Source: Shigella phage SH7. From it: a stretch of DNA of 64,000 nt. This document shows, piece by piece, positions 1 through 64,000 of this stretch; the stretch's first letter is position 1; each line of letters opens with the position of its first letter. Both the position numbers and the translations under genes were made by a program. The notes below the pieces were generated by a model. The model was not told the DNA's origin and did not search any database. It worked only from the letters and a program-made list of their open reading frames with translations. The stretch lies in the sequence record KX828711. The stretch is one strand, 5' to 3'.

Positions 1-1
1 C

Positions 2-850
2 AACGGTTCCACCGATAACCCATGGAATGAAATGGGCTTCCGTATCGATAAGCAAGTTATTGAAGCTAAATCTCGCCAGCTGAAAGCTGCTTACTCTATC
101 GAATTAGCACAGGACCTCCGCGCTGTTCACGGTATGGATGCTGATGCTGAACTGTCTGGTATTCTGGCTACCGAAATCATGCTGGAAATCAACCGTGAAG
201 TTGTTGATTGGATTAACTACTCAGCTCAGGTTGGTAAATCTGGTATGACCCTGACTCCGGGTTCTAAAGCTGGTGTATTTGACTTCCAGGATCCGATTGA
301 TATTCGTGGTGCTCGCTGGGCGGGTGAATCCTTTAAAGCTCTGTTGTTCCAGATTGACAAAGAAGCAGTTGAAATTGCTCGTCAGACCGGTCGTGGTGAA
401 GGTAACTTCATTATCGCTTCCCGTAACGTAGTTAACGTTCTGGCTTCAGTTGATACCGGCATTTCTTATGCTGCACAAGGTCTGGCTACCGGCTTTAACA
501 CTGATACTACCAAGTCAGTATTTGCTGGTGTTCTGGGTGGTAAATACCGTGTATATATCGACCAGTATGCTAAACAGGATTATTTCACTGTAGGTTATAA
601 AGGTCCGAACGAAATGGATGCTGGTATTTACTATGCTCCATATGTAGCTCTGACTCCGCTGCGTGGTTCCGATCCGAAGAACTTCCAACCGGTAATGGGG
701 TTCAAAACTCGTTACGGTATCGGTATCAACCCATTTGCAGAATCCGCTGCTCAGGCTCCGGCTTCTCGCATCCAGAGCGGTATGCCTTCTATTCTGAATA
801 GCCTTGGTAAAAACGCTTACTTCCGCCGTGTATATGTTAAAGGTATCTAA
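2..850 (+). CDS. 23: Major capsid protein gp23, C-terminal part (gene starts upstream of window)
   Basis: Frame is open from position 2 with no start; C-terminus ...GKNAYFRRVYVKGI matches T4 gp23; terminator and gene 24 follow as in T4. Confidence 0.93.
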   Translation, partial: NGSTDNPWNEMGFRIDKQVIEAKSRQLKAAYSIELAQDLRAVHGMDADAELSGILATEIMLEINREVVDWINYSAQVGKSGMTLTPGSKAGVFDFQDPIDIRGARWAGESFKALLFQIDKEAVEIARQTGRGEGNFIIASRNVVNVLASVDTGISYAAQGLATGFNTDTTKSVFAGVLGGKYRVYIDQYAKQDYFTVGYKGPNEMDAGIYYAPYVALTPLRGSDPKNFQPVMGFKTRYGIGINPFAESAAQAPASRIQSGMPSILNSLGKNAYFRRVYVKGI

Positions 851-865
851 TCTTTGACGATTTAA

Positions 866-881
866 GGGACCTTCGGGTCCC
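866..881 (+). terminator. Rho-independent terminator after gene 23
   Basis: GGGACC-TTCG-GGTCCC hairpin (UUCG tetraloop) followed by T-rich tract. Confidence 0.75.
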
Positions 882-898
882 TTTAGTTGTTTTTATGG

Positions 899-906
899 TA
901 TAAATA
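899..906 (+). promoter_or_regulatory. Late promoter for gene 24
   Basis: Exact TATAAATA 27 nt upstream of the gene 24 ATG. Confidence 0.75.
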
Positions 907-933
907 AATCATATAAACCAAAAGGAAAGCGCA

Positions 934-2217
934 ATGGCTAAAATCAACGAACTTCTGCGCGAATCAACCACAACGAATAGCAACTCAATCGGTCGCCCAA
1001 ATCTCGTTGCTTTGACTCGCGCTACCACTAAATTAATATATTCTGACATTGTAGCAACGCAAAGAACTAATCAACCTGTTGCTGCTTTTTATGGTATCAA
1101 ATACCTTAACCCAGACAATGAATTTACATTTAAAACTGGTGCTACTTATGCTGGCGAAGCTGGATATGTAGACCGAGAACAAATCACAGAATTAACAGAA
1201 GAGTCTAAATTAACTCTCAATAAAGGCGATTTATTCAAATATAATAATATCGTTTATAAAGTATTAGAAGATACACCATTTGCTACCATTGAAGAAAGCG
1301 ATTTAGAATTAGCTCTTCAGATTGCAATTGTTCTTTTAAAGGTTCGTCTATTTTCTGACGCAGCGTCAACGAGCAAATTTGAAAGCTCTGATAGCGAAAT
1401 TGCGGATGCTAGATTCCAGATTAATAAATGGCAAACCGCAGTTAAATCTCGTAAACTTAAAACTGGCATCACAGTTGAATTAGCACAAGATTTAGAAGCA
1501 AATGGATTCGATGCTCCTAATTTCTTGGAAGATTTGCTTGCAACTGAAATGGCAGATGAAATCAATAAAGATATTCTGCAGTCTTTGATTACAGTATCAA
1601 AACGTTATAAAGTTACAGGAATTACTGATACTGGATTCATTGATTTGAGTTATGCATCTGCACCTGAAGCTGGTCGTTCATTATACCGAATGGTGTGTGA
1701 AATGGTTTCACATATCCAGAAAGAATCAACTTATACAGCAACGTTCTGTGTTGCTTCAGCTCGTGCTGCTGCGATTCTTGCTGCATCAGGTTGGTTAAAA
1801 CATAAACCAGAAGATGACAAATATCTTTCACAAAATGCCTACGGGTTCTTAGCTAATGGTTTACCGCTTTATTGCGATACTAACAGCCCATTAGATTATG
1901 TAATCGTTGGTGTAGTAGAAAATATCGGTGAAAAAGAAATTGTCGGATCAATTTTCTATGCTCCGTATACAGAAGGTCTTGACTTAGATGACCCTGAACA
2001 TGTAGGTGCATTTAAAGTTGTAGTTGACCCAGAAAGCTTACAACCATCTATCGGTTTATTGGTTAGATATGCTTTATCTGCAAATCCTTACACTGTAGCA
2101 AAAGATGAAAAAGAAGCAAGAATAATTGATGGTGGAGACATGGATAAAATGGCTGGTCGTTCAGATTTGTCTGTTTTATTAGGTGTTAAGCTACCAAAAA
2201 TTATTGTTGATGAATAA
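934..2217 (+). CDS. 24: Capsid vertex protein gp24
   Basis: 427 aa, same length as T4 gp24; MAKINELLRESTTTNSNSIGRPNLVAL N-terminus; lies just downstream of gene 23. Confidence 0.93.
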   Translation: MAKINELLRESTTTNSNSIGRPNLVALTRATTKLIYSDIVATQRTNQPVAAFYGIKYLNPDNEFTFKTGATYAGEAGYVDREQITELTEESKLTLNKGDLFKYNNIVYKVLEDTPFATIEESDLELALQIAIVLLKVRLFSDAASTSKFESSDSEIADARFQINKWQTAVKSRKLKTGITVELAQDLEANGFDAPNFLEDLLATEMADEINKDILQSLITVSKRYKVTGITDTGFIDLSYASAPEAGRSLYRMVCEMVSHIQKESTYTATFCVASARAAAILAASGWLKHKPEDDKYLSQNAYGFLANGLPLYCDTNSPLDYVIVGVVENIGEKEIVGSIFYAPYTEGLDLDDPEHVGAFKVVVDPESLQPSIGLLVRYALSANPYTVAKDEKEARIIDGGDMDKMAGRSDLSVLLGVKLPKIIVDE

Positions 2218-2223
2218 AACAAA

Positions 2224-2239
2224 GGGACCGAAAGGTCCC
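2224..2239. terminator. Bidirectional terminator between convergent genes 24 and rnlB
   Basis: GGGACC-GAAA-GGTCCC hairpin flanked by A-run upstream and T-run downstream. Confidence 0.7.
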
Positions 2240-2249
2240 CTTTGTTTAT

Positions 2250-3254
2250 TTAGCTCACCAACTCAATCCAAGCTGGACGAAGTACATCTTGTACCATTTT
2301 AACTAATTCCTTCTTAATCAAAGAAGGATTATCCGCTTGAGTTAGAGTAATACCTTCACGAGAAGTTTCTTCCAAAATATCTTGAACAGTTAGTCCCATC
2401 ACCTTTCCAAAATCTTTAGGACCAATTTCACCAATTTTAGAAATAACGTTATTTACTCGGTTCAGTGTAACGTAACAAGCTAAAATTCCTACCAATTTGT
2501 TATCAGCTTCTGATAGTTCAACTTTAACTTTAATAGGCTTATCAGACTTTTTCTTTTCACTAAATTTGGAATTCTTGCATTTAATTGCTACACGATTGCC
2601 ATTAGGCATCCAAGAAGGATAACAAGGTTTCAATACATATCCTTCAGCGGTAAATACTTCGCCTTTTGCTTCGGCATTCCAAACGCATTTATTTGCATCA
2701 ACTAATCCAGCATGGTCTACTGTAAAATTATAATCTTGGACGACAGAATCTAAATCATTTGGCAATTTAATAAGCTCTTCAAATTTACCGCGACCTAAAA
2801 GTGGAGCAATTTTAAATTTAAATGTATTGCAGAATGATTCCATCATATAATCATCGACATAAGTCACGTCACCACTTTCCATAGTAACAATAATGTCAAA
2901 TACATAGAAATCTTTATCACCATAATCAACATTCTTCTGAATGCCAGGCCCAGCGAATTCACCAAAGACTTGATAAGATACAACTGCTGAAGTTTCCATA
3001 ATATCTTGTACTGCTTTAATGGAATCATCGTAATTCTTTAGAATAATTTCATACCCAAAGAAATCTTCAGCAGGAAGAATCGGTCCAGTACGTTTAGCGC
3101 AAGTTACTTTATCACGCTCGATAATTAGTGAAAAGTTTGTGCCGTGAATCTTTTCACGAGCTACCCACTCCCCACCAGTCAATCCCAGGCTATAAAGTTT
3201 TTCAATAAATTTAGAGTTGTAATGATTTTCAAGACTGCTATACTTTTTAAACAT
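2250..3254 (-). CDS. rnlB: RNA ligase 2 (Rnl2)
   Basis: 334 aa as in T4 Rnl2; [16 protein letters not shown]...EKIHGTNFS with ligase lysine motif KIHG. Confidence 0.92.
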
Positions 3255-3263
3255 AATTAATCC

Positions 3264-3542
3264 TCAAAATGTAATTTCTAACCAATCACCATCACGCTGA
3301 TCACTATTGACTTTAAAGCTGAATCCTTCTTTTCTCAGCCAATCACCAATTTCTTCAGTAATCAATTTATCACGAGCAATACAATAATAATTAAAATGTG
3401 TTTTACCTTGTTCAGCTGCTTTATTAGCAAGTTCCGAAAAATCTTTAATAAAACACTCTAGTTTAAACTGTTTACTTTTAAGTGCTTTTTCGCGCAATTG
3501 ATTAGCAAAAGATTCATTTTCATAAAGATCATACTGTTCCAT
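3264..3542 (-). CDS. Hypothetical protein (position of T4 24.2)
   Basis: 92 aa ORF between rnlB and hoc. Confidence 0.6.
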   Translation of the reverse strand: MEQYDLYENESFANQLREKALKSKQFKLECFIKDFSELANKAAEQGKTHFNYYCIARDKLITEEIGDWLRKEGFSFKVNSDQRDGDWLEITF

Positions 3543-3744
3543 TTTTCACCTTTTTATTGATATGTCTTTTTCTATAGACAACTTTTTCTCGAGTTTCAAA
3601 TTTATTCTTAGCAGTCATAGCTCGAGCCCATAATACAGCCACTTCTTTTGCCTGTAAGTTTAATTCACGAGCAATTTCAATGAATGACTTTCCAGACTCA
3701 TGAAGAGTAAACACCACAACCTCAGTTCTCATAATCAATCTCAT
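3529..3744 (-). CDS. Hypothetical small protein, possible helix-turn-helix (position of T4 24.3)
   Basis: 71 aa ORF; segment SFIEIARELNLQAKEVAVLWARAM resembles an HTH. Confidence 0.5.
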   Translation of the reverse strand: MRLIMRTEVVVFTLHESGKSFIEIARELNLQAKEVAVLWARAMTAKNKFETREKVVYRKRHINKKVKNGTV

Positions 3745-3813
3745 GTTATCGAGTTGATGCCATTATATACATCGTTTTCTGATTGTGTTTTGTGTGCTTT
3801 CAAAATGAAGAAA

Positions 3814-3827
3814 GGGGCCGAAGCCCC
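3814..3827 (-). terminator. Hairpin terminator downstream of hoc
   Basis: GGGGC-UUCG-GCCCC in transcript sense, 6 nt past the hoc stop. Confidence 0.6.
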
Positions 3828-3832
3828 TGAGA

Positions 3833-4963
3833 TTATGGATAAGTATAGATGATACCAGTTTCTAAAGCAGTTTTATGAATGATGTATCCATTACGTGATT
3901 CTTGAACATCAACTTCTGGATAGTCTTTCATCATTTTCTGAAGAGTGTAACGGTGCAAGTAGTACTTACTATCTGGGTCGTCAGTTTTCCAATCTTTACC
4001 TTCTTCAGTCATTTTTTGGATTTCATCCATAACCCACCAACCGCACCAGATATAAGCTGAAGTACGATGTGGAAGAGGATGAACATAAGGCAATTCACCT
4101 TTTGGTTCCGTAGCAACTTTATCAGTTACCTGAACTTGACCTGTTGTTTTAACTGTTTTGCTATCATAGTCAGTTGCTGTAACGACAGCAGTAACTTCAA
4201 TAGTTTGACTTCCAACAGATGAGGTATCAACAGTATATACGTTAGTTGACCCTTCTACAGGAGAAGAATCTTTCTTCCATGAATAAGTAATTTGCGCTTC
4301 TTCTGGAGCATCAGTGACATTAGCAGTAAATGTAGCCGAAGCATCTTGCTGAACATTAATAGAAGGAGGAGTCAATGTAACCTGTGGATTCATTGTCTTT
4401 TTATTAACCGTCAGTGACACTTCATTAGAAGTAACGCTCAGTGCATCATAATCTGTCGCAGTTACTTGAGCTATGCACTTGATTTTTTTAACTCCGCTTG
4501 TGTCAGGAGTGTAATTGAATGTAGCAGAAGTTGCTTCGCCCACAGGAGAACCGTCAACGTACCATTGATACGTAGCAGATGCACCTGATGGCTGCGAAGC
4601 CAAAGCAGCGGTAAATTCAATAGCTGTTCCGATTACTCCAGCGTCAGGGCTATTAGGAGTTACAGCTAAGGTGGTCGTTTGTGTCTTATTTTGAACTGTG
4701 ATAGTTGTTGTCGCTTCAGCCGTTTCCGGGCCTCCTTCAGAAAGTGTATTTGTTGCAACTACTTTAATAGTCTTTTGACCGGCAGGTCCTTTTAGTACAT
4801 AACTAAAAGTTGCTTCAGCTCCATCTTGTGGAGCATCATCTACAGTCCAAGCATATGTAATAGTTCCGCCTCCAGTTTCACCACTGGGTGTAGCAGTAAA
4901 CTGCTGAGTCTGATCTATAACTCCAGTAGGTGTTTTAGGAGTTATATCAACTGTAAAAGTCAT
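3833..4963 (-). CDS. hoc: Highly immunogenic outer capsid protein Hoc
   Basis: 376 aa as in T4 Hoc; repeated Ig-like segments; syntenic position. Confidence 0.85.
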   Translation of the reverse strand: MTFTVDITPKTPTGVIDQTQQFTATPSGETGGGTITYAWTVDDAPQDGAEATFSYVLKGPAGQKTIKVVATNTLSEGGPETAEATTTITVQNKTQTTTLAVTPNSPDAGVIGTAIEFTAALASQPSGASATYQWYVDGSPVGEATSATFNYTPDTSGVKKIKCIAQVTATDYDALSVTSNEVSLTVNKKTMNPQVTLTPPSINVQQDASATFTANVTDAPEEAQITYSWKKDSSPVEGSTNVYTVDTSSVGSQTIEVTAVVTATDYDSKTVKTTGQVQVTDKVATEPKGELPYVHPLPHRTSAYIWCGWWVMDEIQKMTEEGKDWKTDDPDSKYYLHRYTLQKMMKDYPEVDVQESRNGYIIHKTALETGIIYTYP

Positions 4964-4972
4964 AAGTTATCC

Positions 4973-5653
4973 TTATTTTAATGTTACGAAAGAAGAATTG
5001 CGTGTTTCACGAATTAAAACTGATCCATCGCGATTAATGTAATAAATTAAGCTAAATAAAGTTTGGTGCGCTGACGCATGTTCAAAACTAGTTGGGTGAG
5101 ATTTCCAATCCGGAGTTTCAGCAATCCATTGATAAATCCACCAAGGAACAGTACAGAATCCTGGATTTTTTCCAATCAGCTGAAGATTCGGACTAAAGTT
5201 TTCTGGAAGAGTAAATACAGACGGCTTTTCAGATTCAATAATCTCAGCTACAGCCTGTTCAAACTTTTCTTCAACAAAGGGAGTATCTTCAATCAAAACA
5301 TAGGTATTTTCAGGAATTTTATCCGTTTCTACTACTTCAATTTTAATGTCAGATTTAACTGGAGAATCAATCAGAAGTGCTGCTTCTGGATTGACTTCTT
5401 CATCGTCATATTTTAATCCCTCTGCGGCATCAGCAGCATCAATTAAGTCTTTAATAGATAACCCATCAGTCTCTGGCATAGGTTCACTAGCGAGCTTCTG
5501 GAGGGCTTCTTCAATATCAGCAACGATATTATCAAAAGATTTATTCTTTTTGACCTTTATACCAAACTGTTCAGCATATTCAGCTAATTTAGCTTTAGCT
5601 TCTTTGTTATCATCAAGAGCCTTCAGCTCTGCAATATAATCTTTATCTATCAT
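4973..5653 (-). CDS. inh: Inh, inhibitor of prohead protease (by position)
   Basis: 226 aa acidic protein between hoc and uvsW, the T4 inh position. Confidence 0.6.
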   Translation of the reverse strand: MIDKDYIAELKALDDNKEAKAKLAEYAEQFGIKVKKNKSFDNIVADIEEALQKLASEPMPETDGLSIKDLIDAADAAEGLKYDDEEVNPEAALLIDSPVKSDIKIEVVETDKIPENTYVLIEDTPFVEEKFEQAVAEIIESEKPSVFTLPENFSPNLQLIGKNPGFCTVPWWIYQWIAETPDWKSHPTSFEHASAHQTLFSLIYYINRDGSVLIRETRNSSFVTLK

Positions 5654-5666
5654 AATATTTCCTCAG

Positions 5667-5674
5667 TATAAATA
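5667..5674 (+). promoter_or_regulatory. Late promoter for uvsW
   Basis: TATAAATA 30 nt upstream of the uvsW ATG. Confidence 0.7.
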
Positions 5675-5703
5675 TAGATATATTTATTACATGGTATTTA
5701 GAC

Positions 5704-7215
5704 ATGACTGACATTAAAGTACATTTTTATGATTTTAGTCACGTGAGAATTGATTGTGAAGAAAGTACATTTCATGAACTCCGTGATTTCTTTAGCTTTG
5801 AAGCTGATGGGTATCGTTTTAATCCGAAATACAAATATGGCCACTGGGATGGACGAATCCGTCTTTTAGATTATAATCGCCTTCTTCCATTCGGCTTAGT
5901 CGGGCAAATTAAAAAGTTCTGTGATAACTTTGGCTATAAAGCCTGGATTGACCCACAAATTAACGAAAAAGAAGAATTATCAAGAAAAGATTTTGATGAA
6001 TGGCTTTCTAAATTAGAAATCTATTCAGGAAATAAAAGAATTGAACCACACTGGTATCAAAAAGATGCAGTGTTCGAAGGATTAGTTAATCGTCGTAGAA
6101 TTCTTAATCTTCCAACATCCGCCGGTAAATCTTTAATTCAAGCTTTGCTTGCACGTTATTATTTGGAAAATTATGAAGGTAAAATTCTTATCATTGTTCC
6201 AACAACTGCTTTAACAACTCAGATGGCTGATGACTTCGTTGACTATCGTTTATTCAGTCATGCAATGATAAAGAAAATCGGTGGAGGAGCATCAAAAGAT
6301 GATAAATATAAAAATGATGCACCAGTCGTTGTTGGTACATGGCAAACTGTAGTAAAACAACCAAAAGAATGGTTCTCACAGTTTGGAATGATGATGAATG
6401 ATGAATGCCATCTTGCTACAGGAAAAAGTATTTCATCTATCATATCAGGTTTAAATAACTGCATGTTCAAATTTGGTCTATCTGGTTCATTACGTGATGG
6501 CAAAGCCAATATCATGCAGTATGTTGGAATGTTTGGTGAAATATTTAAGCCAGTAACGACTTCTAAGTTAATGGAAGATGGACAAGTAACTGAGCTAAAA
6601 ATTAATAGTATTTTTCTTCGCTATCCCGATGAGTTCACTACTAAATTAAAGGGAAAAACTTATCAAGAAGAAATAAAAATTATTACGGGGCTTAGTAAAA
6701 GAAATAAATGGATCGCTAAATTAGCTATTAAGCTTGCGCAAAAAGATGAAAACGCTTTTGTCATGTTTAAACATGTATCGCATGGTAAAGCTATTTTCGA
6801 TTTAATTAAAAATGAATACGATAAAGTTTATTACGTATCAGGAGAAGTTGATACCGAAACCCGCAATATAATGAAAACCTTAGCTGAAAATGGTAAAGGA
6901 ATAATTATAGTAGCTAGTTATGGTGTATTTTCTACTGGTATTTCAGTTAAAAATCTGCATCACGTTGTTTTAGCGCACGGTGTTAAATCTAAAATTATTG
7001 TATTGCAAACAATCGGTCGTGTATTACGTAAGCATGGTTCTAAGACAATAGCAACAGTCTGGGACCTCATAGATGATTGTGGCGTTAAGCCAAAATCTGC
7101 TAATACGAAAAAGAAATATGTTCATTTGAACTATCTTTTAAAACACGGCATTGATCGTATTCAGCGCTACGCAGATGAAAAATTTAATTACGTAATGAAA
7201 ACAGTTAATTTATAA
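5704..7215 (+). CDS. uvsW: UvsW DNA/RNA helicase
   Basis: 503 aa; helicase motifs LPTSAGKS (Walker A) and MMMNDECH (DExH-type); T4 UvsW N-terminus MTDIKVHFYDFSHVRID. Confidence 0.93.
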   Translation: MTDIKVHFYDFSHVRIDCEESTFHELRDFFSFEADGYRFNPKYKYGHWDGRIRLLDYNRLLPFGLVGQIKKFCDNFGYKAWIDPQINEKEELSRKDFDEWLSKLEIYSGNKRIEPHWYQKDAVFEGLVNRRRILNLPTSAGKSLIQALLARYYLENYEGKILIIVPTTALTTQMADDFVDYRLFSHAMIKKIGGGASKDDKYKNDAPVVVGTWQTVVKQPKEWFSQFGMMMNDECHLATGKSISSIISGLNNCMFKFGLSGSLRDGKANIMQYVGMFGEIFKPVTTSKLMEDGQVTELKINSIFLRYPDEFTTKLKGKTYQEEIKIITGLSKRNKWIAKLAIKLAQKDENAFVMFKHVSHGKAIFDLIKNEYDKVYYVSGEVDTETRNIMKTLAENGKGIIIVASYGVFSTGISVKNLHHVVLAHGVKSKIIVLQTIGRVLRKHGSKTIATVWDLIDDCGVKPKSANTKKKYVHLNYLLKHGIDRIQRYADEKFNYVMKTVNL

Positions 7216-7229
7216 GGGCTTCGGCCCTT
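7214..7229 (+). terminator. Hairpin at the uvsW 3' end
   Basis: AAGGGC-TTCG-GCCCTT overlapping the uvsW stop; weak T-tract. Confidence 0.5.
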
Positions 7230-7240
7230 TGGAGAAAAAG

Positions 7241-7471
7241 ATGTTACTAGAATTTAAACAATTTCTTTATGAAGCTTCTATTGATGAATTTATGGGTAAA
7301 ATTGCCTCTTGTCAAACATTAGAAGGTTTAGAAGAACTTGAAGCTTATTATAAGAAAAGAGTTAAAGAAACTGAATTAAAAGATACTGATGACATCTCTG
7401 TGAGAGATGCTTTGGCAGGAAAAAGAGCTGAATTAGAAGATTCAGACGATGAAGTAGAAGAAAGCTTTTAA
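7241..7471 (+). CDS. uvsW.1: UvsW.1 small acidic protein
   Basis: ATG at 7241 (ORF track begins at an upstream TTG); 76 aa; immediately downstream of uvsW. Confidence 0.7.
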   Translation: MLLEFKQFLYEASIDEFMGKIASCQTLEGLEELEAYYKKRVKETELKDTDDISVRDALAGKRAELEDSDDEVEESF

Positions 7472-7480
7472 ATTAAAAAA

Positions 7481-7503
7481 GGCCCAACCAAAAAGGAAGG
7501 GCC
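7481..7503 (-). terminator. Putative terminator for the minus-strand uvsY-region transcript
   Basis: GGCCC/GGGCC 5 bp stem with 13 nt loop, followed on the minus strand by TTTTTT. Confidence 0.4.
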
Positions 7504-7526
7504 AAAACTATAGACTAAAGGTCACA

Positions 7527-7694
7527 CTATAGCAAAAGTTGTGTTTCATTTAATTGTTCTTCCGAACTTTCTGAAACTGGTAGTTCTTTAATGTAATTAT
7601 AGCAAGGCCCAGGATGTACAGGACCTTTGTCTGTTTCAACAACCAATGCAGAATCGATTGGAGTTTTACAGACAACACAAATCTTATCTGACAT
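7527..7694 (-). CDS. Small hypothetical protein with Cys pairs (uvsY-upstream ORF, missed by ORF track)
   Basis: 55 aa ORF MSDKICVVCKTPIDS...GPCYNY; ATG at 7694, TAG stop at 7527; late promoter upstream. Confidence 0.4.
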   Translation of the reverse strand: MSDKICVVCKTPIDSALVVETDKGPVHPGPCYNYIKELPVSESSEEQLNETQLLL

Positions 7695-7719
7695 GATTGT
7701 CTCCTCTGAATTATATATC

Positions 7720-7727
7720 TATTTATA
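7720..7727 (-). promoter_or_regulatory. Late promoter (minus strand) upstream of the uvsY-region small ORFs
   Basis: Minus strand reads TATAAATA about 25 nt upstream of the ATG at 7694. Confidence 0.5.
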
Positions 7728-7817
7728 ACCCCATCTTAAAACGCATTTCTTGTACACGCTTTAAACATGCTTCCATTTCTGCTAAAAGTCTAAATACTTC
7801 TTTATAATTTGTCATAT

Positions 7818-8045
7818 TTACCCCATATCTCTCATATGCATATCAATGCCCATATCTTTAGAATAAAAATATTCATCAAGATATCCGGCAAATTTTCCTT
7901 TAATATAAAGGACATCTTCACCACATGGGTGATCGGCCAGGATACGAATATCCTGACGCTTAAGATTATGCTTTTTCATTAAGAATTGAATTTCCGTTTC
8001 AAATTCTTCTTCATAATTAAAAGCATCATCAATGCTATATCTCAT
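7818..8045 (-). CDS. Hypothetical protein (uvsY-upstream ORF)
   Basis: 75 aa ORF ending at the uvsY start. Confidence 0.55.
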   Translation of the reverse strand: MRYSIDDAFNYEEEFETEIQFLMKKHNLKRQDIRILADHPCGEDVLYIKGKFAGYLDEYFYSKDMGIDMHMRDMG

Positions 8046-8458
8046 TATTTTCCAGCCTCAAATGCTCGCATGTCTTGAATATGCTTAATAGCAAATCCGC
8101 GTGATTTGATAGCATCAAGAGCTCCGCTACAGAAATCCAATAAAATTCCCCAATATTGTAATGAAGTATCAACTTTTAAAACATCCTTATCAGCTGATAG
8201 AACTGTCTTCATTTCTGATTTCTCATAGCGGTCCATACTAAATTCATCACCATCTCCTCGTCCCGAGTAGTAGTCTAATTTAGCTTTAAGAGCAACTTTT
8301 TTCTGTGCATCAATTCTAAGCATTTCCTTTTTAATACTTGAATGCTTATTAAGCCATTTACTATATAACATCACATTATTAGCTGCTTCATACTGTAATT
8401 TAGTCGAATCTATAAACACATCTTTCTTCAATTCTTCTTGAAGATCTTCTAATCTCAT
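8045..8458 (-). CDS. uvsY: UvsY recombination mediator
   Basis: 137 aa as in T4 UvsY; syntenic; MotA-dependent promoter upstream. Confidence 0.9.
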   Translation of the reverse strand: MRLEDLQEELKKDVFIDSTKLQYEAANNVMLYSKWLNKHSSIKKEMLRIDAQKKVALKAKLDYYSGRGDGDEFSMDRYEKSEMKTVLSADKDVLKVDTSLQYWGILLDFCSGALDAIKSRGFAIKHIQDMRAFEAGK

Positions 8459-8498
8459 ATTGTTCTCTATTCAATTGTTATTGGATGGACTTAGATTC

Positions 8499-8526
8499 AT
8501 TATACCACGTTTATACGTGAAGCATT
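8499..8526 (-). promoter_or_regulatory. Middle (MotA-dependent) promoter of uvsY; candidate oriF-type origin promoter
   Basis: Minus strand AATGCTTCA (MotA box) then 13 nt then TATAAT, about 35 nt upstream of the uvsY ATG. Confidence 0.65.
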
Positions 8527-8923
8527 ATACTCTATTACTGGAAGCCAGCTGCAGTTTTATCTGCTCAATATCATCAGGATTATCGATGACCGAAAAGCGT
8601 ATTTCTACTATCAGAGTATAATCATCATAAACTGGTATCACATTAACTGATAATTTATCAATACGTGGCTCATAGTTTCTTACTGCGCTTTCGATATTGC
8701 GCTCAACTGTGTCAGCAGTAAGAGGAGTCATATTTTCAAAAAGTTGGTCTGATAAATCACATCCAAATTCAGGGTCAAACGGTCTTGAACCTTTTCTTGT
8801 TGTAATAATTCCCAAAAGGCTATTTTTAATTGACCTTAATCCAAGGGATCTAGAAACGTCTTTGTCCCAATCCATTTTCATTTCTGGGTCGATGTCAGAA
8901 TAAAGCTTATTAATATTTGCCAT
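8525..8923 (-). CDS. 25: Baseplate wedge protein gp25
   Basis: 132 aa as in T4 gp25; syntenic. Confidence 0.9.
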   Translation of the reverse strand: MANINKLYSDIDPEMKMDWDKDVSRSLGLRSIKNSLLGIITTRKGSRPFDPEFGCDLSDQLFENMTPLTADTVERNIESAVRNYEPRIDKLSVNVIPVYDDYTLIVEIRFSVIDNPDDIEQIKLQLASSNRV

Positions 8924-9549
8924 TATAGTAACTCAAAGAACTCTTTGAGGCCTCTTATTACATGAGCATGGGTTTTTCCACACTCTGGACATTTAATTGG
9001 AACAGCCAAATAAACGGTAGGCTTTAAAAGCATATCTTTTATAGCCACAATATCTGACTCTGTGATGATAGAATATAAATCTTCTAGTTCCTTTTCATTT
9101 AAGTCTTCAACTGGAATGCTTTCCCCGTTAGCATGAATCGTTTCTATGCATGATACTATCATGTGGGCTATATTTTTATCATCAAAAATTTTAGGGTATC
9201 GGAATTTAATTTTAATGTCACCCAGTGTATACCAGAGGTCTTCTGGTGCATCTATTTGTGTATGTAATAGATTTATATGGGTCGGTATTTCAGTTCCACA
9301 GGTGCACTTCCAGGAGTTTTCGTGATTAACTTCGCCGAGAGAATGTGCCCATAAATGAATCAACAATAGTTCTGATTCTTGGCGGTTTAAATCTTTTGCA
9401 TTTGTGCAGTCTTTGATTAGCTTTTTAACAATTACTTCTACAGAACCATTATTTTTGGCAGTAATAAGTTCTAGATATTCTTTAAGCGTGAATGCGCGAC
9501 AATTGATTATTTTAGAACCAACTCTCACATCAAATTTGTATTCATACAT
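8923..9549 (-). CDS. 26: Baseplate hub protein gp26
   Basis: 208 aa as in T4 gp26; divergent from gene 51. Confidence 0.85.
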
Positions 9550-9570
9550 ATTTAGCTCCTTTATTTATCA

Positions 9571-9582
9571 TATTTATAAATA
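9571..9582. promoter_or_regulatory. Palindromic divergent late promoters for genes 26 (-) and 51 (+)
   Basis: TATTTATAAATA is its own reverse complement and holds TATAAATA on both strands, about 20 nt from each start codon. Confidence 0.75.
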
Positions 9583-9599
9583 GAATAAAAGGAGCATCT

Positions 9600-10349
9600 A
9601 TGGCAAACATTATTCGTTGTAAATTACCAGATGGTGTTCATCGTTTTAAACCATTTACGGTAGAAGATTATCGAGATTTTTTGTTAGTTCGAAACGATAT
9701 AGAACATCGGTCACCACAAGAACAAAAAGAAGTAATTGCTGATTTAATTGCTGATTATTTTGGAGACTATCCAAAGACTTGGCAACCATTTATATTTTTG
9801 CAGGTATTTGTAGGGTCAATAGGTAAAACTAAAGTACCAGTCACATTTGTATGTCCAAAATGTAAAAAAGAAAAGACAGTTCCATTTGAAATATACCAAA
9901 AAGAATTAAAGGAGCCTGTTTTTGATGTAGCTAATGTTAAAATTAAATTAAAGTTTCCTTCTGAGTTTTATGAAAATAAAGCAAAGATGATTACTGAAAA
10001 TATTCATTCTGTTCAAGTAGATGAAATATGGTATGATTGGAAGGAAATTAGTGAATCAAGCCAAATAGAACTTGTTGATGCCATCGAGATAGAAACATTA
10101 GAAAAAATTCTCGATGCAATGAATCCTATTAATTTAACATTGCATATGTCCTGCTGTGATAAGTATGTAAAAAAATACACTGATATAGTAGATGTGTTTA
10201 AGCTATTAGTTAACCCAGATGAGATATTTACTTTTTATCAAATTAATCACACACTCGTAAAAAGTAATTATAGCTTAAATTCAATAATGAAAATGATTCC
10301 TGCCGAGCGCGGATTCGTATTAAAACTGATTGAGAAGGATAAACAATAA
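9600..10349 (+). CDS. 51: Baseplate hub assembly protein gp51
   Basis: 249 aa as in T4 gp51. Confidence 0.85.
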
Positions 10350-11524
10350 TGAGTATGTTGCAACGCCCCGGATATCCAAATCTCAGCGTTAAATTATTTG
10401 ATAGCTACGACGCTTGGAGTAATAATAGATTTGTTGAATTAGCTGCTACTATTACCACATTAACTATGCGTGACTCTCTTTATGGTCGAAATGAAGGAAT
10501 GCTACAATTTTATGATTCTAAAAACATTCATACAAAAATGGATGGAAATGAAATAATTCAGATTTCTGTAGCTAATGCAAATGATATTAATAATGTTAAA
10601 ACACGAATTTATGGATGTAAGCATTTTTCCGTGTCAGTAGATTCAAAAGGTGATAACATCATTGCTATTGAATTGGGAACTATTCATTCTATAGAAAATC
10701 TTAAATTTGGTAGACCGTTTTTCCCTGATGCAGGTGAATCTATAAAAGAAATGCTTGGTGTCATTTATCAGGATCGCACATTATTAACTCCAGCAATAAA
10801 TGCTATAAATGCTTATGTTCCTGATATTCCATGGACTAGCACATTTGAAAACTATTTGTCCTATGTAAGAGAAGTTGCTCTAGCTGTAGGAAGTGACAAA
10901 TTTGTATTTGTATGGCAAGACATCATGGGAGTTAACATGATGGACTATGATATGATGATAAATCAAGAACCATATCCAATGATTGTCGGCGAGCCATCTT
11001 TAATAGGTCAATTCATCCAAGAATTAAAATACCCATTAGCATATGATTTCGTTTGGTTGACTAAATCGAATCCTCACAAACGTGACCCAATGAAAAATGC
11101 TACTATCTATGCGCATTCATTTTTAGATTCTTCATTGCCAATGATTACTACAGGAAAGGGTGAAAACTCTATTGTAGTGTCAAGGTCAGGTGCTTATTCT
11201 GAAATGACTTATAGGAATGGATATGAAGAAGCTATTCGTCTTCAAACTATGGCGCAATATGATGGCTATGCTAAATGTTCTACTGTCGGTAATTTTAACT
11301 TGACTCCTGGTGTTAAAATTATTTTTAATGATAGTAAAAACCAATTTAAAACAGAATTTTACGTTGATGAAGTTATCCATGAATTATCCAATAATAATTC
11401 AATAACTCATCTATATATGTTCACTAATGCAACGAAACTGGAAACAATAGACCCAGTTAAGGTTAAAAATGAATTTAAATCTGATACTACCACTGAAGAA
11501 AGTAGTTCTTCCAATAAGCAATAA
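10349..11524 (+). CDS. 27: Baseplate hub protein gp27
   Basis: 391 aa as in T4 gp27. Confidence 0.9.
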
Positions 11525-12002
11525 AGAAGTTTCTATTCCTAAAATGGGTCTTAAACATTATAACATTTTAAAAGATGTTAAAGGTCCTGATGAAAATTTA
11601 AAACTTCTTATTGATTCTATTTGTCCGAATTTATCACCGGCAGAAGTTGATTTCGTTTCTATTCATTTATTGGAATTTAATGGAAAGATTAAATCTCGTA
11701 AAGAAATAGATGGTTATACTTATGACATTAATGATGTTTATGTGTGCCAAAGATTAGAATTTCAATACCAAGGAAATACATTTTATTTTAGACCTCCTGG
11801 AAAATTTGAACAATTTTTAACGGTGAGCGATATGTTATCCAAATGCTTGCTTAAGGTCAATGATGAAGTTAAAGAAATTAATTTTCTTGAGATGCCAGCA
11901 TTCGTTTTAAAATGGGCAAATGATATTTTTACAACTTTAGCAATTCCTGGCCCTAATGGTCCAATAACCGGAATTGGCAATATTATTGGATTATTTGAAT
12001 GA
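11469..12002 (+). CDS. 28: Baseplate hub distal subunit gp28
   Basis: 177 aa as in T4 gp28; overlaps the 3' end of gene 27. Confidence 0.8.
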
Positions 12003-13771
12003 AAAAGCCACAAGAAATGCAAACGATGCGTAGAAAAGTTATTTCAGATAATAAACCGACACAGGAAGCGGCTAAATCCGCTTCCAACACTTTATCTGGG
12101 CTTAATGACATTTCTACAAAATTGGATGATGCTCAAGCTGCTTCTGAATTAATTGCTCAAACTGTCGAAGAAAAATCGAATGAAATAGTTGGAGCAATTG
12201 ACAACGTAGAAAACGCAGTGAGTGATACTACTGCTGGTTCTGAGTTAATTGCCGAGACCGTTGAAATTGGCAATAATATCAATAAAGAAATAGGCGAATC
12301 ACTCGGAAGCAAATTAGATAAATTAACGAGTTTATTAGAACAAAAAATTCAGACAGCTGGAATTCAACAAACAGGAACCAGTTTAGCTACGGTTGAAAGT
12401 GCTATTCCTGTTAAAGTTGTTGAGGATGATACAGCTGAATCTGTGGGTCCTTTATTACCGGCTCCTGAAGCAGTTAATAATGATCCTGATGCTGATTTTT
12501 TCCCTACCCCTCAGCCAGTTGAACCCAAACAAGAATCACCAGAAGAAAAACAGAAAAAAGACGCATTTAACTTAAAATTATCTCAAGCTTTAGATAAATT
12601 AACGAAGACTGTTGATTTTGGATTTAAGAAATCCATTTCAATTACTGATAAAATATCAAGCATGCTATTTAAGTATACTGTCAGTGCTGCTATTGAAGCC
12701 GCTAAAATGACTGCAATGATATTGGCTGTTGTTGTTGGAATAGACTTGTTGATGGTTCACTTTAAATACTGGTCAGATAAATTTTCGCAAGCCTGGGACT
12801 TGTTTAGTACTAACTTTACTAAATTCTCTAGCGAAACCGGAACATGGGGTCCTTTATTACAGAGCATCTTTGATTCTATTGATAAAATTAAACAGCTTTG
12901 GGAAGCTGGAGATTGGGGTGGATTGACAGCAGCTATTGTTGAAGGACTCGGAAGTGTTCTTTTTAATTTAGGTGAACTTATTCAATTAGGTATGGCTAAA
13001 TTATCTGCAGCAATTCTTCGAGTCATTCCTGGCATGAAGGATACTGCTGATGAAGTAGAAGGAAGAGCACTAGAAAATTTCCAAAATTCTACTGGAGCAT
13101 CTCTCAATAAAGAAGACCAGGAAAAAGTTGCAAATTATCAAGATAAAAGAATGAATGGAGACCTTGGTCCGATAGCAAAAGGATTAGACAAGATTGCGAA
13201 CTGGAAAACTCGCGCATCTAACTGGATTCGTGGTGTTGATAATAAAGAAGCACTAACTACCGACGAAGAACGTGCAGCAGAAGAAGAAAAATTAAAGCAA
13301 CTTTCTCCTGAAGAAAGAAAAAATGCTTTAATGAAGGCTAATGAAGCTCGAGCCGCGATGATTCGTTTTGAAAAATATGCTGATTCAGCTGATATGAGTA
13401 AAGACTCAACGGTTAAATCAGTTGAATCTGCCTACGAAGACCTTAAAAAACGGATGGATGACCCGGATTTAAATAATTCACCGGCAGTTAAAAAAGAACT
13501 TGCTGCTAGATTTTCTAAAATTGATGCTACTTATCAAGAGCTCAAGAAAAATCAGCCTAATGCCAAACCTGAAACTTCTGCTAAATCACCAGAAGCAAAA
13601 CAAGTCCAGGTAATAGAAAAGAACAAAGCACAACAAGCTCCTGTTCAACAAGCATCTCCTTCGATCAATAATACTAATAATGTTATTAAGAAAAATACTG
13701 TCGTTCATAATATGACACCTGTCACAAGCACAACTGCTCCTGGTGTATTTGATGCGACTGGAGTTAATTAA
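11999..13771 (+). CDS. 29: gp29 baseplate hub / tail-length determining protein
   Basis: 590 aa as in T4 gp29; internal repeats (ASELIAQTVE / GSELIAETVE). Confidence 0.9.
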   Translation: MKKPQEMQTMRRKVISDNKPTQEAAKSASNTLSGLNDISTKLDDAQAASELIAQTVEEKSNEIVGAIDNVENAVSDTTAGSELIAETVEIGNNINKEIGESLGSKLDKLTSLLEQKIQTAGIQQTGTSLATVESAIPVKVVEDDTAESVGPLLPAPEAVNNDPDADFFPTPQPVEPKQESPEEKQKKDAFNLKLSQALDKLTKTVDFGFKKSISITDKISSMLFKYTVSAAIEAAKMTAMILAVVVGIDLLMVHFKYWSDKFSQAWDLFSTNFTKFSSETGTWGPLLQSIFDSIDKIKQLWEAGDWGGLTAAIVEGLGSVLFNLGELIQLGMAKLSAAILRVIPGMKDTADEVEGRALENFQNSTGASLNKEDQEKVANYQDKRMNGDLGPIAKGLDKIANWKTRASNWIRGVDNKEALTTDEERAAEEEKLKQLSPEERKNALMKANEARAAMIRFEKYADSADMSKDSTVKSVESAYEDLKKRMDDPDLNNSPAVKKELAARFSKIDATYQELKKNQPNAKPETSAKSPEAKQVQVIEKNKAQQAPVQQASPSINNTNNVIKKNTVVHNMTPVTSTTAPGVFDATGVN

Positions 13772-13779
13772 GGAATAAT

Positions 13780-14874
13780 ATGGCAATTGTTAAAGAAATA
13801 ACTACTGATTTAATTAAAAAGTCCGGTGAGAAAATTTCAGCTGGACAGAGCACTAAATCAGAAGTAGTAACTAAAACATACACTGCCCAGTTTCCAACTG
13901 GGCGTGCTAGTGGTAATGACACTACAGGGGACTTCCAGGTAACAGATCTATATAAGAATGGATTATTATTTACTGCATACAATATGTCATCTAGGGATTC
14001 TGGAAGTCTTAGATCGATGAGATCTAACTACTCTTCTTCATCTTCGAGTATTTTACGTACAGCCAGAAACACTATTAGTAGTACAGTATCAAAACTATCA
14101 AATGGATTAATATCAAATAATAATTCAGGAACAATAAGTAAAGCTCCTGTCGCAAACATTCTTTTACCGAGATCTAAATCTGATGTTGACACATCATCGC
14201 ATAGATTTAACGATGTTCAAGAAAGCCTTATCAGTAGAGGCGGAGGTACTGCTACTGGTGTGCTAAGTAATATTGCTTCAACTGCAGTATTTGGTGCACT
14301 GGAAAGTATAACACAAGGTATAATGGCTGATAATAATGAACAGATTTATACGACAGCCAGAAGTATGTACGGCGGTGCTGAAAATAGAACTAAAGTGTTT
14401 ACATGGGATTTGACTCCACGTTCAACAGAAGATTTAATGGCTATTATTAATATCTATCAGTATTTTAACTATTTTTCTTATGGTGAAACAGGTAAATCTC
14501 AATATGCTGCTGAAATAAAGGGGTATTTAGATGATTGGTATCGTTCTACATTAATTGAACCTTTATCTCCGGAAGACGCAGCTAAAAATAAAACACTATT
14601 TGAGAAAATGACAGCAAGTTTAACGAACGTTCTTGTAGTTTCAAACCCGACAATTTGGATGGTGAAAAACTTTGGTGCAACATCTAAGTTTGATGGAAAA
14701 ACGGAAATATTTGGTCCATGCCAAATACAAAGCATCAGATTTGATAAAACGCCTAATGGTAACTTTAACGGATTAGCTATTGCTCCAAACCTCCCTAGTA
14801 CATTTACTCTCGAGATTACTATGAGAGAAATTATCACGTTAAACCGTGCTTCTTTATATGCGGGGACTTTTTAA
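13780..14874 (+). CDS. 48: Baseplate tail-tube junction protein gp48
   Basis: 364 aa as in T4 gp48. Confidence 0.9.
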   Translation: MAIVKEITTDLIKKSGEKISAGQSTKSEVVTKTYTAQFPTGRASGNDTTGDFQVTDLYKNGLLFTAYNMSSRDSGSLRSMRSNYSSSSSSILRTARNTISSTVSKLSNGLISNNNSGTISKAPVANILLPRSKSDVDTSSHRFNDVQESLISRGGGTATGVLSNIASTAVFGALESITQGIMADNNEQIYTTARSMYGGAENRTKVFTWDLTPRSTEDLMAIINIYQYFNYFSYGETGKSQYAAEIKGYLDDWYRSTLIEPLSPEDAAKNKTLFEKMTASLTNVLVVSNPTIWMVKNFGATSKFDGKTEIFGPCQIQSIRFDKTPNGNFNGLAIAPNLPSTFTLEITMREIITLNRASLYAGTF

Positions 14875-15839
14875 TGTATTCTTTAGAGGAATTTAATAAT
14901 CAAGCAATAAACGCAGATTTCCAACGTAATAATATGTTTAGCTGCGTTTTTGCGACAACTCCATCAACTAAAAGCTCATCGTTGATAAGTTCAATTAGCA
15001 ATTTTTCTTATAATAACTTGGGTCTAAATTCAGATTGGTTAGGATTGTCTCAAGGCGATATTAATCAGGGAATTACAACGTTAATTACAGCTGGCACACA
15101 AAAACTAATAAGAAAATCAGGAGTCAGTAAATATCTTATTGGTGCCATGAGTCAACGTACTGTCCAGAGTTTATTAGGCTCATTTACAGTTGGTACATAT
15201 TTAATTGACTTCTTTAACATGGCATATAACTCATCTGGATTGATGATATACTCTGTAAAAATGCCAGAGAATAGATTATCCTATGAAACTGACTGGAACT
15301 ATAATTCTCCTAATATTCGTATAACTGGAAGAGAATTAGACCCTTTGGTTATTTCATTTAGAATGGATTCAGAAGCTTGTAACTATCGTGCAATGCAAGA
15401 CTGGGTTAACGCTGTTCAAGACCCAGTAACTGGATTGCGTGCTTTACCGCAAGATGTCGAGGCAGATATTCAGGTCAATCTTCATTCTCGCAATGGATTA
15501 CCACATACTGCGGTGATGTTCACTGGCTGTATTCCAATATCTGTGAGTGCTCCTGAGTTATCATATGATGGAGATAACCAAATAACTACATTTGATGTTA
15601 CTTTCGCTTATAGAGTCATGCAGGCTGGAGCAGTTGATAGACAAGCTGCCCTTGAATGGCTTGAATCTGCTACTATAAATGGTATTCAAAGCGTTCTCGG
15701 AAATAGTGGAGGTGTTACTGGACTATCTAATTCGCTTTCACGACTTAGTAGATTAGGGGGAACTGCAGGAAGCATTTCAAATATTAATACTATGACAGGA
15801 ATTGTCAATTCGCAAAGTAAAATATTAGGAGCAATATAA
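14874..15839 (+). CDS. 54: Baseplate tail-tube initiator gp54
   Basis: 321 aa (T4 gp54 320 aa); syntenic. Confidence 0.9.
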   Translation: MYSLEEFNNQAINADFQRNNMFSCVFATTPSTKSSSLISSISNFSYNNLGLNSDWLGLSQGDINQGITTLITAGTQKLIRKSGVSKYLIGAMSQRTVQSLLGSFTVGTYLIDFFNMAYNSSGLMIYSVKMPENRLSYETDWNYNSPNIRITGRELDPLVISFRMDSEACNYRAMQDWVNAVQDPVTGLRALPQDVEADIQVNLHSRNGLPHTAVMFTGCIPISVSAPELSYDGDNQITTFDVTFAYRVMQAGAVDRQAALEWLESATINGIQSVLGNSGGVTGLSNSLSRLSRLGGTAGSISNINTMTGIVNSQSKILGAI

Positions 15840-15843
15840 CAAT

Positions 15844-15861
15844 GGGGACCGAAAGGTCCCC
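15844..15861 (+). terminator. Rho-independent terminator after gene 54
   Basis: GGGGACC-GAAA-GGTCCCC hairpin followed by ATATTTTTATTT. Confidence 0.75.
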
Positions 15862-15867
15862 ATATTT

Positions 15868-16158
15868 TTATTTACGGAATGAAATAAAGGCAGCAACTGA
15901 AGCAACAGAGGTTTCTTCAATATAAACCTCAATTTTTACCGGAGCTTCTGACTCAAATTTACCTGTTACTACACCTTGGAAAATACTTTCAGTCTGTTCT
16001 GGCTTTGAAAAATTTTCAGAAGGAAAAATTCCAAACTTTTTATCGGTTCCGAAAATTTTAATAAATTCATCGTAAACTGCTTCATTAAAAGCATTATCAG
16101 CAGGAATAACGCCTTCAACTACAAGTTCTTGACCTAAAAAGCGCAAAGAAGATTTCAT
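15868..16158 (-). CDS. Hypothetical protein downstream of the alt genes
   Basis: 96 aa ORF behind a strong early promoter and an AGGA ribosome-binding site. Confidence 0.6.
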   Translation of the reverse strand: MKSSLRFLGQELVVEGVIPADNAFNEAVYDEFIKIFGTDKKFGIFPSENFSKPEQTESIFQGVVTGKFESEAPVKIEVYIEETSVASVAAFISFRK

Positions 16159-16165
16159 TTTGTGT

Positions 16166-16219
16166 TCCTCATGTTATGTCAGTAAGACTACTATAACACA
16201 ACACGAGGGACTTGTAAAC
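16166..16219. repeat. 54 bp direct repeat, copy 1 (early promoter plus leader; copy 2 at 31935-31988)
   Basis: 53 of 54 nt identical to 31935-31988. Confidence 0.85.
16190..16219 (-). promoter_or_regulatory. Early promoter for the 96 aa ORF
   Basis: Minus strand GTTTAC then 18 nt then TATAGT, followed by an AGGA RBS and ATG. Confidence 0.65.
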
Positions 16220-18276
16220 TACATTTTGAACTTTTTAGACATTCCGTTAATGTTAACCAAAGAAGCTAAGATTTGAGAAACTTCGTTTTCCTCTTCTTTT
16301 GATTCTTCTACAAGGAATTGATTAAATCCAGCCATTGGACGAACTTCACCAGTTTCCATTAGATGGTCGCCATCATATACTGATTCTTCTAATTGTTCAG
16401 AAGGAGGAACGATTGTACCTTCGATTAGATACTTGTTATAAGCAGTTTCTTTCATAAAGTAAGTACTTACTTTATTAATCTTCAGTAAAATTCCACGTGG
16501 TAGAATAACTTCAGCTTCTGATGGAAATCCTGATAAATGACCCGGAACGATAACTTTAACTCGTTCAGCTCCTTTAATTACCATACCCACGCTAGTTTCA
16601 GCATCTTCATTAGCATATGTAGAATGACTACCCATATGCATCAAATCTTCTGCATCAACGGAACCTTCTCCTTCACCAGAAAATACTGCTCCGGAATCAT
16701 CTAAGGCCATATAATTTTTACCATACTCACCAAAGATATTTGGTTTAAGTGATGTAGATACGAAGTTCTTGAAATAGAACATTTTATTTTCAATGTTATG
16801 ACGCAAAGTTTTAAAAGTAACTTCTTGTCCACGGTAAAGTGTAGTTCCTGGAGGAAGAACTGAACCTTTAGCAAACGCAGAATCCATAGTCTCGATGTGC
16901 TTAATAGCGCGCTCCATGTATTCTTCACGTGTAGAATCAGGTTTACCTAAAAGGAATGAGTTCATTTCAACATACGAATCTGCACAATAATCTTCAATTA
17001 CATCAGATTCAGCCTGAGTCAATCCTTTTGGAGTTACTTCAGTGCTTGCATATTCATACGCCTGAGCAGCGGATTCATCAATTAATTTATAAATGCCATT
17101 CATGACAAATTGAATAATAGCTGTCTTTTCATCTGGCGTAGCTTTAGAACCTTTAACTAAATCATTGACAATTTTCTTAATAACATCAAAGCTATTAGAA
17201 ATATTAATGTCAGCAAGATCGCTTAAAATTTTATCAGTTTTATAATCAAAAAATTCTTTATTCTTTAAATATTCTTGAGAACTTTGATATGTTATATCGC
17301 TCTGCAACTTGATAGATGGATCACGTAAACGTGCATGGGCTAATGCAATATGACTTCGGAAGCTTTCTAGTTCATAATCACTAGATTTAAAACGAGAAGC
17401 ACTCCTCATATCACCGATAGCTCCTTTGCCGAAGTTTGAACCAATCTGAATAACGCCAGAGTTCATTGGTCCTTCTGCTTTATATACCGGAACTTTAGAT
17501 TCAAACTCTTGATATTTCTTAGCAGCAAAGCTATCACCCTGAAGTGAAGCATCAACAGTAGAATATTGAGCTTGTGCTGCTAATCGACGACTAATTTTAG
17601 TTTTCTGAATAACAGCTTGATCCGTACGCTTATCATTTTCTAAAGCAATAGAAGCAGCAACTGCGACAGCTTTAGGAACAGCATTACCTGTTTTAACGTC
17701 TACATAAACATCACCGACTTTCGATTCAACTTTTGTGAATAACTCAGTTGAAATAGGAGGTACACCTGGAATGTCTTCTAAATTGGCATTTTTACGGTAA
17801 ACCATAATATATGCATATTTCTTATCATAGTCCCAGATTTCCTTTAAAAGAACATATCGACCTGCTCCTTTAGTACGTACTAAACGGTCAGCAATAACTT
17901 GCATTTGACGAGCAGCGCCATTTGTTTTACTTTTTAGTACGCGGAATAGGCATGCATCAATTTTATACTGTTTCATTGTTTGAAGAGCAGTATCAAAAAC
18001 AGCATTAATGACGCCAATTGGATTTCCACCCAAGTTTTTAAGCTTAACTAATGATAATTTTTCATTAACACCTATCATTACGATATGCATCATTTTGTCG
18101 CCTGGCTTAACGTTTTTATTCGTATCACCGCCAGAGGTGTATGTACAAAATCTAAATCCAGGAAGCACGCTTTCTTCACCGGCTTGAATAGCAAAAATTT
18201 GTGGTATTTTATGCTTAGGATTTAAGTTAACAACCGGCGCCGAAGCGCCGTCAAATAATTCTGTAATAAGTTCCAT
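16219..18276 (-). CDS. Alt-family ADP-ribosyltransferase paralog
   Basis: 685 aa; shares MELITELFD... N-terminus and conserved blocks with the adjacent alt product; ExE-type motif SEAEVILPRG; central region diverged. Confidence 0.8.
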   Translation of the reverse strand: MELITELFDGASAPVVNLNPKHKIPQIFAIQAGEESVLPGFRFCTYTSGGDTNKNVKPGDKMMHIVMIGVNEKLSLVKLKNLGGNPIGVINAVFDTALQTMKQYKIDACLFRVLKSKTNGAARQMQVIADRLVRTKGAGRYVLLKEIWDYDKKYAYIMVYRKNANLEDIPGVPPISTELFTKVESKVGDVYVDVKTGNAVPKAVAVAASIALENDKRTDQAVIQKTKISRRLAAQAQYSTVDASLQGDSFAAKKYQEFESKVPVYKAEGPMNSGVIQIGSNFGKGAIGDMRSASRFKSSDYELESFRSHIALAHARLRDPSIKLQSDITYQSSQEYLKNKEFFDYKTDKILSDLADINISNSFDVIKKIVNDLVKGSKATPDEKTAIIQFVMNGIYKLIDESAAQAYEYASTEVTPKGLTQAESDVIEDYCADSYVEMNSFLLGKPDSTREEYMERAIKHIETMDSAFAKGSVLPPGTTLYRGQEVTFKTLRHNIENKMFYFKNFVSTSLKPNIFGEYGKNYMALDDSGAVFSGEGEGSVDAEDLMHMGSHSTYANEDAETSVGMVIKGAERVKVIVPGHLSGFPSEAEVILPRGILLKINKVSTYFMKETAYNKYLIEGTIVPPSEQLEESVYDGDHLMETGEVRPMAGFNQFLVEESKEEENEVSQILASLVNINGMSKKFKM

Positions 18277-18279
18277 GAT

Positions 18280-20340
18280 TTATCCTTGAACGAACTTGTA
18301 AGGCATGTTTGTAATATCTATGCAAGACGCAATAATTCCAAGAGATGATTCTACTTTCTGTTTAACATTTGATGAAACAAATGATGCAAAGTCAACTCTG
18401 TCTTCTATTTCAATATCACCTGTCATTGCAACCAATTCACCAGTTTCCATTAGACGGTCACCGTCATAAATGACTGATTCGGTGAGTTCTTCCGTAGTCA
18501 TAACTTCAGCTTGAATAAGCTTGTTGTTAGTTTTGACTGTTCCATCATTGTAAGATGCATCAGTTATTTTATTAACTTTGACCATTAATCCACGTGGCAA
18601 AATGACTTCCATTTCATTTGAAGGCGCTAAACTTCCGCCTGGTAAAACAACATTGACTTTATCAGCCCCAGTAATAACCCATCCAATTCCGACTAAATTA
18701 TCGCTAGAATTAACAAGCCCTTCATCATTTTTATCGATAGAAATGTTTAGACGCTTTTCATCTGGTAAAACACCAACAGCTGAATCAGTCATCCAAGTAC
18801 CAAAAATGTTTGGATATAATGATGTTGATACAAAATTTCTAAAATAAAAAACTCGATTTTTTACCAATGCTTCATATATTGAAGGTAACATTCGCTGTGA
18901 ACGATATAAAGTAATACCCTTTGGCAATCGATCACCATTTTTAAAGGCTGAATCTAAATTATCGATGGCTTGTTCTATTTCAGGTGCTGTTAAAATACTT
19001 GTACGCTCATCTGGATTATATAATCCCAAAAGAGCATTATTCATGTCTACATATCCTGAACCTACATATTCACGAATTCCGCGTTTTTGCGCTGGCGTGT
19101 ATTTAGATGAATCTTTATTTTCGACTATAGAATGCAATGACCATCCAACAGTAAGAGCATATCCACGTAATTCTCTTCGAATAATCTTTGTTTTTATTGC
19201 ATTCCAAGAATTTTGCACTAACTCATTATTCGCAGTGTCTTGATTTAAATGCGAATGCTTGTTAATATTTCTTTCTAACCAAGCACCTTTATATTTTTCT
19301 AAAGTATCATCGACTATAGAAGCAATAGTTTCTAAAGTTTTTATTGAAGTAATAGATTCTTTTCGTAATCTTTCTAAAGCTTTATTTTTTATTTCTGTAT
19401 TAACATCAGATTCTTTATCTTCAGGAATTATAGAAGCTTCTCTGAATGCCATTCCAGCTGTAACACTATTAAGAGCATTCTCTAATGCAAATCCTGAAGT
19501 AGAAATAACAGTTAATTCATTAGCATCAGAAATTAAAGGAGCGTCAGCGGGTTTATTTAATTCTGCTGCTGAAGCCTCAAATTTTTGAAACATCGGCGTT
19601 TCAAATCTAGAAGATTCCAACGACTGACTTTGTGCAATTGCTCTACGGGAAATTTTAACTTTAACGATTACAGCTTGGTCAGAACGTTTATCATTTTCTT
19701 GTGCAATAGATGCTGCAATTGCCTCATTTTTAGTTACTTGGGCTCCAGTATCTTTATTGATATAAACATCACCGACCTTCGATTCAACTTTAGTAAAGAG
19801 CTCGGTACTAATTTCCGGAACTCCTGGAATGTCTTCTAGTGATACATTTTTGCGATGTATAAGAATATATGCATACTTTTTATCATAATCCCAGAGTTCC
19901 TTAAGAAGGACGTATCTGCCACCTGAACGACTACGGATAAGTCTATCAGCAATAACTTGAATTTGTCGAGCTTGGCCAGCAGTTTTAGACTTAAGAATAC
20001 GAAGCATACAAGCATCAATTTTATACTGACGCATCGTTTGCATTGCAACAGTAAAAACTGAATTGATATAATTAATTGGGCTTGGACCAAGACCTTTTAA
20101 TTTAGCAATTGAACCTTTAGCAGTTAATGTAAAAGGAACAATATGCATCATTTTATCGCCCATTTTTAAATCGCGATTAGTATCACCTCCAGATGTATAG
20201 GTACATAAACGAAAGCCTGGTTGTTCAATTGCGTCATCGACATGAACTGAAAAAATTTGTGGTATCTTCTTCTTTGGATTTAAGTTTGTAATCGGAAGAG
20301 TAGTATCTTCGTCAAATAATTCTGTAATAAGTTCCATCAT
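18280..20340 (-). CDS. alt: Alt ADP-ribosyltransferase (virion-packaged)
   Basis: 686 aa (T4 Alt 682 aa); MELITELFDEDTTLPITNL N-terminus; NEMEVILPRG ExE motif; immediately downstream of gene 30 with own late promoter. Confidence 0.85.
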   Translation of the reverse strand: MMELITELFDEDTTLPITNLNPKKKIPQIFSVHVDDAIEQPGFRLCTYTSGGDTNRDLKMGDKMMHIVPFTLTAKGSIAKLKGLGPSPINYINSVFTVAMQTMRQYKIDACMLRILKSKTAGQARQIQVIADRLIRSRSGGRYVLLKELWDYDKKYAYILIHRKNVSLEDIPGVPEISTELFTKVESKVGDVYINKDTGAQVTKNEAIAASIAQENDKRSDQAVIVKVKISRRAIAQSQSLESSRFETPMFQKFEASAAELNKPADAPLISDANELTVISTSGFALENALNSVTAGMAFREASIIPEDKESDVNTEIKNKALERLRKESITSIKTLETIASIVDDTLEKYKGAWLERNINKHSHLNQDTANNELVQNSWNAIKTKIIRRELRGYALTVGWSLHSIVENKDSSKYTPAQKRGIREYVGSGYVDMNNALLGLYNPDERTSILTAPEIEQAIDNLDSAFKNGDRLPKGITLYRSQRMLPSIYEALVKNRVFYFRNFVSTSLYPNIFGTWMTDSAVGVLPDEKRLNISIDKNDEGLVNSSDNLVGIGWVITGADKVNVVLPGGSLAPSNEMEVILPRGLMVKVNKITDASYNDGTVKTNNKLIQAEVMTTEELTESVIYDGDRLMETGELVAMTGDIEIEDRVDFASFVSSNVKQKVESSLGIIASCIDITNMPYKFVQG

Positions 20341-20360
20341 ATCCTCTCTAGTGTTTATTC

Positions 20361-20368
20361 TATTTATA
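20361..20368 (-). promoter_or_regulatory. Late promoter for alt
   Basis: Minus strand TATAAATA about 20 nt upstream of the alt ATG. Confidence 0.7.
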
Positions 20369-20374
20369 AAATTA

Positions 20375-20390
20375 AAGGCCCGAAGGCCTT
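20375..20390 (-). terminator. Hairpin downstream of the gene 30 operon
   Basis: AAGGCC-UUCG-GGCCUU in transcript sense, overlapping the stop of the 62 aa ORF. Confidence 0.6.
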
Positions 20391-20578
20391 TAGTAATCTA
20401 GTGGTAAGAGAGTACGATATATTTCAAACTTTGGTCCTTTTTCATAGGCATCAAATGTTTCTGTAAATTTATTGTAAGCGTATGCATCTACAAATTCGAG
20501 AATGACTTGTGATACAGAAGTAGAAACATCTCCACCTTCTTTTTGAGCAATGACAATTGTTTCTAAGTAAGCTTTCAT
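20390..20578 (-). CDS. Hypothetical protein between gene 30 and alt
   Basis: 62 aa ORF; its start overlaps the gene 30 stop (ATGA). Confidence 0.55.
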   Translation of the reverse strand: MKAYLETIVIAQKEGGDVSTSVSQVILEFVDAYAYNKFTETFDAYEKGPKFEIYRTLLPLDY

Positions 20579-22038
20579 AAACCAGTTACCTCATGAAAAT
20601 CACCAAATACATCCTCGAATGTATTAGCTTTAGTTTTATCTTCACGTAAACGAATCGCAATCGGAAGAAATAATTTAACGTAATCGGTGCGGCCATCAGA
20701 TTTTAACCAACCGTTGCATTCGCACTCTAGAATTTTTCCAATATAATAATTTTGGTTTTCCATAATGCGAGTACGGTCAAGTTCATGCGATTTTACACCG
20801 GCTTTATCTTTTAAGCCTGAACCAGCATTTACTTTAATTTTTCCACACTCTGACTCAAGAATAAATCCACCAGCTTTAGTAGGGTCTTTACGGTGAGGAT
20901 AAATTCCTACAATTTTTAAATCAACATCAATTACTTCTTTAAATTTATAAAGATTTTTTGAACGAGCATTTTCCCATAATCCATCGGTATTTTTGAGAAT
21001 AATACCTTCAAGACCTTGGTCAATATACTTTTTGTAAATTACCTTAGCTTCATCTAGGTTATTTACTAGCTGGTTTTCAATTAAAATTACTTTATCATAG
21101 CCTGATGTCATTTGTTCTAGTTTAGAAAAACGTACATCATACTTTAAACGAAATGCAGGAAGACCATATATTTCTACTAATGGAACATAGTCCCAGACCT
21201 GAAACTTCATGCATTGAGCTTCTTTTTCTGAAATAGTTCCCTTTAAAGATTTATTAGCGATTCCATTAGAAGCAGTACGTGATTCAGCTACTTCGGCGAA
21301 TTCTTTAGCTTTACTAATTTCAGGATAAGCATCAAAAAGAAAATCTAGGCCTTCTGGCTCCTTTTTAACTTGCTCATGGTATACCAATTCGCCATCAATT
21401 AACACACCTTCTGGATGAATCTGGCGAGCTTCTGCAGTCATTTTAATTAACTCTTCCTTAAGAAGATCTAATCCTAGATATTCATTACCAGCTCGTGATA
21501 AAAGACGAACATCATCTAATTCATCACCTCTGACTTCAGCAAAGCACCGAGCTCCATCAGCTTTTAATTGGGCAAAGGCTGGAAATTTGATATTCTTATT
21601 AATGCCTTTTTCATCATAAGAACTTGCCAGCATTTGAGGTTGTTCAGGAATTAAACCTGGCCAAACTTTGTTTGCAATAGATACTGAAGCACCGCATTCA
21701 AGGTCTCGCATCATCACCCGACGCAAAACTTCAACATCATCTTTTTTACCGTCAGTAATATATCCAGTTAATTCCTCAATTGCCGCATTTCCGGTCAATT
21801 TCCGAGTAGCTAACGTGAATTCAATGAAGTCAAGCATATCGGTAAGAGTTAACATTCCAAAACTCTGGGTAGCAATACCCGGTTTAGGCCATTTCTTGAT
21901 ATAATACTGTAACCCACGAGAATAAGTCAGACGATATACTCGTTTAAGCAATTCATTATCTTTATTCTTTTCAAGAATTGCTTGCTTCTGTTTAGTTGAA
22001 CCAATAGATGCTATTTCATTCAGAATTTTAAGAATCAT
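20575..22038 (-). CDS. 30: ATP-dependent DNA ligase gp30
   Basis: 487 aa as in T4 DNA ligase; adenylation motif K-x-DG (AQLKADGARC). Confidence 0.95.
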   Translation of the reverse strand: MILKILNEIASIGSTKQKQAILEKNKDNELLKRVYRLTYSRGLQYYIKKWPKPGIATQSFGMLTLTDMLDFIEFTLATRKLTGNAAIEELTGYITDGKKDDVEVLRRVMMRDLECGASVSIANKVWPGLIPEQPQMLASSYDEKGINKNIKFPAFAQLKADGARCFAEVRGDELDDVRLLSRAGNEYLGLDLLKEELIKMTAEARQIHPEGVLIDGELVYHEQVKKEPEGLDFLFDAYPEISKAKEFAEVAESRTASNGIANKSLKGTISEKEAQCMKFQVWDYVPLVEIYGLPAFRLKYDVRFSKLEQMTSGYDKVILIENQLVNNLDEAKVIYKKYIDQGLEGIILKNTDGLWENARSKNLYKFKEVIDVDLKIVGIYPHRKDPTKAGGFILESECGKIKVNAGSGLKDKAGVKSHELDRTRIMENQNYYIGKILECECNGWLKSDGRTDYVKLFLPIAIRLREDKTKANTFEDVFGDFHEVTGL

Positions 22039-22304
22039 TGTTCATCCTTTAGAGTTTGGTTTACAGCTCTATTATAAATCAATTCATCATTAAGCTCAGG
22101 CAAAGACCTATGATATGTAGTTCTAACTTTATTTCCTTGCATCCAGTGCTTGACGTAAATGAAACCTTGCTCTACACATTTTTTAAAAATTCGTTCGTCT
22201 TTTTGAGCTCGAAATTCTGGATTGCATCTAAAAAATTGATTTACGTGACCGTAATCACGTGTAGTATTACCTTCATTTTCATAAATAGTGTGAACAACAA
22301 ACAT
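22035..22304 (-). CDS. Hypothetical protein (position of T4 30.1)
   Basis: 89 aa ORF overlapping the gene 30 start by 4 nt. Confidence 0.6.
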   Translation of the reverse strand: MFVVHTIYENEGNTTRDYGHVNQFFRCNPEFRAQKDERIFKKCVEQGFIYVKHWMQGNKVRTTYHRSLPELNDELIYNRAVNQTLKDEQ

Positions 22305-23143
22305 TAGAATGCTCCTTGGAAAATATTATCACCACCAGTAGGTCTATTATACAAATACTCTATGCCACCAGGTTTAATATAGTTCCATGTCTGAAACGGA
22401 TGTGTCTGATATGGATGATATAGATGATTATAAGGATTAAATCCAGGAGTTCTCCAGGTAGTGTTCCAAGGAAAAGAATCGTTTTTAACCATCTTCTCAA
22501 TTAAATCTTTTATAGCTTTTTCACTATCAAAACTTTCTTTATTTTCCTTCGATGGAAAAAGCTTATTCTCTACATCATTCCATGTATAAACTCGCTGCGC
22601 AGTTTTTGGAATACTGTCACGCTCCCCTCGAGCCATCCAATAAACAGGAACATTTAATATTTCACTCGCGTGATCGCAGTGGTGAGCGAGATCGTCAATA
22701 TAACAAATTACGTTATATTTCTCTTTTGCCTTTTTGAACAACTCTTCTTTTGAAGAATCATGACCACACATCAATACTTCTGAGAAGGCACCAGGAAAAA
22801 GAGCATTCAAATTAAATTGACGATTTAGCAGAGCGTCAATAGAATCACCCAATGCTGTAACAGCTACAAAATTATAATCTTCTTTTAATTTGTTAATTAC
22901 ACACAGGGCATCTTTATACGGAGACAAGTAACGAATAAAATCTGAACGATTGTATTTTTCAATTAACTTGACACCAAGTTCTTCATCGCAATTAAAGAGC
23001 TTACCAGGAGAAATAAATTTTTCGTCCTGAATCATTTTTAAAATATGTTCCAACGGAAGATTATATTTTTGGGCAAAATAAGGAAGACCTGATTGCCAGC
23101 TTAAACATACACCATCAATATCAGTTAAAATAGTAGGCTTCAT
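22304..23143 (-). CDS. HAD-superfamily-like hydrolase (position of T4 30.2)
   Basis: 279 aa; N-terminal ILTDIDGV (HAD motif I DxDxV) and YIDDL (motif IV). Confidence 0.6.
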   Translation of the reverse strand: MKPTILTDIDGVCLSWQSGLPYFAQKYNLPLEHILKMIQDEKFISPGKLFNCDEELGVKLIEKYNRSDFIRYLSPYKDALCVINKLKEDYNFVAVTALGDSIDALLNRQFNLNALFPGAFSEVLMCGHDSSKEELFKKAKEKYNVICYIDDLAHHCDHASEILNVPVYWMARGERDSIPKTAQRVYTWNDVENKLFPSKENKESFDSEKAIKDLIEKMVKNDSFPWNTTWRTPGFNPYNHLYHPYQTHPFQTWNYIKPGGIEYLYNRPTGGDNIFQGAF

Positions 23144-23604
23144 AGAGAGTCTCTTAATAGGTTTAACACATCAATAAATTCAGCTTCAGTTAGTATTGTA
23201 TCATCTTTTGTTAGACCACTAGCCATGCTGTGCTTCAAAACTTTTCCTTTCGAGGCTTGTAATGCATCACGAAAGCCCTTGTTTTGGATCGCTGCCTCAA
23301 AATACGCATTTGTGTATAATTCTTTCCAGGCTGGGGAGTATCTTGAAAACGGAACTCCAAGCCAGAAGAGGGTCCCACGGTCCTGAGCTCTAGTATAAGA
23401 CCTTCCAGCTTGTTGGGCGGCAAGCCCGGATAACCCAAATATACGTCTTTGTTGTTCAACATTTTTCACCTTACATCCTTGGAGGAATCCTTCGAGACCT
23501 CCAAATTGAATGCCATCCATAACGAAAGGCCAATAGGCGAAATTACTTAATGCACATGATGGCCACCTAAAATTACTTCTAATCTCTAACTCAGACATTT
23601 TCAA
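23140..23604 (-). CDS. NADAR/YbiA-like (DUF1768) protein (position of T4 30.3)
   Basis: 154 aa; LSNFAYWPF...DGIQFGGLEGFLQGCK pattern resembles the E. coli YbiA FSNFA.WP...DG..W.TSEHYFQA.K signature. Confidence 0.6.
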   Translation of the reverse strand: MKMSELEIRSNFRWPSCALSNFAYWPFVMDGIQFGGLEGFLQGCKVKNVEQQRRIFGLSGLAAQQAGRSYTRAQDRGTLFWLGVPFSRYSPAWKELYTNAYFEAAIQNKGFRDALQASKGKVLKHSMASGLTKDDTILTEAEFIDVLNLLRDSL

Positions 23605-23797
23605 TGCTTATAATTTCAACATCAGCCCAATGACCATAGTTTGGTAGACGAAATTCAACTGGCCAGTCACTGCCTTTTTCTAATATAATAGACTTAACTT
23701 GCGGTTCTTCATGTTCATCAGTATATGGATTTTTATCTGTTACTTTATATGTGACCTTAATGTACTGAATTCCAAAAATCTTATTAATTATATTCAT
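23591..23797 (-). CDS. Hypothetical protein (30.x cluster)
   Basis: 68 aa ORF in a tightly packed co-oriented array. Confidence 0.55.
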   Translation of the reverse strand: MNIINKIFGIQYIKVTYKVTDKNPYTDEHEEPQVKSIILEKGSDWPVEFRLPNYGHWADVEIISIENV

Positions 23798-23991
23798 ACT
23801 AATTCCTTTAATCCGTAAATAGGAGATAATTCATCACCCATACGAAGGTCTTCATTTCCATCTACCCAGGAAACAATATAAGCCTCTTTTATTTGAACAC
23901 CACTCCATTTAAATGGAGGTAGAACCTTAGAAATTAATCCAGGTATACCAACTCCCTTTAATTCAACAGTTTGACCTAAAAAGAATTTCAT
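23794..23991 (-). CDS. Hypothetical protein (30.x cluster)
   Basis: 65 aa ORF, 4 nt overlap with neighbours. Confidence 0.55.
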   Translation of the reverse strand: MKFFLGQTVELKGVGIPGLISKVLPPFKWSGVQIKEAYIVSWVDGNEDLRMGDELSPIYGLKELV

Positions 23992-24278
23992 CAGAACCTC
24001 ATCTGAAAGCCGTGTGATTTAACATTACCGCCGCCAATATCAGAAATATTAATTTCACGCGCAATTGAAGGGTCAATGTCAATTTCACGATTAAGTTTAG
24101 CGATAGCTAAAGTATCACGCCCATTTACTGTACGGAATTCTAAAGGACAAACCACATCAACATAATTTTTAATCGATTCACTGGTAGGTTGCAAATGAGC
24201 AGGAAGGTCTTTAGGCGCCTTAGAGAAAACAACTTCACAGAAATTTTTGCGGGTATCAAAATAAGTAGTCATAAACAT
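23991..24278 (-). CDS. Hypothetical protein (30.x cluster)
   Basis: Start trimmed to the ATG at 24278 (MFMTTYFDT...), which follows an RBS; the ORF-track start at 24329 would run through an intergenic hairpin. Confidence 0.55.
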   Translation of the reverse strand: MFMTTYFDTRKNFCEVVFSKAPKDLPAHLQPTSESIKNYVDVVCPLEFRTVNGRDTLAIAKLNREIDIDPSIAREINISDIGGGNVKSHGFQMRF

Positions 24279-24295
24279 AGTATTTTCCTCAGTAA

Positions 24296-24309
24296 GGGGC
24301 CGAAGCCCC
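24296..24309 (-). promoter_or_regulatory. C(UUCG)G RNA hairpin between two 30.x genes, just upstream of an RBS
   Basis: GGGGC-UUCG-GCCCC in transcript sense; no T-tract after it on the minus strand, so not a classic terminator. Confidence 0.5.
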
Positions 24310-24318
24310 TGTTTTATT

Positions 24319-24684
24319 TTAAATATCAAATTCGTTAAGAACTACATCAAAGATTGCTTCAAGATGCTCAGGTTTAGCTCTGTTACTCAGAATATGACGA
24401 ATCCAAGTTTTAACCAGAAGCTTACGATTAACGCCATTCCAGCAAGGATGAGTCCCTAAATCACGTTGACGAAAATCATCATCCAAAGCGATTTTGAAGT
24501 TGGAGCCTTCCATTGTGATTGAAACCGTGATGCCATTTTCAAATCGCATATAAACGTAGTTAGGAGTCATATACTGTTCAATTTCGCATACTGATCCATT
24601 TTGATGTTTCCAAAGGCAGATAGTATCAATAGAACCTGCAATACCATTAGAAACATATTTACGTTCAAAGTTGATGTAGTTCAT
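24319..24684 (-). CDS. Hypothetical protein (30.x cluster)
   Basis: 121 aa ORF with its own early promoter. Confidence 0.6.
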   Translation of the reverse strand: MNYINFERKYVSNGIAGSIDTICLWKHQNGSVCEIEQYMTPNYVYMRFENGITVSITMEGSNFKIALDDDFRQRDLGTHPCWNGVNRKLLVKTWIRHILSNRAKPEHLEAIFDVVLNEFDI

Positions 24685-24721
24685 TTTTATTCTCCGAGAT
24701 GTTTAATTGCGGTACAGGTAT

Positions 24722-24750
24722 ATAATATCATATCCTGTACCAAAGTAAAC
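24722..24750 (-). promoter_or_regulatory. Early promoter for the 121 aa ORF
   Basis: Minus strand GTTTAC then 17 nt then TATTAT; the -10 is bracketed by the 8 bp inverted repeat GGTACAGG/CCTGTACC (24711-24741). Confidence 0.55.
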
Positions 24751-24752
24751 AA

Positions 24753-25085
24753 TTATTTTACTACTTTCCAATGCTTCATATCAAGTTTACCAACTTTTTT
24801 CATCTTCTCAATTAAGCGTTCGGCACGTTGGCGAGCTGTAACATAATACCATTCACCTAATTCATTTTGTTCAATTTTTCCAACGATTACTGTATTCAAT
24901 TCATAAATCCAACCAGTAAAGAAATTATGAACTTGAATTGTAAAGGTGAAATCTGTTCCCATACCTTCTGTTGTTTCTACTTCAATAATATCACCTTCAA
25001 CTGCCATTAAGAACCACATAGTTTCATCATATTTACCAGTGAAGCATTTAGTTTTAACTGCAGCGTTCAGATTAATCGTTTTCAT
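24753..25085 (-). CDS. Hypothetical protein (30.x cluster)
   Basis: 110 aa ORF. Confidence 0.6.
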   Translation of the reverse strand: MKTINLNAAVKTKCFTGKYDETMWFLMAVEGDIIEVETTEGMGTDFTFTIQVHNFFTGWIYELNTVIVGKIEQNELGEWYYVTARQRAERLIEKMKKVGKLDMKHWKVVK

Positions 25086-25112
25086 TTTATTCTCCTTTGT
25101 TTGTGTAAGATA

Positions 25113-25142
25113 ATACTATCACAAAGGAACCATACTGTAAAC
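25113..25142 (-). promoter_or_regulatory. Early promoter for the 110 aa ORF
   Basis: Minus strand GTTTAC then 18 nt then TAGTAT. Confidence 0.5.
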
Positions 25143-25172
25143 AACTTTATGCAATCTTTGGAAAATAAAAAA

Positions 25173-25190
25173 GGACTCCCGAAGGAGTCC
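25173..25190 (-). terminator. Rho-independent terminator after the 58 aa basic ORF
   Basis: GGACUCC-UUCG-GGAGUCC in transcript sense followed by TTTTTTATTTT. Confidence 0.7.
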
Positions 25191-25195
25191 TCAAC

Positions 25196-25372
25196 TTATG
25201 CTTTCTGCTTACCAAAACGAGAAGCATCATCTCGAAGAACCGCACGTGCTCGACGCATGATCTTCTCAACAGTTTGATTGATACGAGAGTTCGACCCACG
25301 CTTGTAGCCAGCGCGTTTAGAATCACCAACTTTCTTTTCAACTGCTTTCTTTGCTTTAACTTGTTTTGCCAT
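25196..25372 (-). CDS. Small highly basic protein (position of T4 30.9)
   Basis: Start trimmed to the ATG at 25372 (MAKQVKAKKAVEKK...), 58 aa; the ORF-track start lies in the non-coding region. Confidence 0.5.
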   Translation of the reverse strand: MAKQVKAKKAVEKKVGDSKRAGYKRGSNSRINQTVEKIMRRARAVLRDDASRFGKQKA

Positions 25373-25618
25373 TATAAATTCTCTTTTAAATGAAAATGCA
25401 GGACTTATTGGCATTGCCTGCGCAAGCCCTCAAGGGGAACATAGGTTTTTTGGATATTTAACGACCAGGATAACCATAAACCCGTCATCATTCACATTCA
25501 AGAGGTACACCGTAAAACTGCCGGGGTCTTAAAACTATAATGATTCGCAAATCATTAATCAGACAGTTCGACGGCTCCTCGATTTTAGCTCACGCTAATG
25601 CAGTGAATCTCCAATAAA

Positions 25619-25867
25619 TTACTTCAATGTTACCACAAAGTGACGAACTGCTTTTCGTGCAGCAGAAGCCAAAGGCTTAGCATATTTAAGTTCATCTTTT
25701 TCCTGAAGCTCAGCAGCTAATGCAGTTTGAGCAGGATTCAGATGTTTGAAATAACGCAGGATTTCAAGAGCTTCGGCTTCAACATCAATAGATGCACCAT
25801 AGTTTTCGTGACCATTATTCCATGCGTTTCGTTGCAGTTCAAGAGCGTGTTGTAATTGTTTAATCAT
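25619..25867 (-). CDS. rIII: rIII lysis-inhibition accessory protein
   Basis: 82 aa as in T4 rIII; lies just downstream of gene 31. Confidence 0.85.
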   Translation of the reverse strand: MIKQLQHALELQRNAWNNGHENYGASIDVEAEALEILRYFKHLNPAQTALAAELQEKDELKYAKPLASAARKAVRHFVVTLK

Positions 25868-26006
25868 TTAAAAATTCTCGTTAGAGATTAAAACTCGGTA
25901 GTCACGTTCTTCTGAATTTCATCTTCTTTCGACAGATCTCTCAGTTGTAGACTACCACGTAGAATTGTTCGGTTAACTTATTATTCCGACACCCAATTCA
26001 TATTAT

Positions 26007-26014
26007 TATTTATA
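26007..26014 (-). promoter_or_regulatory. Possible late promoter between gene 31 and rIII
   Basis: Minus strand TATAAATA directly after the gene 31 stop, about 140 nt upstream of rIII. Confidence 0.4.
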
Positions 26015-26350
26015 TCACTTATAAAGACATGGAATAGCTTTATAGTGACAAGTAACGAATTTTTGTTTAATTTCTTTTGGCTGCTTAAGACCCAGAGCTA
26101 CAAAAGGATGCGGAACATTTCGAATTTGACCAACTGGAAGAGAAGTCAAATCACCAACTTCGCAGAAACCTTCAGGAACATCAGGACCGACAGAGTGAAC
26201 TACACACAGTTCAGGAACTTCACCTTGAACACGTTTACCGATAATAAGTCCTGATTCTGTAACTTCTTCATCACCGGCTTGTGCAGGTTCAGAAACTAAA
26301 ATAACATATTCACCGACAGCACGAATTGGTAGCTGTTGTACTTCAGACAT
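26015..26350 (-). CDS. 31: gp31 co-chaperonin (GroES-like)
   Basis: 111 aa as in T4 gp31; [20 protein letters not shown]-terminus. Confidence 0.93.
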
Positions 26351-26380
26351 CGTTTTTCCTTTTTGTTAACAGATGAATTA

Positions 26381-26407
26381 ATAATAACAAATAATTCTTA
26401 AAGCATT
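26381..26407 (-). promoter_or_regulatory. Middle (MotA-dependent) promoter of gene 31
   Basis: Minus strand AATGCTTTA MotA box then 12 nt then TATTAT, about 30 nt upstream of the gene 31 ATG. Confidence 0.65.
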
Positions 26408-26715
26408 TATTTACCAATAAATTGAAGCAAATGCTCAACTTTCATACCATTAACAGAAATCAATTTGTCAATAGAAAAACCTCGCCATGCACCAAGTTCA
26501 ACATCAAATACTGGAATCATATCCGTAGATTCTTTCCGAGTAGATTCAGTCAATTTACCAGTTTGCATGGTTGGCATAAAATCTGCATCACGAGTACCTT
26601 CCATAGTACGAATAGTACCATCAGACTTTTCAAAAACTACGTTTGAAACACCCATGGACAGTTTAGTTTTCAAAATTTCACGAATTGCTACTTTCTGCTC
26701 AGTTGTCAGTTTCAT
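26407..26715 (-). CDS. Hypothetical protein (position of T4 31.1)
   Basis: 102 aa ORF. Confidence 0.6.
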   Translation of the reverse strand: MKLTTEQKVAIREILKTKLSMGVSNVVFEKSDGTIRTMEGTRDADFMPTMQTGKLTESTRKESTDMIPVFDVELGAWRGFSIDKLISVNGMKVEHLLQFIGK

Positions 26716-26952
26716 TTATTTACCTATTACAGTTTTAATATGAGTTGTTCCACGTTCTTTAAGAGTGGAAAGCAATTTTTGGCATTTTTCTAAATCAGAT
26801 TTCCAACTATACGGACTATCAATACAAACCCAGTTTGACTTATAATACTGCTTCCATTTAGAGAAAAAATACTTCTTATACTCTACAGCAAATGAAATAT
26901 TCTCGTTGGAATAAGAACTAATTGCTGTGAGTTGTACCAAACGAAATTTCAT
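26716..26952 (-). CDS. Hypothetical protein (position of T4 31.2)
   Basis: 78 aa ORF. Confidence 0.55.
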   Translation of the reverse strand: MKFRLVQLTAISSYSNENISFAVEYKKYFFSKWKQYYKSNWVCIDSPYSWKSDLEKCQKLLSTLKERGTTHIKTVIGK

Positions 26953-27533
26953 TATTCACCACAGAATTCGTTGATATTTTCCCAATTTAACTTATTCAAG
27001 TTTTTCTTAGGAACATTAAACACTTCAATACCCGCATTTCGCAGAATATCATCCCAGCCAGGTTTATTTTTATCGTATGTTTCACAATAAACCAACTTTT
27101 TAATACCAGATTGAGCTATCGCTTTTGCACAATCTGGACAAGGAGAAAGTGTTACATACATAGTAGCACCTTCAATAGAAGAACCATTTCGTGCAGCAAA
27201 CAAAATTGCATTTAGTTCAGCATGAATTTCATTTTTAGACGACCATTCAGAGTGAGCGCTACGGTGTTCTTTCGCCAAGACAAAACGATCAGTTGAACCA
27301 AATGATACACATTCAGGCTTATGACCTTGAATGATAGTATGTTTAGGCTTATTCAGCAACCAACCTTGCTCGGCAGCATAATCACAGCAATTCACACCGC
27401 CTGCAGGCGAACCGTTATATCCAGTAGAAATAATACGTCCATTCTTTTCAATTACTGCTCCTACCTTCCAGGAGCAACATTTGGATTCTTGTGATACTAA
27501 ATATGCAATTTGAAGTACTGTACTCGCTTTCAT
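26952..27533 (-). CDS. cd: dCMP deaminase
   Basis: 193 aa as in T4 Cd; zinc-binding deaminase motifs HAELNA and PCPDCAKAI. Confidence 0.95.
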   Translation of the reverse strand: MKASTVLQIAYLVSQESKCCSWKVGAVIEKNGRIISTGYNGSPAGGVNCCDYAAEQGWLLNKPKHTIIQGHKPECVSFGSTDRFVLAKEHRSAHSEWSSKNEIHAELNAILFAARNGSSIEGATMYVTLSPCPDCAKAIAQSGIKKLVYCETYDKNKPGWDDILRNAGIEVFNVPKKNLNKLNWENINEFCGE

Positions 27534-27868
27534 TTCATAATCACCAGATAAGCAGATTTAGCAGTTTCAACACGATAAATTTCGTGACGAAGTTTAGTTA
27601 TACTTTTAATAACAGAACTAATTATATTCTGCCCGTCTTTAAAGCGGTTTTTCTTATCAATAAAAACTGCGCCAACCATCTTTTTGTGAAGCTCAACTGG
27701 ATACTTCGTCACAATAATAGCATCATACACAGAAGGATGAATACTATTCACCAGAGTATCATTCATTAAAGTTATTCTAATGAACTGTGCTGTTTCAGAA
27801 TCAAGCGCTCTATGATCGCCAGTATCATTTTCAAGACAATTATCAATTATATCAGTTAAATTCATCAT
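27530..27868 (-). CDS. Hypothetical protein (cd.x cluster)
   Basis: 112 aa ORF. Confidence 0.6.
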   Translation of the reverse strand: MMNLTDIIDNCLENDTGDHRALDSETAQFIRITLMNDTLVNSIHPSVYDAIIVTKYPVELHKKMVGAVFIDKKNRFKDGQNIISSVIKSITKLRHEIYRVETAKSAYLVIMK

Positions 27869-28104
27869 AGTACGCCATACACCCTTTGTGCTTCAACTAA
27901 TCCATCAAAATCCAGTTTAAGATGCGATATTTGATCGCCATCACCTGGATTCACAATTACTAATACTGAACGAGGAGTTTCGGTAATAACACGAACCGAT
28001 GTTTCAGGAAATCGTTCAGAAACCTTATTTACTAATTCCTGGGCAAATAGTTTAACTTTTTCTTGGAATTCTTTAACAGTAATTGGTTTTTCACTTAGCA
28101 GCAT
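27865..28104 (-). CDS. Hypothetical protein (cd.x cluster)
   Basis: 79 aa ORF. Confidence 0.6.
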   Translation of the reverse strand: MLLSEKPITVKEFQEKVKLFAQELVNKVSERFPETSVRVITETPRSVLVIVNPGDGDQISHLKLDFDGLVEAQRVYGVL

Positions 28105-28268
28105 GTTGATCCCAGCTCCTTACTTTCAACATTTTTAACTAATTTGACAGAAACTAATTCAGCATCTTGGGTAATCATTACCGGACCTTCTTCATACTCT
28201 TCAAGATATTCTAGAGCTTTCTTTTTAGCTTCTTCCTTCGTATCAGTTTGAGCATAGATATAGAACAT
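28095..28268 (-). CDS. Possible small ORF (cd.x cluster; below ORF-track size cut-off)
   Basis: 57 aa from the ATG at 28268 (MFYIYAQTDTKEEAKKK...), filling an otherwise non-coding 240 bp gap. Confidence 0.35.
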   Translation of the reverse strand: MFYIYAQTDTKEEAKKKALEYLEEYEEGPVMITQDAELVSVKLVKNVESKELGSTCC

Positions 28269-28346
28269 ACAACCAGTAATACCTACTACTTTCCACTTAA
28301 TTTCTTTATCAGTTTTAATTTCAAATTTACTTACAGAATCATCTTT

Positions 28347-28625
28347 TCAAACTTCTTCGAAAAAAGAATATTCTAACATATAAGCAATTGAAAATAACGG
28401 GCTAACTTTATAGGATTCACCCATTACATCAACAGCTTTATACCAACAATCATCAATTTCGCGTTTAATGCTAATAACATTTTTCGCAGGATCTATTTTT
28501 ACTTTAAATGAATTTTCTCCAATAAACTGAGCAATTCGTTTATTAGCCCCGCAAGTTTCATTAAAAATATCTTTATATCCAGCTTTAAAGCGATAAACCT
28601 TATCTTCTTCAAACCATTCGCTCAT
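28347..28625 (-). CDS. Hypothetical protein (cd.x cluster)
   Basis: 92 aa ORF. Confidence 0.6.
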   Translation of the reverse strand: MSEWFEEDKVYRFKAGYKDIFNETCGANKRIAQFIGENSFKVKIDPAKNVISIKREIDDCWYKAVDVMGESYKVSPLFSIAYMLEYSFFEEV

Positions 28626-28687
28626 TTCAATTTCCTCGTTTGTTTTGGTAGAGCTATAATATCACAACTCTACCGTAAAGTAAACTA

Positions 28688-28963
28688 TTAAATTGCTTTG
28701 AATTCTGCTGTCTGCGATTCAAAACGAATATCGCCTTTGATAACTAGCTCAGCATCAAGACCGAATACAACAATGATATGCGCGGAACCTGGATACAACG
28801 TAATGGCAATAGAATCCACCTGATCTGGAAGCAAAGTATTCAATACATGAGTCACTTGAGCATGAATTCGAAGCTCAGCTGCGTTATCAAGTTTTTCAAA
28901 CATATTATTAGCGATAATTTGGCTAAACACTACTTCTACGATTTTAGAGTAAGTCGGAAACAT
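28688..28963 (-). CDS. Hypothetical protein (cd.x cluster)
   Basis: 91 aa ORF. Confidence 0.6.
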   Translation of the reverse strand: MFPTYSKIVEVVFSQIIANNMFEKLDNAAELRIHAQVTHVLNTLLPDQVDSIAITLYPGSAHIIVVFGLDAELVIKGDIRFESQTAEFKAI

Positions 28964-28965
28964 AT

Positions 28966-29158
28966 TTACCTCACATAATTTTCTTCAAGCCAATCAATAA
29001 CATCCAAAGCGTTATCAAAAGTTGAACCATCTACTCTGTCTTCTGTTTCATAATCAAGAACATCTAAGCCTACTCTTCCATCAACAATAGGCCATAAACA
29101 AAATAGATATTTCTTTTCTTTTTCAATTTTATCACAAAGATGATAAATCTTTTCTAGG

Positions 29159-29166
<8 letters not shown>
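28966..29166 (-). CDS. Hypothetical protein
   Basis: 66 aa ORF. Confidence 0.5.
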
Positions 29167-30556
<1,390 letters not shown>

Positions 30557-30560
<4 letters not shown>

Positions 30561-30787
30561 TTATTTTTCTCAACTAATGATTGAATATAATCATGCAGGT
30601 CTTTAGATGCTTTACCCCACTTATTTTGGTATTCATTTTTAAGATTAGCACGTGATTGAGCTAATAAAACATCATTAGTTGGAGGTAAAGATTCTAACCG
30701 CTGAATCTGACGTCCATAAATCATTGCAGCCATCTCGGATTCATAAATCAATCCTTTGAGATGTTCAAATTGATGACATGAAATCAT
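30557..30787 (-). CDS. Hypothetical protein
   Basis: 76 aa ORF. Confidence 0.55.
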
Positions 30788-31083
30788 TTACATTTATCCT
30801 CTTTTAGCTCTTGACGATAATAACATATCATAGTTTTCTGATCATGTACATATCGTTTTACATCATTAAGCCAAATACGAAATTCCTGAGAATCTTCAAA
30901 TGGCATACCGACCCAAGCTTTACCATCGATAACTTTAACTTGCCAAGATAATTTAGCTTCGTCATATGACTTTATTTGTACAGGCCAATTAGGATGAACT
31001 GTTTCTTTCTTTACTTCTAGAGGCTTTGTCGAACAACCAGCTAGAAGACCAATGGATAATATTACTGCTGATAGTTTAATCAT
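30784..31083 (-). CDS. pseT.2: Outer-membrane spanin (o-spanin lipoprotein)
   Basis: 99 aa; signal peptide with lipobox LLAGC; overlaps the i-spanin gene by 4 nt. Confidence 0.7.
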   Translation of the reverse strand: MIKLSAVILSIGLLAGCSTKPLEVKKETVHPNWPVQIKSYDEAKLSWQVKVIDGKAWVGMPFEDSQEFRIWLNDVKRYVHDQKTMICYYRQELKEDKCK

Positions 31084-31433
31084 TTAGAAAGGTCCTGGAT
31101 GTCTTCTGCGAACTTGTTGAAGGAGTTGTTGATTTGTTTTTCAACCAATCCTGGCTTATGAGCCACCACATCCGCCTTCTTTGCGTCTTTGCGCAGCTTT
31201 TCATTTTCACGCTCAATAGCAGCAATTGCCTCACGATTTTTAGTATTCATCGCATCAATATAATTATACTGAATTCGCAAATTATTTAATGCTAAAGCGT
31301 TTTCATTGGCCGTTTTTGTAATTTCTACAACAGACGTTTCTAATCTTTCTACCTTATTTTTTAAAATAATAGATGTTCCGCCCAATGCTATTACAATTAA
31401 TAGCAAACCTGCTGTCGTATTACTTAATTGCAT
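31080..31433 (-). CDS. pseT.3: Inner-membrane spanin (i-spanin)
   Basis: 117 aa; N-terminal transmembrane helix (GLLLIVIALGGTSIIL) then coiled-coil-like periplasmic domain; paired with the lipoprotein. Confidence 0.7.
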   Translation of the reverse strand: MQLSNTTAGLLLIVIALGGTSIILKNKVERLETSVVEITKTANENALALNNLRIQYNYIDAMNTKNREAIAAIERENEKLRKDAKKADVVAHKPGLVEKQINNSFNKFAEDIQDLSK

Positions 31434-31930
31434 AAAGTTTTAATAACCTCTACAATATCGTCTTGAGAAAGACCGTTAATTAAAATATGATGTTCAGCCG
31501 GAGATTTAGAAATTTTAAAGCATGCCTCAACATCTTCTGCCATATCCGATGCGCTACGATTTGGATTACTAATTCCAAGGCGGTGTTTTCCCGTCAAAGG
31601 ATTAACAATAATGTAGCATTTACAGCTATTGATATGAACATTAGGCTGAGTCTGATTAATGAATACTTCACAATCGTATTTCGCAAGCTGATTTTCTAAA
31701 AAGACTTTCATCTCCTCAACTGCATCAGGAAGCATATCACGGGCTTGCTCAAGACGACGATTTCGATATTCTTTAATGGTCGTTTTCCGCTTGACTTGCT
31801 TTGCTAAATCTTTCTTAAGATCAGTGATATATCCAACTCGACGATTTCCTTTGAATACAGAAATCCCATCTGTAGTATCACCGTATGCTTCAACGACCAT
31901 TTCAGTAGTAATAAGCTGTAAATCCATCAT
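31424..31930 (-). CDS. alc: Alc transcription terminator / host transcription unfolding protein
   Basis: 168 aa (T4 Alc 167 aa); upstream of the spanins and downstream of rnlA; strong early promoter. Confidence 0.8.
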   Translation of the reverse strand: MMDLQLITTEMVVEAYGDTTDGISVFKGNRRVGYITDLKKDLAKQVKRKTTIKEYRNRRLEQARDMLPDAVEEMKVFLENQLAKYDCEVFINQTQPNVHINSCKCYIIVNPLTGKHRLGISNPNRSASDMAEDVEACFKISKSPAEHHILINGLSQDDIVEVIKTLCN

Positions 31931-31934
31931 AAAG

Positions 31935-31988
31935 TCCTCATGTTATGTCAGTAAGACTACTATAACACAACATGAGGGACTTGTAAAC
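31935..31988. repeat. 54 bp direct repeat, copy 2 (early promoter plus leader of alc)
   Basis: 53 of 54 nt identical to 16166-16219. Confidence 0.85.
31959..31988 (-). promoter_or_regulatory. Early promoter for alc
   Basis: Minus strand GTTTAC then 18 nt then TATAGT, followed by an AGGA RBS. Confidence 0.65.
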
Positions 31989-31991
31989 AGC

Positions 31992-33579
<1,588 letters not shown>

Positions 33580-33606
33580 AATAAAATGGGCCTTACGGCC
33601 CACTCC

Positions 33607-34785
33607 TTAAAAATATTTTTTAAAACTCATCATAACTTTATCATCAACATCATTATCAATCTGTGCAACAAGGTAAGATGACAGTTCTACTTCTTGTGGC
33701 GCGGATTGAACATTATCAGAATTAAGATATTCACGAATCCAAGGATATGGATGTTTAACCGGAGCATCGGTAATTGGGCATGGAAGACCACACTGTTTCA
33801 TACGAGATACAGTTAAGTAATCAATAAAGCTCCACATGCTATTTGTATTTAATCCAGGAACATCGCCATCTTTAAATAAATGAACTGCCCAATCTTTTTC
33901 TTGGCGGTTAACTTCCATGAAAATATCAACTGCTTCTTGTTCACACTCTTGAGCAATTTTAACCCATTCATCACCATCAGTACCGGATTGAAGTTGACGA
34001 ATAATATATTGAGTGCCTTTAAGGTGAAGCTGCTCATCACGTGCAATGAACTTCATAATCTTGGCATTACCTTCCATGATTTCCATGTTCTTATGGAAGT
34101 TAAAGGTACATGCGAAAGATACATAAAAACGAATAGCTTCTAGGGCATTAATAACGTGCAAACAGAGGTAAAGAGAACGCATTAGTTCGTATTTGCATTC
34201 TTCTACATGCATAAGGCTATTTGAATATGCGTCCAAATCATATTCATTCTCTGAAAAACACCTAAAAATTTCTTTTGCGTTTTCCCATTCACGAGTTTTC
34301 TCAATAACATCATCATAATAACGACCAATAGATTCAGCACGTTTCATGATAGCTTTATCTAATACAATCTCATCAAATACCTTCGATGGATCAGTATAAA
34401 GATTTCGCATGATATGTGTATATGAACGGCTGTGAATAGTTTCACTAAAAGTCCACGTAGCAACCCATGTATCAAGGCTCGGGTCTGAAATTAATGACAT
34501 AAGTACAGCAGACGGTGCACGACCCTGAATGCTATCCAAAAGTGATTGATACTTCAGGTTATTAGTAAAAATATTTTGCTGATACTGAGGAAGCTTATTA
34601 AACTGTGCAGCATCCATCATTAAGTTTACTTCTTCAGGACGCCAGAAAAATGATAATTGCTTTTCGGTCAAATCTTCAAAAACTTTATGGCGTTGAATAT
34701 CATAACGCGCAATACCAAGACCTGAACCGAAGAACATAGGTTCTTTTAAAACATCAACTGGATTTGTATTAAAAACTGTAGACAT
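33607..34785 (-). CDS. nrdB: Ribonucleotide reductase small subunit NrdB (intronless)
   Basis: Continuous 392 codons from MSTVFNTNPV; di-iron ligand motifs present; no interruption where T4 carries its group I intron. Confidence 0.93.
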   Translation of the reverse strand: MSTVFNTNPVDVLKEPMFFGSGLGIARYDIQRHKVFEDLTEKQLSFFWRPEEVNLMMDAAQFNKLPQYQQNIFTNNLKYQSLLDSIQGRAPSAVLMSLISDPSLDTWVATWTFSETIHSRSYTHIMRNLYTDPSKVFDEIVLDKAIMKRAESIGRYYDDVIEKTREWENAKEIFRCFSENEYDLDAYSNSLMHVEECKYELMRSLYLCLHVINALEAIRFYVSFACTFNFHKNMEIMEGNAKIMKFIARDEQLHLKGTQYIIRQLQSGTDGDEWVKIAQECEQEAVDIFMEVNRQEKDWAVHLFKDGDVPGLNTNSMWSFIDYLTVSRMKQCGLPCPITDAPVKHPYPWIREYLNSDNVQSAPQEVELSSYLVAQIDNDVDDKVMMSFKKYF

Positions 34786-35516
34786 TAATTTTTCCTCTTT
34801 AAAATTCTGCCGTGTTTCCAACCTGGCGGTATAATATCATCTTTACCTATAAGCGTGCATTCACTTCCATTATTAATCCATTTCTTACCGCGGATTCCTT
34901 TATAATCTCTTGGTTTTATTTTGTCAAACTTTGCATCAAGTTGATATGACCATCTAAATCCATAAGCATATTGAAATTTACCCTCGGCACAATATTTGAT
35001 ATTTGACCCGTTTCCATTAACTGACCGGGACGCTGCCGCAATAGAGTGAAAGGTTTCTATGAAATCCCCATCTAATGAGAATTTATGTATTTCTACAGAT
35101 GGGCACGCATATCTATTCACGTTAGATACATGCTGTTTAGTTTCGTTTTTATGATGCTTGCCTAGCATCCCTTTAGGATGAGGATTATTTTTCCAATATT
35201 TCTTAAAGAACTCAGAATTAGCTTTAGCAAATAATTTTCTGTGTAAGCTGTACAATCTGTTATTAATTCTATTGCCAGCTTTATCTGTTGCCATTAACGT
35301 TAACGCAGAGGCAAGACCAAAATGACCTTCATTTATCTTACATAGTAATAGATGAGCTATAAAATGTTCTCTGGCTGTTAATTCAACTAAATTTTCCTTA
35401 TCATCAGAACCTCCCATACATTTAGGGATTATATGATGTGTCTCTTTATATTCTAGTAAAGATTCCCGAGCCTGAGCTCGGGAAATTAGGTCGTTATAGA
35501 TTTTTTGATAATTCAT
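34785..35516 (-). CDS. HNH homing-type endonuclease (MobE-like position)
   Basis: 243 aa; HNH motif HHIIPKCMGGSDDKENLVELTAREHFIAH; start and stop each overlap the neighbour by 1 nt (TAATG at both ends). Confidence 0.8.
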   Translation of the reverse strand: MNYQKIYNDLISRAQARESLLEYKETHHIIPKCMGGSDDKENLVELTAREHFIAHLLLCKINEGHFGLASALTLMATDKAGNRINNRLYSLHRKLFAKANSEFFKKYWKNNPHPKGMLGKHHKNETKQHVSNVNRYACPSVEIHKFSLDGDFIETFHSIAAASRSVNGNGSNIKYCAEGKFQYAYGFRWSYQLDAKFDKIKPRDYKGIRGKKWINNGSECTLIGKDDIIPPGWKHGRILKRKN

Positions 35517-37780
35517 TACAATTTACACGCTGCGCAATCATCGGCTTTTGGAGTTTCTATTTCATAATCATCAGTACCGGAACCATCACGAGTATTATGA
35601 TAATAGAAGTTTTTAATGCCATAATACCATCCGTATAGCATGTCATCAATCATTACAGACATTGGAACCTTTCCTTTTGGAAAAATCTGCGGGTCATAAT
35701 ATGTATTCGCTGAAGCTGATTGACATACCCATTTAAGCATAATAGCTACCTGCGTAAGATAAGGTTTATTACCTTTCTTAGCTAATTTCCACGTATAATC
35801 ATATAGGTCTATGTTATGCTCAATATTGGGCACGACTTGATTAAAGGAACCCTCTTTTGATTCTTTAACAGAGACTGGTCCACGTGGAGGCTCGATACCG
35901 TTTGTACTGTTAGAAACTTGGGAAGATGACTCACATGGCATAAGTGCTGATAATGTGCTATTACGGATGCCAAAGAGCTTAAGGTCTTCCCGCAGCGACG
36001 ACCAGTCACAAACGTATTTTGGAGCTGCGATTTGGTCAATCTTTTTATTGTACCAGTCGATAGGTAATTCGCCTCGAGACCAACGAGTGTCTGAATAATA
36101 TTCGCAAGGTCCTTTTTCTTTGGCGAGCTTAATGGATGCTTTAATGAGTCCATACTGTAGTCTCTCAAATAGTTCATGTGTTAAATCGTTAGCATCTTCA
36201 TAAGAAGCAAAATTACTTGCCAGCCAAGCTGCATAGTTAGTAACACCTACGCCAAGGTTTCGACGCTTTTTAGCTTTTTCTGCTTCAGGAACTGGATATC
36301 CTTGGTAGTCCAAAAGATTATCAAGAGCACGAACTTGGACTTCTGCTAATTCATTAATTTTATCTTGGTCTTGCCAATCGAAGTTATCCAACACAAATGC
36401 AGATAACGTGCACAATCCAATTTCAGCATCAGGACTATTCACATCATTTGTTGGAATAGCAATTTCACAACACAAGTTACTCTGGCGAATAGGTGCCTTT
36501 TCGCGAATAAACGGAGTATAGTTATTCGTATTATCAATGAACTGCACATAAATCCTTGCTGTTCCTGAGCGTTCAGTCATGAGTAATTCAAACAGTTCAC
36601 GGGCTTTAATACGCTTTTTACGAATATTAGGGTCTTTTTCTGCGGCTTCGTATAATTCGCGGAAACGGTCTTGGTCTTTAAAATAAGAATAATAAAGTTC
36701 GCCACCCATTTCATGTGGACTGAACAAAGTAATGTAATCATTCTTTCCGAATCGTTCCATCATCAAATCATTCAGTTGAACGCCATAATCCATATGACGG
36801 ATACGGTTTTCTTCTACGCCTTTGTTATTTTTCAAAACGAGAAGATTTTCAACTTCCAAATGCCAAATAGGATAATAAGCAGTAGCAGCGCCGCCACGAA
36901 TTCCGCCCTGTGAGCATGATTTAACAGCAGTCTGAAAATGTTTCCAAAAAGGAATAACACCGGTATGGCGTACTTCACCTGTGCCAATCTTAGAACCTTC
37001 AGCACGAATCATACCAACGTTAATACCAATTCCAGCACGTTTGGAGATATATTCAACAATCGAAGCGGAAGCCTTATTGATAGACTTTAATGAATCACCT
37101 GCCTCAATAACAACGCATGAACTAAACTGCCGAGTTGGAGTACGGCAACCAGCCATAATAGGGGTTGGCAGTGAAATCTGTCGAGTAGATACTGCTTCAT
37201 AAAAACGAATAACATGTTTTAATCTATCAACAGGTTCATCTTGATGCAATGCCATTCCAATAGTCATAAATGCAAACTGTGGAGTTTCATAAATTTGACC
37301 AGTGGTTTTATCTTTAACTAGATATTTTTCTTTTAATTGCATCGCCCCGGAATAAGTAAATTCCATATCCCGTTCATGCTTAATTTTTGATTCTAAAAAT
37401 GTAATTTCTTCTGCTGAATATTTTGACAACAATTCAGGGTCATATTTACCTTCATTTACGCAGTAAGAAATATGGTCAATAAATGAACGTGGTTCATACT
37501 GTCCATAAACATGCTTACGAAGAGCGAACATTAAACAGCGTGCAGCTACGTATTGATAATCAGGCTCTTCAACTGAAATAGAATTCGCAGCAGCCTTAAT
37601 TACAATGGTTTGAATGTCATCAGTTGTCATTCCATCACGGAGATATGATTTAATATTTTCATATAATTCATAAGGATCTACAGATGTTCCTTCAGCTGCC
37701 CAAGATAAAACTTTAATAATTTTTTGTGGGTCAAAGCTCTGAGAAACACCACTACTTTTGATAACATTAATTAATTGCAT
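35516..37780 (-). CDS. nrdA: Ribonucleotide reductase large subunit NrdA
   Basis: 754 aa as in T4 NrdA; class Ia RNR features including the C-terminal Cys pair. Confidence 0.95.
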   Translation of the reverse strand: MQLINVIKSSGVSQSFDPQKIIKVLSWAAEGTSVDPYELYENIKSYLRDGMTTDDIQTIVIKAAANSISVEEPDYQYVAARCLMFALRKHVYGQYEPRSFIDHISYCVNEGKYDPELLSKYSAEEITFLESKIKHERDMEFTYSGAMQLKEKYLVKDKTTGQIYETPQFAFMTIGMALHQDEPVDRLKHVIRFYEAVSTRQISLPTPIMAGCRTPTRQFSSCVVIEAGDSLKSINKASASIVEYISKRAGIGINVGMIRAEGSKIGTGEVRHTGVIPFWKHFQTAVKSCSQGGIRGGAATAYYPIWHLEVENLLVLKNNKGVEENRIRHMDYGVQLNDLMMERFGKNDYITLFSPHEMGGELYYSYFKDQDRFRELYEAAEKDPNIRKKRIKARELFELLMTERSGTARIYVQFIDNTNNYTPFIREKAPIRQSNLCCEIAIPTNDVNSPDAEIGLCTLSAFVLDNFDWQDQDKINELAEVQVRALDNLLDYQGYPVPEAEKAKKRRNLGVGVTNYAAWLASNFASYEDANDLTHELFERLQYGLIKASIKLAKEKGPCEYYSDTRWSRGELPIDWYNKKIDQIAAPKYVCDWSSLREDLKLFGIRNSTLSALMPCESSSQVSNSTNGIEPPRGPVSVKESKEGSFNQVVPNIEHNIDLYDYTWKLAKKGNKPYLTQVAIMLKWVCQSASANTYYDPQIFPKGKVPMSVMIDDMLYGWYYGIKNFYYHNTRDGSGTDDYEIETPKADDCAACKL

Positions 37781-38097
37781 AAGTCCTCAACTTGAAAATC
37801 GTCTTTAAACAATCGGTTAACTATATGAGCTATTATATCACCATGACACGGCTTCGGTTTACATGTGCATCCTAGCCTCATTCCACGTAAAGGCTCTAAA
37901 TGTGCTTTAGTTATTTCTCCGGATTTAATTCGACGTATAAAATCTTTTTTGAATAATTCAATGGCAGCCTCCCGGCTGCCAGCATCTTTACCGACGTAAT
38001 TTCCCCAAAATGTACCACGGTGAATATTAACATCAAAGTCGGATTTATATTTATTCACTACCTGGCATAGACGGCCCGCGCGGTGATAATTCGTCAT
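37771..38097 (-). CDS. Hypothetical protein (nrdA-upstream ORF)
   Basis: 108 aa ORF overlapping the nrdA start. Confidence 0.55.
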
Positions 38098-38326
38098 ATT
38101 GTTGTTCCGTTAAAACAGTAATATCATAATAACAATCAGAAGAAGTTTTAACTGTGGAAATTTTATTATCAAAATACTCACGGGTCATTTTATGAGTATA
38201 ATATTTTTTGCCATAAATGATAATAGGCTGATTTGGTCCTGGAACTTCTAACTCACTTGGATTAGGAAGTGTAAAAAGAACGACACCAGAAGTATCTTTA
38301 AATCGTAAAATCATATATCCTCGCAA
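38051..38326 (-). CDS. Hypothetical protein (between td and nrdA)
   Basis: 91 aa ORF; start may be an internal Met. Confidence 0.5.
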
Positions 38327-38337
38327 TTAAATTAAAA

Positions 38338-39198
38338 TTACACCGCCATCTTTCCTTTAATTGGCGGGTGAGATACATAGTTTTTAAGAACAAAATCATG
38401 TGGCTTTGCGAATTGACTCAACCAAAATACCTGCGATTCTGTGTTCCATTCATCAAATTCATCTGGAAATTTTAATTGTAATTCGCATAAATCCATAGGT
38501 TCACGACGCAAAATTTCTTTACATTGTTCTACGTGATTCATATAGATATGAGTATTACCACCAGAAAATATCAAATCTCCTGGAATAAGATTACACATCT
38601 TAGCTACAATATGAACTAACGTAGCATATGATGCAATATTAAATGGAAGACCGAGGAAAACATCTACCGAACGTTGATACCACTGCAAATCCAAATAGCC
38701 ATTACGCACATTAAACTGATAGAACATATGACAAGGTGGTAATGCCATATATTTAAGTTCAGCTGGATTCCATGCAGAAACAATTTGACGCCTATCATTT
38801 GGTAGTTTTTTAATACGATCAACAACTTCTATAATTTGGTCTACACCACCAAAATCGCGCCATTGTTTTCCATAAATTGGACCAAGTTCACCACTATGGT
38901 ATCCTAAATCTTTTGCTTGATTTTCGTAATTTTCATCCCAGACTGTTTTGCCTTGAATTAATGAATCATGTTGAATTAATCGCAAATCATTGACATTTGT
39001 GCTTCCCGATAAAAACCATATTAGCTCAGCAATGCAAGCTTTCCAGGCGAGCTTCTTAGTCGTTACTGCAGGAAAACCTTTAGTTAAATCCCAGCGCAAT
39101 TTAGTACCGAACAAAGCAATTGTTCCTGTGCCTGTTCGGTCATCGGTTTCATAGCCATTTTCCAGGATATCTTTAATTAAAAATTGGTATTGTTTCAT
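38338..39198 (-). CDS. td: Thymidylate synthase (intronless)
   Basis: 286 aa from MKQYQFLIKDI as in T4 TS; uninterrupted reading frame; catalytic segment ALPPCHMFYQF. Confidence 0.93.
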   Translation of the reverse strand: MKQYQFLIKDILENGYETDDRTGTGTIALFGTKLRWDLTKGFPAVTTKKLAWKACIAELIWFLSGSTNVNDLRLIQHDSLIQGKTVWDENYENQAKDLGYHSGELGPIYGKQWRDFGGVDQIIEVVDRIKKLPNDRRQIVSAWNPAELKYMALPPCHMFYQFNVRNGYLDLQWYQRSVDVFLGLPFNIASYATLVHIVAKMCNLIPGDLIFSGGNTHIYMNHVEQCKEILRREPMDLCELQLKFPDEFDEWNTESQVFWLSQFAKPHDFVLKNYVSHPPIKGKMAV

Positions 39199-39401
39199 TA
39201 GTTCATCCAAGAATATGTAGAAGGATATTTGGCAAAGTTAGGCTTATATCCTAATTTAACCATTTGTTTTGCTTTGCGAGTAAATCCTAAAGAACGCTCA
39301 CCTTTAAGATATTTTTTTTGGTGTCATAGGCCCTTGATGCATCTGCCGACAAATAAAAAGGGCCATAGCATTAGGAACATCCTTAACTTTTAATTTATTG
39401 C

Positions 39402-40227
<826 letters not shown>

Positions 40228-40243
<16 letters not shown>

Positions 40244-40587
40244 TGAAAAGGGTCATGAGCATATCCGCTAGCGTCAATCATTTTAACTAAAGTTACCATT
40301 CCTCTGTTAACTGCTTGTGCGATTTCATCAAAAACTTCGTCACTATCGTCGTAAAGGTCATTAAAAAGTTCTAATACGTTCTTCTGAACTTTTAATTTAC
40401 GGCCGACAATTTCGCCTACAGTAAATTCGTTTCCGCCAAATCCAGTGTAAAATGTAATTACACCCATTAACTGGCTTTCACGGGAATCTATGTCGTGTGA
40501 TAAATTAATAAAAGCCGTCCCAGGCGCGGTTTTAAGTTGGCAACGAATTTTTACTTGGGTAATTCCAGTTATATGAATGTTAGACAT
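40228..40587 (-). CDS. Hypothetical protein (position of T4 frd.2)
   Basis: 119 aa ORF. Confidence 0.6.
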
Positions 40588-40597
40588 AATATTTTTC

Positions 40598-40840
40598 TCA
40601 AACAGACTTTTTCACAATTTTCCAATCAGCTTTAAACTGTTCAACGTCAGAATGGTAAATCCAGAATCCTGCGCTTTCTCCATCCTCATAAAGAGGGCAT
40701 CCATCACATTCATCTTCCCATCCCATATCACGCAAAAGACGTTCAGCTTTTTCAACAAGTTCAGAATCTTTACCGATGATATTAAAATACCATTTACCTC
40801 TAACTTCTGAATCTTTAATGCTCTGACGTTGTAATCTCAT
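40598..40840 (-). CDS. Hypothetical protein (position of T4 frd.3)
   Basis: 80 aa ORF. Confidence 0.55.
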   Translation of the reverse strand: MRLQRQSIKDSEVRGKWYFNIIGKDSELVEKAERLLRDMGWEDECDGCPLYEDGESAGFWIYHSDVEQFKADWKIVKKSV

Positions 40841-40894
40841 TTTATTCTCCTTAGTTAATAAGGCTATAGTATCACTACTATAGCCTGTTGTAAA

Positions 40895-41260
40895 CTACTT
40901 TTTGAAAGTTTTTCGCAAAATTTCAATGATTTCATCTACATTGTTTTCGTCAACAATGCAGTGAATTTTCGTTACGCCAGAAACCTTGTCTTTAACTTCA
41001 TCTTCTTCAGAAGTTGGTTCTTTATACTCACGAAAACAATGAAATTCATCTTCGCAGACGTTAAAGTAAAAATGCTTTCCATTTGCGCATTCAATGTGTT
41101 TTATTACTTTAAATCCGTCAGCAAAGAAAGATTCTTTAACTTCAAACCATCCGCCATTTTCTTGAATAATTTTAACTATTGATGAATTAGAACGTGGGCG
41201 ATAACTAATAAATGTATCAATAAGTCTTGGAACAAGCTCATACTTTTTGCCATTATACAT
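40895..41260 (-). CDS. Hypothetical protein
   Basis: 121 aa ORF between the frd.x ORFs and gene 32. Confidence 0.6.
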   Translation of the reverse strand: MYNGKKYELVPRLIDTFISYRPRSNSSIVKIIQENGGWFEVKESFFADGFKVIKHIECANGKHFYFNVCEDEFHCFREYKEPTSEEDEVKDKVSGVTKIHCIVDENNVDEIIEILRKTFKK

Positions 41261-41304
41261 TACGTTTTCCTCATTTTAATAGGGGCTATAAAGCCCCTTG
41301 ATAA

Positions 41305-41532
41305 TTATTGTTCAATCAGTCCCATGTAAAATTCTGCGTCTTCGGAATCCATACCATCACAATATTCATTAGCCATAAAACGAGTGAGGTCTTCAAGAGG
41401 ACCTTCAATAACGATTTGAATACTCCAAAAATTAGAATCTTGTACGCTTGTGATACTAAGTTCAGGATAACGATTACGAATAACTTCTTCAATATATTCA
41501 AAATCAACGATGTCAATATCAACTTTAGCCAT
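41305..41532 (-). CDS. Hypothetical acidic protein
   Basis: Start trimmed to the ATG at 41532 ([11 protein letters not shown]...), which follows the RBS AGAGGAAAA and an early promoter. Confidence 0.5.
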
Positions 41533-41575
41533 ATTATTTTCCTCTTTAATCATCAGCAGTATTGCCGATAGTTGT

Positions 41576-41605
41576 ATAGTACCACAGTCCTTGTGGTATG
41601 TAAAC
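41576..41605 (-). promoter_or_regulatory. Early promoter (part of a terminator-plus-promoter cassette)
   Basis: Minus strand GTTTAC then 18 nt then TACTAT with an AT-rich upstream element; near-identical to the cassettes at 58270-58299 and 61923-61952. Confidence 0.6.
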
Positions 41606-41636
41606 CGTTTTGTGAAAAAATTTTTGAAATAAAAAA

Positions 41637-41655
41637 GGGGACCTCTAGGGTCCCC
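41637..41655 (-). terminator. Rho-independent terminator after gene 32
   Basis: GGGGACC/GGTCCCC hairpin followed on the minus strand by TTTTTTATTT. Confidence 0.75.
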
Positions 41656-41677
41656 AATTAATTAGTAATATAATCTA

Positions 41678-42586
41678 TTAAAGGTCATTCAAAAGGTCAT
41701 CCAGGTCCGTGTCATCAACACTAGATGAACTGCCAGAGCTTGAGCTCATAAAATCATCTTCAGTTTTTGTATTGAAGTCATCAACATTGAATGCATCCAA
41801 ATCATCAGCAACTTTATCAGCTTTCTTAGCGGCAGTCGCTGCGGCACCGCCCATAGCAGCAGTTCCCATAACTTGACTGAATTTAGTGCTCAGTTCTTCA
41901 AACGATTTGAATTTATCTTTAGAAGTCATTTCAGAAAGGTCAACCATTTGTTCGAACAGTTCTTTCTGGAAAGATTCATCATCAATGTTTGGAATCGCAG
42001 ATTGATTCAGGAATTTAGATTCGTCGTAGTTACTAAAACCAGAAACTTGTTTAACTTTCAGTACAAAGTTAGCACCTTCCCACGGACAAGTTACATCAAC
42101 CGGAGTTTCACCCATTTCAACATCAACTGCAATCATTGCATTGATTTTATCCCAGATTTTCTTACCGAAGCGGTATTTAAATACTTTACCTTCATTTTCT
42201 GGAGCAGCCGGGTCTTTTACTACAAGAATGTTAGCCCAGTAAGAAGTTTTACGTTTAACAAGACCGTACTCTTTATTGTCAGTGTTATACAAATCATTTT
42301 TACTGATGTACTGACATACTGGACAAGAATCGTAATCACCGTGGGTAGATGAACAGTTTTCAATATACCATTTACCATTTTTCTTGAAACCGTGATTTAC
42401 AAGAATTGCAAATGGTGCTTGTTCATCATTTTTAGACGGAAGAAAACGAATTACTGCTTGACCGTTACCCGCATTATCGAGTTTCAGTTTCCACTCGCCT
42501 TTATCTTCAGAAGAAAAACCACCTTTATTTCCAGCCAGTTTAGCCATTTGTGCAGCGAGTTCAGCAGTAGATTTACGTTTAAACAT
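41678..42586 (-). CDS. 32: gp32 single-stranded DNA-binding protein
   Basis: 302 aa (T4 gp32 301 aa); [18 protein letters not shown]-terminus and acidic Ser/Asp-rich C-tail. Confidence 0.95.
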
Positions 42587-42685
42587 TTTTATTTCCTTTT
42601 TAATTTAATTAACAGTTGGTGCTATGACGATGTATGACCTCATAGCTGGTCAGTGAGATAATTATAATCTATTTATAATAAGCAA

Positions 42686-43339
42686 TTAATACTTGCAAGA
42701 TTTCACAGTTTCAATGAAAACACTTTTAGCTTTCTGCGAATCAATATTTAAAATTTTTCTATAAGCCTTTAACTTTATAGAATAATTATTCCAGACTAAA
42801 TTATCAGTCTGTTCATCATGTTTATCAATTATATTTAAAAACGAATCAAGCAAGATAAACGTCTCAAACGAAATTATATTCGATTGAAGTAGTTTAAAAA
42901 TATAACTTGATTGAACTTTTGGATTATACTCAAAGATTTCTTTAAAAGCAGAAACTTCAACTTTTTTACTAAAATAATAAATGTTGCGAATATCTTCTTC
43001 AAACTTAAATTTAATTTGCTTTAAGCGTCCGATATATTCACGATAAAACACAAGTGCATCAGCGTCAGAGATGTCACCAATCCAAGCATCTTGGTTAGCA
43101 ACCAGATTGCTTATAAAGATTAAAGCAAGTTCCTTTAATTTATATTTTTCTGATAACTTCTGGAAAAAATACTTATCCCTTCGCTTTTGATAAGCGGCAT
43201 CAGACACCCGCATGCACCAATTATACTTAATTACATCATACTTTCCATTCATATGCTGTTTTATCATTAAGTATAATTTATAAACTGATTTACCATCAAT
43301 ATATCTTTCACCACCAGCAGGCATGCGGAGTTTAATCAT
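42686..43339 (-). CDS. 59: gp59 helicase loader
   Basis: 217 aa as in T4 gp59; syntenic between 33 and 32. Confidence 0.93.
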   Translation of the reverse strand: MIKLRMPAGGERYIDGKSVYKLYLMIKQHMNGKYDVIKYNWCMRVSDAAYQKRRDKYFFQKLSEKYKLKELALIFISNLVANQDAWIGDISDADALVFYREYIGRLKQIKFKFEEDIRNIYYFSKKVEVSAFKEIFEYNPKVQSSYIFKLLQSNIISFETFILLDSFLNIIDKHDEQTDNLVWNNYSIKLKAYRKILNIDSQKAKSVFIETVKSCKY

Positions 43340-43674
43340 AGTAGAAAATCTAATGTATTAGTTTTTTCACAACGAACAACAGAAGGACGTAAAAGATTTT
43401 CGTCAATAGCTTCTGACTGAATTTTTTCAATTATACCCGAAGGAATAAATTTAGCAAATTGAGTTTCAGGAATAGAATTTTCTTCTAAGAATGCTGTTGT
43501 AGCTTCAAGATAACTCATTCCAAACTCTTCTACCATTTTTTCAATAATAAATCCATTTTCTTGGCGGTCAAGAAGCTTTGCAATTTCATCCTTTTCTTTC
43601 TTAATTGAAAGTTCTTTTTCTGAAAGACCGGTCTCATCGACCGGACGAATATCATTTAGAGAAAACTGTGTCAT
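43336..43674 (-). CDS. 33: gp33 late transcription co-activator
   Basis: Start trimmed to MTQFSLNDIRPVDE (112 aa as in T4 gp33). Confidence 0.9.
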   Translation of the reverse strand: MTQFSLNDIRPVDETGLSEKELSIKKEKDEIAKLLDRQENGFIIEKMVEEFGMSYLEATTAFLEENSIPETQFAKFIPSGIIEKIQSEAIDENLLRPSVVRCEKTNTLDFLL

Positions 43675-43921
43675 AAAGTTCAACTACCTCTTCAGTTTCA
43701 GCTTCAAACACATCACGGTTATCTTTATGATACAAAGCTAACAGACGATTAAACATCTTACCATCAACGCCAAGTTCATCTTTGGCACGAATTCGAATAT
43801 CTTTAATCAATTCATTATAACCAGAAATTTTCAGTTTATGATCAGATGCTTCTTTAATAAATTTAGCCAAATCTTCGCCATGGATAGCTTCATCAAATTC
43901 AACCATTTCTTTTTTAGCCAT
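43652..43921 (-). CDS. dsbA: DsbA double-stranded DNA-binding protein
   Basis: 89 aa as in T4 DsbA; overlaps the gene 33 start. Confidence 0.9.
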   Translation of the reverse strand: MAKKEMVEFDEAIHGEDLAKFIKEASDHKLKISGYNELIKDIRIRAKDELGVDGKMFNRLLALYHKDNRDVFEAETEEVVELYDTVFSK

Positions 43922-43929
43922 TATTCACC

Positions 43930-44847
43930 TCAAAATTCATTAATGCTATTAGTTAATTTAGAAAGACCCGCTTTTACAAAATATGAATAAATTTTGCCAC
44001 GTGGTGGTAATTTATATGAATTATAGTAATTCACGATGTTTGAAGCAATATTATCAGGAATATAATCAAAATCAATTAGAACTAAATTTTCTTTATAACG
44101 ATTATATTCAGATTCAGTGAGAAGCACCTTAGCTTGCTCGCGGTCATTAGCAATAGCTTCGACAATAGATGTTTTCATTGAAGGAGTTCGTTCACCTTCA
44201 ACTCTGGTAAACCAAAAGTCAGATCGTACTTTAACTGAAGCAACGTTATCCTTTTTGTCACCTTTAAGGATTTTAGTCATACAGTCAATTTCAGCAGAAC
44301 CGCTTTTAATTTTAACCCATTTCTTGTGCATCGGTGACCATTGCTTAACATTTGGGTATTTGTGAAGTTGAGTAAAGTCACCGTCCGATGAAATGATTAA
44401 AATCTTATGTCCTTCTAAAGAGAACTTTTTAACAAGAATAGCAATATGGTCATCTGCTTCATACTTATCAATATCCATAACGATGTATGGCATATAAGCT
44501 TTCAGTTCATCTATAACTTTATGACTGGATTCAAAATAACCTTCCCAATCCCAAGTAGATTCTTCTCGTGCTTTTCCACGGTTTTTCTTATAATAATAAG
44601 CAAAATCACGACGCCAGTATCCAGATTTCGCGTTATCAATACACAGTACAATTTTAGTGTATCCAAGAGTTTTTGCTTTTTTGACATTAAACTTAATTGA
44701 GTTCAATATCAAATAACGAACCATTGATAAATTAATTTTTTCTTTATCTGGAAAGTTTACCAAAGCAGTTGAAAGCGCAATCTGACTAAAGTCAATTAAG
44801 CAGATTCCTTCTTTGTAATCTTCATCCAGCATCATTTCTAAATCCAT
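43930..44847 (-). CDS. rnh: RNase H (5'-3' exonuclease, FEN family)
   Basis: Start trimmed to MDLEMMLDEDYKEG (305 aa as in T4 RNase H). Confidence 0.93.
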   Translation of the reverse strand: MDLEMMLDEDYKEGICLIDFSQIALSTALVNFPDKEKINLSMVRYLILNSIKFNVKKAKTLGYTKIVLCIDNAKSGYWRRDFAYYYKKNRGKAREESTWDWEGYFESSHKVIDELKAYMPYIVMDIDKYEADDHIAILVKKFSLEGHKILIISSDGDFTQLHKYPNVKQWSPMHKKWVKIKSGSAEIDCMTKILKGDKKDNVASVKVRSDFWFTRVEGERTPSMKTSIVEAIANDREQAKVLLTESEYNRYKENLVLIDFDYIPDNIASNIVNYYNSYKLPPRGKIYSYFVKAGLSKLTNSINEF

Positions 44848-44876
44848 ATGAACCTCGTTCAATTAGTGAGATTTCT

Positions 44877-44906
44877 ATTATATACTATCCAAATCTTAAA
44901 GTAAAC
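44877..44906 (-). promoter_or_regulatory. Early promoter for rnh
   Basis: Minus strand GTTTAC then 18 nt then TATAAT, about 30 nt upstream of the rnh ATG; divergent from the gene 34 late promoter. Confidence 0.6.
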
Positions 44907-44909
44907 AAG

Positions 44910-44917
44910 TATAAATA
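44910..44917 (+). promoter_or_regulatory. Late promoter for gene 34
   Basis: TATAAATA 34 nt upstream of the gene 34 ATG. Confidence 0.75.
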
Positions 44918-44951
44918 CTTATTATTGAAAACACAATAGGAGCCCGGGAGA

Positions 44952-47900
44952 ATGGCCGAGATTAAAAGAAAGTTCAGAGCAGAAGATGGTCTGGACGCAG
45001 GTGGCGATAAAATAATCAACGTAGCTTTAGCTGATCGTGCCGTAGGAACTGACGGTGTTAACGTTGATTACCTAATTCAAGAAAACACAGTTCAACAATA
45101 CGATCCAACTCGTGGATATTTAAAAGATTTTGTAATCATTTATGATAACCGTTTTTGGGCTGCTATAAATGATATTCCAAAACCAGCGGGAGCTTTTAAT
45201 AGCGTACGCTGGAGAGCATTACGTACTGATGCTAATTGGACAACTGTTTCATCAGGACCTTATCAATTAAAGTCAGGTGAATCAATTTCAGTTAATACTG
45301 CAGCAGGAAATGATATCACATTTACTTTGCCAACTTCTCCAATTGATGGAGATACTATCGTTCTTCAAGATATTGGTGGAAAACCCGGAGTTAACCAAGT
45401 TTTAATTGTAGCTCCAGTGCAAAGTATTGTAAACTTTAGAGGCGAACAAGTACGATCAGTACTAATGACCCATCCAAAATCACAGATAGTTTTAATTTTT
45501 AGTAATCGTCTGTGGCAAATGTATGTGGCTGATTATAGCAGAGAAGCGGTAGTTGTGACGCCAGCAAGTCTCTACCAGGCGCAGTCAAACGATTTTATCG
45601 TGCGCAGATTTACTTCTGCTGCACCGATAAATATTAAACTTCCGAGATTTGCTAATCATGGCGATATTATTAATTTCGTTGATTTAGATAAATTAAATCC
45701 TCTTTATCATACAATTGTTACTACATATGATGAAACTACATCAGTACAAGAAGATGGAACTCATTCCATTGAAGGCCGTACATCTATTGATGGTTTCTTG
45801 ATGTATGATGATAATGAGAAATTATGGAGATTATTTGACGGGGATAGTAAAGCACGTTTACGTGTTATAACAACTAATTCTAATATTCGTCCAAACGAAG
45901 AAGTTATGGTATTTGGTGCGAATAATGGAACAACTCAAACAATTGAACTTCAGCTTCCGACCGATATTTCCATTGGCGATACTGTTAAAATTTCCATGAA
46001 TTACATGAGAAAAGGCCAAACAGTTAAAATCAAAGCTGCCGGTGAAGATAAAATTGCTTCTTCAGTTCAATTGCTGCAATTCCCAAAACGTTCAGAATAT
46101 CCGCCTGAGGCTGAATGGGTGACTGTTCAAGAATTAGTTTTTAACGGTGAAACTAATTATGTTCCAGTTTTACAACTTGCTTATATAGAAGATTCTGACG
46201 GAAAATACTGGGTTGTACAGCAAAACGTTCCAACAGTTGAAAGAGTCGATTCTTTAAATAATTCTACTAGAGCAAGATTAGGCGTAATTGCTTTAGCTAC
46301 ACAAGCTCAAGCTAACGTCGATTTAGAAAATTCTCCACAAAAAGAATTAGCAATTACCCCAGAAACATTAGCTAACCGTACTGCTACAGAAACTCGTAGA
46401 GGTATCGCAAGAATAGCAACTACCGCCCAAGTGAATCAGGATACTACATTCTCTTTTGCTGACGATATTATCATCACTCCTAAAAAGCTGAATGAAAGAA
46501 CTGCTACAGAAACTCGTAGAGGTGTTGCTGAAATTGCTACGCAACAAGAAACTAATACAGGTACTGATGATACTACGATCATCACTCCTAAAAAGCTTCA
46601 AGCTCGTCAGGGTTCTGAATCATTATCTGGTATTGTAACTTTTGTATCTACTGCAGGTGCTACTCCAGCTTCTAGCCGTGAATTAAATGGTACGAATGTT
46701 TATAATAAAAACACTAATAATTTAGTTGTTTCACCTAAAGCTTTGGATCAGTATAAAGCTACTCCAACACAACAAGGTGCGGTAATTTTAGCAGTTGAAA
46801 GTGAAGTAATTGCTGGACAAAGTCAGGAAGGATGGGCAAATGCGGTTGTAACACCAGAAACGTTACATAAAAAGACATCAACTGATGGAAGAATTGGTTT
46901 AATTGAAATTGCTACGCAAAGTGAAGTTAATACAGGAACTGATTATACCCGTGCAGTCACTCCTAAAACTTTAAATGACCGTAGAGCAACTGAAAGTTTA
47001 AGTGGTATAGCTGAAATTGCTACACAGGTTGAATTCGACGCAGGCGTCGACGATACTCGTATCTCTACACCATTAAAAATTAAAACCAGATTTAATAGTA
47101 CTGATCGTACTTCTGTTGTTGCTCTATCTGGATTAGTTGAATCAGGAACTCTCTGGGACCATTATACCCTTAATATTCTTGAAGCAAATGAGACACAGCG
47201 TGGTACACTTCGTGTAGCTACACAGGTCGAAGCTGCTGCAGGAACATTAGATAATGTTTTAATAACTCCTAAAAAGCTTTTAGGTACTAAATCTACTGAA
47301 GCACAGGAAGGTGTTATTAAAGTTGCAACTCAGTCTGAAACTGTGACTGGAACATCAGCAAATACTGCTGTATCTCCAAAAAATTTAAAATGGATTGTGC
47401 AGAGCGAACCTACCTGGGCAGCTACTACTGCGATAAGGGGATTTGTTAAAACTTCATCTGGTTCAATTACGTTCGTTGGTAATGATACAGTCGGTTCTAC
47501 TCAAGATTTAGAACTGTATGAGAAAAATAGCTATGCAGTATCACCATATGAATTAAACCGTGTATTAGCAAATTATTTGCCATTAAAAGCAAAAGCTGTA
47601 GATAGTAATTTATTGGATGGTCTAGATTCATCTCAGTTCATTCGTAGGGATATTGCGCAGACAGTTAATGGTTCACTAACCTTAACCCAACAAACGAATC
47701 TGAGTGCCCCTCTTGTATCATCTAGTACTGCTACGTTTGGTGGTTCAGTTTCGGCAAATAGTACATTGTCTATTTCTAACACTGGAACGACTTCTTCTCG
47801 ATTTACATTTGAGAAAGGTCCTGCTTCTGGTAGTAATGCTGATTCTGCATTGCATGTTCGTGTATGGGGTAATAAGTACAGCGGCGGTTCTGATGTAACT

Positions 47901-48824
47901 CGCGCAACGATTATAGAATTCTATGATGCTTCCGGCACTCATTTCTATTCTCAAAGAGATACGTCAAATAATGTGTTGTTCAACATTTCAGGTACGATGC
48001 AATCAGTCCATGCTAGCGTTCGTGGTGTTCTGAACGTTACAGGTGTCTCAACGTTTAATAGTTCAGTTACAGCCAATGGTGAATTCATTAGCAAGTCTGC
48101 AAATGCATTTAGAGCAATTAGTGGTGATTATGGATTCTTTATCAGGAATGATGGTGGCAGCACATATTTTATGCTTACTGCATCAGGCGATCAGACTGGC
48201 GGATTTAATGGATTACGTCCTTTAGCTATTAATAATGCATCCGGTCAAGTAACGATTGGTGAAAGCTTAATCATTGCCAAAGGTGCTACTATAAATTCAG
48301 ATGGTTTGACTGTTAACTCGAGAATTCGTTCTCAAGGTGTTAAAACATCTGACTTATATACCCGTGCGCCAACATCTGATACTGTAGGATTCTGGTCAAT
48401 CGATATTAATGATTCAGCCACTTATAACCAGTTCCCGGGTTATTTTGAAATGGTTGAAAAAACTAATGAAGTGACTGGGCTTCCATACTTAGAACGTGGC
48501 GAAGAGGTTAAATCTCCTGGTACATTGACTCAGTTTGGTAACACACTCGATTCACTTTACCAAGATTGGATTACTTATCCAACGACTCCAGAAGCACGTA
48601 CCACTCGCTGGACGCGTACATGGCAGAAAACCAAAAACTCTTGGTCAAGTTTTGTTCAGGTATTTGATGGAGGTAACCCTCCTCAGCCATCTGATATCGG
48701 TGCTTTACCATCTGATAATGCTATAATGGGGAATCTTACTATTCGTGATTTCTTACGAATTGGTAATGTTCGCATTATTCCTGACCCAGTGAATAAAACG
48801 GTTAAATTTGAATGGGTTGAATAA
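44952..48824 (+). CDS. 34: Long tail fibre proximal subunit gp34
   Basis: 1290 aa (T4 gp34 1289 aa); MAEIKRKFRAEDGLDAGGDKIINVALADR; internal repeats. Confidence 0.95.
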   Translation: MAEIKRKFRAEDGLDAGGDKIINVALADRAVGTDGVNVDYLIQENTVQQYDPTRGYLKDFVIIYDNRFWAAINDIPKPAGAFNSVRWRALRTDANWTTVSSGPYQLKSGESISVNTAAGNDITFTLPTSPIDGDTIVLQDIGGKPGVNQVLIVAPVQSIVNFRGEQVRSVLMTHPKSQIVLIFSNRLWQMYVADYSREAVVVTPASLYQAQSNDFIVRRFTSAAPINIKLPRFANHGDIINFVDLDKLNPLYHTIVTTYDETTSVQEDGTHSIEGRTSIDGFLMYDDNEKLWRLFDGDSKARLRVITTNSNIRPNEEVMVFGANNGTTQTIELQLPTDISIGDTVKISMNYMRKGQTVKIKAAGEDKIASSVQLLQFPKRSEYPPEAEWVTVQELVFNGETNYVPVLQLAYIEDSDGKYWVVQQNVPTVERVDSLNNSTRARLGVIALATQAQANVDLENSPQKELAITPETLANRTATETRRGIARIATTAQVNQDTTFSFADDIIITPKKLNERTATETRRGVAEIATQQETNTGTDDTTIITPKKLQARQGSESLSGIVTFVSTAGATPASSRELNGTNVYNKNTNNLVVSPKALDQYKATPTQQGAVILAVESEVIAGQSQEGWANAVVTPETLHKKTSTDGRIGLIEIATQSEVNTGTDYTRAVTPKTLNDRRATESLSGIAEIATQVEFDAGVDDTRISTPLKIKTRFNSTDRTSVVALSGLVESGTLWDHYTLNILEANETQRGTLRVATQVEAAAGTLDNVLITPKKLLGTKSTEAQEGVIKVATQSETVTGTSANTAVSPKNLKWIVQSEPTWAATTAIRGFVKTSSGSITFVGNDTVGSTQDLELYEKNSYAVSPYELNRVLANYLPLKAKAVDSNLLDGLDSSQFIRRDIAQTVNGSLTLTQQTNLSAPLVSSSTATFGGSVSANSTLSISNTGTTSSRFTFEKGPASGSNADSALHVRVWGNKYSGGSDVTRATIIEFYDASGTHFYSQRDTSNNVLFNISGTMQSVHASVRGVLNVTGVSTFNSSVTANGEFISKSANAFRAISGDYGFFIRNDGGSTYFMLTASGDQTGGFNGLRPLAINNASGQVTIGESLIIAKGATINSDGLTVNSRIRSQGVKTSDLYTRAPTSDTVGFWSIDINDSATYNQFPGYFEMVEKTNEVTGLPYLERGEEVKSPGTLTQFGNTLDSLYQDWITYPTTPEARTTRWTRTWQKTKNSWSSFVQVFDGGNPPQPSDIGALPSDNAIMGNLTIRDFLRIGNVRIIPDPVNKTVKFEWVE
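46378..46600 (+). repeat. Tandem repeat of about 120 bp inside gene 34
   Basis: CTGCTACAGAAACTCGTAGAGGT recurs at 46381 and 46501; ATCATCACTCCTAAAAAGCT recurs at about 46470 and 46578. Confidence 0.6.
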
Positions 48825-48832
48825 GAGGTATT

Positions 48833-49948
48833 ATGGAAAAATTTATGGCAGAGTTTGGACAAGGATATGTCCAAACGCCATTTTTATCGGAAAGTAATTC
48901 AGTAAGATATAAAATAAGTATAGCGGGTTCTTGCCCGCTTTCTACAGCAGGACCATATGTTAAATTTCAGGATAATCTTGTCGGAAGTCAAACATTTAGC
49001 GCAGGTCTTCATTTAAGAGTTTTTGACCCTTTCACTGGAGCATTAGTTGATAGTAAGTCATATGCTTTTTCGACTTCAAATGATACTACATCAGCTGCTT
49101 TTGTTAGTTTCATGAATTCTTTTTCAAACAATAGACTTGTTGCTATATTAACTAGCGGAAAGGTTAATTTTCCTCCTGAAGTAGTATCTTGGTTAAGAGC
49201 AGCAGGAACATCTGCTTTTCCATCTGATTCTTTATTGTCAAGATTTGACGTATCATATGCTGCCTTTTACACTTCTTCTAAAAGAGCTATCGCACTAGAG
49301 CATGTTAAACTGAGTAACAGAAAAAGCACAGATGACTATCAAACTATATTAGATGTAGTATTTGATAGTTTAGAAGATGTTGGAGCGACAGGATTTCCTA
49401 AAAGAACATATGAAAGCGTTGAGCAATTTATGTCAGCAGTCGGTGGAACTAATAACGAAATTGCACGTCTACCTACAGCATCTGCAATAAGTAAACTTTC
49501 TGACTATAATTTAATTCCTGGAGATGTTCTTTATCTTAAAGCACAACTATATGCTGATGCTGATTTATTAGCGTTGGGAACTACTAATATTTCAATTCGT
49601 TTTTATAATGCGTCGAATGGATATATTTCCTCGACACAAGCTGAGTTTACCGGACAAGCTGGGTCTTGGGAATTAAAAGAAGATTATGTAGTTGTTCCAG
49701 AAAATGCAGTTGGATTTACGATATACGCACAGAGAACTGCACAAGCGGGTCAAGGCGGTATGAGAAATTTAAGCTTTTCTGAAGTGTCAAGAAATGGTGG
49801 CATTTCAAAACCTGCTGAGTTTGGCGTCAATGGTATTCGAGTTAATTATATCTGTGAATCTGCTTCACCTCCGGATATAATGGTACTTCCTACGCAAGCA
49901 TCGTCTAAAACTGGTAAAGTGTTTGGACAGGAATTTAGAGAAGTTTAA
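48833..49948 (+). CDS. 35: Long tail fibre hinge protein gp35
   Basis: 371 aa (T4 gp35 372 aa); follows gene 34. Confidence 0.85.
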   Translation: MEKFMAEFGQGYVQTPFLSESNSVRYKISIAGSCPLSTAGPYVKFQDNLVGSQTFSAGLHLRVFDPFTGALVDSKSYAFSTSNDTTSAAFVSFMNSFSNNRLVAILTSGKVNFPPEVVSWLRAAGTSAFPSDSLLSRFDVSYAAFYTSSKRAIALEHVKLSNRKSTDDYQTILDVVFDSLEDVGATGFPKRTYESVEQFMSAVGGTNNEIARLPTASAISKLSDYNLIPGDVLYLKAQLYADADLLALGTTNISIRFYNASNGYISSTQAEFTGQAGSWELKEDYVVVPENAVGFTIYAQRTAQAGQGGMRNLSFSEVSRNGGISKPAEFGVNGIRVNYICESASPPDIMVLPTQASSKTGKVFGQEFREV

Positions 49949-49953
49949 ATTGA

Positions 49954-49971
49954 GGGAGCCTTCGGGTTCCC
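49954..49971 (+). terminator. Hairpin terminator after gene 35
   Basis: GGGAGCC-TTCG-GGTTCCC followed by TTTTTCTTT. Confidence 0.65.
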
Positions 49972-49979
49972 TTTTTCTT

Positions 49980-49987
49980 TATAAATA
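49980..49987 (+). promoter_or_regulatory. Late promoter for genes 36-37-38
   Basis: TATAAATA 23 nt upstream of the gene 36 ATG. Confidence 0.75.
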
Positions 49988-50010
49988 CTATTAAAATAAA
50001 GGGGCATACA

Positions 50011-50667
50011 ATGGCTGATTTAAAAGTAGGTTCAACAACTGGAGGCTCTGTCATTTGGCATCAAGGAAATTTTCCATTGAATCCAGCCGGTGACGATGTA
50101 CTCTATAAATCATTTAAAATATATTCAGAATATAATAAACCACAAGCTGCTGATAACGATTTCGTTTCTAAAGCTAATGGTGGTACATATTTAAATAAAG
50201 TAATTTTTAATAAAGGAATGACTGTTCCTGGTGCTGGGTCAGGTGACAACGGTATTTTTGCCGGTCCTGGTGATAATGCTACATATGATACTACAAATAT
50301 GGATATTGTTTCATGGTATGGTATCGGCTTTAAATCATCACAAGGGGCAGCAGGTAGAACTGTAGTAATTAACACACGAAACGGAGATATTAGCTCAAAG
50401 GGTGTAATTGAAGCATCACAAATACGCGCAACTTCGTTATCACCAGTAAATAATTATGACCTTACGAGAAAAGATTATGTTGATGGAGCAATAAATATTG
50501 TTACAACAAATGCAAACTCTAGAGTATTACGCTCTGGAGACACTATGACAGGAAATTTAACTGCGCCAAACCTTTTTTCACAGAATCCTGCATCTCAACC
50601 CTCGCATGTTCCGCGATTTGACCAAATCGTAATTAAGGATTCTGTTCAAGATTTCGGCTATTATTAA
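50011..50667 (+). CDS. 36: Long tail fibre distal connector gp36
   Basis: 218 aa (T4 gp36 221 aa); syntenic. Confidence 0.85.
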   Translation: MADLKVGSTTGGSVIWHQGNFPLNPAGDDVLYKSFKIYSEYNKPQAADNDFVSKANGGTYLNKVIFNKGMTVPGAGSGDNGIFAGPGDNATYDTTNMDIVSWYGIGFKSSQGAAGRTVVINTRNGDISSKGVIEASQIRATSLSPVNNYDLTRKDYVDGAINIVTTNANSRVLRSGDTMTGNLTAPNLFSQNPASQPSHVPRFDQIVIKDSVQDFGYY

Positions 50668-50675
50668 GAGGACTT

Positions 50676-53600
50676 ATGGCTACTTTAAAACAAATACAAT
50701 TTAAAAGAAGCAAAACGGCAGGTCAACGTCCAGCTGCTTCAGTATTAGCCGAAGGTGAATTGGCTATAAACTTAAAAGATCGTGTACTTTTTACTAAAGA
50801 TGATCAAGGAAATATTATTGACTTAGGTTTTGCTAAAGGCGGTAGTATTGACGGGAATGTTATTCATAAAGGCAATTATAACCAAACTGGCGATTATACT
50901 TTAAACGGTACATTCACCCAGACTGGTAATTTTAATTTAACCGGTATTGCTCGAGTAACTCGTGATATTATTGCTGCTGGGCAGATTATGACTGAAGGCG
51001 GAGAACTTATTACAAAAAGTTCAGGAACGGCACACGTTCGTTTTCATGATTCCGCCGACCGTGAACGCGGTATTATTTTTTCTCCTGCTAATGACGGTTT
51101 AACTACACAGGTAGTTAACATCAGAGTTCAAGATTACAAAGCTGGTTCAGAAAGCACTTTCGCTTTTAATGGAAATGGTTTGTTTTCTTCACCAGAAGTT
51201 TTTGGGTGGAAATCTGTATCAACTCCGGTAATTTATACCAATAAAGTTATCACCAATAAAAAAGTTAAAGATGATTATGACATCTATTCGACGGCAGACA
51301 ATGTTCCATTGTCTGAAAGCACTACTGCTATTAATCATCTTCGTGTTATGCGTAATGCAGTTGGTTCTGGTATTTTCCATGAAGTTAAAGATAATGATGG
51401 AATAACATGGTATAGTGGAGATGGATTAGACGTTTATCTTTGGTCATTTACTTGGAGCGGCGGAATTAAATCAAGTCACTCAATTTCCATCGGTTTAACA
51501 CCCGGACCTAAGGATTACTCAATATTAGGACCGTCTAGTATCGCTTTAGGAGATAATGATACTGGATTTAAATGGCATCAAGACGGATATTATTTCAGTG
51601 TTAACAATGGCACAAAAACGTTTTTATTTAGTCCCAGCGAAACAACTAGCCTAAGAAAATTTGTAGCTGGATATTCTACTAACGGAACCGATTTAACTAC
51701 TCCTCCAACTGAAAATTATGCTCTTGCTACTGTAGTGACATACCATGATAATAACGCGTTTGGGGATGGTCAGACTCTTTTAGGATATTATCAAGGCGGT
51801 AACTATCATCACTATTTCCGCGGTAAAGGTACCACAAACATTAATACTCACGGTGGTTTGTTAGTTACTCCTGGTAATATTGATGTTATTGGCGGTTCTG
51901 TTAATATCGATGGTAGAAATAATGCTTCTACAGCGATGTTTAAAGGTAACACAACAGGTAGTAGTTCTGTGGATAACATGACAATTTCCGTTTGGGGCAA
52001 TACGTTTACTAATCCTAGTGTAGGTAATCGTAAAAACGTCATGGAAATTTCTGATGCAACTAGCTGGATGAGTTATATTCAAAGACTTACAACAGGTGAA
52101 GTAGAAATGAACGTTAACGGTTCATTTGAATCATCTGGTGTTACTGCTGGAAATAGAGGAGTTCACACAACGGGCGAAATTTCATCTGGGGCTGTGAATG
52201 CGCTTCGTATTTGGAACGCAGATTATGGAGCTATTTTTAGACGTTCAGAAGGCAGTCTTCATATTATTCCAACTGCTTACGGTGAAGGTAAATATGGCGA
52301 TATCGGTCCACTTCGCCCGTTTAGTATGGCTTTAGATACCGGTAAAGTTACTATTCCAGATTTACAATCAAGTTACAATACGTTTGCTGCTAACGGTTAT
52401 ATTAAATTTGTTGGTCATGGAGCGGGTGCCGGCGGTTATGACATTCAATATGCTCAAGCGGCTCCTATTTTCCAGGAAATTGATGATGATGCTGTAAGCA
52501 AATATTATCCTATTGTTAAACAGAAGTTTTTAAATGGTAAAGCTGTTTGGTCTTTAGGTACTGAAATTAGTTCAGGTACATTCGTTATTCATCATCTGAA
52601 AGAAGATGGTTCACAAGGCCATACGTCTCGTTTTAATCAAGACGGTACTGTTAACTTCCCAGATAACGTTTCTGTCGGCGGCGGTGAAGCTACTATTGCT
52701 CGCAATGGTAATATCTGGTCTGATATCTGGAAAACGTTTACTTCAGCAGGCGACGTAACTAATATTCGCGATGCAATAGCTACTCGTGTTGCTAAAGAAG
52801 GTGATACGATGACCGGTAGGTTGACTTTATCTGCTGGAAATGATGCCCTTGTTTTAACTGCAGGCGCGGGTGCTTCATCGCACATCCGTAGTGATGTAGG
52901 TGGTACAGGTAACTGGTATATAGGCAAAGGCGGCGGCGACAATGGTCTAAGTTTTTACAGTTACATTACACAAGCCGGTGTGAACATAACAAATAACGGC
53001 GAAATAGCGCTTTCTCCTCAAGGACAAGGAGCGTTTAATTTTAATAGAGACCGCCTTCATATAAACGGTACACAATGGGTTGCGCATAAATCTGGCGCCT
53101 TTGGTGACCAATGGAGTTTAGAAGCTCCGATATTTATAGATTTTGGTAGTGTCAGTAATGACTGCTATTATCCTATTATTAAAGGAAAATCTGCTATTAC
53201 TAATGAAGGATACATATCTGGTGTTGATTTTGGTATGCGTCGTATCACTAATAACTGGGCGCAAGGTATTATTCGTGTAGGTAACCAGGAAAACGGTTCT
53301 GACCCACAAGCTGTATATGAATTTCACCATAACGGAACTCTGTATGTTCCTAACATGGTTAAAACTGGAGCAAGATTATCAGCTGGCGGCGGCGACCCGG
53401 TGTGGACTGGGCCATGTCTTGTTATTGGTGATAATGATACTGGTTTAGTCCATGGCGGTGATGGCCGAATCAATATGGTTGCCAATGGTGTTCATATTGC
53501 TTCATGGTCATCTGCTTATCATCTCCATGAAGGTCTTTGGGATACTACTGGTGCTTTGTGGACTGAGCAAGGAAGAGCTATTATTTCTTTTGGTCATTTA

Positions 53601-53987
53601 ATCCAACAGAGTGATGCCTATTCTACATTTGTCCGTGATGTTTATGTCCGTTCTGATATTCGCGTTAAAAAAGACCTCGTTAAATTTGAAAATGCTTCTC
53701 AGAAGCTTTCTAAAATTAACGGTTACACTTATATGCAGAAGCGAGGCCTGGATGAGGAAGGTAATCAGAAATGGGAACCTAACGCTGGTTTAATTGCTCA
53801 AGAAGTTCAAGCTATTTTACCAGAATTAGTTGAAGGCGACCCTGATGGTGAAGCTTTACTTCGTTTGAACTATAACGGTGTAATTGGTTTAAATACAGCT
53901 GCAATCAATGAGCATACTGCAGAAATTGCGGAACTTAAATCAGAAATTGAAGAACTTAAAGCATTAGTTAAATCATTGTTAAAATAA
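50676..53987 (+). CDS. 37: Long tail fibre distal subunit gp37 with C-terminal intramolecular-chaperone-like domain
   Basis: 1103 aa; last ~110 aa (from S993, [10 protein letters not shown]...) resemble the self-cleaving chaperone domain of phage fibre and endosialidase proteins; T2-type arrangement with the gene 38 adhesin. Confidence 0.88.
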
Positions 53988-53991
53988 TAAG

Positions 53992-54007
53992 AGGGGCTTC
54001 GGCCCCT
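53992..54007 (+). promoter_or_regulatory. C(UUCG)G hairpin between genes 37 and 38, next to the gene 38 RBS
   Basis: AGGGGC-TTCG-GCCCCT directly after the gene 37 stop; no T-tract; GGAGG RBS follows. Confidence 0.5.
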
Positions 54008-54018
54008 TGGAGGTTTAT

Positions 54019-54813
54019 ATGGCAGTAACAGGACCGTGGGTAGGATCGTCTGCAGTAGTTAATACAGGACAAAATTGGATGGGCGGCGCGGCCCAACGAT
54101 TAAGAATGGGTGCTCCATTTTGGATGAGTAATATGATAGGTCGATCTGTTGAAATAATTCACACGCTTGGAGCAGACCATAACTTCAATGGTCAATGGTT
54201 CCGAGATAGATGTTTTGAGGCAGGTAGTGCACCTATAGTGTTTAATATCACCGGAAATTTGGTATCATATTCCAGAGACGTTCCTTTATTCTTCATGTAC
54301 GGAGATACACCTAATGAATATGTTCAATTAAATATTGGTGCTGGAGCTCATATGTGGGGTAGAGGTGGACAAGGTGGATGGACTCATTCTGGTGGAGATG
54401 GTAATGGTCAACAGGGTGGACATTGTATTCAAAATGACATTGGTGGTCGATTAAGAATTAATAACGGCGGAGTAATTTGTGGCGGTGGTGGCGGTGGTGG
54501 CGGTATCGCTTATCGTCCTCACTCTGGTGCAAACTGGCAGGATATTGGTGGCGGTGGAGGAAGACCATTTGGCCCAGGAGGTGGCGGTGGTTATTCAGGA
54601 GGTGCTGCTTCTTATGACGGCCCAGGAGGTGGTTATAATTATGGTAATGCTCATTCTGGCCAGGGCGGTGATGCTGGCGCAAATGGACAAAATGCCTGGC
54701 ATGATGGCGGTAAAGTACTAAAAGTCGGTGCTGGCGGGGCCGCAGGTTATGCTGTCATAGGGTCTGCTCCAACATGGCAAAATGTTGGAATAATATATGG
54801 TCCAAGAGTATAA
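54019..54813 (+). CDS. 38: gp38 receptor-binding adhesin (T2-type, glycine-rich)
   Basis: ATG at 54019 ([20 protein letters not shown]...; ORF track begins at an upstream TTG); several Gly-rich motifs ([22 protein letters not shown]). Confidence 0.85.
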
Positions 54814-54843
54814 TTTGAATAAATATCCTTAAAAGGAGGGTCT

Positions 54844-55500
54844 ATGGCAGCACCTAGAATATCATTTTCGCCCTCTGATATTCTGTTTGGTGTTCTAGAT
54901 CGCTTGTTCAAAGATAACGCTACCGGGAAAGTTCTTGCTTCCAGGGTAGCTGTCGTAATTCTTTTGTTTATAATGGCGATTGTTTGGTATAGGGGAGATA
55001 GTTTCTTTGAGTACTATAAGCAATCAAAGTATGAAACATACAGTGAAATTATTGAAAAGGAAAGAAATGCACGCTTTGAATCTGTCGCCCTGGAACAACT
55101 CCAGATAGTTCATATATCATCTGAGGCAGACTTTAGTGCGGTGTATTCTTTCCGCCCTAAAAACTTAAACTATTTTGTTGATATTATAGCATATGAAGGA
55201 AAATTACCTTCAACAATAAGTGAAAAATCACTTGGAGGATATCCTGTTGATAAAACTATGGATGAATATGCAGTTCATTTAAATGGACGTCATTATTATT
55301 CCAACTCAAAATTTGCTTTTTTACCAACTAAAAAGCCTACTCCCGAAATAAATTACATGTACAGTTGTCCATATTTTAATTTGGATAATATCTATGCTGG
55401 AACAATAACTATGTACTGGTATAGAAATGATCATATAAGTAATGACCGCCTTGAATCAATATGTGCTCAGGCGGCCAGAATATTAGGAAGGGCTAAATAA
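54844..55500 (+). CDS. t: Holin T
   Basis: 218 aa as in T4 holin; one transmembrane segment (VAVVILLFIMAIVWY) and large periplasmic domain. Confidence 0.93.
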   Translation: MAAPRISFSPSDILFGVLDRLFKDNATGKVLASRVAVVILLFIMAIVWYRGDSFFEYYKQSKYETYSEIIEKERNARFESVALEQLQIVHISSEADFSAVYSFRPKNLNYFVDIIAYEGKLPSTISEKSLGGYPVDKTMDEYAVHLNGRHYYSNSKFAFLPTKKPTPEINYMYSCPYFNLDNIYAGTITMYWYRNDHISNDRLESICAQAARILGRAK

Positions 55501-55773
55501 TTATTTGTTTGTATACATCTCTAGATATCGATATACACCCTCAAAACCCTCGTTGAATTCGTCGATGAGGGTTTTCTTATCTTCTTGAGTTAATTCAGAA
55601 ACAATTTTACGGAATGAATTCTGATTTAATTTTCTACCTTCATGCGTTACTCCAATCTCATTCAGAAATGCAATAAAATTAGCACGATTTTCAACAATAT
55701 CTTCTCTGGAAAATTTAATTAAAATAGACGCAACAGTAATAATTTCACGAACTGTATCAATATTTTTATTCAT
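55501..55773 (-). CDS. asiA: AsiA anti-sigma-70 factor
   Basis: 90 aa as in T4 AsiA; MNKNIDTVREIITVASILIKFSRED. Confidence 0.93.
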   Translation of the reverse strand: MNKNIDTVREIITVASILIKFSREDIVENRANFIAFLNEIGVTHEGRKLNQNSFRKIVSELTQEDKKTLIDEFNEGFEGVYRYLEMYTNK

Positions 55774-55785
55774 TAACTATACCAC

Positions 55786-55938
55786 TCAATTAGTTGACTT
55801 TGTTATAATATCATCAGACGCTTGATTTGTAAACTGGTCTGTGTTATTTTCTTCAAAAATTTTTTCTACGAATTCCTTGAACGACTCGCGTTCCTGAGCT
55901 ACATTATGCTCGATTACTTTTTCAAGATTATGACTCAT
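55786..55938 (-). CDS. Possible small ORF between arn and asiA (below ORF-track cut-off)
   Basis: 50 aa MSHNLEKVIEHNVAQERESF...; its ATG overlaps the arn stop (ATGA). Confidence 0.35.
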   Translation of the reverse strand: MSHNLEKVIEHNVAQERESFKEFVEKIFEENNTDQFTNQASDDIITKSTN

Positions 55939-56213
55939 TCGAAATAATCTTCAATTTCATAATCATGGACATAAATCATTATAGTTTTTAATACATCATC
56001 AATACTTTTTCCTGGAGCTGGAATTACGTAAAAATATCCTGCTTTTGAGAGGTCTTTATAAGTTCCAATCAAGAAATCATTATTCTCAAGATGCAGTTCT
56101 TCAACTAATTCATTAACAATTGAGTGGTATAAATTTGGTAAAAACTTATATAGCTTTTCTAGAATATCAATTTTGATTGTGTATTGAACCACAGACTGAG
56201 AATCAATAATCAT
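55935..56213 (-). CDS. arn: Arn anti-restriction protein (by position and length)
   Basis: 92 aa acidic protein downstream of asiA, as T4 Arn. Confidence 0.7.
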   Translation of the reverse strand: MIIDSQSVVQYTIKIDILEKLYKFLPNLYHSIVNELVEELHLENNDFLIGTYKDLSKAGYFYVIPAPGKSIDDVLKTIMIYVHDYEIEDYFE

Positions 56214-56296
56214 AGACCTTCCCCTTATGTTTCTGTTTGCGATTAGATTCTTTAAACGCTTTCTTCTTATCCTTATGGACAGAAGCTTTATTAAAA

Positions 56297-56515
56297 TTAT
56301 GTTTTGCGACTAAATTGTTCATAGTGCTGAATTACCTCTCTCAAACATTTGCATGTGAATGAAAACTTTTTAGCTACACCACATTCAAATATATGTTCTC
56401 TTAAATCACGTGTGTCAGTATATCCCATCTCAACAATAAAATGTCGTATTAAATTTTTATCTTTATCATTGAGAGAATTAAAATAATCGGATTTTGAATT
56501 AATTTCCCTGGCCAA
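56297..56515 (-). CDS. Hypothetical protein (arn-motA interval)
   Basis: 72 aa ORF. Confidence 0.5.
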   Translation of the reverse strand: MAREINSKSDYFNSLNDKDKNLIRHFIVEMGYTDTRDLREHIFECGVAKKFSFTCKCLREVIQHYEQFSRKT

Positions 56516-56795
56516 ATTGAATCACCTTCAGTTGACGTTTTAGCTCTTTTATCATTTCTTCGTTCATCGCAATATAAAGATCGCGTAAAGCAGGTTTTAG
56601 CATTCCATTTATTGGGGAACTAAATGGACATACATAATCTTTTCCTACGAGCTTTTTAGTGAATTCAATATTACAGAACTGAAATGCCGGCTCATTGGTA
56701 TAAATTCCCCAATTAGTTGACATCATTTTATTGGCATATTCCAGTGCCTGGATTTGATTCATAATTCCATCAATTTGAAACTGTTTAATATTCAT
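56499..56795 (-). CDS. Hypothetical protein (arn-motA interval)
   Basis: 98 aa ORF. Confidence 0.55.
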   Translation of the reverse strand: MNIKQFQIDGIMNQIQALEYANKMMSTNWGIYTNEPAFQFCNIEFTKKLVGKDYVCPFSSPINGMLKPALRDLYIAMNEEMIKELKRQLKVIQFGQGN

Positions 56796-57256
56796 TAGTA
56801 AAGGTCCTCAGAGTAAAGTTCTTTTTCACTACCACCACGTTCAATACGTACTTGTCCAGCGTAAGTTGCAATAATCATTGCTTCTTCACGTGTCCAATAA
56901 TTACTGTATTGGTCAATAAACCCTTGGTCATCATCACAAACTTGTTGAGTAACTAATTGAGGTTTAACTACATCTAAAACTTCTGCCATATCTTTAGAAT
57001 AATGACGAGCACCTGGAATAATAAGAGTTCGTCCATCTTTTAATTTAAAACGGTTGGCTGCGCAAACAATTCGTCGTTGATACTTTTGATTTTCGTCCCA
57101 ATATGCAGACTGCCAACAGATTTCAGGAACTTCTTTCAGAATATCTTCTTCTGTGCATTTATAACCATGTGCTTTAAATTTTTCAACAAGACTTTCTGGA
57201 GTTTCACGAGATAAAGGCACATTCAGCATTTTTAAACGATTAATAAATGGGTTCAT
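56795..57256 (-). CDS. Hypothetical protein (arn-motA interval)
   Basis: 153 aa ORF; no recognisable motif. Confidence 0.6.
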
Positions 57257-57582
57257 TTAAACCATCCTTTAATACGCTGCCACAAAGTTTTCTGTTGAGC
57301 TTTGTTAACACCAATTGAGCGAATAACTGGTTGAGATTCCTGGAATTCTTTATAATCAGCAAGGTAAATTTCGTAAGCTGCATCCGTAAATGAACTTATC
57401 GCCGCCATAAAATTATTGCGAATACCTACTGGAGCATCTTTACTTTCACGAATAATCATGTATTTACCAGTCTTAATCTTTACGATAGTTCCAAGATAAG
57501 CTCCATGATACCAGATGTCCCACCCCTCTTGAGTGGGTTCTGCACAACGACGAAGTTCATTGACAATTTCTAACTTGTTCAT
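57253..57582 (-). CDS. Hypothetical protein (arn-motA interval)
   Basis: 109 aa ORF. Confidence 0.6.
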
Positions 57583-57592
57583 TATTTATTCC

Positions 57593-58228
57593 TCACAGTT
57601 CAGATGCTACAGTGATTACAGCTTCAATGTTTTCTGCCGAGCGTTTAATGTCAAGATACACATTACCGTTTTTAGCGATTTTACATGACATTCCGATATC
57701 AGTAAATTTCTGAATATGATGTTCCATCATTTTGTATCCAAAAATTCGCATATTTCCATTGTTGTTAATTTCAAAATTACGAATTCCGTGAGTGCGTTTT
57801 TCTAAAATAGCGAGATAATTACTACGATAAGTTTCAACCTTTTTAAGAACAAATCCATTTTCATCTAAAAGTTTTAACATGAGGTCTTTATCTTCTTCCA
57901 TATCGGAAGTAATCTCGCGAGCTTTACGAGTTGCTCGTTTTTTCAGCAGTTCCGGAGCATTTTCCTGTGCATATAAAGTTGCTGCATTTGAAATAATATC
58001 CTGAGCTTCACCAGTAATGATTAATCCATCACCAGATTTCTCCACCAGGCCTTTTTTAATCAATACCCCAATATTACTATTAACTACTGCGTTACCTAAA
58101 TCTGGATGCACCTCACGAACTTCTGCAGCTGTAATGAAATCTTTCTTAGCAATGGTAATTAAAATCGTAGCAGTTTTTTCATTCAGAACATCGTTAGAAG
58201 CTTTGATGATGTAAGTTACTTTAGACAT
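57593..58228 (-). CDS. motA: MotA middle-transcription activator
   Basis: 211 aa as in T4 MotA; MSKVTYIIKASNDVLNEKTATILITIAKKDF. Confidence 0.93.
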   Translation of the reverse strand: MSKVTYIIKASNDVLNEKTATILITIAKKDFITAAEVREVHPDLGNAVVNSNIGVLIKKGLVEKSGDGLIITGEAQDIISNAATLYAQENAPELLKKRATRKAREITSDMEEDKDLMLKLLDENGFVLKKVETYRSNYLAILEKRTHGIRNFEINNNGNMRIFGYKMMEHHIQKFTDIGMSCKIAKNGNVYLDIKRSAENIEAVITVASEL

Positions 58229-58269
58229 TTTCTAATCTCCGTAATTCTGTATCAGTAGTTGATAGTTGT

Positions 58270-58299
58270 ATAGTACCACAGTATGCTTTGGTTGTAAAC
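58270..58299 (-). promoter_or_regulatory. Early promoter for motA (terminator-plus-promoter cassette)
   Basis: Minus strand GTTTAC then 18 nt then TACTAT with the conserved upstream TTTTTCACAAAAC element. Confidence 0.6.
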
Positions 58300-58329
58300 C
58301 GTTTTGTGAAAAAATTTTTGAAATAAAAA

Positions 58330-58349
58330 GGGAGAGCCAAGGCTCTCCC
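58330..58349 (-). terminator. Rho-independent terminator after the gene 52 operon
   Basis: GGGAGAGCC/GGCTCTCCC 9 bp stem followed on the minus strand by TTTTTATTT. Confidence 0.7.
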
Positions 58350-58354
58350 TAAAA

Positions 58355-58504
58355 TTACTGCATGACTGTGATAACTGTCATGATAACACGTTGAATTCCG
58401 AATGCAAGAAGACCTCCTGCTACGGCTGGAACAACACCTAAACCCGCCAGTAAAATGCTACCAGATACTAATGCAGTGCTTGTAATACCTATGAATGGAC
58501 TCAT
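58355..58504 (-). CDS. Small hydrophobic membrane protein (below ORF-track cut-off)
   Basis: 49 aa MSPFIGITSTALVSGSILLAGLGVVPAVAGGLLAFG...; ATG overlaps the gene 52 stop (ATGA). Confidence 0.45.
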   Translation of the reverse strand: MSPFIGITSTALVSGSILLAGLGVVPAVAGGLLAFGIQRVIMTVITVMQ

Positions 58505-59829
58505 TTGATTTCCTCTAAATCTTTAGTGTATTCAGTAACTACATCAGTAGTTTTCCAATATTCGTTTTCTTCTTTTTTAGCTTTAGCTTCTTCAGCAAGT
58601 TTCTTCGCTTCATCGGAAGTCATATGAAAAATATTCATTCCAACTAGTTTATCAACATAAGAAGAATACATATCGATTTTCGAAAGTTCTTCGGTCAGTT
58701 CTTTACGAGTTTTACCCTGTACAACAATTTCACCTGAAATTACTTTCTTAATGAAATGTGCCTTGGCAAAGGCTAAACGAAATGCTGATTCAGTTTCTTT
58801 AATTTTGTTATCAATTCGTTTTTGGACATAAGTTTTACGAACTTCAACGAAGTCTTCAATTAAATCGACTACGTTATCGTAAACTTGTAGTTTTCCTTTC
58901 TCATTAATAACCGTAATATTCTGAGAACGACGCTCAATCAACCCGAAGTCTTTCATAATTTTTGCATGGCGTTCTTCTTCGTTATCGCTCAAAGAATATT
59001 CTTTACGGAATTTAACTTTAAAGCCAAAACCATGCTCACCACAAGCATCATCCCATGTAATGAAGCCTTTATCTTCAAGCGGGTCTAAGATTTTACTCAC
59101 ATAAGTTTCACGATCATACTTATACGGAATCTCGGTGATATGCATTTGAGTTCGTGAAGTAAACTTGTACGTTCCACGAATTTCATATTGACCATCAATT
59201 TCAACGACTTCACCGCGAAATTCTGGGAATTCTACCTTCGGTTTAGTTACTTTCTTTCCTTGAAGAGCTTGTAGTACAGCTTTCTTGACAGAAGAAACAC
59301 TATGAGGAAGAATGTAAGTTGCATAACCGGTTGCAATACCGGAAACACCATTAAGAAGAACAGTAGGAATAATAGGCAAATAGAAAGCAGGCGGAATGTG
59401 TTCTTTATCTTGATGTACTGGAGCATATTCAGTATCTTTATATACGTTATAGAAATTTTTACTTACACGAGCAAAAATATAACGACTAGCTGCTGCCTTT
59501 TGGACAGTACGAGAACCAAAGTTTCCTTGACCATCTAACAGAGGAAAATTATTATTCCAAGTGTTAGCCATTAAAGCTCCCGCATCTTGCGCAGAGTTTT
59601 CACCATGATGATATCCAAGGTCCGCTACACCACCTGCAATAGAAGCGAGTTTGTGAAACTTATCTTTATTTCCTCGTGCCAAATCAAGAGCTCGAGCAAT
59701 AACAAATCGTTGAACTGGCTTAAATCCATCAATCATATTTGGAATAGCACGATTTTCAACCGTGTACATAGCATAAGCCAATGCTTCATTATCAATGATA
59801 CTTTTTAAATCGCGATTATTCAGTTGCAT
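58501..59829 (-). CDS. 52: DNA topoisomerase II medium subunit gp52
   Basis: 442 aa as in T4 gp52; gyrase-A-like N-terminal region. Confidence 0.95.
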   Translation of the reverse strand: MQLNNRDLKSIIDNEALAYAMYTVENRAIPNMIDGFKPVQRFVIARALDLARGNKDKFHKLASIAGGVADLGYHHGENSAQDAGALMANTWNNNFPLLDGQGNFGSRTVQKAAASRYIFARVSKNFYNVYKDTEYAPVHQDKEHIPPAFYLPIIPTVLLNGVSGIATGYATYILPHSVSSVKKAVLQALQGKKVTKPKVEFPEFRGEVVEIDGQYEIRGTYKFTSRTQMHITEIPYKYDRETYVSKILDPLEDKGFITWDDACGEHGFGFKVKFRKEYSLSDNEEERHAKIMKDFGLIERRSQNITVINEKGKLQVYDNVVDLIEDFVEVRKTYVQKRIDNKIKETESAFRLAFAKAHFIKKVISGEIVVQGKTRKELTEELSKIDMYSSYVDKLVGMNIFHMTSDEAKKLAEEAKAKKEENEYWKTTDVVTEYTKDLEEIK

Positions 59830-59833
59830 AAAT

Positions 59834-59974
59834 TTACCATACTAGTGAATGTAGTGCCATAATAACATCAGAAATGAAAAGCACGACTTGAATCAATCCG
59901 AACATTACTCCATAATATAGTGCTACTAATAAAGTAGCAAGGGCTAATGAATAGCCCAAGATTTTCTTAATCAT
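59834..59974 (-). CDS. Small hydrophobic membrane protein (below ORF-track cut-off)
   Basis: 46 aa MIKKILGYSLALATLLVALYYGVMFGLIQVV...; reading frame closes cleanly. Confidence 0.4.
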   Translation of the reverse strand: MIKKILGYSLALATLLVALYYGVMFGLIQVVLFISDVIMALHSLVW

Positions 59975-60125
59975 TAGTAGATAACAACACAAATGTTAAA
60001 TATGCACACATACCCTGGGCTAAAGCCTGTGAAAACACACTGCTAGCATCGATACAGATAGTTAAAACACATGCTACTATCCAACAAATAAATGAAATAA
60101 CTCCTAATAATTTTGCAATATTCAT
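59967..60125 (-). CDS. Small hydrophobic membrane protein, possibly Ac-like
   Basis: 52 aa MNIAKLLGVISFICWIVACVLTICID...; T4 ac lies at this position with similar size. Confidence 0.4.
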   Translation of the reverse strand: MNIAKLLGVISFICWIVACVLTICIDASSVFSQALAQGMCAYLTFVLLSTND

Positions 60126-60132
60126 ATTTTCC

Positions 60133-60213
60133 TCACTGGCGTCCGAAGACGCCTTTAGTTTTAAGATTATTACGATAGAACTGCATCACGTGTTCGTTGT
60201 GGAAATTACTCAT
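60133..60213 (-). CDS. stp: Stp peptide (activator of host PrrC anticodon nuclease)
   Basis: 26 aa [29 protein letters not shown] matching T4 Stp; start overlaps the ndd stop (TAATG); absent from ORF track because of size. Confidence 0.8.
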
Positions 60214-60671
60214 TAATATGCCTGCAAAACGAATTTAAAGTTATCAGCCAACATACGGTTCATTTCTTCAAGTGTTTGATACTCAGAATGATGATTACGA
60301 GTAAACGCTAAAGCTAACTGTCCTTTTCCAAATCCCGTCGTCAGAGGTTTCATCTTAGAAGCAGGCAGATAAAATACTGTGTATGGAACATTGTTATTTG
60401 CAATAGTACGCGCAAGCTGAGACCGACGTTGACGAATATGACTTAGAACTGCACTGAATCCTTGCTTAGAACGTTGATTACCTACATAAAATCGTGCTGA
60501 CACACATGGATTACTAAATGGATGACCATCTAATTTACTTACTAAAAAGTAAAATCCAGGTTTAGATAAAATATCTTTATGCGGAGTTCCCAAAAACCAC
60601 TCACCACCCTTGATTGTACCAATAACAGTAGCACCTGCATTATTCAGATCAGTAACAGTCATGTATTTCAT
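60213..60671 (-). CDS. ndd: Ndd nucleoid disruption protein
   Basis: Start trimmed to [18 protein letters not shown] (152 aa; T4 Ndd about 151 aa). Confidence 0.9.
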
Positions 60672-60731
60672 ATTGATTTCCTCTAAATTATTTTCTACTC
60701 CAAGGCCGCATGAATTCATACGGCCGATAGA

Positions 60732-60947
60732 TTAATCGTCGCAGTCGACGCTCAATTCCCAAAACTCTTCTACAGTATAAGTTTCAGTATCATTTTCAAT
60801 ACAGAAACGTTCATTACTGTTATTTGCTAAAGTAGCGTTAACTGTCATTTTCTCGCTAGTGCTCTTAAGAGGTGAAATACGAATTAACTGATCACCATTA
60901 TCTAAACAAAAAATTTCACCAACTTTTACATCTTTAAAAATTTTCAT
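60732..60947 (-). CDS. Hypothetical protein
   Basis: 71 aa ORF. Confidence 0.55.
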   Translation of the reverse strand: MKIFKDVKVGEIFCLDNGDQLIRISPLKSTSEKMTVNATLANNSNERFCIENDTETYTVEEFWELSVDCDD

Positions 60948-61062
60948 AATTCACCTCAGGGAGTATAAAATCCAAATGCAGTTGTTGACCATCCCATCCA
61001 ATATGGGATATTTGCGCCAATGTAAAATACAAGAATATAAAACCAAATGCTTAGTAAATTCA

Positions 61063-61281
61063 TTATTTTACACCATTCCAAATTGTTTCAACCACAGATT
61101 TCAAACCATTTTGGTGAATATCCATTCCGACAACTGCCATTAAATAAATTCCAACTACAACTGAACCCAAGGCGAAAATCAACATGAAAATGAATAAAGC
61201 CGGAAAAATATTATCGAAAAACCATTCCATAAATGTAAAAGCACTGCGTTTACGCTTCATATTTTCCTCACATAAATCCAA
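61063..61281 (-). CDS. Hypothetical membrane protein
   Basis: 72 aa; hydrophobic segment FPALFIFMLIFALGSVVVGIYLMAVVG. Confidence 0.5.
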   Translation of the reverse strand: MDLCEENMKRKRSAFTFMEWFFDNIFPALFIFMLIFALGSVVVGIYLMAVVGMDIHQNGLKSVVETIWNGVK

Positions 61282-61381
61282 AGTAAGCGTTTAATACATC
61301 AATCATTAAAACGATTGGGAATATACTCAAAACTATTAATATTATAACTACATTCCATATAGCTTTAACAATCTTTTTCAT
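61268..61381 (-). CDS. Small hydrophobic membrane protein
   Basis: Start trimmed to the ATG at 61381 (MKKIVKAIWNVVIILIVLSIFPIVLMID...), 37 aa; the ORF-track extension covers the promoter. Confidence 0.4.
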   Translation of the reverse strand: MKKIVKAIWNVVIILIVLSIFPIVLMIDVLNAYFGFM

Positions 61382-61409
61382 TTTGTGTTCCTCCGTAGTT
61401 GATAGGGTA

Positions 61410-61439
61410 ATACTACCACGGAGGAACAGTCTTGTAAAC
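61410..61439 (-). promoter_or_regulatory. Early promoter for the 37 aa membrane ORF
   Basis: Minus strand GTTTAC then 18 nt then TAGTAT; 9 bp inverted repeat TTCCTCCGT/ACGGAGGAA (61388-61426) brackets the -10. Confidence 0.55.
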
Positions 61440-61624
61440 AACTTTTTTAAAAATATTCGTAATAAATGTGAATACCAACTACTACCGCTGAAACCTGTGC
61501 AACCCACCACGCACAAGCAATAAGTACAGAATTCAAAATTTTCATAATAACCTCATCACAAAAGTAAATGTTAAACAAATTACTGGAATACTAATTAACC
61601 AAACAAAACACCACCATAATGAAC

Positions 61625-61888
61625 TCATAGTTCAATCTCAGCGATTTTCATTTCATTACTATTAATAGCCGCTTTAAGACTATCTGAAAGAATTACATTC
61701 CAGTGGTCATTCATATGGCCATTAACTAAGCGTGTAATTTCTTCAGGAGTTGAAAAATAAGGTTGATCAGACTCCCAATGTGATAATCCTAAGCGAGTAT
61801 AAATCATGCCTTCATCATCGCTAGAATATTCAACTGACACAAACTCATCAGTTATTTTATGTTTAGCGTAATAAAATTTAAATTTCAT
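61625..61888 (-). CDS. Hypothetical protein
   Basis: Start trimmed to the ATG at 61888 (MKFKFYYAKHK...), 87 aa; the ORF-track extension to 61987 covers the promoter. Confidence 0.55.
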   Translation of the reverse strand: MKFKFYYAKHKITDEFVSVEYSSDDEGMIYTRLGLSHWESDQPYFSTPEEITRLVNGHMNDHWNVILSDSLKAAINSNEMKIAEIEL

Positions 61889-61922
61889 TTTATTCTCCAA
61901 ATCCATATCAGTTGATAGTTGT

Positions 61923-61952
61923 ATAGTACCACGGTCCTTGTGGTATGTAAAC
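61923..61952 (-). promoter_or_regulatory. Early promoter (third copy of the conserved promoter cassette)
   Basis: Minus strand GTTTAC then 18 nt then TACTAT, near-identical over about 60 nt to the promoters at 41576-41605 and 58270-58299. Confidence 0.6.
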
Positions 61953-61968
61953 TGTTTTGTGAAATTTT

Positions 61969-62526
61969 TTAAATGGAAAGATACCATCCGTTGTAGTTGC
62001 TTTTTCTTACAACCTTACGAAGGTCTTCTCTGTCACCGATGAACTTCGGAGTGTACTGGATGACACCTGGATGAATTTCTTTAGTGTTGAATATAATTAT
62101 ACAGTCAGCGACTTGATGATTTAGAATGGGTCCTAGATTTATTCCAGAACCGTATGGATACTCTCCGCTGCATCCTGTTGTTACAGAAATCCAACGTGAG
62201 TCAGTTTGGTGTGTCTTAACTTCTACACGAAGCCCGCAGTATCTTGGATGCGCCAATACATCCCATGCGTATGTATACGGGTCATTAACATCTTCTTGAC
62301 CTTTATTGACATATCCGCTTAGCCAATCTGCCACAAAAAACTCTGCGTACACAGCGATACGGCATCTTTCGATAACTTCTGCTTTATCCTGGTTCGGGTT
62401 TTGTTTTAAAGAGTATCTTGCTGTATCAGCAATTTTGACCTTCATTTCACTAGTCAAGTCACTGTTCGATAGGGTAAATGTCGGAATCTGAAATAGTCTC
62501 TGTAAACCCGGATTCGTTTTCTGCAT
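61969..62526 (-). CDS. denB: Endonuclease IV (DenB)
   Basis: 185 aa as in T4 DenB; lies between rIIB and ndd. Confidence 0.9.
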   Translation of the reverse strand: MQKTNPGLQRLFQIPTFTLSNSDLTSEMKVKIADTARYSLKQNPNQDKAEVIERCRIAVYAEFFVADWLSGYVNKGQEDVNDPYTYAWDVLAHPRYCGLRVEVKTHQTDSRWISVTTGCSGEYPYGSGINLGPILNHQVADCIIIFNTKEIHPGVIQYTPKFIGDREDLRKVVRKSNYNGWYLSI

Positions 62527-62788
62527 TTAGACTTTCCTTTTTACCGCTAAGATAGGCGTTATATACTTTAAGAGTGCCATAATAAATTCGGTCATTTTCA
62601 TCTAAAGACTCGCGGTCGAGTTCATCGAGCTCCTTTTTATCCATGACTATAACATCATTACAGTAAAGAAACCCAAGTTTTTCATGCCCAAACTCGAATT
62701 TATTGCAGTACACAATATTAGCGTAATGATTACCATGTAGAGAAATTTCTTTTATGTCGGTGTCACCGATATTCATACAATAAATCAT
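62459..62788 (-). CDS. Hypothetical protein (denB-upstream ORF)
   Basis: Start trimmed to the ATG at 62788 (MIYCMNIGDTDIK...) behind the RBS AAGGAAAATT; 109 aa. Confidence 0.55.
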   Translation of the reverse strand: MIYCMNIGDTDIKEISLHGNHYANIVYCNKFEFGHEKLGFLYCNDVIVMDKKELDELDRESLDENDRIYYGTLKVYNAYLSGKKESLNAENESGFTETISDSDIYPIEQ

Positions 62789-62806
62789 AATTTTCCTTAA
62801 AACAAA

Positions 62807-62820
62807 AGGGCCGAAGCCCT
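62807..62820 (-). terminator. C(UUCG)G hairpin terminator
   Basis: AGGGC-UUCG-GCCCU in transcript sense followed by TTTTGTTTT. Confidence 0.55.
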
Positions 62821-62823
62821 CTT

Positions 62824-63018
62824 TTACTTGAATTGTGCAATTCTTTTCTCTAGACATTCAGCATAAGATTTCATTGAGATGAACTGTGAAAGCAGCAGTT
62901 CTTGCTCAACTGCGCTAACTGTTAGAAACTTTGCGCTTTCTAAAAATTTACTCAGTGCATTAATTTTGAGCATTAATTGATCGTATTCTTCTTTTACTCG
63001 TGCTTGATAACCTAACAT
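62824..63018 (-). CDS. Hypothetical protein (rIIB-downstream ORF)
   Basis: Start trimmed to the ATG at 63018 (MLGYQARVKEEY...) behind the same RBS AAGGAAAATT as its neighbour; 64 aa. Confidence 0.5.
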   Translation of the reverse strand: MLGYQARVKEEYDQLMLKINALSKFLESAKFLTVSAVEQELLLSQFISMKSYAECLEKRIAQFK

Positions 63019-63050
63019 AATTTTCCTTAATGTGATAAGGGCCAAAGCCC

Positions 63051-63989
63051 TTATTTAAATTGTTCAGTAACGTCTTCAACTACTTCGTATTGGCAGGTAC
63101 GCATTTTAGCGTCGTTGTAATCAATCGGAATTGATACTACATCGCGAGGATGTACTTTAACTTTTACAACTCGACTAGTTGAACTGCCAAAGTGACGAAT
63201 ATAAGATTTAGAACACACATGCAGACCACGAGAACAAGTTTGTGTATCATCGTCATTCACACGAGTACGTGGCATTTTAACTACTTTACCCGGACTGTTA
63301 TCAAAGGTATTTGAGTGACAGTCAAAGTAATTGCTGCGAACTACTTTCCAAGCATAGAAGTAGCCATCTTCTGTAATTTCAATATCGTTTGCTACCAAGA
63401 AATCAAAGAGTCGAGATACCGCTTTTTGGCTTGGGTTTTCCAACAGATTTTCCAAGAACGGAAAATAAAATTCAAAGTTTTCGCCTTTTTCCATCGAGTC
63501 AAGAATACGATCAACTAAACCAGATCGCAATTCAATATTTTGATAGAACAAGCTTCCACCTTCAATTCGAACATCGCCGGAAATATATTTTTCAACAGCG
63601 CGACGAACATTAATTTTTTGTGCAGCTTCTTCCAGCTTATCTGCTACAAGCAGATTAAGAATTTCCTGGAAGTTTGAATGAGTATTAGGAGTTGCGTTAT
63701 AAGTTACACCGTCAACAGTAATTGAAATGAATTTTTTAGAAGCATTCCAAATAATATCAGATTTAGCAACTGGAGCAATAGCTACATCGCTATTAACTTT
63801 AACTGTAATGTCACCGCTAATAGTAACTGTAGAGCGTTCTGCTTCTTCAGCATTTTTCAAAACACGACGGATTGTGTCAACCGATACACCTTGCCAATCA
63901 GCCAATTCCTGTTGAGTGTAATTACCACTTGAATATAGTTTAACAATTTCAGCTTGTTCGTTTTTGGTCAGGCATTTAATATTGTACAT
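63051..63989 (-). CDS. rIIB: rIIB rapid-lysis protein
   Basis: 312 aa as in T4 rIIB; terminal gene of the T4 map on this side. Confidence 0.9.
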   Translation of the reverse strand: MYNIKCLTKNEQAEIVKLYSSGNYTQQELADWQGVSVDTIRRVLKNAEEAERSTVTISGDITVKVNSDVAIAPVAKSDIIWNASKKFISITVDGVTYNATPNTHSNFQEILNLLVADKLEEAAQKINVRRAVEKYISGDVRIEGGSLFYQNIELRSGLVDRILDSMEKGENFEFYFPFLENLLENPSQKAVSRLFDFLVANDIEITEDGYFYAWKVVRSNYFDCHSNTFDNSPGKVVKMPRTRVNDDDTQTCSRGLHVCSKSYIRHFGSSTSRVVKVKVHPRDVVSIPIDYNDAKMRTCQYEVVEDVTEQFK

Positions 63990-64000
63990 AATTTTCCTTA

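Follow-up and report, generated by a model that had tools for sequence, protein, structure and literature searches.

C(UUCG)G tetraloop hairpins of the T4 type at gene boundaries in Shigella phage SH7

We analysed a window of 64,000 nucleotides from Shigella phage SH7 (KX828711), which has a G+C content of about 35% and is 94-97% identical to Tequatrovirus (T4-like) genomes over long stretches. The gene order of T4 is kept, from the 3' end of gene 23 through gene 24, hoc, uvsW, the baseplate genes, alt, gene 30, the nrd/td/frd block, gene 32, the tail-fibre genes 34-38, motA, gene 52, stp and denB to rIIB, and the window, judged by its sequence, belongs to a Tequatrovirus closely related to T4. 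According to a crude map of open reading frames, from which stp is missing, 93-94% of the window is coding and about 6% is non-coding. The copy of the T4 RefSeq record that we used contained no annotated regulatory features, and a search of the whole window against Rfam at the gathering score yielded 0 matches, so that no curated family covers the hairpins described below.

Short hairpins with a UUCG loop closed by a C-G pair recur in this window. By extending stems around every TTCG, we identified 11 C(UUCG)G hairpins of at least 5 bp, as compared to 0.28 on average, and never more than 3, in 300 dinucleotide shuffles; at one orthologous site the loop is C(UUUG)G. A preliminary description had listed at least nine C(UUCG)G hairpins, all of which were recovered at their coordinates as the cores of longer full stems, as was a tenth with a different loop, now read as UUUG. 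The nine are thus real, and two more, at 18235-18250 and 60138-60153 on the minus strand, had escaped it. Its statement that they are intergenic applies to 9 of the 11, which are located strictly within the ~6% of non-coding sequence, since 60138 covers the last codons of stp and 18235 covers codons 9-14 of the second alt paralogue. The stems are 6-9 bp long, with predicted free energies of -8.8 to -14.9 kcal/mol, and a core of GGGC-UUYG-GCCC is common to 6 of the 12 hairpins. The hexamer CTTCGG is found 28 times in the window, versus 13.7 +/- 3.3 times in shuffled sequences. All 10 copies outside the crude map of reading frames form hairpins, compared with 1 of the 18 copies inside, the other 17 being 7 in sense and 10 in antisense. 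For comparison, we collected every tetraloop hairpin with a perfect stem of 5 bp or more that included 3 or more G-C pairs. The count by loop was 12/13 for TTCG/CGAA and at most 4 for every other loop, and UUCG is the dominant tetraloop of the window.

Five of the hairpins, which we refer to as class A, combine a stem with a U-rich tail. The hairpin at 864-883 on the plus strand (named hereafter, like the others, by its first coordinate) reads AAGGGACC-UUCG-GGUCCCUU and is located 13 nt past the stop codon of gene 23, with the tail UAGUUGUUUUUA and the late promoter TATAAATA for gene 24 on its 3' side at 899-906. At 3813-3828 on the minus strand, 4 nt past the hoc stop codon, AGGGGC-UUCG-GCCCCU is followed by UUCUUCAUUUUG; the same stem is used again at 24295 and 53991. 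Also on the minus strand, the hairpin at 20373-20392 (UAAAGGCC-UUCG-GGCCUUUA, tail AUUUUAUAAAUA) overlaps the alt.1 stop codon, and the late promoter TATAAATA for alt (20361-20368) begins 4 nt beyond its stem, while the hairpin at 25171-25192 (GAGGACUCC-UUCG-GGAGUCCUU, tail UUUUAUUUUCC) lies 3 nt past the stop codon of a 30.9-like reading frame, with an early-promoter-like TTTACA-17-TAGTAT downstream at 25141-25113. The fifth, at 49952-49973 on the plus strand (GAGGGAGCC-UUCG-GGUUCCCUU, tail UUUCUUUAUAAAUA), is located 3 nt past the gene 35 stop codon and is followed by the late promoter TATAAATA for gene 36 at 49980-49987; two G-U pairs in its stem give the sense form a stability advantage of 5.8 kcal/mol over the antisense form. 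The T4 late-promoter motif TATAAATA is thus found 4-15 nt beyond three class A hairpins (864, 20373 and 49952). The hairpin at 62804-62823 on the minus strand (AAGAGGGC-UUCG-GCCCUUUU), directly past the denB.1 stop codon, is a borderline member of the class: its core, GGGC-UUCG-GCCC, is followed by UUUUGUUUUA, AAGGA (62794-62798) and an ATG (62788), and it combines terminator-like features, among them a partly embedded U-tract (GCCCUUUUGUUUUA), with those of a hairpin adjacent to a ribosome-binding site (RBS).

An independent pattern scan of the sense strand flagged 864, 3813, 20373, 25171 and 49952 as terminator-like and raised no such flag at 7214, 18235, 24295, 53991, 60138, 62804 or 63035, in agreement with the split into terminators and non-terminators made in the preliminary description, apart from two changes of membership: 7214 joins the RBS-adjacent hairpins, and 62804 has features of both kinds. 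Terminators have been predicted after gene 23 and between genes 35 and 36 in all six T4-like genomes compared by Nolan et al. 2006 (PMC1524935), and upstream of alt in 5 of the 6 (PMC1524935); these published sites coincide with those of 864, 49952 and 20373. Five hairpins, or six with 62804, thus look like intrinsic terminators as far as sequence can tell, with 864 the predicted terminator of gene 23, and intrinsic termination is the best-supported reading of class A, given its anatomy, its conservation and the published prediction. The U-tracts are imperfect at 864 and at 20373 (AUUUUAUAAA), so termination at these two sites may be partial.

A second group of hairpins, class B, has no U-tract, with 1-5 U in the next 10 nt at 7214, 24295, 53991, 60138, 63035 and 18235, too few for an intrinsic terminator. 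All of these except 18235 end 0-6 nt 5' of a Shine-Dalgarno (SD) sequence, a placement that had been described for 24295, 53991 and 63035 and is confirmed there. The hairpin at 7214-7229 (plus strand; AAGGGC-UUCG-GCCCUU) overlaps the uvsW stop codon and is followed by GGAG (7231-7234) and the ATG of uvsW.1 (7241), and the one at 24295-24310 (minus strand; AGGGGC-UUCG-GCCCCU), between 30.7 and 30.6, by GAGG (24287-24290) and an ATG (24278). Located 3 nt past the gene 37 stop codon, the hairpin at 53991-54008 (plus strand; GAGGGGC-UUCG-GCCCCUU) precedes GGAGG (54009-54013) and the ATG of gene 38 (54019). The stem at 60138-60153 (minus strand; GGCGUC-UUCG-GACGCC) encodes the final residues (GVFGR) of the 26-aa Stp peptide, upstream of GAGG (60131-60134) and the ATG of ac (60125), and the hairpin with the C(UUUG)G loop, at 63035-63054 on the minus strand, overlaps the rIIB stop codon upstream of AAGGA (63024-63028) and the ATG of denB.1 (63018). 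The 10-nt tails of 7214 (UGGAGAAAAA), 24295 (UACUGAGGAA), 53991 (GGAGGUUUAU) and 60138 (AGUGAGGAAA) contain 1-4 U. The hairpin at 18235-18250 (minus strand; CGGCGC-UUCG-GCGCCG) has an all-G/C stem and is positioned inside the second alt paralogue, 29 nt past the stop codon of the first alt gene. We also considered whether class B hairpins could be 5'-terminal structures of transcripts from a nearby promoter and rejected this, as neither TATAAATA nor a good sigma-70 match was found just upstream of 7214, 24295, 53991 or 63035. In a related contig, the 30.6 hairpin is preceded, at a distance of about 25 nt, by an early-promoter-like -10 element.

Hairpins with other loops are found at further boundaries. 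Between the convergent genes 24 and rnlB, the hairpin at 2221-2242 is terminator-like on both strands, with a GAAA loop on the plus strand and UUUC on the minus strand, and between the convergent genes 54 and alt.-3 there is one at 15842-15863 with a GAAA loop on the plus strand and the tail AUUUUUAUUU. A terminator-type hairpin with a CUUG loop and the tail UUUUAUUU is located upstream of motA (58329-58350, minus strand), with an early-promoter-like TTTACA-17-TACTAT downstream. At this site the RB69 loop reads CGAA in sense, that is, this RB69 terminator has the loop reversed, and UUCG is therefore preferred and not obligatory. Lastly, an RBS-adjacent hairpin between nrdB and denA (33583-33606, minus strand), with an ATG 3 nt past the stem, has the GNRA loop GUAA in the window, GCAA in T4 and UUCG in RB69.

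Several observations place these structures in the RNA. At all 11 sites the UUCG loop has the same sense as the genes beside it (binomial p = 0.001), as the preliminary description had it for the hairpins that it listed. Stabilities predicted with ViennaRNA were higher for the sense than for the antisense RNA at 12 of 12 sites, by 0.9-5.8 kcal/mol, and four of the stems contain G-U pairs, the antisense equivalents of which are A-C mismatches. The hairpins are genuine, and selection acts on them as RNA. At orthologous sites the UUCG loop is exchanged for GAAA, GCAA or UACG, and these swaps indicate selection for a stable cap and not for a sequence recognised by a protein. The target of selection is therefore a stably capped helix, for which UUCG is the favoured cap and others occur.

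For each hairpin site in the window, 62804 included, an orthologous site was found at the corresponding gene boundary of T4 (NC_000866), the 37/38 boundary being a special case. T4 has a similar CUUCGG hairpin here, AGAGGGGC-UUCG-GCCCUUCU followed by AAAUAUG, but it precedes a non-homologous gene 38, whereas gene 38 in the window is of the T2/RB69 type. The 3813 hairpin is identical in T4 and RB69, 53991 in RB69 and 60138 in T4, and the sequence of 18235 is identical in T4 alt.-1. Differences from T4 were observed at 30.7/30.6, where the loop is UUCG in the window and UUCA in the T4 reference, and at rIIB/denB.1, where the different loop noted at 63035 has U in place of the C of UUCG, the loop of this site in both T4 and RB69. 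The RB69 orthologue of this site has the tail UUUUUUCUUU.

In RB69, C(UUCG)G is kept at orthologous sites while the stems differ by compensated changes. The gene 23 stem is AAGGGACC/GGUCCCUU in the window, AGGGAACC/GGUUCCCU in T4 and UGGGAGAC/GUCUCCCA in RB69, and the alt.1/alt stem is AAAGGCC/GGCCUUU in the window and T4 and AAGAGCC/GGCUCUU in RB69, which amounts to two compensatory pair changes. Compensated stem changes were likewise observed at the 30.9/30.8 and 35/36 sites; at the 25171 site RB69 and the window share the loop, and their stems are unrelated. The sequence GGGAGAC-UUCG-GUCUCCC is repeated at four boundaries in RB69, and this repetition, like the shared GGGC-UUYG-GCCC core in the window, gives a hint of the spread of small modules. 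General homogenisation of stems within genomes, at which RB69 also hints, was considered and rejected, since the gene 23 and 35/36 hairpins were identical to each other in just 2 of the 16 contigs with both sites.

Three sites were followed into more distant phages. For gene 23, the comparison included 69 distinct sequences from phages with 40-100% identity in the C-terminal part of gp23. A downstream hairpin of -10 kcal/mol or lower was present in all 69 relatives (range -10 to -20, mean -15.7), as compared to an average of -2.3 kcal/mol in shuffled sequences, 0.4% of which reached -10, and at least 5 U were found in the next 10 nt in 56 of the 69. There were 23 different loop-proximal 5' arms, and the loop was C(UUCG)G in 35 relatives, C(GCAA)G in 9, C(UACG)G in 7 and C(GAAA)G in 2, the rest being miscellaneous. 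At the 35/36 site, the hairpin, the U-tract and TATAAATA were retained down to 40% identity in gp36, and the loops among gp36 relatives of 40-100% identity were UUCG, UUUG, GAAA, GCAA and UUAU. Thirteen phages retained the 30.7/30.6 hairpin; in each of them it lies 2-5 nt 5' of GAGG and lacks a U-tract, and two of them have GAAA in place of UUCG. Covariation was counted here in a flank-anchored alignment of the 5-bp helix from the 13 phages. In this alignment 98.5% of the positions were paired, with compensatory changes from G-C to A-U at two positions; none of 500 shuffles reached the observed score, and slid registers were 31-68% paired. The uvsW/uvsW.1 hairpin (7214), for its part, was found only in Tequatrovirus and RB69-like phages. 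In more distant T4-like phages with both genes, uvsW is joined directly to GAGG-ATG without a hairpin, and the hairpin is therefore dispensable for expressing uvsW.1. At least one class B hairpin is thus, by this comparison, a lineage-specific addition.

We consider it highly probable that these are intercistronic hairpins of the T4 C(UUCG)G type, which act in the mRNA and not in the DNA and form two working classes. Their existence, their excess over chance, their sense orientation, their placement at boundaries, their orthology with T4 and their compensated conservation were all computed directly. In both classes the element would be a short G/C-rich helix capped by the unusually stable UUCG tetraloop. 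Class A (864, 3813, 20373, 25171, 49952 and, marginally, 62804) would provide rho-independent termination at the ends of transcription units, usually with a new late (TATAAATA) or early-type promoter next, and, once at the 3' end of the transcript, the hairpin would also protect it from 3' exonucleases. The class B hairpins (7214, 24295, 53991, 60138 and 63035, with 18235 just inside a reading frame) would not terminate transcription; their most likely role may be that of structural punctuation within polycistronic mRNA. Following an endonucleolytic cut in the downstream A/U-rich or GGAG-containing initiation region, the hairpin could serve as a barrier to 3' exonucleases and stabilise the upstream cistron, and at some sites it might also tune initiation at the adjoining RBS, as in the case of the published T4 gene 38 hairpin. 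It is termination, nuclease protection and any translational effect that we infer. Class B itself consists of conserved RNA helices.

Canonical intrinsic termination requires a U-rich tract. That all of the hairpins nevertheless terminate transcription or cause strong pausing, those next to an RBS being leaky attenuators that lower transcript dosage along the operons, is suggested by the use of the same stems and loops as in clear terminators (AGGGGC-UUCG-GCCCCU at 3813, 24295 and 53991), by the union of a partial U-tract with an RBS at 62804, and by the tail of the RB69 orthologue of 63035. However, the tails of 7214, 24295, 53991 and 60138 are U-poor and these sites were not flagged by the scan, and at 30.7/30.6 the missing U-tract is a conserved feature of the 13 phages, for which reason termination at class B is unlikely and we find this explanation quite doubtful. 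Control of downstream translation as the main role of the RBS-adjacent hairpins, whether by keeping the SD free of long-range pairing or by coupling or uncoupling to upstream termination, is a more plausible proposal, if still a fairly unlikely one. The distance to the SD is short and fixed (0-6 nt), the upstream stop codon lies within or beside the stem, and the spacing between hairpin and SD is conserved across phages; there is also the precedent of the enhancer hairpins of T4 genes 38 and 25 (PMC3014915). We calculated partition-function accessibilities of the initiation region for wild-type sequences, hairpin deletions and arm mutants. The changes in the deletion comparison at six sites were +0.13, -0.04, +0.20, -0.06, +0.19 and +0.01, without a consistent direction: predicted accessibility was higher with the hairpin at 3 of the 6 sites, which favours insulation of the RBS, but flat or lower at the other 3, which does not. 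Distant T4-like phages, moreover, express uvsW.1 from a compact stop-SD-ATG junction without a hairpin, and in the window the GGAGG of gene 38 is 3' of the hairpin and already at a normal spacing of 5 nt from the AUG, so the split-SD mechanism is inapplicable here.

Transcription from the opposite strand offers another reading, in which the RBS-adjacent hairpins terminate antisense transcripts that enter these genes. The scan flagged 24295, 53992, 60138 and 62807 as terminator-like in antisense, where the loop reads CGAA and the tail is T-rich; these flags arise because A-rich sequence precedes the hairpins in sense, and a genome of 35% G+C will have such sequence past stop codons in any case. 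No antisense flag was raised at 7214 or 63035, stability favours the sense RNA at every site, and we regard this reading as very improbable because UUCG is strictly sense-oriented and the G-U pairs are formed in sense only. The same asymmetry argues against DNA-level elements, be they cruciforms, recombination hot-spots or dispersed copied repeats with an incidental RNA structure, given that a palindrome has no strand sense. The shared core in 6 of 12 hairpins and the fourfold RB69 repeat would fit copied repeats, as would the proposed role of PeSL cassettes in mediating shuffling in T4-like phages (PMC4122927, PMC2839356). Yet stems are substituted in a compensatory manner at fixed orthologous sites, similarity stops at the hairpin edges, and the gene 23 and 35/36 hairpins are rarely identical to each other, which leaves very little room for this explanation. 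We also think it unlikely that the U-tract-less hairpins are a lineage-specific punctuation of Tequatrovirus and Mosigvirus, absent in other T4-like phages, that is gained and lost, sets the stability of neighbouring cistrons and perhaps spreads or is homogenised as small modules. We retain the T4-type intercistronic hairpin in its two working classes as the preferred interpretation. In the literature searched, we found no studies of T4 by 3'-end sequencing (Term-seq).

C(UUCG)G hairpins were reportedly first recognised in the intercistronic regions of T4 in 1988 and later became the textbook example of a stable RNA tetraloop. The T4 CUUCGG hairpins are attributed to Tuerk et al. 1988 (PNAS 85:1364) in PMC8948821 and PMC2811024. 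With reference to that study, the former states that many phages commonly have sequences of the type (X)2-8CUUCGG(Y)2-8, most of them intergenic, and lists varied functions. Intergenic stem-loops of T4, terminators included, often contain the UUCG tetraloop, and GGAG motifs inside such stem-loops resist cleavage by RegB (PMC1702504). The hairpin of T4 gene 38 enhances initiation by shortening the distance between SD and AUG (PMC3014915). The roles proposed for class B in stability, processing and translation match those given to such hairpins in this literature (PMC8948821, PMC3014915). In T4-like phages, cassettes of a terminator stem-loop and an early promoter are known as PeSLs (Arbiol 2010, PMC2839356; Comeau 2014, PMC4122927).

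Compared with the T4 hairpins, those of the window have the same motif, (X)n-C(UUCG)G-(Y)n, in the same type of genome, with the same mostly intercistronic placement and at the same physical sites, and there is no substantive difference other than that the window comes from a different Tequatrovirus isolate. With intrinsic terminators they share the G/C-rich hairpin and U-rich tail just past a stop codon, but about half of them, the U-tract-less hairpins at 7214, 24295, 53991, 60138, 63035 and 18235, are not assignable to this type. The split-SD enhancers of T4 genes 38 and 25 are alike in having a stable hairpin within the translation initiation region; the 53991 hairpin, however, is positioned 5' of a normally spaced SD, and neither here nor at the other class B sites does the hairpin lie between SD and AUG. 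PeSLs are repeated composite cassettes that flank variable reading frames in hyperplastic regions. In the window, 25171-25113 and 58350-58270 resemble them in having a stem-loop directly followed by a putative early promoter, but most hairpins, unlike PeSLs, precede a late promoter or an RBS and keep fixed positions between conserved genes. In bacterial operons, the REP hairpin of E. coli malE-malF is regarded as an intercistronic stabiliser that blocks 3' exonucleases and gives differential stability within one transcript. As a stable non-terminator stem-loop between cistrons, it provides the working model for class B, although REP sequences are longer, imperfect, host-encoded and protein-bound repeats and the hairpins of the window are minimal tetraloop hairpins of 14-22 nt.

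The phenomenon is thus the long-known CUUCGG hairpin system of T4: the hairpins are those described in T4 in 1988, and the observation is therefore correct and not new. Its significance as a discovery is small, and the terminator sites had already been predicted to be conserved in T4-like genomes (PMC1524935). The main use of the hairpins is in annotation: they mark the ends of transcription units in this phage, they show which boundary hairpins are not to be annotated as terminators, and they flag deviations of the old T4 reference exactly at these G/C hairpins.

Several of the G/C hairpins at gene boundaries coincide with the exact places where the T4 RefSeq sequence differs from both the window and RB69. 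Such deviations were located at the uvsW-uvsW.1 boundary (L003:8780-8800 in the T4 sequence pieces), at the 30.7-30.6 boundary (L003:23860-23885), where the loop is UUCA in T4 RefSeq, and at two further loci (L004:12317-12346 and L004:12540-12565). A single base is missing from one stem arm at the uvsW-uvsW.1, denB.1-denB and rIIB-denB.1 boundaries, and the T4 record still contains a single fused uvsW ORF of 587 aa, annotated with a note on "sequence discrepancies", where resequencing has identified two ORFs (PMC1524935). These deviations look like old gel-compression errors.

In RB69, four gene boundaries carry the near-identical hairpin (A/U)GGGAGAC-UUCG-GUCUCCC(U/A) (L005:7234-7253, L005:30140-30159, L005:44032-44051 and L006:2519-2540), and the stems of T4 and the window are different at three of the four; at the remaining one they have a hairpin with a UUAU loop. 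Similarly, the gene 23 and 35-36 hairpins were identical within two IMG/VR contigs (L036/L085 and L043/L084), which was not the case in 14 others. The RB69 terminator upstream of motA (L006:10927-10944) has a palindromic stem with the loop in reverse, and reads AGGGAGC-CGAA-GCUCCCU followed by UUUGUGCAUUUUUUU in the sense of the genes. It breaks the rule that UUCG lies in the sense of the flanking genes; at the corresponding site in the window (58329-58350) the loop is CUUG. At both convergent gene ends of the window there are hairpins of the GGGACC-GAAA-GGUCCC type with T-rich tails (2221-2242 between gene 24 and rnlB; 15842-15863 between gene 54 and alt.-3), the loop of which is GNRA rather than UUCG on the late (+) strand. 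Hairpin 2221-2242 has a T-rich tail on each strand and looks like a bidirectional terminator.

The window also differs from T4 in gene content (884-933, 34785-35516 and 38338-39198). The segD gene between genes 23 and 24 in T4 is absent, and a 243-aa ORF is found between nrdA and nrdB instead of nrdB.1 and mobE. Since no Rfam group I intron match was obtained in the window, td and nrdB appear to be intron-less, as they are in AR1 and RB69. Where T4 has alt and the remnants alt.-1 and alt.-2, the window encodes two full-length Alt-like ADP-ribosyltransferase paralogs in tandem (16219-18276 and 18280-20340, both on the (-) strand). Codons 9-14 of the downstream paralog contain an all-G/C CUUCGG hairpin (18235-18250), the sequence of which is identical in T4 alt.-1. 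The denB.1-denB interval is an 82-nt gap with no annotated gene in T4, while in the window about 280 nt is taken up by a 109-aa ORF (62459-62788, (-) strand) with the start AAGGA-N6-ATG directly 3' of hairpin 62804.

In a pattern scan, four hairpins adjacent to ribosome-binding sites scored as terminator-like on the opposite strand (24295-24310, 53992-54007, 60138-60153 and 62807-62820) because A-rich sequence lies 5' of them in the sense direction; in principle, they might terminate antisense transcripts as well. The 3' end of the 26-aa stp gene (60133-60213, (-) strand) falls within a CUUCGG hairpin that encodes the Stp residues GVFGR. Peptide sequence and RNA structure constrain one another here.

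Follow-up and report, generated by a model that had tools for sequence, protein, structure and literature searches.

A MotA-type promoter upstream of uvsY in Shigella phage SH7 and its likely counterpart, the T4 replication origin oriF

In bacteriophage T4, the promoter of uvsY (PuvsY, with its start at 115371) is among the mapped MotA-dependent middle promoters (Table 1 of PMC2988021) and drives a replication origin through an R-loop (PMC2988021; PMC3016281). Promoters of this class combine a MotA box, with the consensus (a/t)(a/t)(a/t)TGCTTtA, and a −10 element TAtaaT at a distance of 12 ± 1 bp, and they require that this −10 be excellent (PMC2988021). The origin, oriF, spans about 100 bp and comprises the middle promoter and a downstream unwinding element (DUE), in which the transcript forms a persistent R-loop and, probably processed by RNase H, primes the leading strand (PMC3016281). 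Formation of the R-loop is independent of specific sequence, heterologous unwinding elements can replace the DUE, and the origin is silenced late, when middle transcription is lost and UvsW unwinds the R-loop (PMC3016281). Autonomous replication of a plasmid with this fragment in infected cells, or origin activity in the genome, has been established for T4 only (PMC3016281, which summarises the work of Kreuzer & Alberts, Menkens & Kreuzer (1988) and Carles-Kinch & Kreuzer (1997)). The T4 record AF158101 annotates oriF (oriuvsY) as a rep_origin at 115321 with (−) strand direction and gives the uvsY transcript as its primer RNA.

The second known R-loop origin of T4, oriG (ori34), is annotated at 152.9–153.1 kb, where P34i starts (PMC2988021). 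Its layout, a MotA-dependent promoter made of TGCTTCA, a 13-nt spacer and TATAAT that is followed by an unwinding element, resembles what we describe below for uvsY, although this origin, also written ori(34)/P34i, is unrelated in sequence, lies inside gene 34 in antisense orientation and does not act as the mRNA promoter of a downstream gene. ColE1-type origins and Escherichia coli oriK likewise depend on the persistent RNA–DNA hybrid of a promoter transcript, which is processed and primes the leading strand (comparison in PMC3016281). The RNA II of ColE1 is long and structured and is used with host RNase H and Pol I, whereas a T4-type origin relies on a leader that is short and unstructured, on an activator encoded by the phage and on the phage's own replisome; the two share no sequence relationship.

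Here, we describe the corresponding site in Shigella phage SH7 (KX828711), working on a 64,000-nt stretch of this genome that we refer to as the window. We consider the site very probably orthologous to T4 PuvsY, which in T4 is also oriF (ori uvsY), that is, a MotA/AsiA promoter joined to an R-loop origin. An initial annotation of the window had stated that the T4 uvsY middle promoter doubles as an origin primed by its own transcript, which agrees with the oriF entry in AF158101 and with both papers cited above (PMC2988021; PMC3016281). The element is already known, its mechanism and regulation having been worked out in T4 decades ago, and the scientific gain is small: such elements are recognisable from sequence alone, and the uvsY promoter, the probable oriF and the probable oriG of this phage can be labelled with confidence in its annotation. 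Two modest points are new, namely that the −10 and the placement of the box at the gene 25 stop are kept in at least five genera of the Tevenvirinae, and that T4 carries an unusual, duplicated 10-nt unit (further expanded in mutants) of which the window has the common single copy.

The uvsY locus and its promoter elements

The window belongs to a Tequatrovirus, its locus being 98.2% identical to that of RB27 and at least 97% identical to those of hundreds of Tequatrovirus genomes, which makes its source T4-like but distinct from T4. Its UvsY matches that of RB32 and others at 100% identity. The gene is part of a minus-strand array (Table 1) on which uvsW and uvsW.1 (5704–7471, plus strand) converge, and gene 51 diverges from 9600. 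The uvsW gene lies about 1.3 kb downstream of the start site predicted below and has an TATAAATA motif (5667–5674) 30 nt upstream of it. Genes for three trans factors, motA, asiA and uvsW, are present in the window. An Rfam scan of 7000–10000 returned no known RNA family, a repeat search gave short chance-level repeats only and no iterons, and the GC-skew profile merely follows the switches of coding strand and is uninformative on an origin.

Table 1 Features of the uvsY locus and trans-acting genes in the window
Feature	Coordinates	Strand	Basis and remarks
Gene 26	8923–9549	minus	ORF list
Gene 25, baseplate wedge subunit	8525–8923	minus	ORF; annotations of matching records
MotA box AATGCTTCA	8518–8526	minus	Sequence read; identical to T4
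Sigma-70 −10 TATAAT, perfect	8499–8504	minus	Sequence read; 13 nt 3′ of the MotA box
Predicted transcription start, A8492	8492	minus	T4 PuvsY start 115371 mapped via alignment
Putative unwinding element/R-loop zone	8440–8491	minus	uvsY leader and first codons; boundaries approximate
uvsY, recombination mediator, 137 aa	8045–8458	minus	ORF; ATG at 8458–8456
uvsY.-1	7818–8045	minus	ORF list
Late-promoter motif TATAAATA	7720–7727	minus	Upstream of uvsY.-2; TATAAATA also at this position in T4
uvsY.-2	7527–7694	minus	ORF list
uvsW, 503 aa	5704–7215	plus	ORF; annotated as RNA–DNA/DNA–DNA helicase in relatives
asiA, co-activator/anti-sigma factor for middle promoters	55501–55773	minus	tblastn with T4 AsiA, 100%
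motA, activator binding the MotA box	57593–58228	minus	tblastn with T4 MotA, 98.6% over full length

The promoter signals begin at the end of gene 25, where the stop codon and the MotA box overlap. The initial annotation had called a MotA box at 8518–8526 on the minus strand over this stop, and a TATAAT −10 at 8499–8504; both are present on that strand, with the TAA (8527–8525) sharing two bases with AATGCTTCA. Read together with the preceding T, the box is TAATGCTTCA (8527–8518, minus strand), which fits (a/t)(a/t)(a/t)TGCTTtA, has its centre near −30 and departs from the consensus solely by a C at a weakly conserved t/c position. The spacer between box and −10 is 13 nt long (8517–8505, minus strand) and falls inside the 12 ± 1 rule. 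A sigma-70 scan of 7400–9700 found no −35/−10 pair using this −10, there is no −35-like hexamer at 16–18 nt from it and a TGn extension is absent (GGTATAAT); a −10 with no paired −35 is the signature expected of a middle promoter. We regard it as near certain that 8526–8499 is the promoter of uvsY, a middle promoter that would depend on MotA and AsiA.

Transferred through the alignment, the T4 start at 115371, whose distance from the −10 of T4 is exactly 7 nt, maps to A8492, likewise placed 7 nt after the −10, and would give uvsY a leader of 34 nt. The promoter had been put about 35 nt upstream of uvsY in the initial annotation, a distance that holds for the predicted start, 34 nt before the ATG, but not for the motifs, which lie 41–68 nt upstream.

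Two further candidates in the neighbourhood were considered. A TATAAT at 8529–8524 with a GCTT at 8545–8542 was rejected as a second middle promoter, the gap between them being only 10 nt and outside 12 ± 1. Inside uvsY, an AATGCTT at 8318–8324 (minus strand) occupies the position of an internal 'mot box' in the T4 record M77695; as no −10-like hexamer stands at the right distance, it is probably not a promoter.

Correspondence to T4 and to other Tevenvirinae

Over 221 aligned nucleotides, which begin at the end of gene 25 and run into uvsY as far as codon 25, the window differs from T4 by two spacer bases and a 10-nt indel, whereas the MotA box, the −10, the predicted start and the initial transcribed region are identical throughout, as is the overlap with the gene 25 stop. 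In the T4 record M77695 the homologous bases are labelled 'mot box', over that stop, and 'TATA_box', and the earlier designation as uvsY middle promoter is borne out by this identity. The likeness extends to the position between gene 25 and uvsY, to the convergent uvsW downstream and to the presence of MotA, AsiA and UvsW. The annotated oriF point of T4, 115321, lies 6 nt inside uvsY and corresponds to position 8452 of the window. As for the differences, T4 has two copies of the 10-nt unit ATCCAATAAC and a leader of 44 nt, whereas the window has one copy, at 8486–8477 (minus strand) in the uvsY leader and putative unwinding element, and a leader of 34 nt.

The two spacer differences are adjacent and turn CGTTAAAACG of T4 into CGTATAAACG of the window. 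They fall in an inverted repeat at 8505–8519 (minus strand), CACGT-ATAA-ACGTG in the window and CACGTT-AA-AACGTG in T4, so that it measures 5 bp instead of the 6 bp of T4. Close relatives carry either allele, both being common, and other genera lack the repeat.

Across the 64-kb window, the strict pattern TGCTTYA-N11-13-TATAAT has 2 matches against 0.07 expected, a count reached in none of 100 shuffles, and the relaxed pattern TGCTTYA-N11-13-TANNNT has 9 against 2.6 expected. The second strict match, TGCTTCAAGAATATTAAGGGTATAAT (47186–47161, minus strand), aligns to T4 152.9–153.1 kb, and by this alignment 47161–47186 can be assigned as the homologue of T4 P34i/oriG, inside gene 34. Thus, the strict-pattern matches make the best two MotA-type promoters of the window homologues of the two known R-loop origins of T4. 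The oriG homologue has 4 base differences from T4 over 183 aligned nucleotides, one of which abolishes the extended −10 TGn of T4 (GTGTATAAT in T4, GGGTATAAT in the window).

For comparison, uvsY loci were gathered from IMG/VR and from GenBank phages across genera. TATAATG is invariant in Tequatrovirus, Mosigvirus, Karamvirus, Jiaodavirus and Dhakavirus, and the same genera have a (T/C)GCT-type box near the end of gene 25. In the four genera other than Tequatrovirus, the box reads AATGCTTCA, ATCGCTTAC, ATCGCTTTC, AATGCTAAC or ATTGCTGTA and stands 12–13 nt before TATAATG as counted by eye, and in most of these the gene 25 stop falls inside its A/T-rich 5′ part. The noncoding spacer between gene 25 and uvsY has diverged in Mosigvirus, Karamvirus, Jiaodavirus and Dhakavirus (mean column identity of 62%, coding flanks included), and the retention of TATAATG and box amid this divergence argues for selection on the promoter itself. 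Roskildevirus and Muldoonvirus have ambiguous boxes only. The more distant Krischvirus, Cinqassovirus, Slopekvirus and KVP40 were set aside, as their gene order is broken or the region upstream of uvsY shows no MotA-type promoter. The corresponding leader of Mosigvirus has no A+T richness (58–60% compared to a locus mean of 63%); consequently, conservation of the promoter alone is no proof that the origin is conserved, and some phages may keep the promoter without the unwinding property.

The copy number of the 10-nt unit was surveyed with a 111-nt T4 query spanning the repeat, which matched 498 phage records. One copy of ATCCAATAAC (a 101-nt match) is found in 481 of these, or roughly 97% of Tequatrovirus records, and the two-copy form in 16–17, which are T4, T4T, RB55 and RB59 only. 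Four and five copies occur in T4_583L (MZ375356) and T4_7t1 (OL964745), respectively, mutant T4 clones with shortened genomes for which a literature search found no papers. The presence of 1, 2, 4 and 5 copies across records indicates that ATCCAATAAC is prone to tandem copy-number change, and judging from these records one copy is the norm and the allele of the laboratory T4 reference is the unusual one. That the unit is a copy-number-variable module tuning origin firing or uvsY expression seems doubtful to us; if it were, T4 would have an oriF allele that is strengthened and atypical, and firing could differ in the natural form with one copy. The sequence independence of the T4 unwinding element (PMC3016281) argues that a single copy is tolerated.

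The downstream element and the reading as an origin

Downstream of the predicted start, the 60–100 bp from +1 have an A+T content of 70–71%, compared to a window mean of 64%, and rank at the 85–92nd percentile by A+T and at the 88–95th by duplex stability; depending on width, their duplex is less stable than 80–95% of same-sized segments, an enrichment rather than an extreme. The RNA-like strand is 63–65% purine (97–99th percentile), a richness that stems in part from the Glu/Lys-rich N terminus of UvsY. A nearest-neighbour comparison of RNA–DNA hybrid and duplex stability marks the region as unremarkable, but here the A+T and purine figures alone are to be relied on. The first 80 transcribed nucleotides, when folded, lack significant structure (z = −0.7), which gives no support to reading them as a structured leader or riboswitch. 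These properties of the leader fit an unwinding, R-loop-prone element, but not an extreme one.

In our reading, 8526–8499 and about 50 bp downstream very probably constitute the orthologue of T4 oriF. The experiments on T4 lead us to expect that transcription here would depend on MotA and begin at the predicted start, that an R-loop would form and that the origin would fire. The interval of 8499–8526 initially proposed for the origin covers its promoter part; since the functional origin of T4, of about 100 bp, includes the downstream unwinding element, the origin would reach beyond that interval, to roughly 8440 and into uvsY.

In the likely mechanism, AsiA would remodel region 4 of sigma-70 within a few minutes of infection, MotA would occupy the box at 8526–8518, and RNA polymerase, using TATAAT at 8504–8499, would initiate minus-strand transcription at about A8492. 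The resulting transcript would act as uvsY mRNA, and a fraction of it would stay on the template in the A+T- and purine-rich stretch of about 8491–8440 as a persistent R-loop. The RNA of this R-loop would be processed, probably by phage RNase H, and its 3′ end would prime the leading strand toward lower coordinates, that is, toward uvsW, while on the displaced strand gp59 would load the gp41/61 primosome. Late in infection, the origin would be shut off as middle transcription ends and UvsW (5704–7215) unwinds the R-loops.

Two other readings would remove the site from the middle promoters altogether. An ordinary host-type (early) sigma-70 promoter, independent of MotA/AsiA, would suit the perfect TATAAT −10, but such a promoter would here lack both the −35-like hexamer, none being paired with this −10 by the scan, and the TGn extension, it would carry a consensus MotA box at the canonical distance, and its T4 homologue is among the mapped MotA-dependent middle promoters (PMC2988021); we consider it very improbable. 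The motifs might also co-occur by chance, as short A/T-rich motifs abound in a window of 64% A+T and TATAAATA, for one, is not enriched. Yet the strict pattern is far above its chance expectation, both of its matches fall at homologues of T4 origins, and TATAATG is invariant in five genera amid diverged noncoding DNA, so that the likelihood of chance is negligible and, from these pattern counts and alignments, we take it to be effectively refuted already.

A closer rival accepts a genuine MotA-dependent uvsY promoter and holds that no origin fires here, origin activity being a peculiarity of T4, for instance through the duplicated 10-nt unit that lengthens its unwinding element. With one copy of ATCCAATAAC, the window does have an element that falls 10 nt short of the one studied in T4, and two copies occur only in T4, T4T, RB55 and RB59, compared to one copy in 481 of the 498 records; every origin experiment used T4, and the A+T richness of the leader is not kept in Mosigvirus. 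It also counts against our own reading that the downstream element is just moderately A+T-rich and unremarkable in hybrid versus duplex stability. However, the R-loop of T4 oriF is sequence-independent and its DUE replaceable by heterologous elements (PMC3016281), the A+T fraction over +1 to +60 is 0.70 in the window and 0.70 in T4, the A+T- and purine-rich tract runs on into uvsY, and the promoter of the second R-loop origin of T4 is also kept in the window. Weighing these points, we find a promoter without origin firing distinctly unlikely and favour the reading of the site as PuvsY and oriF orthologue in one.

Late-promoter motifs in the array

The initial annotation also noted a separate late promoter at 7720–7727, and TATAAATA is indeed found there on the minus strand, upstream of uvsY.-2, with T4 conserving the motif. 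This motif occurs 12 times in the window against 9.2 expected, a count not above chance, so that it is position and conservation that carry the call.

Between uvsY.-1 and uvsY.-2, a segment of about 100 nt (7723–7815, minus strand) is missing from T4. It is found in 43 phage records and encodes an unannotated 30-aa ORF, MTNYKEVFRLLAEMEACLKRVQEMRFKMGL, whose stop codon lies inside TATAAATA; in RB27 the ORF is likewise without annotation. At 9571–9582, two overlapping TATAAATA motifs on opposite strands (9571–9578 minus, 9575–9582 plus) lie within the 50-nt gap between the divergent genes 26 and 51, and from this arrangement they look like back-to-back late promoters.

Follow-up and report, generated by a model that had tools for sequence, protein, structure and literature searches.

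An intact second Alt-family ADP-ribosyltransferase gene, Alt2, in the alt locus of Shigella phage SH7

T4 Alt is a head-packaged, injected ADP-ribosyltransferase of RNA polymerase. Nearly all Alt biochemistry comes from T4, which has one Alt only. The alt locus of Shigella phage SH7 (record KX828711; the 64,000-nucleotide stretch that was analyzed is referred to here as the window) holds two such genes in tandem, and this raises the question of what the downstream gene, Alt2, is and what it may do in infection.

A tandem pair in a predicted late operon

An earlier note on this DNA had described two minus-strand ORFs of 686 and 685 aa with 3 nt between them, and the ORF list reproduces both coordinates and the gap exactly (Table 1). 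Both proteins were said to begin with MELITELFD. This holds for Alt2; the upstream ORF as delimited begins with MMELITELFD. The ATGATG at its start is shared by T4 and its relatives, and the T4 annotation takes the second ATG. Thus, alt probably starts at the second ATG (20337) and encodes 685 aa.

Table 1. Features of the alt locus in the window
Feature	Coordinates	Strand	Remarks
Hairpin terminator	20373..20392	-	Ends the upstream ligase/alt.1 transcript, directly ahead of the late promoter
Late promoter, T4-type, TATAAATA	20361..20368	-	Predicted driver of alt, Alt2 and alt.-3
alt (Alt1), T4-type allele	18280..20340	-	96.5% aa identity to T4 Alt
Alt2 (alt.-2 or Alt2 in relatives), downstream paralogue	16219..18276	-	685 aa
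Alt2 N-terminal module (aa 1-235), presumed head-core targeting module	17572..18276	-	68% identical to the Alt1 module
Alt2 ART catalytic domain	16402..17034	-	About aa 415-625
alt.-3 (DUF5498, 96 aa)	15868..16158	-	Last gene of the predicted operon; Pfam PF17602 at 3e-62
Bidirectional hairpin terminator	15842..15863	both	Separates alt.-3 from convergent gene 54

The gene order is 30, alt.1, alt, Alt2, alt.-3 and then the convergent gene 54; the pair thus has the late-promoter control and the place between ligase/alt.1 and gene 54 that mark the T4 Alt family. Within 15800-20450, the minus strand has a single exact match to TATAAATA: the late promoter, 20 nt ahead of the first ATG of alt, in a context common to T4, T2 and Bas37. 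In T4, alt is expressed late (PMC9697503). No exact TATAAATA precedes Alt2, in agreement with the note's proposal of a single late promoter for the pair, located upstream of alt only. A late promoter specific to Alt2 was considered and rejected: besides the missing exact match, the sites with one mismatch are either within Alt2 itself or over 800 nt ahead of its start. The terminator scan found an 8-bp stem with four G-C pairs and a T-rich tail ahead of the promoter, a 9-bp stem with six G-C pairs on both strands after alt.-3, and no terminator between Alt2 and alt.-3. Alt2 has its ribosome-binding site (AAGGA) within the end of alt, and alt.-3 has one of its own (GAGGA). The single late promoter, the ribosome-binding site of each gene and the lack of any internal terminator suggest that the locus is a late operon, predicted to run from the promoter through alt, Alt2 and alt.-3 to the terminator, as is standard for non-T4 Tequatroviruses.

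The note had left open whether relatives already annotate the downstream copy. They do: about 400 Tequatrovirus records in GenBank, T2 included, carry the full-length gene at no less than 95% identity, and 401 records have Alt2 at an aa identity of at least 80%. An IMG/VR scan gave only 5 loci, too few for a population analysis, so GenBank phage records were used instead. The window's Alt2 is 99.7% identical to that of phage ECO4, 98.2% to Bas37 Alt2 and 98.0% to that of T2. GenBank annotations include 'Alt-like RNA polymerase ADP-ribosyltransferase (x2)', 'alt.-2' and 'Alt2'; the gene is named 'ADP-ribosyltransferase Alt2' in BASEL phage Bas37 (bas37_0032, QXV82013.1) and 'alt.-2' in RB51 and ime09, the full-length T2 gene is labelled 'alt.-1', and the AR1 copy is AR1_201. 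The Tequatrovirus genes share the length of 2058 nt, an aa identity of 97-99.7% to the window's Alt2, and a position between alt, which ends 3 nt before them, and alt.-3. They show no difference of substance except in the Alt1 allele with which they are paired. Alt1 exists as two allelic forms, 73% identical; Alt2 is paired with the T4-type form in the window and with the T2-type form in Bas37 and T2. The alt/Alt2 pair is therefore a real, ordinary and already known genomic feature. Hundreds of T-even genomes have it in their annotation, and as such it is nothing new.

Tandem alt pairs of the same layout, at 35-55% identity, are found in other Straboviridae: Dhakavirus (dhabil_260/259, JS98/Bp7), Moonvirus CF1, Biquartavirus 44RR (ORF187c/alt) and the Acinetobacter phages ZZ1 and Ac42 (PMC1524935, PMC4177764).

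Domains and catalytic motifs of the two paralogues

Alt1 and Alt2 are related far beyond chance (BLASTP: 42% identity, 56% positives, E 2e-158). The similarity is uneven: identity is 68% over the N-terminal 235 aa and about 16% over the central region, and the ADP-ribosyltransferase catalytic (ART) domains are 36% identical. The strong central divergence that the note had remarked on is thus evident, and the blocks it listed as shared (KYAYI, LEDIPGVP.ISTELFTKVESKVGDVY, YF.NFVSTSL and E.EVILPRG) are all present in both proteins. Pfam PF03496 (ADPrib_exo_Tox; curated cut-off 23.4 bits) matches Alt1 at 4e-34 (118.1 bits) and Alt2 at 8e-20 (71.5 bits), and PHROG 802 spans residues 1-685 of both (7e-264 and 4e-256, respectively). 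These matches bear out the description of both genes as full-length members of the Alt family, and both proteins have the complete Alt architecture of N-terminal module, helical linker, ART domain and C-terminal tail. The PF03496 and PF26846 pair occurs on all homologues in precomputed Pfam data. NCBIfam and PADLOC returned no matches for Alt1, Alt2 or alt.-3.

Both proteins show the ART fold of R-S-ExE mono-ADP-ribosyltransferases. The catalytic motifs are Y478-R479, S504-T-S506 and E575-M-E577 in Alt1, and Y481-R482, S507-T-S509 and E587-A-E589 in Alt2; across an alignment of 66 sequences, each of these positions is either invariant or conserved at 90% or more. The E-x-E motif lies in the ARTT loop, the substrate-recognition loop. 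The note had reported an ExE-type motif in both copies, and it is indeed kept together with the catalytic Arg and S-T-S; the loss of catalytic residues from the downstream copy, named in the note as evidence against its reading, was not seen. Both genes, as their sequences show, encode intact Alt-family R-S-ExE mono-ADP-ribosyltransferases.

The Alt motifs align with TVYR and EYEVLL of CDTa. In a sequence search against PDB chains, Alt1 gave only weak matches to CDTa, and Alt2 gave no match; to our knowledge, no Alt structure has been solved. R-S-ExE toxins of the C3/Vis/VIP2/CDTa type lack the N-terminal and central modules of Alt and use other delivery routes. ModA and ModB of T4 are short, made early and not packaged. 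The closest known system is T4 Alt itself, of which the upstream gene of the window is the orthologue (96.5% identity); Alt1 would accordingly modify Arg265 of RNA polymerase alpha and the other Alt substrates, as inferred from this identity. Alt2 resembles T4 Alt in architecture, N-terminal module (68%), R/STS/ExE motifs and both gp21 processing motifs, and it differs in the central region (16% identity), in the ART domain (36%) and in the spacing from S-T-S to E-x-E (80 versus 71 residues).

Age, conservation and the T4 remnant

In its ART and central regions (55% and 43% identity to Dhakavirus), Alt2 falls with the downstream copies from Dhakavirus and Moonvirus, its closest ART-domain relatives outside the genus; Alt1 falls with copies that are upstream or single in other genera. 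This grouping of the catalytic body indicates that the duplication predates these genera, which makes Alt2 an old paralogue. Clustering of the N-terminal modules follows the genus, not the gene position. Recent gene conversion was ruled out as the cause of their similarity, with the dS between the paralogues saturated (~1.4) in every module; it may stem from conversion at an earlier time, from an exchange of modules, or from each phage's modules co-evolving with its prohead.

In T4, the ORFs alt.-1 and alt.-2, described for decades in the T4 record as an old duplication of alt, correspond to the first ~116 codons of Alt2 at 96% DNA identity. The frame of this remnant is broken by the loss of 1 nt from an A-run, and a 1699-bp deletion between two 9-bp CTAAAAAGT repeats (17937-17929 and 16238-16230 in the window) takes out Alt2 codons ~117 to 680. 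The comparison indicates that alt.-1/alt.-2 is what remains of an Alt2 lost by deletion, and that the window holds the intact ancestral gene. Alt2 is missing from T4 and 90 other records and is therefore dispensable at least in some backgrounds.

These losses might suggest that the downstream copy is a functionless duplicate decaying toward the state seen in T4. T4 and the 90 other records hold only the frameshifted, deleted remnant, and the downstream copy of Moonvirus CF1 is broken into two ORFs. Decay is nevertheless very improbable for Alt2, given that its frame is intact in ~400 records, its catalytic residues are conserved and its lineage arose before the genera diverged. Among nine phages, Alt2 shows a dN/dS of 0.042 with a dS of ~0.19 and an aa identity of at least 97%. 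Judged by these values, Alt2 is under strong purifying selection, and its interpretation as a pseudogene is effectively refuted.

Proposed packaging, targets and role of Alt2

Most natural T-even phages may inject, or at least do encode, two different Alt enzymes. Because Alt2 is strongly conserved and uncharacterized, and because Alt biochemistry is based on T4, Alt2 is a reasonable candidate for a host-takeover or anti-defence effector. We consider it probable that Alt2, encoded within the standard alt locus, is packaged into the head and injected as a second arginine-specific transferase with targets of its own. The note had raised the possibility of a second injected effector with a different host target, and this idea agrees with all of the sequence evidence. 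By homology to T4 Alt, it would be made late and sent to the prohead core via its N-terminal module, where the gp21 prohead protease would trim it at ITE-6 and LEE-631 to a mature protein of ~625 aa. It would then be ejected into the next host alongside the DNA and would mono-ADP-ribosylate arginines there using NAD+.

The processing motifs are consistent with this route. The first nine residues, including ITE-6, are identical in Alt1 and Alt2, as was to be expected from the common N-terminal processing signal reported in the earlier note. Gp21 motifs are found at ITE-6 and LTE-620 in Alt1 and at ITE-6 and LEE-631 in Alt2, where the L-x-E site is followed by a conserved YDGDxLMETGE motif. Of 14 family members that were examined, 13 have an L/I-x-E site ahead of YDGD. 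Mass spectrometry placed the gp21 cleavage sites of T4 Alt at ITE-6 and LTE-619 (PMC5694885), to which the motifs of both paralogues correspond as putative processing sites. In the AlphaFold model of Alt2, the tail after about residue 629 has low confidence, as expected for a propeptide.

A different possibility is that Alt2 is not packaged and works late within the cell that makes it, on proteins of the host or the phage, for instance to counter late-acting defence systems. Expression from a late promoter would equally permit such a role, and the literature, including a full-text search, yielded no virion proteomics, and hence no proteomic evidence of packaging, nor any enzyme assay or target identification for Alt2. 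We regard this role as quite doubtful, since Alt2 keeps the full N-terminal module and both gp21 motifs, which make sense only for a component of the prohead core. The module gave just 69 matches in 1.84 billion representative proteins, all but 12 of them at the N-terminus of proteins of 461-786 aa. Ten such proteins were scanned: PF03496 was above the cut-off in seven and sub-threshold in an incomplete one, and two were full-size without any Pfam domain. The module is nearly confined to this family of T4-like phage proteins, of roughly 600-790 aa, most of the checked ones with an ART domain.

If Alt2 is packaged and injected, its host targets most likely differ from those of Alt1 or overlap with them in part, as the low identity of the central helical region and the ART domain suggests. 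Alternatively, Alt2 could be a redundant back-up that modifies the same targets (Arg265 of RNA polymerase alpha and other Alt substrates) and contributes dose or robustness. The two proteins have architecture, catalytic motifs and processing signals in common, and each can be missing, Alt2 in T4 and the Alt1 body in Yersinia phage PST, as if either enzyme sufficed. Redundancy seems unlikely, however: the two lineages have been kept separately across genera in spite of their divergent catalytic and central regions, constraint is much tighter on Alt2 (dN/dS 0.04 and one form) than on Alt1 with its two forms, and the two genes differ in the available Bas37 transposon data.

A fuller version of the packaged-effector reading is offered tentatively, as a whole. 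According to it, Alt2 would be packaged in the capsid and injected as a second arginine ADP-ribosyltransferase, and it would have a conserved host target of its own. Its low dN/dS and single form would mean that, of the two enzymes, Alt2 may be under the stronger constraint and matter more for fitness. The N-terminal module would be a genus-specific head-delivery cassette, with the central and ART body as the exchangeable effector, and Alt2 would have been overlooked by the field because the model phage T4 carries a deletion of it.

The only functional data on a second Alt found in the literature are unremarked rows in the HIDEN-SEQ supplement, from the Bas37 transposon screen. In these rows, the three clinical-isolate comparisons covered show no conditional requirement for Alt2 (log2FC 0.00 to +0.19), and the HIDEN-SEQ text names alt, modA and beta-alpha-glucosyltransferase as the Mokosh-conditional genes, Alt2 not being among them. 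Insertions in Alt2 average 44.5 reads versus ~170-200 for the neighbouring genes; these lower counts, which could have a technical cause, are not discussed by the authors. The same rows class Alt2 as 'Intermediate' and Alt as 'Non-essential'.

Organization and prior annotation of the alt pair

The window comes from a Tequatrovirus (T4-like) genome, and the two adjacent minus-strand genes described in the earlier note agree exactly with the ORF list, both in coordinates and in their 3-nt gap. The upstream protein (Alt1) is 96.5% identical to T4 Alt. Alt1 and the downstream paralog Alt2 are both well over the cut-off for Pfam PF03496 (ADP-ribosyltransferase exoenzyme), match PHROG 802 ('Alt-like RNA polymerase ADP-ribosyltransferase') end to end, and share 42% identity across their full length (BLASTP, E 2e-158); every conserved block that had been named for the pair was found. 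The reported common start, MELITELFD, is right for Alt2, whereas the Alt1 ORF as delimited begins MMELITELFD and yields MELITELFD from its second ATG. Since this ATGATG is also found in T4, T2 and Bas37, and the T4 annotation takes the second ATG, the alt start is likely at 20337.

The Alt/Alt2 pair is already known and widely annotated. Alt2 is 98.2% identical to bas37_0032 of the BASEL phage Bas37 (Escherichia phage KarlGJung, MZ501089), for which the GenBank note reads 'ADP-ribosyltransferase Alt2'. Searching 50,697 phage records by megablast and tblastn revealed the full-length gene in about 400, nearly all with at least 95% amino acid identity; the closest relative is in phage ECO4 (99.7%), and carriers include T2, AR1, PP01, HP3, RB51 and ime09. 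Labels vary among Alt-like ADP-ribosyltransferase, alt.-2, alt.-1 and hypothetical protein. Duplications of alt are on record for 44RR, RB49, JS98, Bp7, Ac42 and ZZ1 (PMC1524935; PMC4177764), and T4 alt.-1/alt.-2 is a partial alt duplicate (PMC1524935; PMC4177764; T4 GenBank notes).

As the earlier note proposed, the pair has a single late promoter, ahead of the upstream copy. With this one promoter, the next terminator lying beyond alt.-3, and a ribosome-binding site of its own for Alt2, the layout predicts a single late operon of alt, Alt2 and alt.-3. The first nine codons of the paralogs are identical in DNA, in contrast to saturated synonymous sites elsewhere (dS about 1.4); this suggests nucleotide-level constraint or very local conversion at each gene's start.

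Features of the alt region
Feature	Position	Strand	Description
alt.1	20390-20578	-	62 aa; Pfam PF24647 'Phage blade protein', 2e-29; 4-nt overlap with the end of the DNA ligase gene; terminator and alt late promoter follow directly
Hairpin terminator	20373-20392	-	late promoter directly downstream
Late promoter TATAAATA	20361-20368	-	sole exact box on the minus strand of the alt region
alt (Alt1) ORF	18280-20340	-	686 aa as delimited
Identical 27-nt starts	18250-18276 and 20311-20337	-	Alt2 and alt
Alt2 ribosome-binding site AAGGA	6 nt ahead of ATG	-	within the final codons of alt
Alt2 ORF	16219-18276	-	685 aa
9-bp direct repeat CTAAAAAGT	17937-17929 and 16238-16230		T4 deletion junction; exact endpoints
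alt.-3	15868-16158	-	96 aa; DUF5498; last gene of the predicted operon
Bidirectional hairpin terminator	15842-15863	both	beyond alt.-3

Predicted activity, packaging and role of Alt2

The ExE-type motif is kept in both proteins, and all catalytic Arg, Ser and Glu residues are retained in the downstream copy (R482, S507-T-S509 and E587/E589 in Alt2; R479, S504-T-S506 and E575/E577 in Alt1). In an alignment of 66 family sequences, these positions are either invariant or conserved to 90% or more. Among nine Tequatroviruses, Alt2 shows at least 97% amino acid identity, with a mean dN of 0.008, a dS of 0.19 and a ratio of 0.042; the view that it is a decaying duplicate is effectively refuted.

T4 Alt belongs to the prohead core and numbers about 40 copies per head; the prohead protease gp21 cuts it at ITE-6 and, by mass spectrometry, LTE-619, and it is ejected together with the DNA (PMC9026906; PMC5694885). 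The first nine residues of Alt2, ITE-6 among them, are identical to those of Alt1, and an L-E-E site at 629-631 lies directly N-terminal to the family-wide YDGDxLMETGE motif. The N-terminal module (aa 1-235) had just 69 matches among 1.84 billion representative proteins. Apart from 12 shorter ones that resemble fragments, the matching proteins are 461-786 aa long and carry the module N-terminally. PF03496 was over the cut-off in seven of ten matches scanned and only sub-threshold in one that is cut off; the other two, both full-size (485 and 541 aa), had no Pfam domain. Together, the two sites and the narrow distribution of the module argue that Alt2 may enter the head by the same route as T4 Alt. 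No proteomic confirmation of Alt2 packaging was found in the literature. A late intracellular role without packaging is improbable.

In the window, AR1, KNP5 and T4, Alt1 is of a T4-type form, and in T2, Bas37, PP01, ime09, CrRp10 and P8 of a T2-type form (73% identical; between-type dN/dS about 0.4). Comparison of window 18280-20337 (minus strand) with loci L003, L010, L011 and L013-L015 showed a nearly identical N-terminal module (235 aa) and C-terminal tail, with divergence in the central region (35% identity) and the catalytic (ART) domain (67%), which looks like a swapped effector body. T4 Alt is reported to aid evasion of Mokosh type I defence; the T2-type Alt of Bas37 failed to complement it, and the forms are not interchangeable against this system (HIDEN-SEQ preprint, bioRxiv 10.1101/2025.11.20.689424). 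In the supplement of that study, Bas37 Alt2 had insertions at 116 of 164 sites (class 'Intermediate') and a mean insertion count of 44.5, where Alt averaged 203.6 and alt.-3 averaged 169.7; its authors left the Alt2 numbers without comment. The supplement tables show no extra Alt2 depletion on the three clinical isolates examined. The insertion counts suggest that Alt2 disruption may lower fitness even on K-12. The same supplement lists the Bas37 alt.-3 ortholog as depleted on strain CFT073 (log2FC -2.70, q 0.02), and C-terminal extension mutants of T4 Alt.-3 evade the CmdTAC defence system (PMC11618068).

Within what sequence evidence can address, the reading of the pair in the earlier note is supported. 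Alt2 is probably another arginine-specific transferase that is packaged and injected, acting on targets other than those of Alt1; that it is a redundant copy of Alt1 seems unlikely.

History of the tandem copies

Trees and identity tables were made separately for each module. By central region and by ART domain, Alt2 falls together with the copies at the downstream position in Dhakavirus (55% identity for ART, 43% for central) and in Moonvirus. Alt1 clusters with the upstream copy of Dhakavirus (ART 64%) and with the alt genes of Mosigvirus and Gelderlandvirus, which are single. These groupings indicate that the duplication is older than these genera and that gene position is conserved. Unlike the central and ART modules, the N-terminal module clusters by genus, and its dN is 0.28-0.32 for same-genome paralogs versus 0.53-0.59 between genera. 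Recent gene conversion is excluded because dS is saturated in all modules; older conversion, effector-body exchange or co-evolution with the genus's prohead core are possible explanations.

Recombination between tandem copies does occur, as Yersinia phage PST shows. Its single alt gene (L017 2901-4961) joins an Alt1-like 5' end to an Alt2 body, the only body retained (ART 98% identical to Alt2), and evidently arose by recombination between the paralogs. In the Moonvirus CF1 (Citrobacter phage, L023 3001-5123) the annotation divides the downstream copy between ORFs 231 and 230, and in Shigella phage sb4 (L016) each of the two alt genes is split among several ORFs; either real decay or sequencing errors may account for this.

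Two stretches of the window, 18298-17929 and 16238-15860, align in succession with T4 DNA. The junction between them falls in the CTAAAAAGT repeat, and T4 (L004 3553-3938) is missing 1699 bp, corresponding to Alt2 codons 117-680 or so; what is left is divided into alt.-1 and alt.-2 by the loss of 1 nt from an A-run. When 100 nt spanning the T4 junction served as a probe, the same deletion turned up in 91 phage records. Alt2 is intact in the majority of records (about 80%); this is the ancestral state, and that of T4 is derived.

Follow-up and report, generated by a model that had tools for sequence, protein, structure and literature searches.

Two copies of a 54-nt module were identified upstream of alt.-3 and alc in a 64,000-nt stretch of Shigella phage SH7 (KX828711), which is referred to here as the window. 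Each copy is interpreted as an early cassette of the promoter-early stem-loop (PeSL) kind in which translation would be switched according to where the transcript originates. Based on RNA folding and comparative analysis, we assign this reading a probability of roughly 55%. The repeat as it was first described is ordinary for T4 biology. The new part is a conserved pairing between the promoter spacer and the Shine-Dalgarno (SD) sequence, formed by an 18-bp hairpin that joins the spacer to the ribosome binding site and that the original prediction had overlooked. The coordinates of the features are listed in Table 1.

Table 1. Module copies, their elements and the adjoining genes in the window.
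Feature	Position	Strand	Details
Copy A, 54-nt module (promoter, hairpin and SD)	16166..16219	-	upstream of alt.-3; exact pattern match, 0/100 shuffles
Copy B, 54-nt module	31935..31988	-	upstream of alc; differs from copy A at position 16 only (A for G)
Copy A, sigma-70 early promoter	16190..16218	-	TTTACA 16218-16213, 17-nt spacer, TG, TATAGT 16195-16190; putative start ~16183
Copy B, sigma-70 early promoter	31959..31987	-	TTTACA 31987-31982, 17-nt spacer, TG, TATAGT 31964-31959; putative start ~31952
Copy A, predicted hairpin	16167..16208	-	5' arm 16208-16189, loop 16188-16185, 3' arm 16184-16167, SD GAGG 16170-16167
Copy B, predicted hairpin	31936..31977	-	5' arm 31977-31958, loop 31957-31954, 3' arm 31953-31936, SD GAGG 31939-31936
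alt.-3, 96 aa, DUF5498	15868..16158	-	gene served by copy A
alc, 168 aa, inhibitor of host transcription	31424..31930	-	gene served by copy B
Alt paralog alt.-2, 685 aa	16219..18276	-	TAG stop shares its G with GTTTAC of copy A; putative source of read-through
rnlA ORF (RNA ligase 1)	31992..33152	-	stop 3 nt before copy B; putative source of read-through

Sequence and extent of the repeat

The minus strand of copy A (16219-16166) reads GTTTACAAGTCCCTCGTGTTGTGTTATAGTAGTCTTACTGACATAACATGAGGA. On this strand both copies share GTTTACAAGTCCCTC[G/A]TGTTGTGTTATAGTAGTCTTACTGACATAACATGAGGA; 53 of 54 positions are identical, the sole change in copy B (31988-31935) being G to A at element position 16. 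When up to three mismatches were allowed, only these two sites were found in the window, and no match to the 54-nt pattern arose in 100 dinucleotide-preserving shuffles. The 54-bp direct repeat with a single mismatch that had been proposed for this DNA was thereby borne out, as was its gene context, with upstream stops at 16219 and 31992 and with alt.-3 and alc located downstream.

The copies are direct repeats at a distance of 15,769 bp. The limits of the shared identity are sharp: it opens at the G of GTTTAC and closes at GAGGA, and the flanks are unrelated. The distance between GAGGA and the ATG is 7 nt at alt.-3 and 4 nt at alc. A comparison of the Alt.-3 and Alc proteins revealed no similarity, so that the repeat stops short of the coding regions. 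The true start of rnlA is probably internal to the maximal ORF.

In the neighborhood of copy A, two full-length Alt ADP-ribosyltransferase paralogs of 685 and 686 aa are arranged in tandem (16219-20340, minus strand). Of the second Alt paralog, T4 retains only the remnants alt.-1 and alt.-2, and an old duplication is noted in the T4 record. A GC-rich, bidirectional terminator-like hairpin (ATGGGGACC gaaa GGTCCCCAT; 15842-15863) is located between the convergent genes alt.-3 and 54 and has a T-run on the plus strand.

Age and distribution of the pair

The window belongs to Tequatrovirus; the 2.5 kb around copy A share 99% identity with Shigella phage Sf23 and 96-99% with hundreds of T4-like phages. 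Phage T4 possesses both copies, which differ there at one position as well, although at another place (A at position 40 of the alt.-3 copy). A megablast search for the 54-mer, as had been suggested for the relatives of this phage, detected it at 738 places in 447 phage records, and a more sensitive search identified two places in nearly every one of ~500 Tequatrovirus records. Since the pair is present in T4 and in nearly all of these records, it predates the radiation of the genus, and judged by this distribution the repeat is an old, genus-wide feature.

The recent duplication suggested in the original prediction was therefore rejected, together with an assembly artefact. A neutral segmental duplication or artefact without function would account for the high identity of the copies and for nothing beyond it. 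Its probability is practically negligible, as both copies occur in T4 and ~500 independent genomes, the limits of the repeat coincide exactly with the -35 hexamer and the SD, and the architecture is kept across genera.

Matches of 54 nt to the T4-type module (96-98%) were also obtained in GenBank records MG010123.1 (Staphylococcus phage SAJK-IND; 31824-31877) and PQ561419.1. Contamination or a chimeric assembly is the most likely origin of the module in the Staphylococcus phage record.

Promoter elements

A scan with the sigma-70 consensus yielded 10 of 12 matches and an extended -10 TG at each copy, in agreement with the early promoter and leader modules that had been proposed for alt.-3 and alc. 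The elements were originally given as GTTTAC, 18 nt and TATAGT; the site is the same and was refined to TTTACA, a 17-nt spacer and the extended -10. As in T4-type early promoters, both copies have GTTTAC/TTTACA as the -35 element, a spacer of ~17 nt and, in the -10 hexamer, A as the second and T as the sixth base. The transcription start would be the A located seven nucleotides past TATAGT, at element position 37. In T4 the putative starts of the two copies correspond to coordinates ~136,301 and ~123,058.

Upstream of the -35 hexamer lies coding sequence that is not common to both copies. In a check for UP elements it was found to be A-rich at copy A (aaaaagttcaaaatgta) and less so at copy B. 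The late promoter TATAAATA is absent from both copies. A literature search for 5'-end mapping, ribosome occupancy or reporter results returned none for either site.

Predicted masking of the Shine-Dalgarno sequence

The helix predicted at each copy comprises 18 bp, with element positions 12-25 paired to 40-53 (14 bp) and 28-31 paired to 36-39 (4 bp), a 2-nt bulge and a 4-nt loop. The 5' arm (positions 12-31) consists of the promoter spacer and the -10 hexamer, and the SD GAGG terminates the 3' arm. In an 86-nt context, copy A folds with -23.3 kcal/mol (z = -4.1; 0 of 200 shuffles as stable) and copy B with -27.7 kcal/mol (z = -4.0). The only difference between the copies in the window, G16A, replaces a G.U pair by an A-U pair.

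Partition-function folding gave a probability of 0.00 for an unpaired SD at both copies if the RNA enters from upstream. For RNA initiated at the promoter, the respective values were 0.75 (alt.-3) and 0.51 (alc). RNA begun at the putative start of the nested promoter would lack the 5' arm, and its SD is therefore predicted to be free.

A scan for intrinsic terminators called none at the two copies, and a T-run follows neither stem; an intrinsic terminator at these sites was rejected for these reasons. Cleavage by RegB, which would involve GGAG, was rejected for Tequatrovirus because the SD is GAGGA and GGAG is absent.

Ten pairs of early promoter and gene start were checked in the window. The SD pairs with the spacer of its own promoter only at alc, at alt.-3 and at a 30.8-like ORF, and the remaining promoter hairpins end ahead of the SD.

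The 30.8-like ORF (24753-25085) is preceded by a third early promoter (25083-25142, minus strand; TTTACA-N17-TAGTAT), whose spacer sequence TCCTTTG complements the SD CAAAGGA of its own gene. The probability of an unpaired SD at this site is 0.04 on the long RNA compared to 0.99 on promoter-initiated RNA. The covariance model of the alc leader described below also matches this site, which has a T4 counterpart (L002:12252-12310). Other early promoters on the minus strand (40895-40866, 28685-28656 and 24750-24722) carry perfect or near-perfect inverted repeats across the -10, e.g., AGGCTATAGTA..TACTATAGCCT. The 3' arms of these three hairpins finish before the SD, which is the typical PeSL architecture.

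The alc leader across T4-like phages

Homologues of Alc were found in more than 1,100 phage records. For the analysis of the leader, rnlA-alc spacers were taken from GenBank phages of eight further genera and from 40 IMG/VR loci found by means of an Alc alignment. A shared layout was recognized in ~28 of the 37 distinct spacers and in ~13 lineage groups, including Tequatro-, Karam-, Moon-, Gelderland-, Jiaoda-, Roskilde-, Braga-, Dhaka- and Winklervirus. In this layout, (G)TTTAC adjoins the rnlA stop and is followed directly in the spacer by an anti-SD sequence (ATCTCC, ATCCTC or AATCCC). The -10 hexamer lies in the apical hairpin, and the 3' arm finishes in the alc SD (GGAG, GAGG or GGGG). 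In the minimum-energy folds of all ~28 spacers the four SD bases pair with spacer bases, a degree of conservation that is inflated by the other constraints on the SD and the -10. The lineages are related by descent and do not represent independent trials. The probability of an unpaired SD in these spacers is ~0.00 on long RNA compared to 0.4-0.9 on promoter-initiated RNA.

The inner stems vary by lineage (CGTTT/AAACG, CATCAG/CTGATG, TCATTTT/AAAATGA, CCCC/GGGG and others), and the SD/anti-SD pair itself co-varies (CTCC/GGAG, CCTC/GAGG and CCCC/GGGG). Alignment of 27 alc leaders with MAFFT followed by RNAalifold gave no consensus structure, since 3' arms of differing lengths were out of register. 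A gap-free alignment of a subgroup and a covariance model were used in its place. In the gap-free alignment of 10 sequences, 95% of the cells pair compared to 38-48% with slid partners, and four pairs are altered on both sides. The covariation amounts to 0.197 compared to 0.094 for shuffles, with 0 of 500 reaching the observed value. The covariance model built from this alignment recovers both Tequatrovirus copies with 23-25 bits. In a model-based alignment of 29 distinct sense-strand alc rows, which is fitted to the modelled structure and thus leans towards it, 94.7% of 437 cells pair (36-50% if slid) and compensatory changes occur at 10 of 16 pairs (1-5 if slid).

Several lineages lack this masking at alc, which is therefore dispensable. 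It is weak or absent in Mosigvirus, and no SD masking was found in the folds of L082 and Acinetobacter phage Ac42. In Kanagawavirus and in the loci L064/L081 the hairpin spans the -10 and ends short of the SD, and in Gaprivervirus a GC-rich terminator precedes a local SD hairpin that is separate from it. Also in Gaprivervirus (L020/L021/L024/L055; VR20/VR25), the tblastn match to Alc spans ~740 nt compared to ~500 nt, and SP18 annotates 'alca' with two places, which suggests an insertion or a split or duplicated alc.

The hairpin could act on transcription or RNA stability instead, attenuating or terminating transcripts from upstream or protecting the 3' ends of processed rnlA and alt messages, so that the overlap with the SD would be incidental. 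This is the role proposed for PeSL stem-loops, and Arbiol et al. (PMC2839356) reported that the stem-loop of an RB49 PeSL cut downstream lacZ about as much as rrnB T1. Hairpins that span the -10 without reaching the SD, namely those at 40895, 28685 and 24750 and those at alc in Kanagawavirus and L064/L081, indicate that an SD-independent function exists for hairpins of this sort. At the two copies, however, the stems lack a T-run and the terminator scan was empty. Moreover, a role in transcription or stability explains neither the coincidence of the helix 3' end with the SD at alc in ~13 lineages nor the covariation of SD and anti-SD. This explanation is considered fairly unlikely, and masking of the SD is the preferred reading of the hairpin.

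Probable origin of the alt.-3 copy and possible exchange between the copies

In Gapriver-, Dhaka-, Moon- and Kanagawavirus and in a Klebsiella phage, the early promoter located in the spacer between alt and alt.-3 is of a different type. The alt.-3 module of these five lineages has a short spacer hairpin (CCACAAGGAxGTGG) and an unmasked SD; it resembles a second promoter family located at 61952, 58299 and 41605 of the window and also the Mosigvirus module at alc and alt.-3. Since the five other sampled lineages carry a different module upstream of alt.-3, the alc-type module at this locus is Tequatrovirus-specific and was probably copied from alc in this genus. Copying from alc to the alt.-3 site is the simplest reading of this distribution and is the direction that we infer; cassettes appear to have been swapped between sites in other lineages too.

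The second family (61952, 58299 and 41605, minus strand) consists of near-identical early promoter modules of ~55 nt with the sequence tttcacaaaacRGTTTACAWACCAMARG.AC.GTGGTACTATacaactatc. At 58299 and 41605, the SD pairs on the long RNA with a U-rich sequence upstream of the -35. In Mosigvirus JK36 (L010; 20045-20106 and 33408-33468), the promoters of alc and alt.-3 are alike (GTTTACAAACAC..GGATG..TGATACTAT..ATCAACAACAYGAGGA). This module is not that of Tequatrovirus, and its presence at both loci points to concerted evolution or to cassette replacement.

Copies A and B were compared within each of 12 Tequatrovirus genomes that contain both; they differ at 0-6 of 54 positions and are thus not strictly homogenised. 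The 14-bp lower stem hardly varies, most of the changes being located in the loop, the bulge or the upper stem. The variants T11, A16, A32 and T34 were each seen at both loci. Each of the two-site haplotypes (T11 with A16 and A32 with T34) is carried at locus A by some genomes and at locus B by others, which suggests occasional ectopic exchange between the copies in this small sample of 12 genomes; pattern scans for variant copies yielded seven stretches each in IMG/VR and in the metagenome collection. Conversion, which the original prediction had offered besides duplication, is supported in part by the shared haplotypes and by the differing alt.-3 module elsewhere.

The inverted repeat could also function as DNA, either by modulating the promoter as a cruciform or a protein-binding palindrome or as a recombination hot spot for the shuffling of cassettes, in which case the RNA fold would be a by-product. 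Besides the haplotypes common to loci A and B, which suggest exchange, the description of PeSLs as recombination points in PMC2839356 and PMC4122927 is in line with this. So are the folding energies of the two strands, which are about equal outside Tequatrovirus (sense more stable in 8 of 19). The helices there are almost all Watson-Crick, so that both strands fold about equally well and structure alone is no proof of a role of the sense RNA. However, only the pairing and not the stem sequence is kept between genera. In Tequatrovirus the stems contain 2-3 G.U pairs, which the opposite strand would show as C-A mismatches, and folding of the sense strand is favored by 5-6 kcal/mol. We know of no candidate protein that binds the palindrome. 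Taken together, a function at the DNA level is very unlikely, and a role of the hairpin in the sense RNA is preferred.

As direct repeats flanking alt, gene 30, cd and pseT, the copies had also been regarded as substrates for deletion or duplication by homologous recombination. This arrangement is correct, and the segment between them holds alc, pseT, cd, 31, rIII, 30.x, 30, alt and the alt paralog. Viable products are not expected, however, because essential genes would be lost. From established T4 genetics, genes 30 (DNA ligase) and 31 (co-chaperonin) are essential, and a duplication of 15.8 kb exceeds the headful margin and the terminal redundancy of T4. Recombination products would thus be transient and visible by PCR, and would not be recovered as viable phage. 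For nearby cassettes, PeSL-mediated recombination and circles have been demonstrated (PMC2839356).

Proposed switch by transcript origin

Mapped T4 middle promoters lie upstream of both sites, PnrdA, PnrdB and PI-TevIII upstream of rnlA-alc and, on the same strand, P30 and P30.2 upstream of alt..alt.-3 (PMC2988021). As no terminator was predicted at either junction, read-through RNA is expected at both. RNA polymerase that initiates further upstream, at early or middle promoters ahead of nrdA/nrdB/rnlA or of gene 30/alt, would copy both arms of the hairpin. In the resulting read-through RNA the hairpin would form and bury the SD of alc or alt.-3, and the gene would be poorly translated unless the helix is opened. 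RNA from the nested promoter would start ~7 nt past TATAGT, within the loop or 3' arm, and would lack the 5' arm, leaving the SD free. Translation of alc and alt.-3 would in this way depend on transcription from their own early promoter during the first minutes after infection. The design would be ancestral at alc; in Tequatrovirus, the alc module would have replaced the alt.-3 module, with occasional exchange later on.

The stop codon of the upstream gene is located 0-3 nt before the -35, and a terminating ribosome might open the base of the helix, which would result in coupling and not in silencing. According to such a translational coupling, the SD of alc or alt.-3 would be exposed whenever a ribosome finishing rnlA or alt.-2 melts the helix base, and the output would be proportional to that of the upstream gene. 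In nearly all lineages the stop is directly adjacent to the -35 or overlaps with it (TAGTTTAC), and in most genera the 5' arm is only ~7 nt past the stop, the SD/anti-SD pairs forming the helix base. The close spacing of stop and -35 could, however, merely be due to genome compaction. In Tequatrovirus the 5' arm begins 11-14 nt past the stop, which is probably beyond the reach of a terminating ribosome as judged from general ribosome footprints. Coupling is therefore regarded as quite unlikely, and the switch by transcript origin remains the preferred reading.

If the module works as predicted, this would explain why conservation extends over 54 bases as one block, far beyond the need of a promoter. 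It would further account for the way in which expression of a gene embedded in a long transcription unit can be restricted to the first minutes after infection, and for the way in which such a timing module can be passed to another gene as a cassette. It would also set a limit for engineering: altering the spacer or removing the upstream terminator context would change the translation as well as the transcription of alc, the gene for the shut-off of host transcription.

Comparison with known systems

The promoters of both copies correspond to the early promoters of T4, described as the 'uber' UP/-35/TGn/-10 class (Nolan et al., 2006, PMC1524935; Hinton, 2010, PMC2988021). They share GTTTAC at -36 to -31, the extended -10 TG, the A at position 2 and the T at position 6 of the -10 and the location upstream of early genes. 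The consensus of this class covers ~15 of the 54 shared bases, whereas the remaining identity comprises the hairpin arms and the leader.

In T4-type phages, PeSLs were described as cassettes (Arbiol et al., 2010, PMC2839356; Comeau et al., 2014, PMC4122927), for the T4/PST pair with the consensus TTTACW-N17-TAYWAT. Both copies belong to this class: they combine a promoter with a stem-loop, have the SD and start codon at the 3' end of the intergenic region and constitute a repeated motif. As in PeSLs, a sigma-70-like early promoter in an intergenic region has a stem-loop between the -35 and -10 or across the -10 and is followed by an SD and a start codon. Dispersion of the repeats within one genome is likewise in common, and the recombination between copies in which PeSLs are implicated may also take place here. 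In contrast to the PeSLs, the copies in the window flank 15.8 kb of partly essential genes and not a dispensable ORFan. The stem-loop of PeSLs was read as a terminator or attenuator, whereas the 3' arm found here includes the SD and a T-run is absent. The text of PMC2839356 nowhere mentions translation, ribosomes or sequestration.

A hairpin is also present at mobE of Aeromonas phage Aeh1 (Gibb and Edgell, cited in PMC3014915). As far as that citation describes it, mobE is a homing-endonuclease gene and, different from alc and alt.-3, has no nested early promoter.

In mechanism, the proposed switch mirrors that of e, soc, 49 and I-TevI of T4. Long RNAs initiated upstream of these genes fold the SD or AUG into a helix and are silent, and a late promoter inside the DNA encoding the hairpin gives rise to a translatable RNA (PMC3014915). 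By prediction, alc and alt.-3 likewise have the SD in a stable helix and a nested promoter whose RNA would lack the 5' strand. The late internal promoter (TATAAATA) of e, soc, 49 and I-TevI delays translation, whereas the early sigma-70 promoter found here would confine it to the earliest period. Furthermore, the mechanism of those four genes is experimentally proven, while the masking at alc and alt.-3 is known by prediction. The review PMC3014915 lists neither alc nor any early-promoter case. As the internal promoter is early and not late, the two copies were classified as working like this group and not as members of it.

On this comparison we tentatively propose an early-promoter counterpart of the T4 late-gene hairpin switch. 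By means of an anti-SD in the promoter spacer, alc, the Tequatrovirus alt.-3 and possibly 30.8 may be translatable only from their own immediate-early RNA, and may be silent or dependent on coupling on the abundant middle and late read-through RNA; the module would be portable and would have been copied from alc to alt.-3. If true, T4-like phages would possess a general means to give a gene inside a long operon a strict immediate-early window of translation, the reverse in timing of the delay that the late promoters impose on e, soc, 49 and I-TevI.

Follow-up and report, generated by a model that had tools for sequence, protein, structure and literature searches.

The stretch of DNA analysed here (the window, 64,000 nucleotides) comes from Shigella phage SH7 (KX828711) and belongs to a Tequatrovirus, or T4-like, genome. 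Across positions 22000–23900, megablast gives 99.1% identity to Escherichia phage 4E10 and 97% identity to RB51, RB14, AR1 and others, in which the genes of this region are named 30.1–30.5 and DNA ligase. Altogether, the match extends over 80% or more of the region in 494 phage records, and identity to many Tequatrovirus genomes is 97–99%. The original prediction, made from the letters alone, had drawn two open reading frames here, encoding proteins of 154 and 279 residues. Both are real and lie where they had been drawn, on the minus strand, which had been left unstated; the plus-strand translation of both intervals is closed, being full of stops. They correspond to genes 30.3 and 30.2, which are a conserved gene pair, and a chance pattern is excluded.

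On the minus strand, gene 30.4 (23591–23797; 68 residues, function unknown) is followed by 30.3, also called adfN (23140–23598; 152 residues from an ATG at 23598), by 30.2 (22304–23143; 279 residues), by 30.1 (22035–22304; 89 residues, DUF3045; PF11243, E = 1.6e-63) and by gene 30, which encodes the ATP-dependent DNA ligase (20575–22038; identified by megablast and by the T4 annotation). Downstream of the ligase lies alt.1 (20390–20578), and two full-length Alt paralogues occupy 18280–20340 and 16219–18276. One of these shares 96% identity with T4 Alt. The second, reduced to fragments in T4, has 42% identity to the first. The neighbourhood is therefore as predicted, with DNA ligase and two Alt genes close by.

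The genes are tightly packed. The stop codon of 30.4 and the start of adfN share an 8-nucleotide overlap (ATGTCTGA), the stop of 30.3 overlaps the start of 30.2 (ATGA), and the stop of 30.2 overlaps the start of 30.1 (TAATG). Because their stop and start codons overlap, 30.3 and 30.2 are probably co-transcribed. In a consensus scan for terminators, which found no more sites than expected by chance, the first minus-strand terminator-like site downstream of the 30.x genes is a hairpin just after alt.1 (20392–20373), and there is none between position 25171 and that hairpin. Since no earlier site intervenes, 30.4-30.3-30.2-30.1-30-alt.1 look co-transcribed, as one transcript. A promoter scan returned 22 sites against 23.4 expected, which is not above chance.

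The start of 30.3 at 23598 is that of the T4 annotation and of its 152-residue orthologue; the predicted length of 154 residues came from an in-frame TTG at 23604, two codons upstream of the ATG. The SH7 product is identical to T4 gp30.3 (AdfN) at 149 of 152 positions (98%), equals it in length and shares its position between 30.4 and 30.2. The three differences (Q22Y, A69T and I125M) all fall outside conserved positions. The catalytic residues of the T4 protein are shared, with E36 encoded at 23491–23493 and K43 at 23470–23472. The subfamily-defining residue H123 is encoded at 23230–23232, and the C-terminal helix (residues 138–151) is intact.

Gene 30.3 had been predicted to encode a member of the NADAR/YbiA family, and several lines of evidence bear this out. 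The protein matches the curated Pfam family Phage_30_3 (PF08010) with E = 3e-69 and a score of 231.6 bits, the cut-off being 36. The motif on which the prediction had drawn, LSNFAYWPF...DGIQFGGLEGFLQGCK, is present and aligns with the YbiA motif FSNFAAWPIKVDGKTWPTSEHYFQAQK. The E-x6-K motif (GGLE36GFLQGCK43) aligns with SEHYFQAQK of YbiA. Across an alignment of 45 AdfN homologues, P13, A16-L17-S18-N19-F20, E36-G37-F38, Q40 and H123 are invariant and K43 is nearly so (at least 90% conserved). E. coli YbiA (2b3w) is the one PDB entry that the family profile matches (E = 0.0027), and the match spans the catalytic motif. The Pfam NADAR model PF08719 is reached by 4 of the 45 family members (best E = 1.5e-7), and the SH7 protein itself falls short of its threshold, so that the link to NADARs runs through the family profile and the fold. 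Single-sequence searches of the PDB with the 30.3 and 30.2 proteins gave nothing significant.

The fold is that of a NADAR. The AF2 model of AdfN is confident (pLDDT 94.1, pTM 0.89), and comparison with YbiA, which the original prediction had put forward as a check, places 2b3w first among Foldseek matches in the PDB (E = 2.4e-4, TMq 0.66). Next come the Phytophthora NADAR PnNADAR (8bau) and the Geobacter lovleyi NADAR (8bat), and everything beyond these three NADARs is noise. In the model, H123 directly follows the strand formed by residues 120–122. Fold, E/K motif, H123 and the curated family model all place SH7 AdfN in the NADAR superfamily.

NADARs reverse guanine ADP-ribosylation (Schuller et al. 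2023, PMC11543638). At the position that is Glu in YbiA and Asp in the BC4488 subfamily, phage NADARs have His (PMC11543638). This His in the last strand is their defining mark (PMC11125620, PMC11543638), and it corresponds to H123 of SH7 AdfN. In vitro, T4 gp30.3 hydrolyses guanosine-ADPr and leaves thymidine-ADPr untouched (Toxins 2024, PMC11125620); in uninfected cells it does not rescue DarT1 toxicity (PMC11125620). The resistance of T-even phages to DarTG1 was mapped to gene 30.3, which was renamed adfN, for anti-DarT factor NADAR (Johannesman, Carlson & LeRoux, Nat Commun 2025, PMC11825919). In that study, T4 AdfN proved both necessary and sufficient for T-even phages to resist DarTG1, the substitutions E36A and K43A impaired it, and a frameshift that deletes the last helix accounted for the inactive RB69 allele. 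The purified protein took ADP-ribose off DarT1-modified DNA and did not bind DarT1. AdfN-T4 worked fully only in a T-even infection, and the authors proposed that an additional T-even protein is involved (PMC11825919).

Independent confirmation comes from the DarTG1 table of the HIDEN-SEQ transposon screen (bioRxiv 10.1101/2025.11.20.689424), in which insertions in T4 30.3 are lost (log2FC -7.25). Insertions in T4 30.4 are partly depleted in the same table (log2FC -1.79, adjusted p = 0.014), probably through a polar effect on adfN.

The predicted reversal of nucleic-acid ADP-ribosylation has thus been demonstrated for the T4 orthologue (PMC11825919, PMC11125620). Action on protein, which had been offered alongside it, is not supported: the NADAR activity tested is specific for guanine-ADP-ribose in DNA. 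Both the NADAR identity and the role in DNA de-ADP-ribosylation were published in 2023–2025, and the SH7 window therefore adds one more intact adfN allele. With 98% identity to T4 AdfN, intact E36, K43 and H123 and an intact C-terminal helix, the SH7 enzyme is likely to be active, and we expect no functional difference from its T4 counterpart.

AdfN is best understood beside the NADAR antitoxins of the DarG1 type that are associated with DarT1 (BC4488; G. lovleyi 8bat) and beside YbiA (2b3w). All have the YbiA/NADAR fold (Foldseek TM 0.55–0.66), a common catalytic motif of Glu and Lys, and a common guanine-ADP-ribose hydrolase chemistry (tested for T4 gp30.3). However, AdfN is only 15–18% identical to them in sequence, and it has H123 in the last strand in place of the Asp of BC4488 and the Glu of YbiA. 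Unlike the DarT1-associated antitoxins it has no adjoining DarT toxin gene, and unlike DarG1, AdfN-T4 cannot stand in as antitoxin in uninfected cells.

Gene 30.2 encodes a separate protein. SH7 gp30.2 has 279 residues against 278 in T4, with 96% identity, and it contains both of the sequences (ILTDIDGV, motif I, and YIDDL, motif IV) that had led to its prediction as a HAD hydrolase. A HAD core with an inserted helical cap spans residues 1–195 (22559–23143, minus strand); residues 196–279 and the stop codon make up a C-terminal extension (22304–22558, minus strand). Motif I reads D8-x-D10-G-V, with its aspartates encoded at 23120–23122 and 23114–23116, and motifs II–IV are represented by T96, K132 and D150-D151. 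An alignment of 45 family members shows no variation at D8, D10 and K132 and at least 90% conservation of T96, D150 and D151. In HAD enzymes an Asp at the +2 position, here D10, marks phosphatases and mutases, not dehalogenases. The AF2 model has a confident Rossmann-like HAD core, with cap helices at about residues 16–86 (some 75 residues between motifs I and II), and its pLDDT falls to 44–63 beyond residue 220.

Four conserved catalytic motifs and a HAD fold in the model uphold the HAD assignment. Profile searches, proposed earlier as a check on both proteins, were successful for 30.3, with its match to PF08010 and the link of its family to NADAR, but not for 30.2, which has no HAD match in Pfam or NCBIfam above the curated threshold. 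Scanned directly with the HMMs of Pfam, NCBIfam and PADLOC, gp30.2 yielded either no match or matches at noise level (to thiamin pyrophosphokinase, with E values of 0.09 and 0.015), and its PHROGs entry reads function unknown. Among the 45 members, 12 reach PF00702 and 7 reach PF13419 (HAD_2), all below threshold. Membership of the HAD superfamily consequently rests on the motifs and the fold.

The C-terminal extension consists of one helix (residues 200–220) and a Pro/Trp/Tyr-rich segment, predicted to be disordered, with a GIEYL motif. Of 93 homologues, 33 lack it, and in the others its sequence is hypervariable; 15 of the 57 long tails contain a G[IV]E[YW] motif, and tail motifs such as GT-GIEYL-NRQPTA are kept only inside subclades. 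The family as a whole is compact and confined to phages: a profile search of 5.8 billion proteins returned 140 clusters and no annotated cellular relatives, and gp30.2 is present in about 1,400 sequenced phages. One database protein fuses the gp30.2 core to a 30.1 domain. Literature searches, one of them in full texts for the name 'gp30.2', brought up no paper about the protein.

The closest relatives of gp30.2 point to the NT5C nucleotidases. Its best PDB profile match is mouse cdN (2jao, E = 0.06), and its model superposes most tightly, by TMt and rmsd, on cdN, mdN and 3bwv (TMt 0.63–0.70). Eight of the 45 members match PF06941 (NT5C) below threshold (best E = 1.2e-4); beyond PF06941, PF00702 and HAD_2, the other Pfam families that appear are singletons. 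SH7 gp30.2 itself does not match PF06941. However, a remote viral relative (L078) that aligns with the gp30.2 profile (hhalign probability 98.5%, E = 2e-15) passes the PF06941 gathering score, with 28.3 bits against 24.8.

The likeness extends to architecture. The 5'(3')-deoxyribonucleotidases (cdN 2jao/2i7d, mdN 1q92 and Staphylococcus epidermidis 3bwv) share with gp30.2 the HAD core, the four motifs, the inserted helical cap and a core of similar size, about 190 residues; DGV..W16-x-S-G-L of gp30.2 aligns with DGVLADFESGL of cdN. Identity is nevertheless 17–20%, the SH7 protein falls below the Pfam threshold, and gp30.2 differs from the NT5C enzymes in its additional 84-residue helix and disordered tail and in being a phage-only family. 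We conclude that gp30.2 is probably a HAD-superfamily aspartyl-phosphatase, closest in sequence profile and in modelled structure to the NT5C group. Judging by this kinship, its substrate is most likely a small (deoxy)nucleoside monophosphate, which it would dephosphorylate. The affinity for NT5C makes the predicted part in nucleotide metabolism plausible; the tie to ADP-ribose that accompanied it is not supported, as neither synteny nor the T4 transposon tables contain evidence for one.

Physical linkage bears directly on whether the two proteins work together. HMM scans covered the 8 kb on either side of 78 gp30.2 loci and of 80 loci of the AdfN family, all taken from viral contigs. Of the 78 gp30.2 genes, 72 are directly followed by a DNA ligase gene in the same orientation, 24 of them with 30.1 interposed. 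An AdfN gene falls inside the 8-kb flanks of gp30.2 at only 37 of the 78 loci, and gp30.2 is close to AdfN at only 20 of the 80. The distance from AdfN to gp30.2 and to the ligase/alt cluster is 55–65 kb in at least seven complete T4-like genomes. At the level of whole genomes the genes occur in 1438 and 1509 of 50,697 phage records, both Straboviridae-wide and with nearly the same distribution over genera, a co-occurrence that we ascribe to shared ancestry.

The transposon data point the same way. In the HIDEN-SEQ tables for T4, insertions in 30.2 are neutral under DarTG1 (log2FC -0.12, p = 0.61, 71 sites), and the gene is non-essential on K-12 (insertions at 72 of 72 sites) and neutral in M9 versus LB (log2FC -0.10). 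Insertions in 30.1, alt, modA, modB and nudE are likewise neutral under DarTG1 in that data set. Because T4 30.2 tolerates insertion under DarTG1, gp30.2 is not required for the anti-DarTG1 function. With log2FC values of -0.12 for 30.2 and -7.25 for 30.3, and with gp30.2 syntenic with ligase and not with AdfN, the joint role in ADP-ribose metabolism that had been predicted for the two proteins is not supported.

We consider it very likely that 30.3 is AdfN, the anti-DarTG1 hydrolase, and that 30.2 is a separate HAD phosphatase outside the anti-DarTG1 function. Host DarTG1 would sense infection, whereupon its toxin DarT1 would ADP-ribosylate guanines in the phage DNA and block replication. AdfN, a stand-alone ADP-ribosylglycohydrolase of the phage NADAR type, would cleave the bond between ribose and guanine and free ADP-ribose, so that replication could be restored. 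It would act enzymatically, in the manner of an orphan DarG1 antitoxin, without binding the toxin. This mechanism has been demonstrated for the T4 protein and is presumed for the closely similar SH7 copy. Gene 30.2 would simply have been inherited within the DNA-ligase gene cluster and would play no part in the anti-DarTG1 function.

Several other readings deserve consideration. It is unlikely, though the best placed of these, that gp30.2 is a conditionally important enzyme, kept beside DNA ligase throughout Straboviridae, and not a housekeeping nucleotidase. Its substrate might then be a phosphorylated nucleotide connected with defence or damage, or else the end of a nucleic acid, and its fast-evolving disordered tail might dock a phage or host partner. 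Were this so, gp30.2 would be an undiscovered counter-defence or repair factor, with a phenotype only on hosts that have the matching system.

The adjacency to ligase invites a second reading, in which gp30.2 is a DNA-end-healing 3'-phosphatase that readies nicks for the downstream ligase, the two forming a heal-and-seal pair like that involving the phosphatase domain of PNKP. In its favour, the neighbouring ligase recurs in T4-like phages of Escherichia, Klebsiella, Acinetobacter and Aeromonas and in further T4-like phages, the DxD nucleophile and acid-base pair of a phosphatase is supplied by D8 and D10, and T4 PseT has a 3'-phosphatase domain that belongs to the HAD family. However, HAD enzymes with the cap type of gp30.2 enclose small-molecule substrates, and those that act on macromolecules, such as PNKP, have no cap; the long helical insertion between motifs I and II of the gp30.2 model therefore fits this role badly. 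The closest relatives by sequence and by structure are mononucleotidases, and 30.2 is dispensable in the HIDEN-SEQ tables, in which ligase is essential. Moreover, no ligase lies within 8 kb of the remote homologues L075–L078 or of L070 (41% identity), which means that the link is lost beyond most T4-like genomes; and because common descent strongly preserves gene order among T4-like genomes, synteny by itself says little. On account of the inserted cap and the affinity for NT5C we regard this reading as quite improbable.

The full activity of AdfN-T4 in T-even infection alone, and the additional T-even protein proposed to explain it (PMC11825919), make a link between gp30.2 and AdfN worth testing. 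Under such a link, gp30.2 would be that T-even-specific factor, or would process the ADP-ribose released by AdfN or products of it (AMP, ribose-5-phosphate). The ATGA overlap of the adfN stop and the 30.2 start favours cooperation, as does the presence of both genes in about the same Straboviridae genomes. So does a divergent locus (L111), without ligase in the vicinity, in which some 700 bp separate a HAD homologue from an AdfN homologue downstream of it; the genes around them yielded nothing informative in Pfam scans. Yet the 71 insertion sites of T4 30.2 show no depletion in the table in which 30.3 is lost, the two genes are neighbours in fewer than half of the gp30.2 loci and a quarter of the AdfN loci, they are far apart in the complete genomes noted above, and their genome-level co-occurrence is confounded by shared ancestry. 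We regard cooperation as highly improbable, although the co-occurrence and the codon overlap leave it a slim chance in a conditional or redundant form. As the missing T-even cofactor of AdfN, specifically, gp30.2 is rejected on the HIDEN-SEQ DarTG1 table together with the weak physical linkage, which argues that gp30.2 is not the answer to the published puzzle.

That AdfN mainly reverses the phage's own ADP-ribosylation of proteins or RNA (by Alt and its paralogue, ModA and ModB) is scarcely credible: adfN does lie about 2.8 kb from the two alt genes in the SH7 window, but all tested NADARs, T4 gp30.3 included, act on guanine-ADP-ribose in DNA, sensitivity to DarTG1 is the only phenotype found, alt, modA and modB are neutral in the HIDEN-SEQ DarTG1 table, and many T4-like genomes keep AdfN 55–65 kb from alt and ligase. 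For the same reasons the earlier argument from placement beside Alt does not hold: AdfN counters host DarT1, not phage Alt.

On the reading that we prefer, with AdfN as the anti-DarTG1 hydrolase and gp30.2 as a separate phosphatase, the locus is ordinary and largely known, and gives no sign of a new kind of system. Its practical value lies in annotation, as GenBank records label both genes 'hypothetical protein'. AdfN is a textbook-in-the-making case of a phage 'orphan antitoxin', an enzyme that erases the DNA ADP-ribosylation laid down by a host defence. Gene 30.2 poses a modest question, that of a widely conserved, ligase-adjacent phosphatase with a clear phosphatase active site.

The gene encoding the NADAR hydrolase AdfN, adfN, has been relocated within the genome, while that for gp30.2, the HAD-type phosphatase beside it in SH7, stayed with DNA ligase. 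We draw this from at least seven complete T4-like genomes, in which the AdfN homologue, of ~40% identity, lies 55–65 kb from the gp30.2–ligase cluster (viral-contig loci L106, L107, L113, L129, L143, L144 and L148 versus L067, L016, L042, L073, L035, L022 and L029). The arrangement differs in a 166 kb viral contig (L111:6736–8456), where the gene order is reversed: about 700 bp separate an upstream gp30.2-like HAD gene from an AdfN homologue. There is no ligase within 8 kb of this pair, and a Pfam scan of the neighbouring ORFs gave no matches.

gp30.2 itself occurs in an in-frame fusion. The 302-residue protein P0015, from a 1.4 kb contig, joins the gp30.2 HAD core to a gp30.1/DUF3045 domain, which occupies the place of the gp30.2 disordered tail. 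If genuine, the fusion would hint at a link between 30.2 and 30.1; alternatively, it may be an artefact of assembly or of a frameshift.

The window also holds a tandem pair of full-length genes for Alt ADP-ribosyltransferase paralogues, both on the minus strand and 42% identical to one another. The product of 18280–20340 (686 residues) is the orthologue of T4 Alt, with 96% identity, and that of 16219–18276 (685 residues) is the second paralogue, of which nothing but the fragments alt.-1 and alt.-2 remains in T4. Other loci have one to three alt copies.

Could gene 30.4 encode a second factor against the host defence DarTG1? Insertions in T4 30.4 were also depleted under DarTG1 in a transposon screen (log2FC −1.79, adjusted p 0.014; bioRxiv 10.1101/2025.11.20.689424). 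However, the stop codon of 30.4 (23591–23797, minus strand) overlaps the start of adfN by 8 nt, so that polarity or translational coupling, and not a second anti-DarTG1 factor, probably accounts for the depletion. Within adfN, an alternative frame annotated in T4 as ORF 30.3' (23235–23462, minus strand) is open in the window for 75 residues. Among relatives with AdfN at least 84% identical, this frame is open for 74–75 codons in most, and three lack its start, leaving 53 codons; it is closed in relatives with AdfN identity of 46% or less.

In the methods of a Toxins 2024 paper (PMC11125620) the T4 gp30.3 construct is given as residues 1–208, whereas the protein has 152 residues; the mismatch may stem from tag numbering or from a different phage allele. 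In nearly all matched GenBank phage records, recent ones included, adfN and 30.2 alike are still listed as 'hypothetical protein'; for gp30.2 homologues, a few give '5'-3' deoxyribonucleotidase', 'HAD-superfamily hydrolase' or, mistakenly, 'DNA ligase'.

Close relatives include many shortened AdfN variants, of 126, 109 or 89–91 residues (protein clusters P0104–P0107, P0113 and P0117), and a further shortened ORF has 122 codons (L013:7636–8001). These variants suggest that adfN has been inactivated repeatedly in natural T-even populations, much as in the frameshifted allele of RB69.
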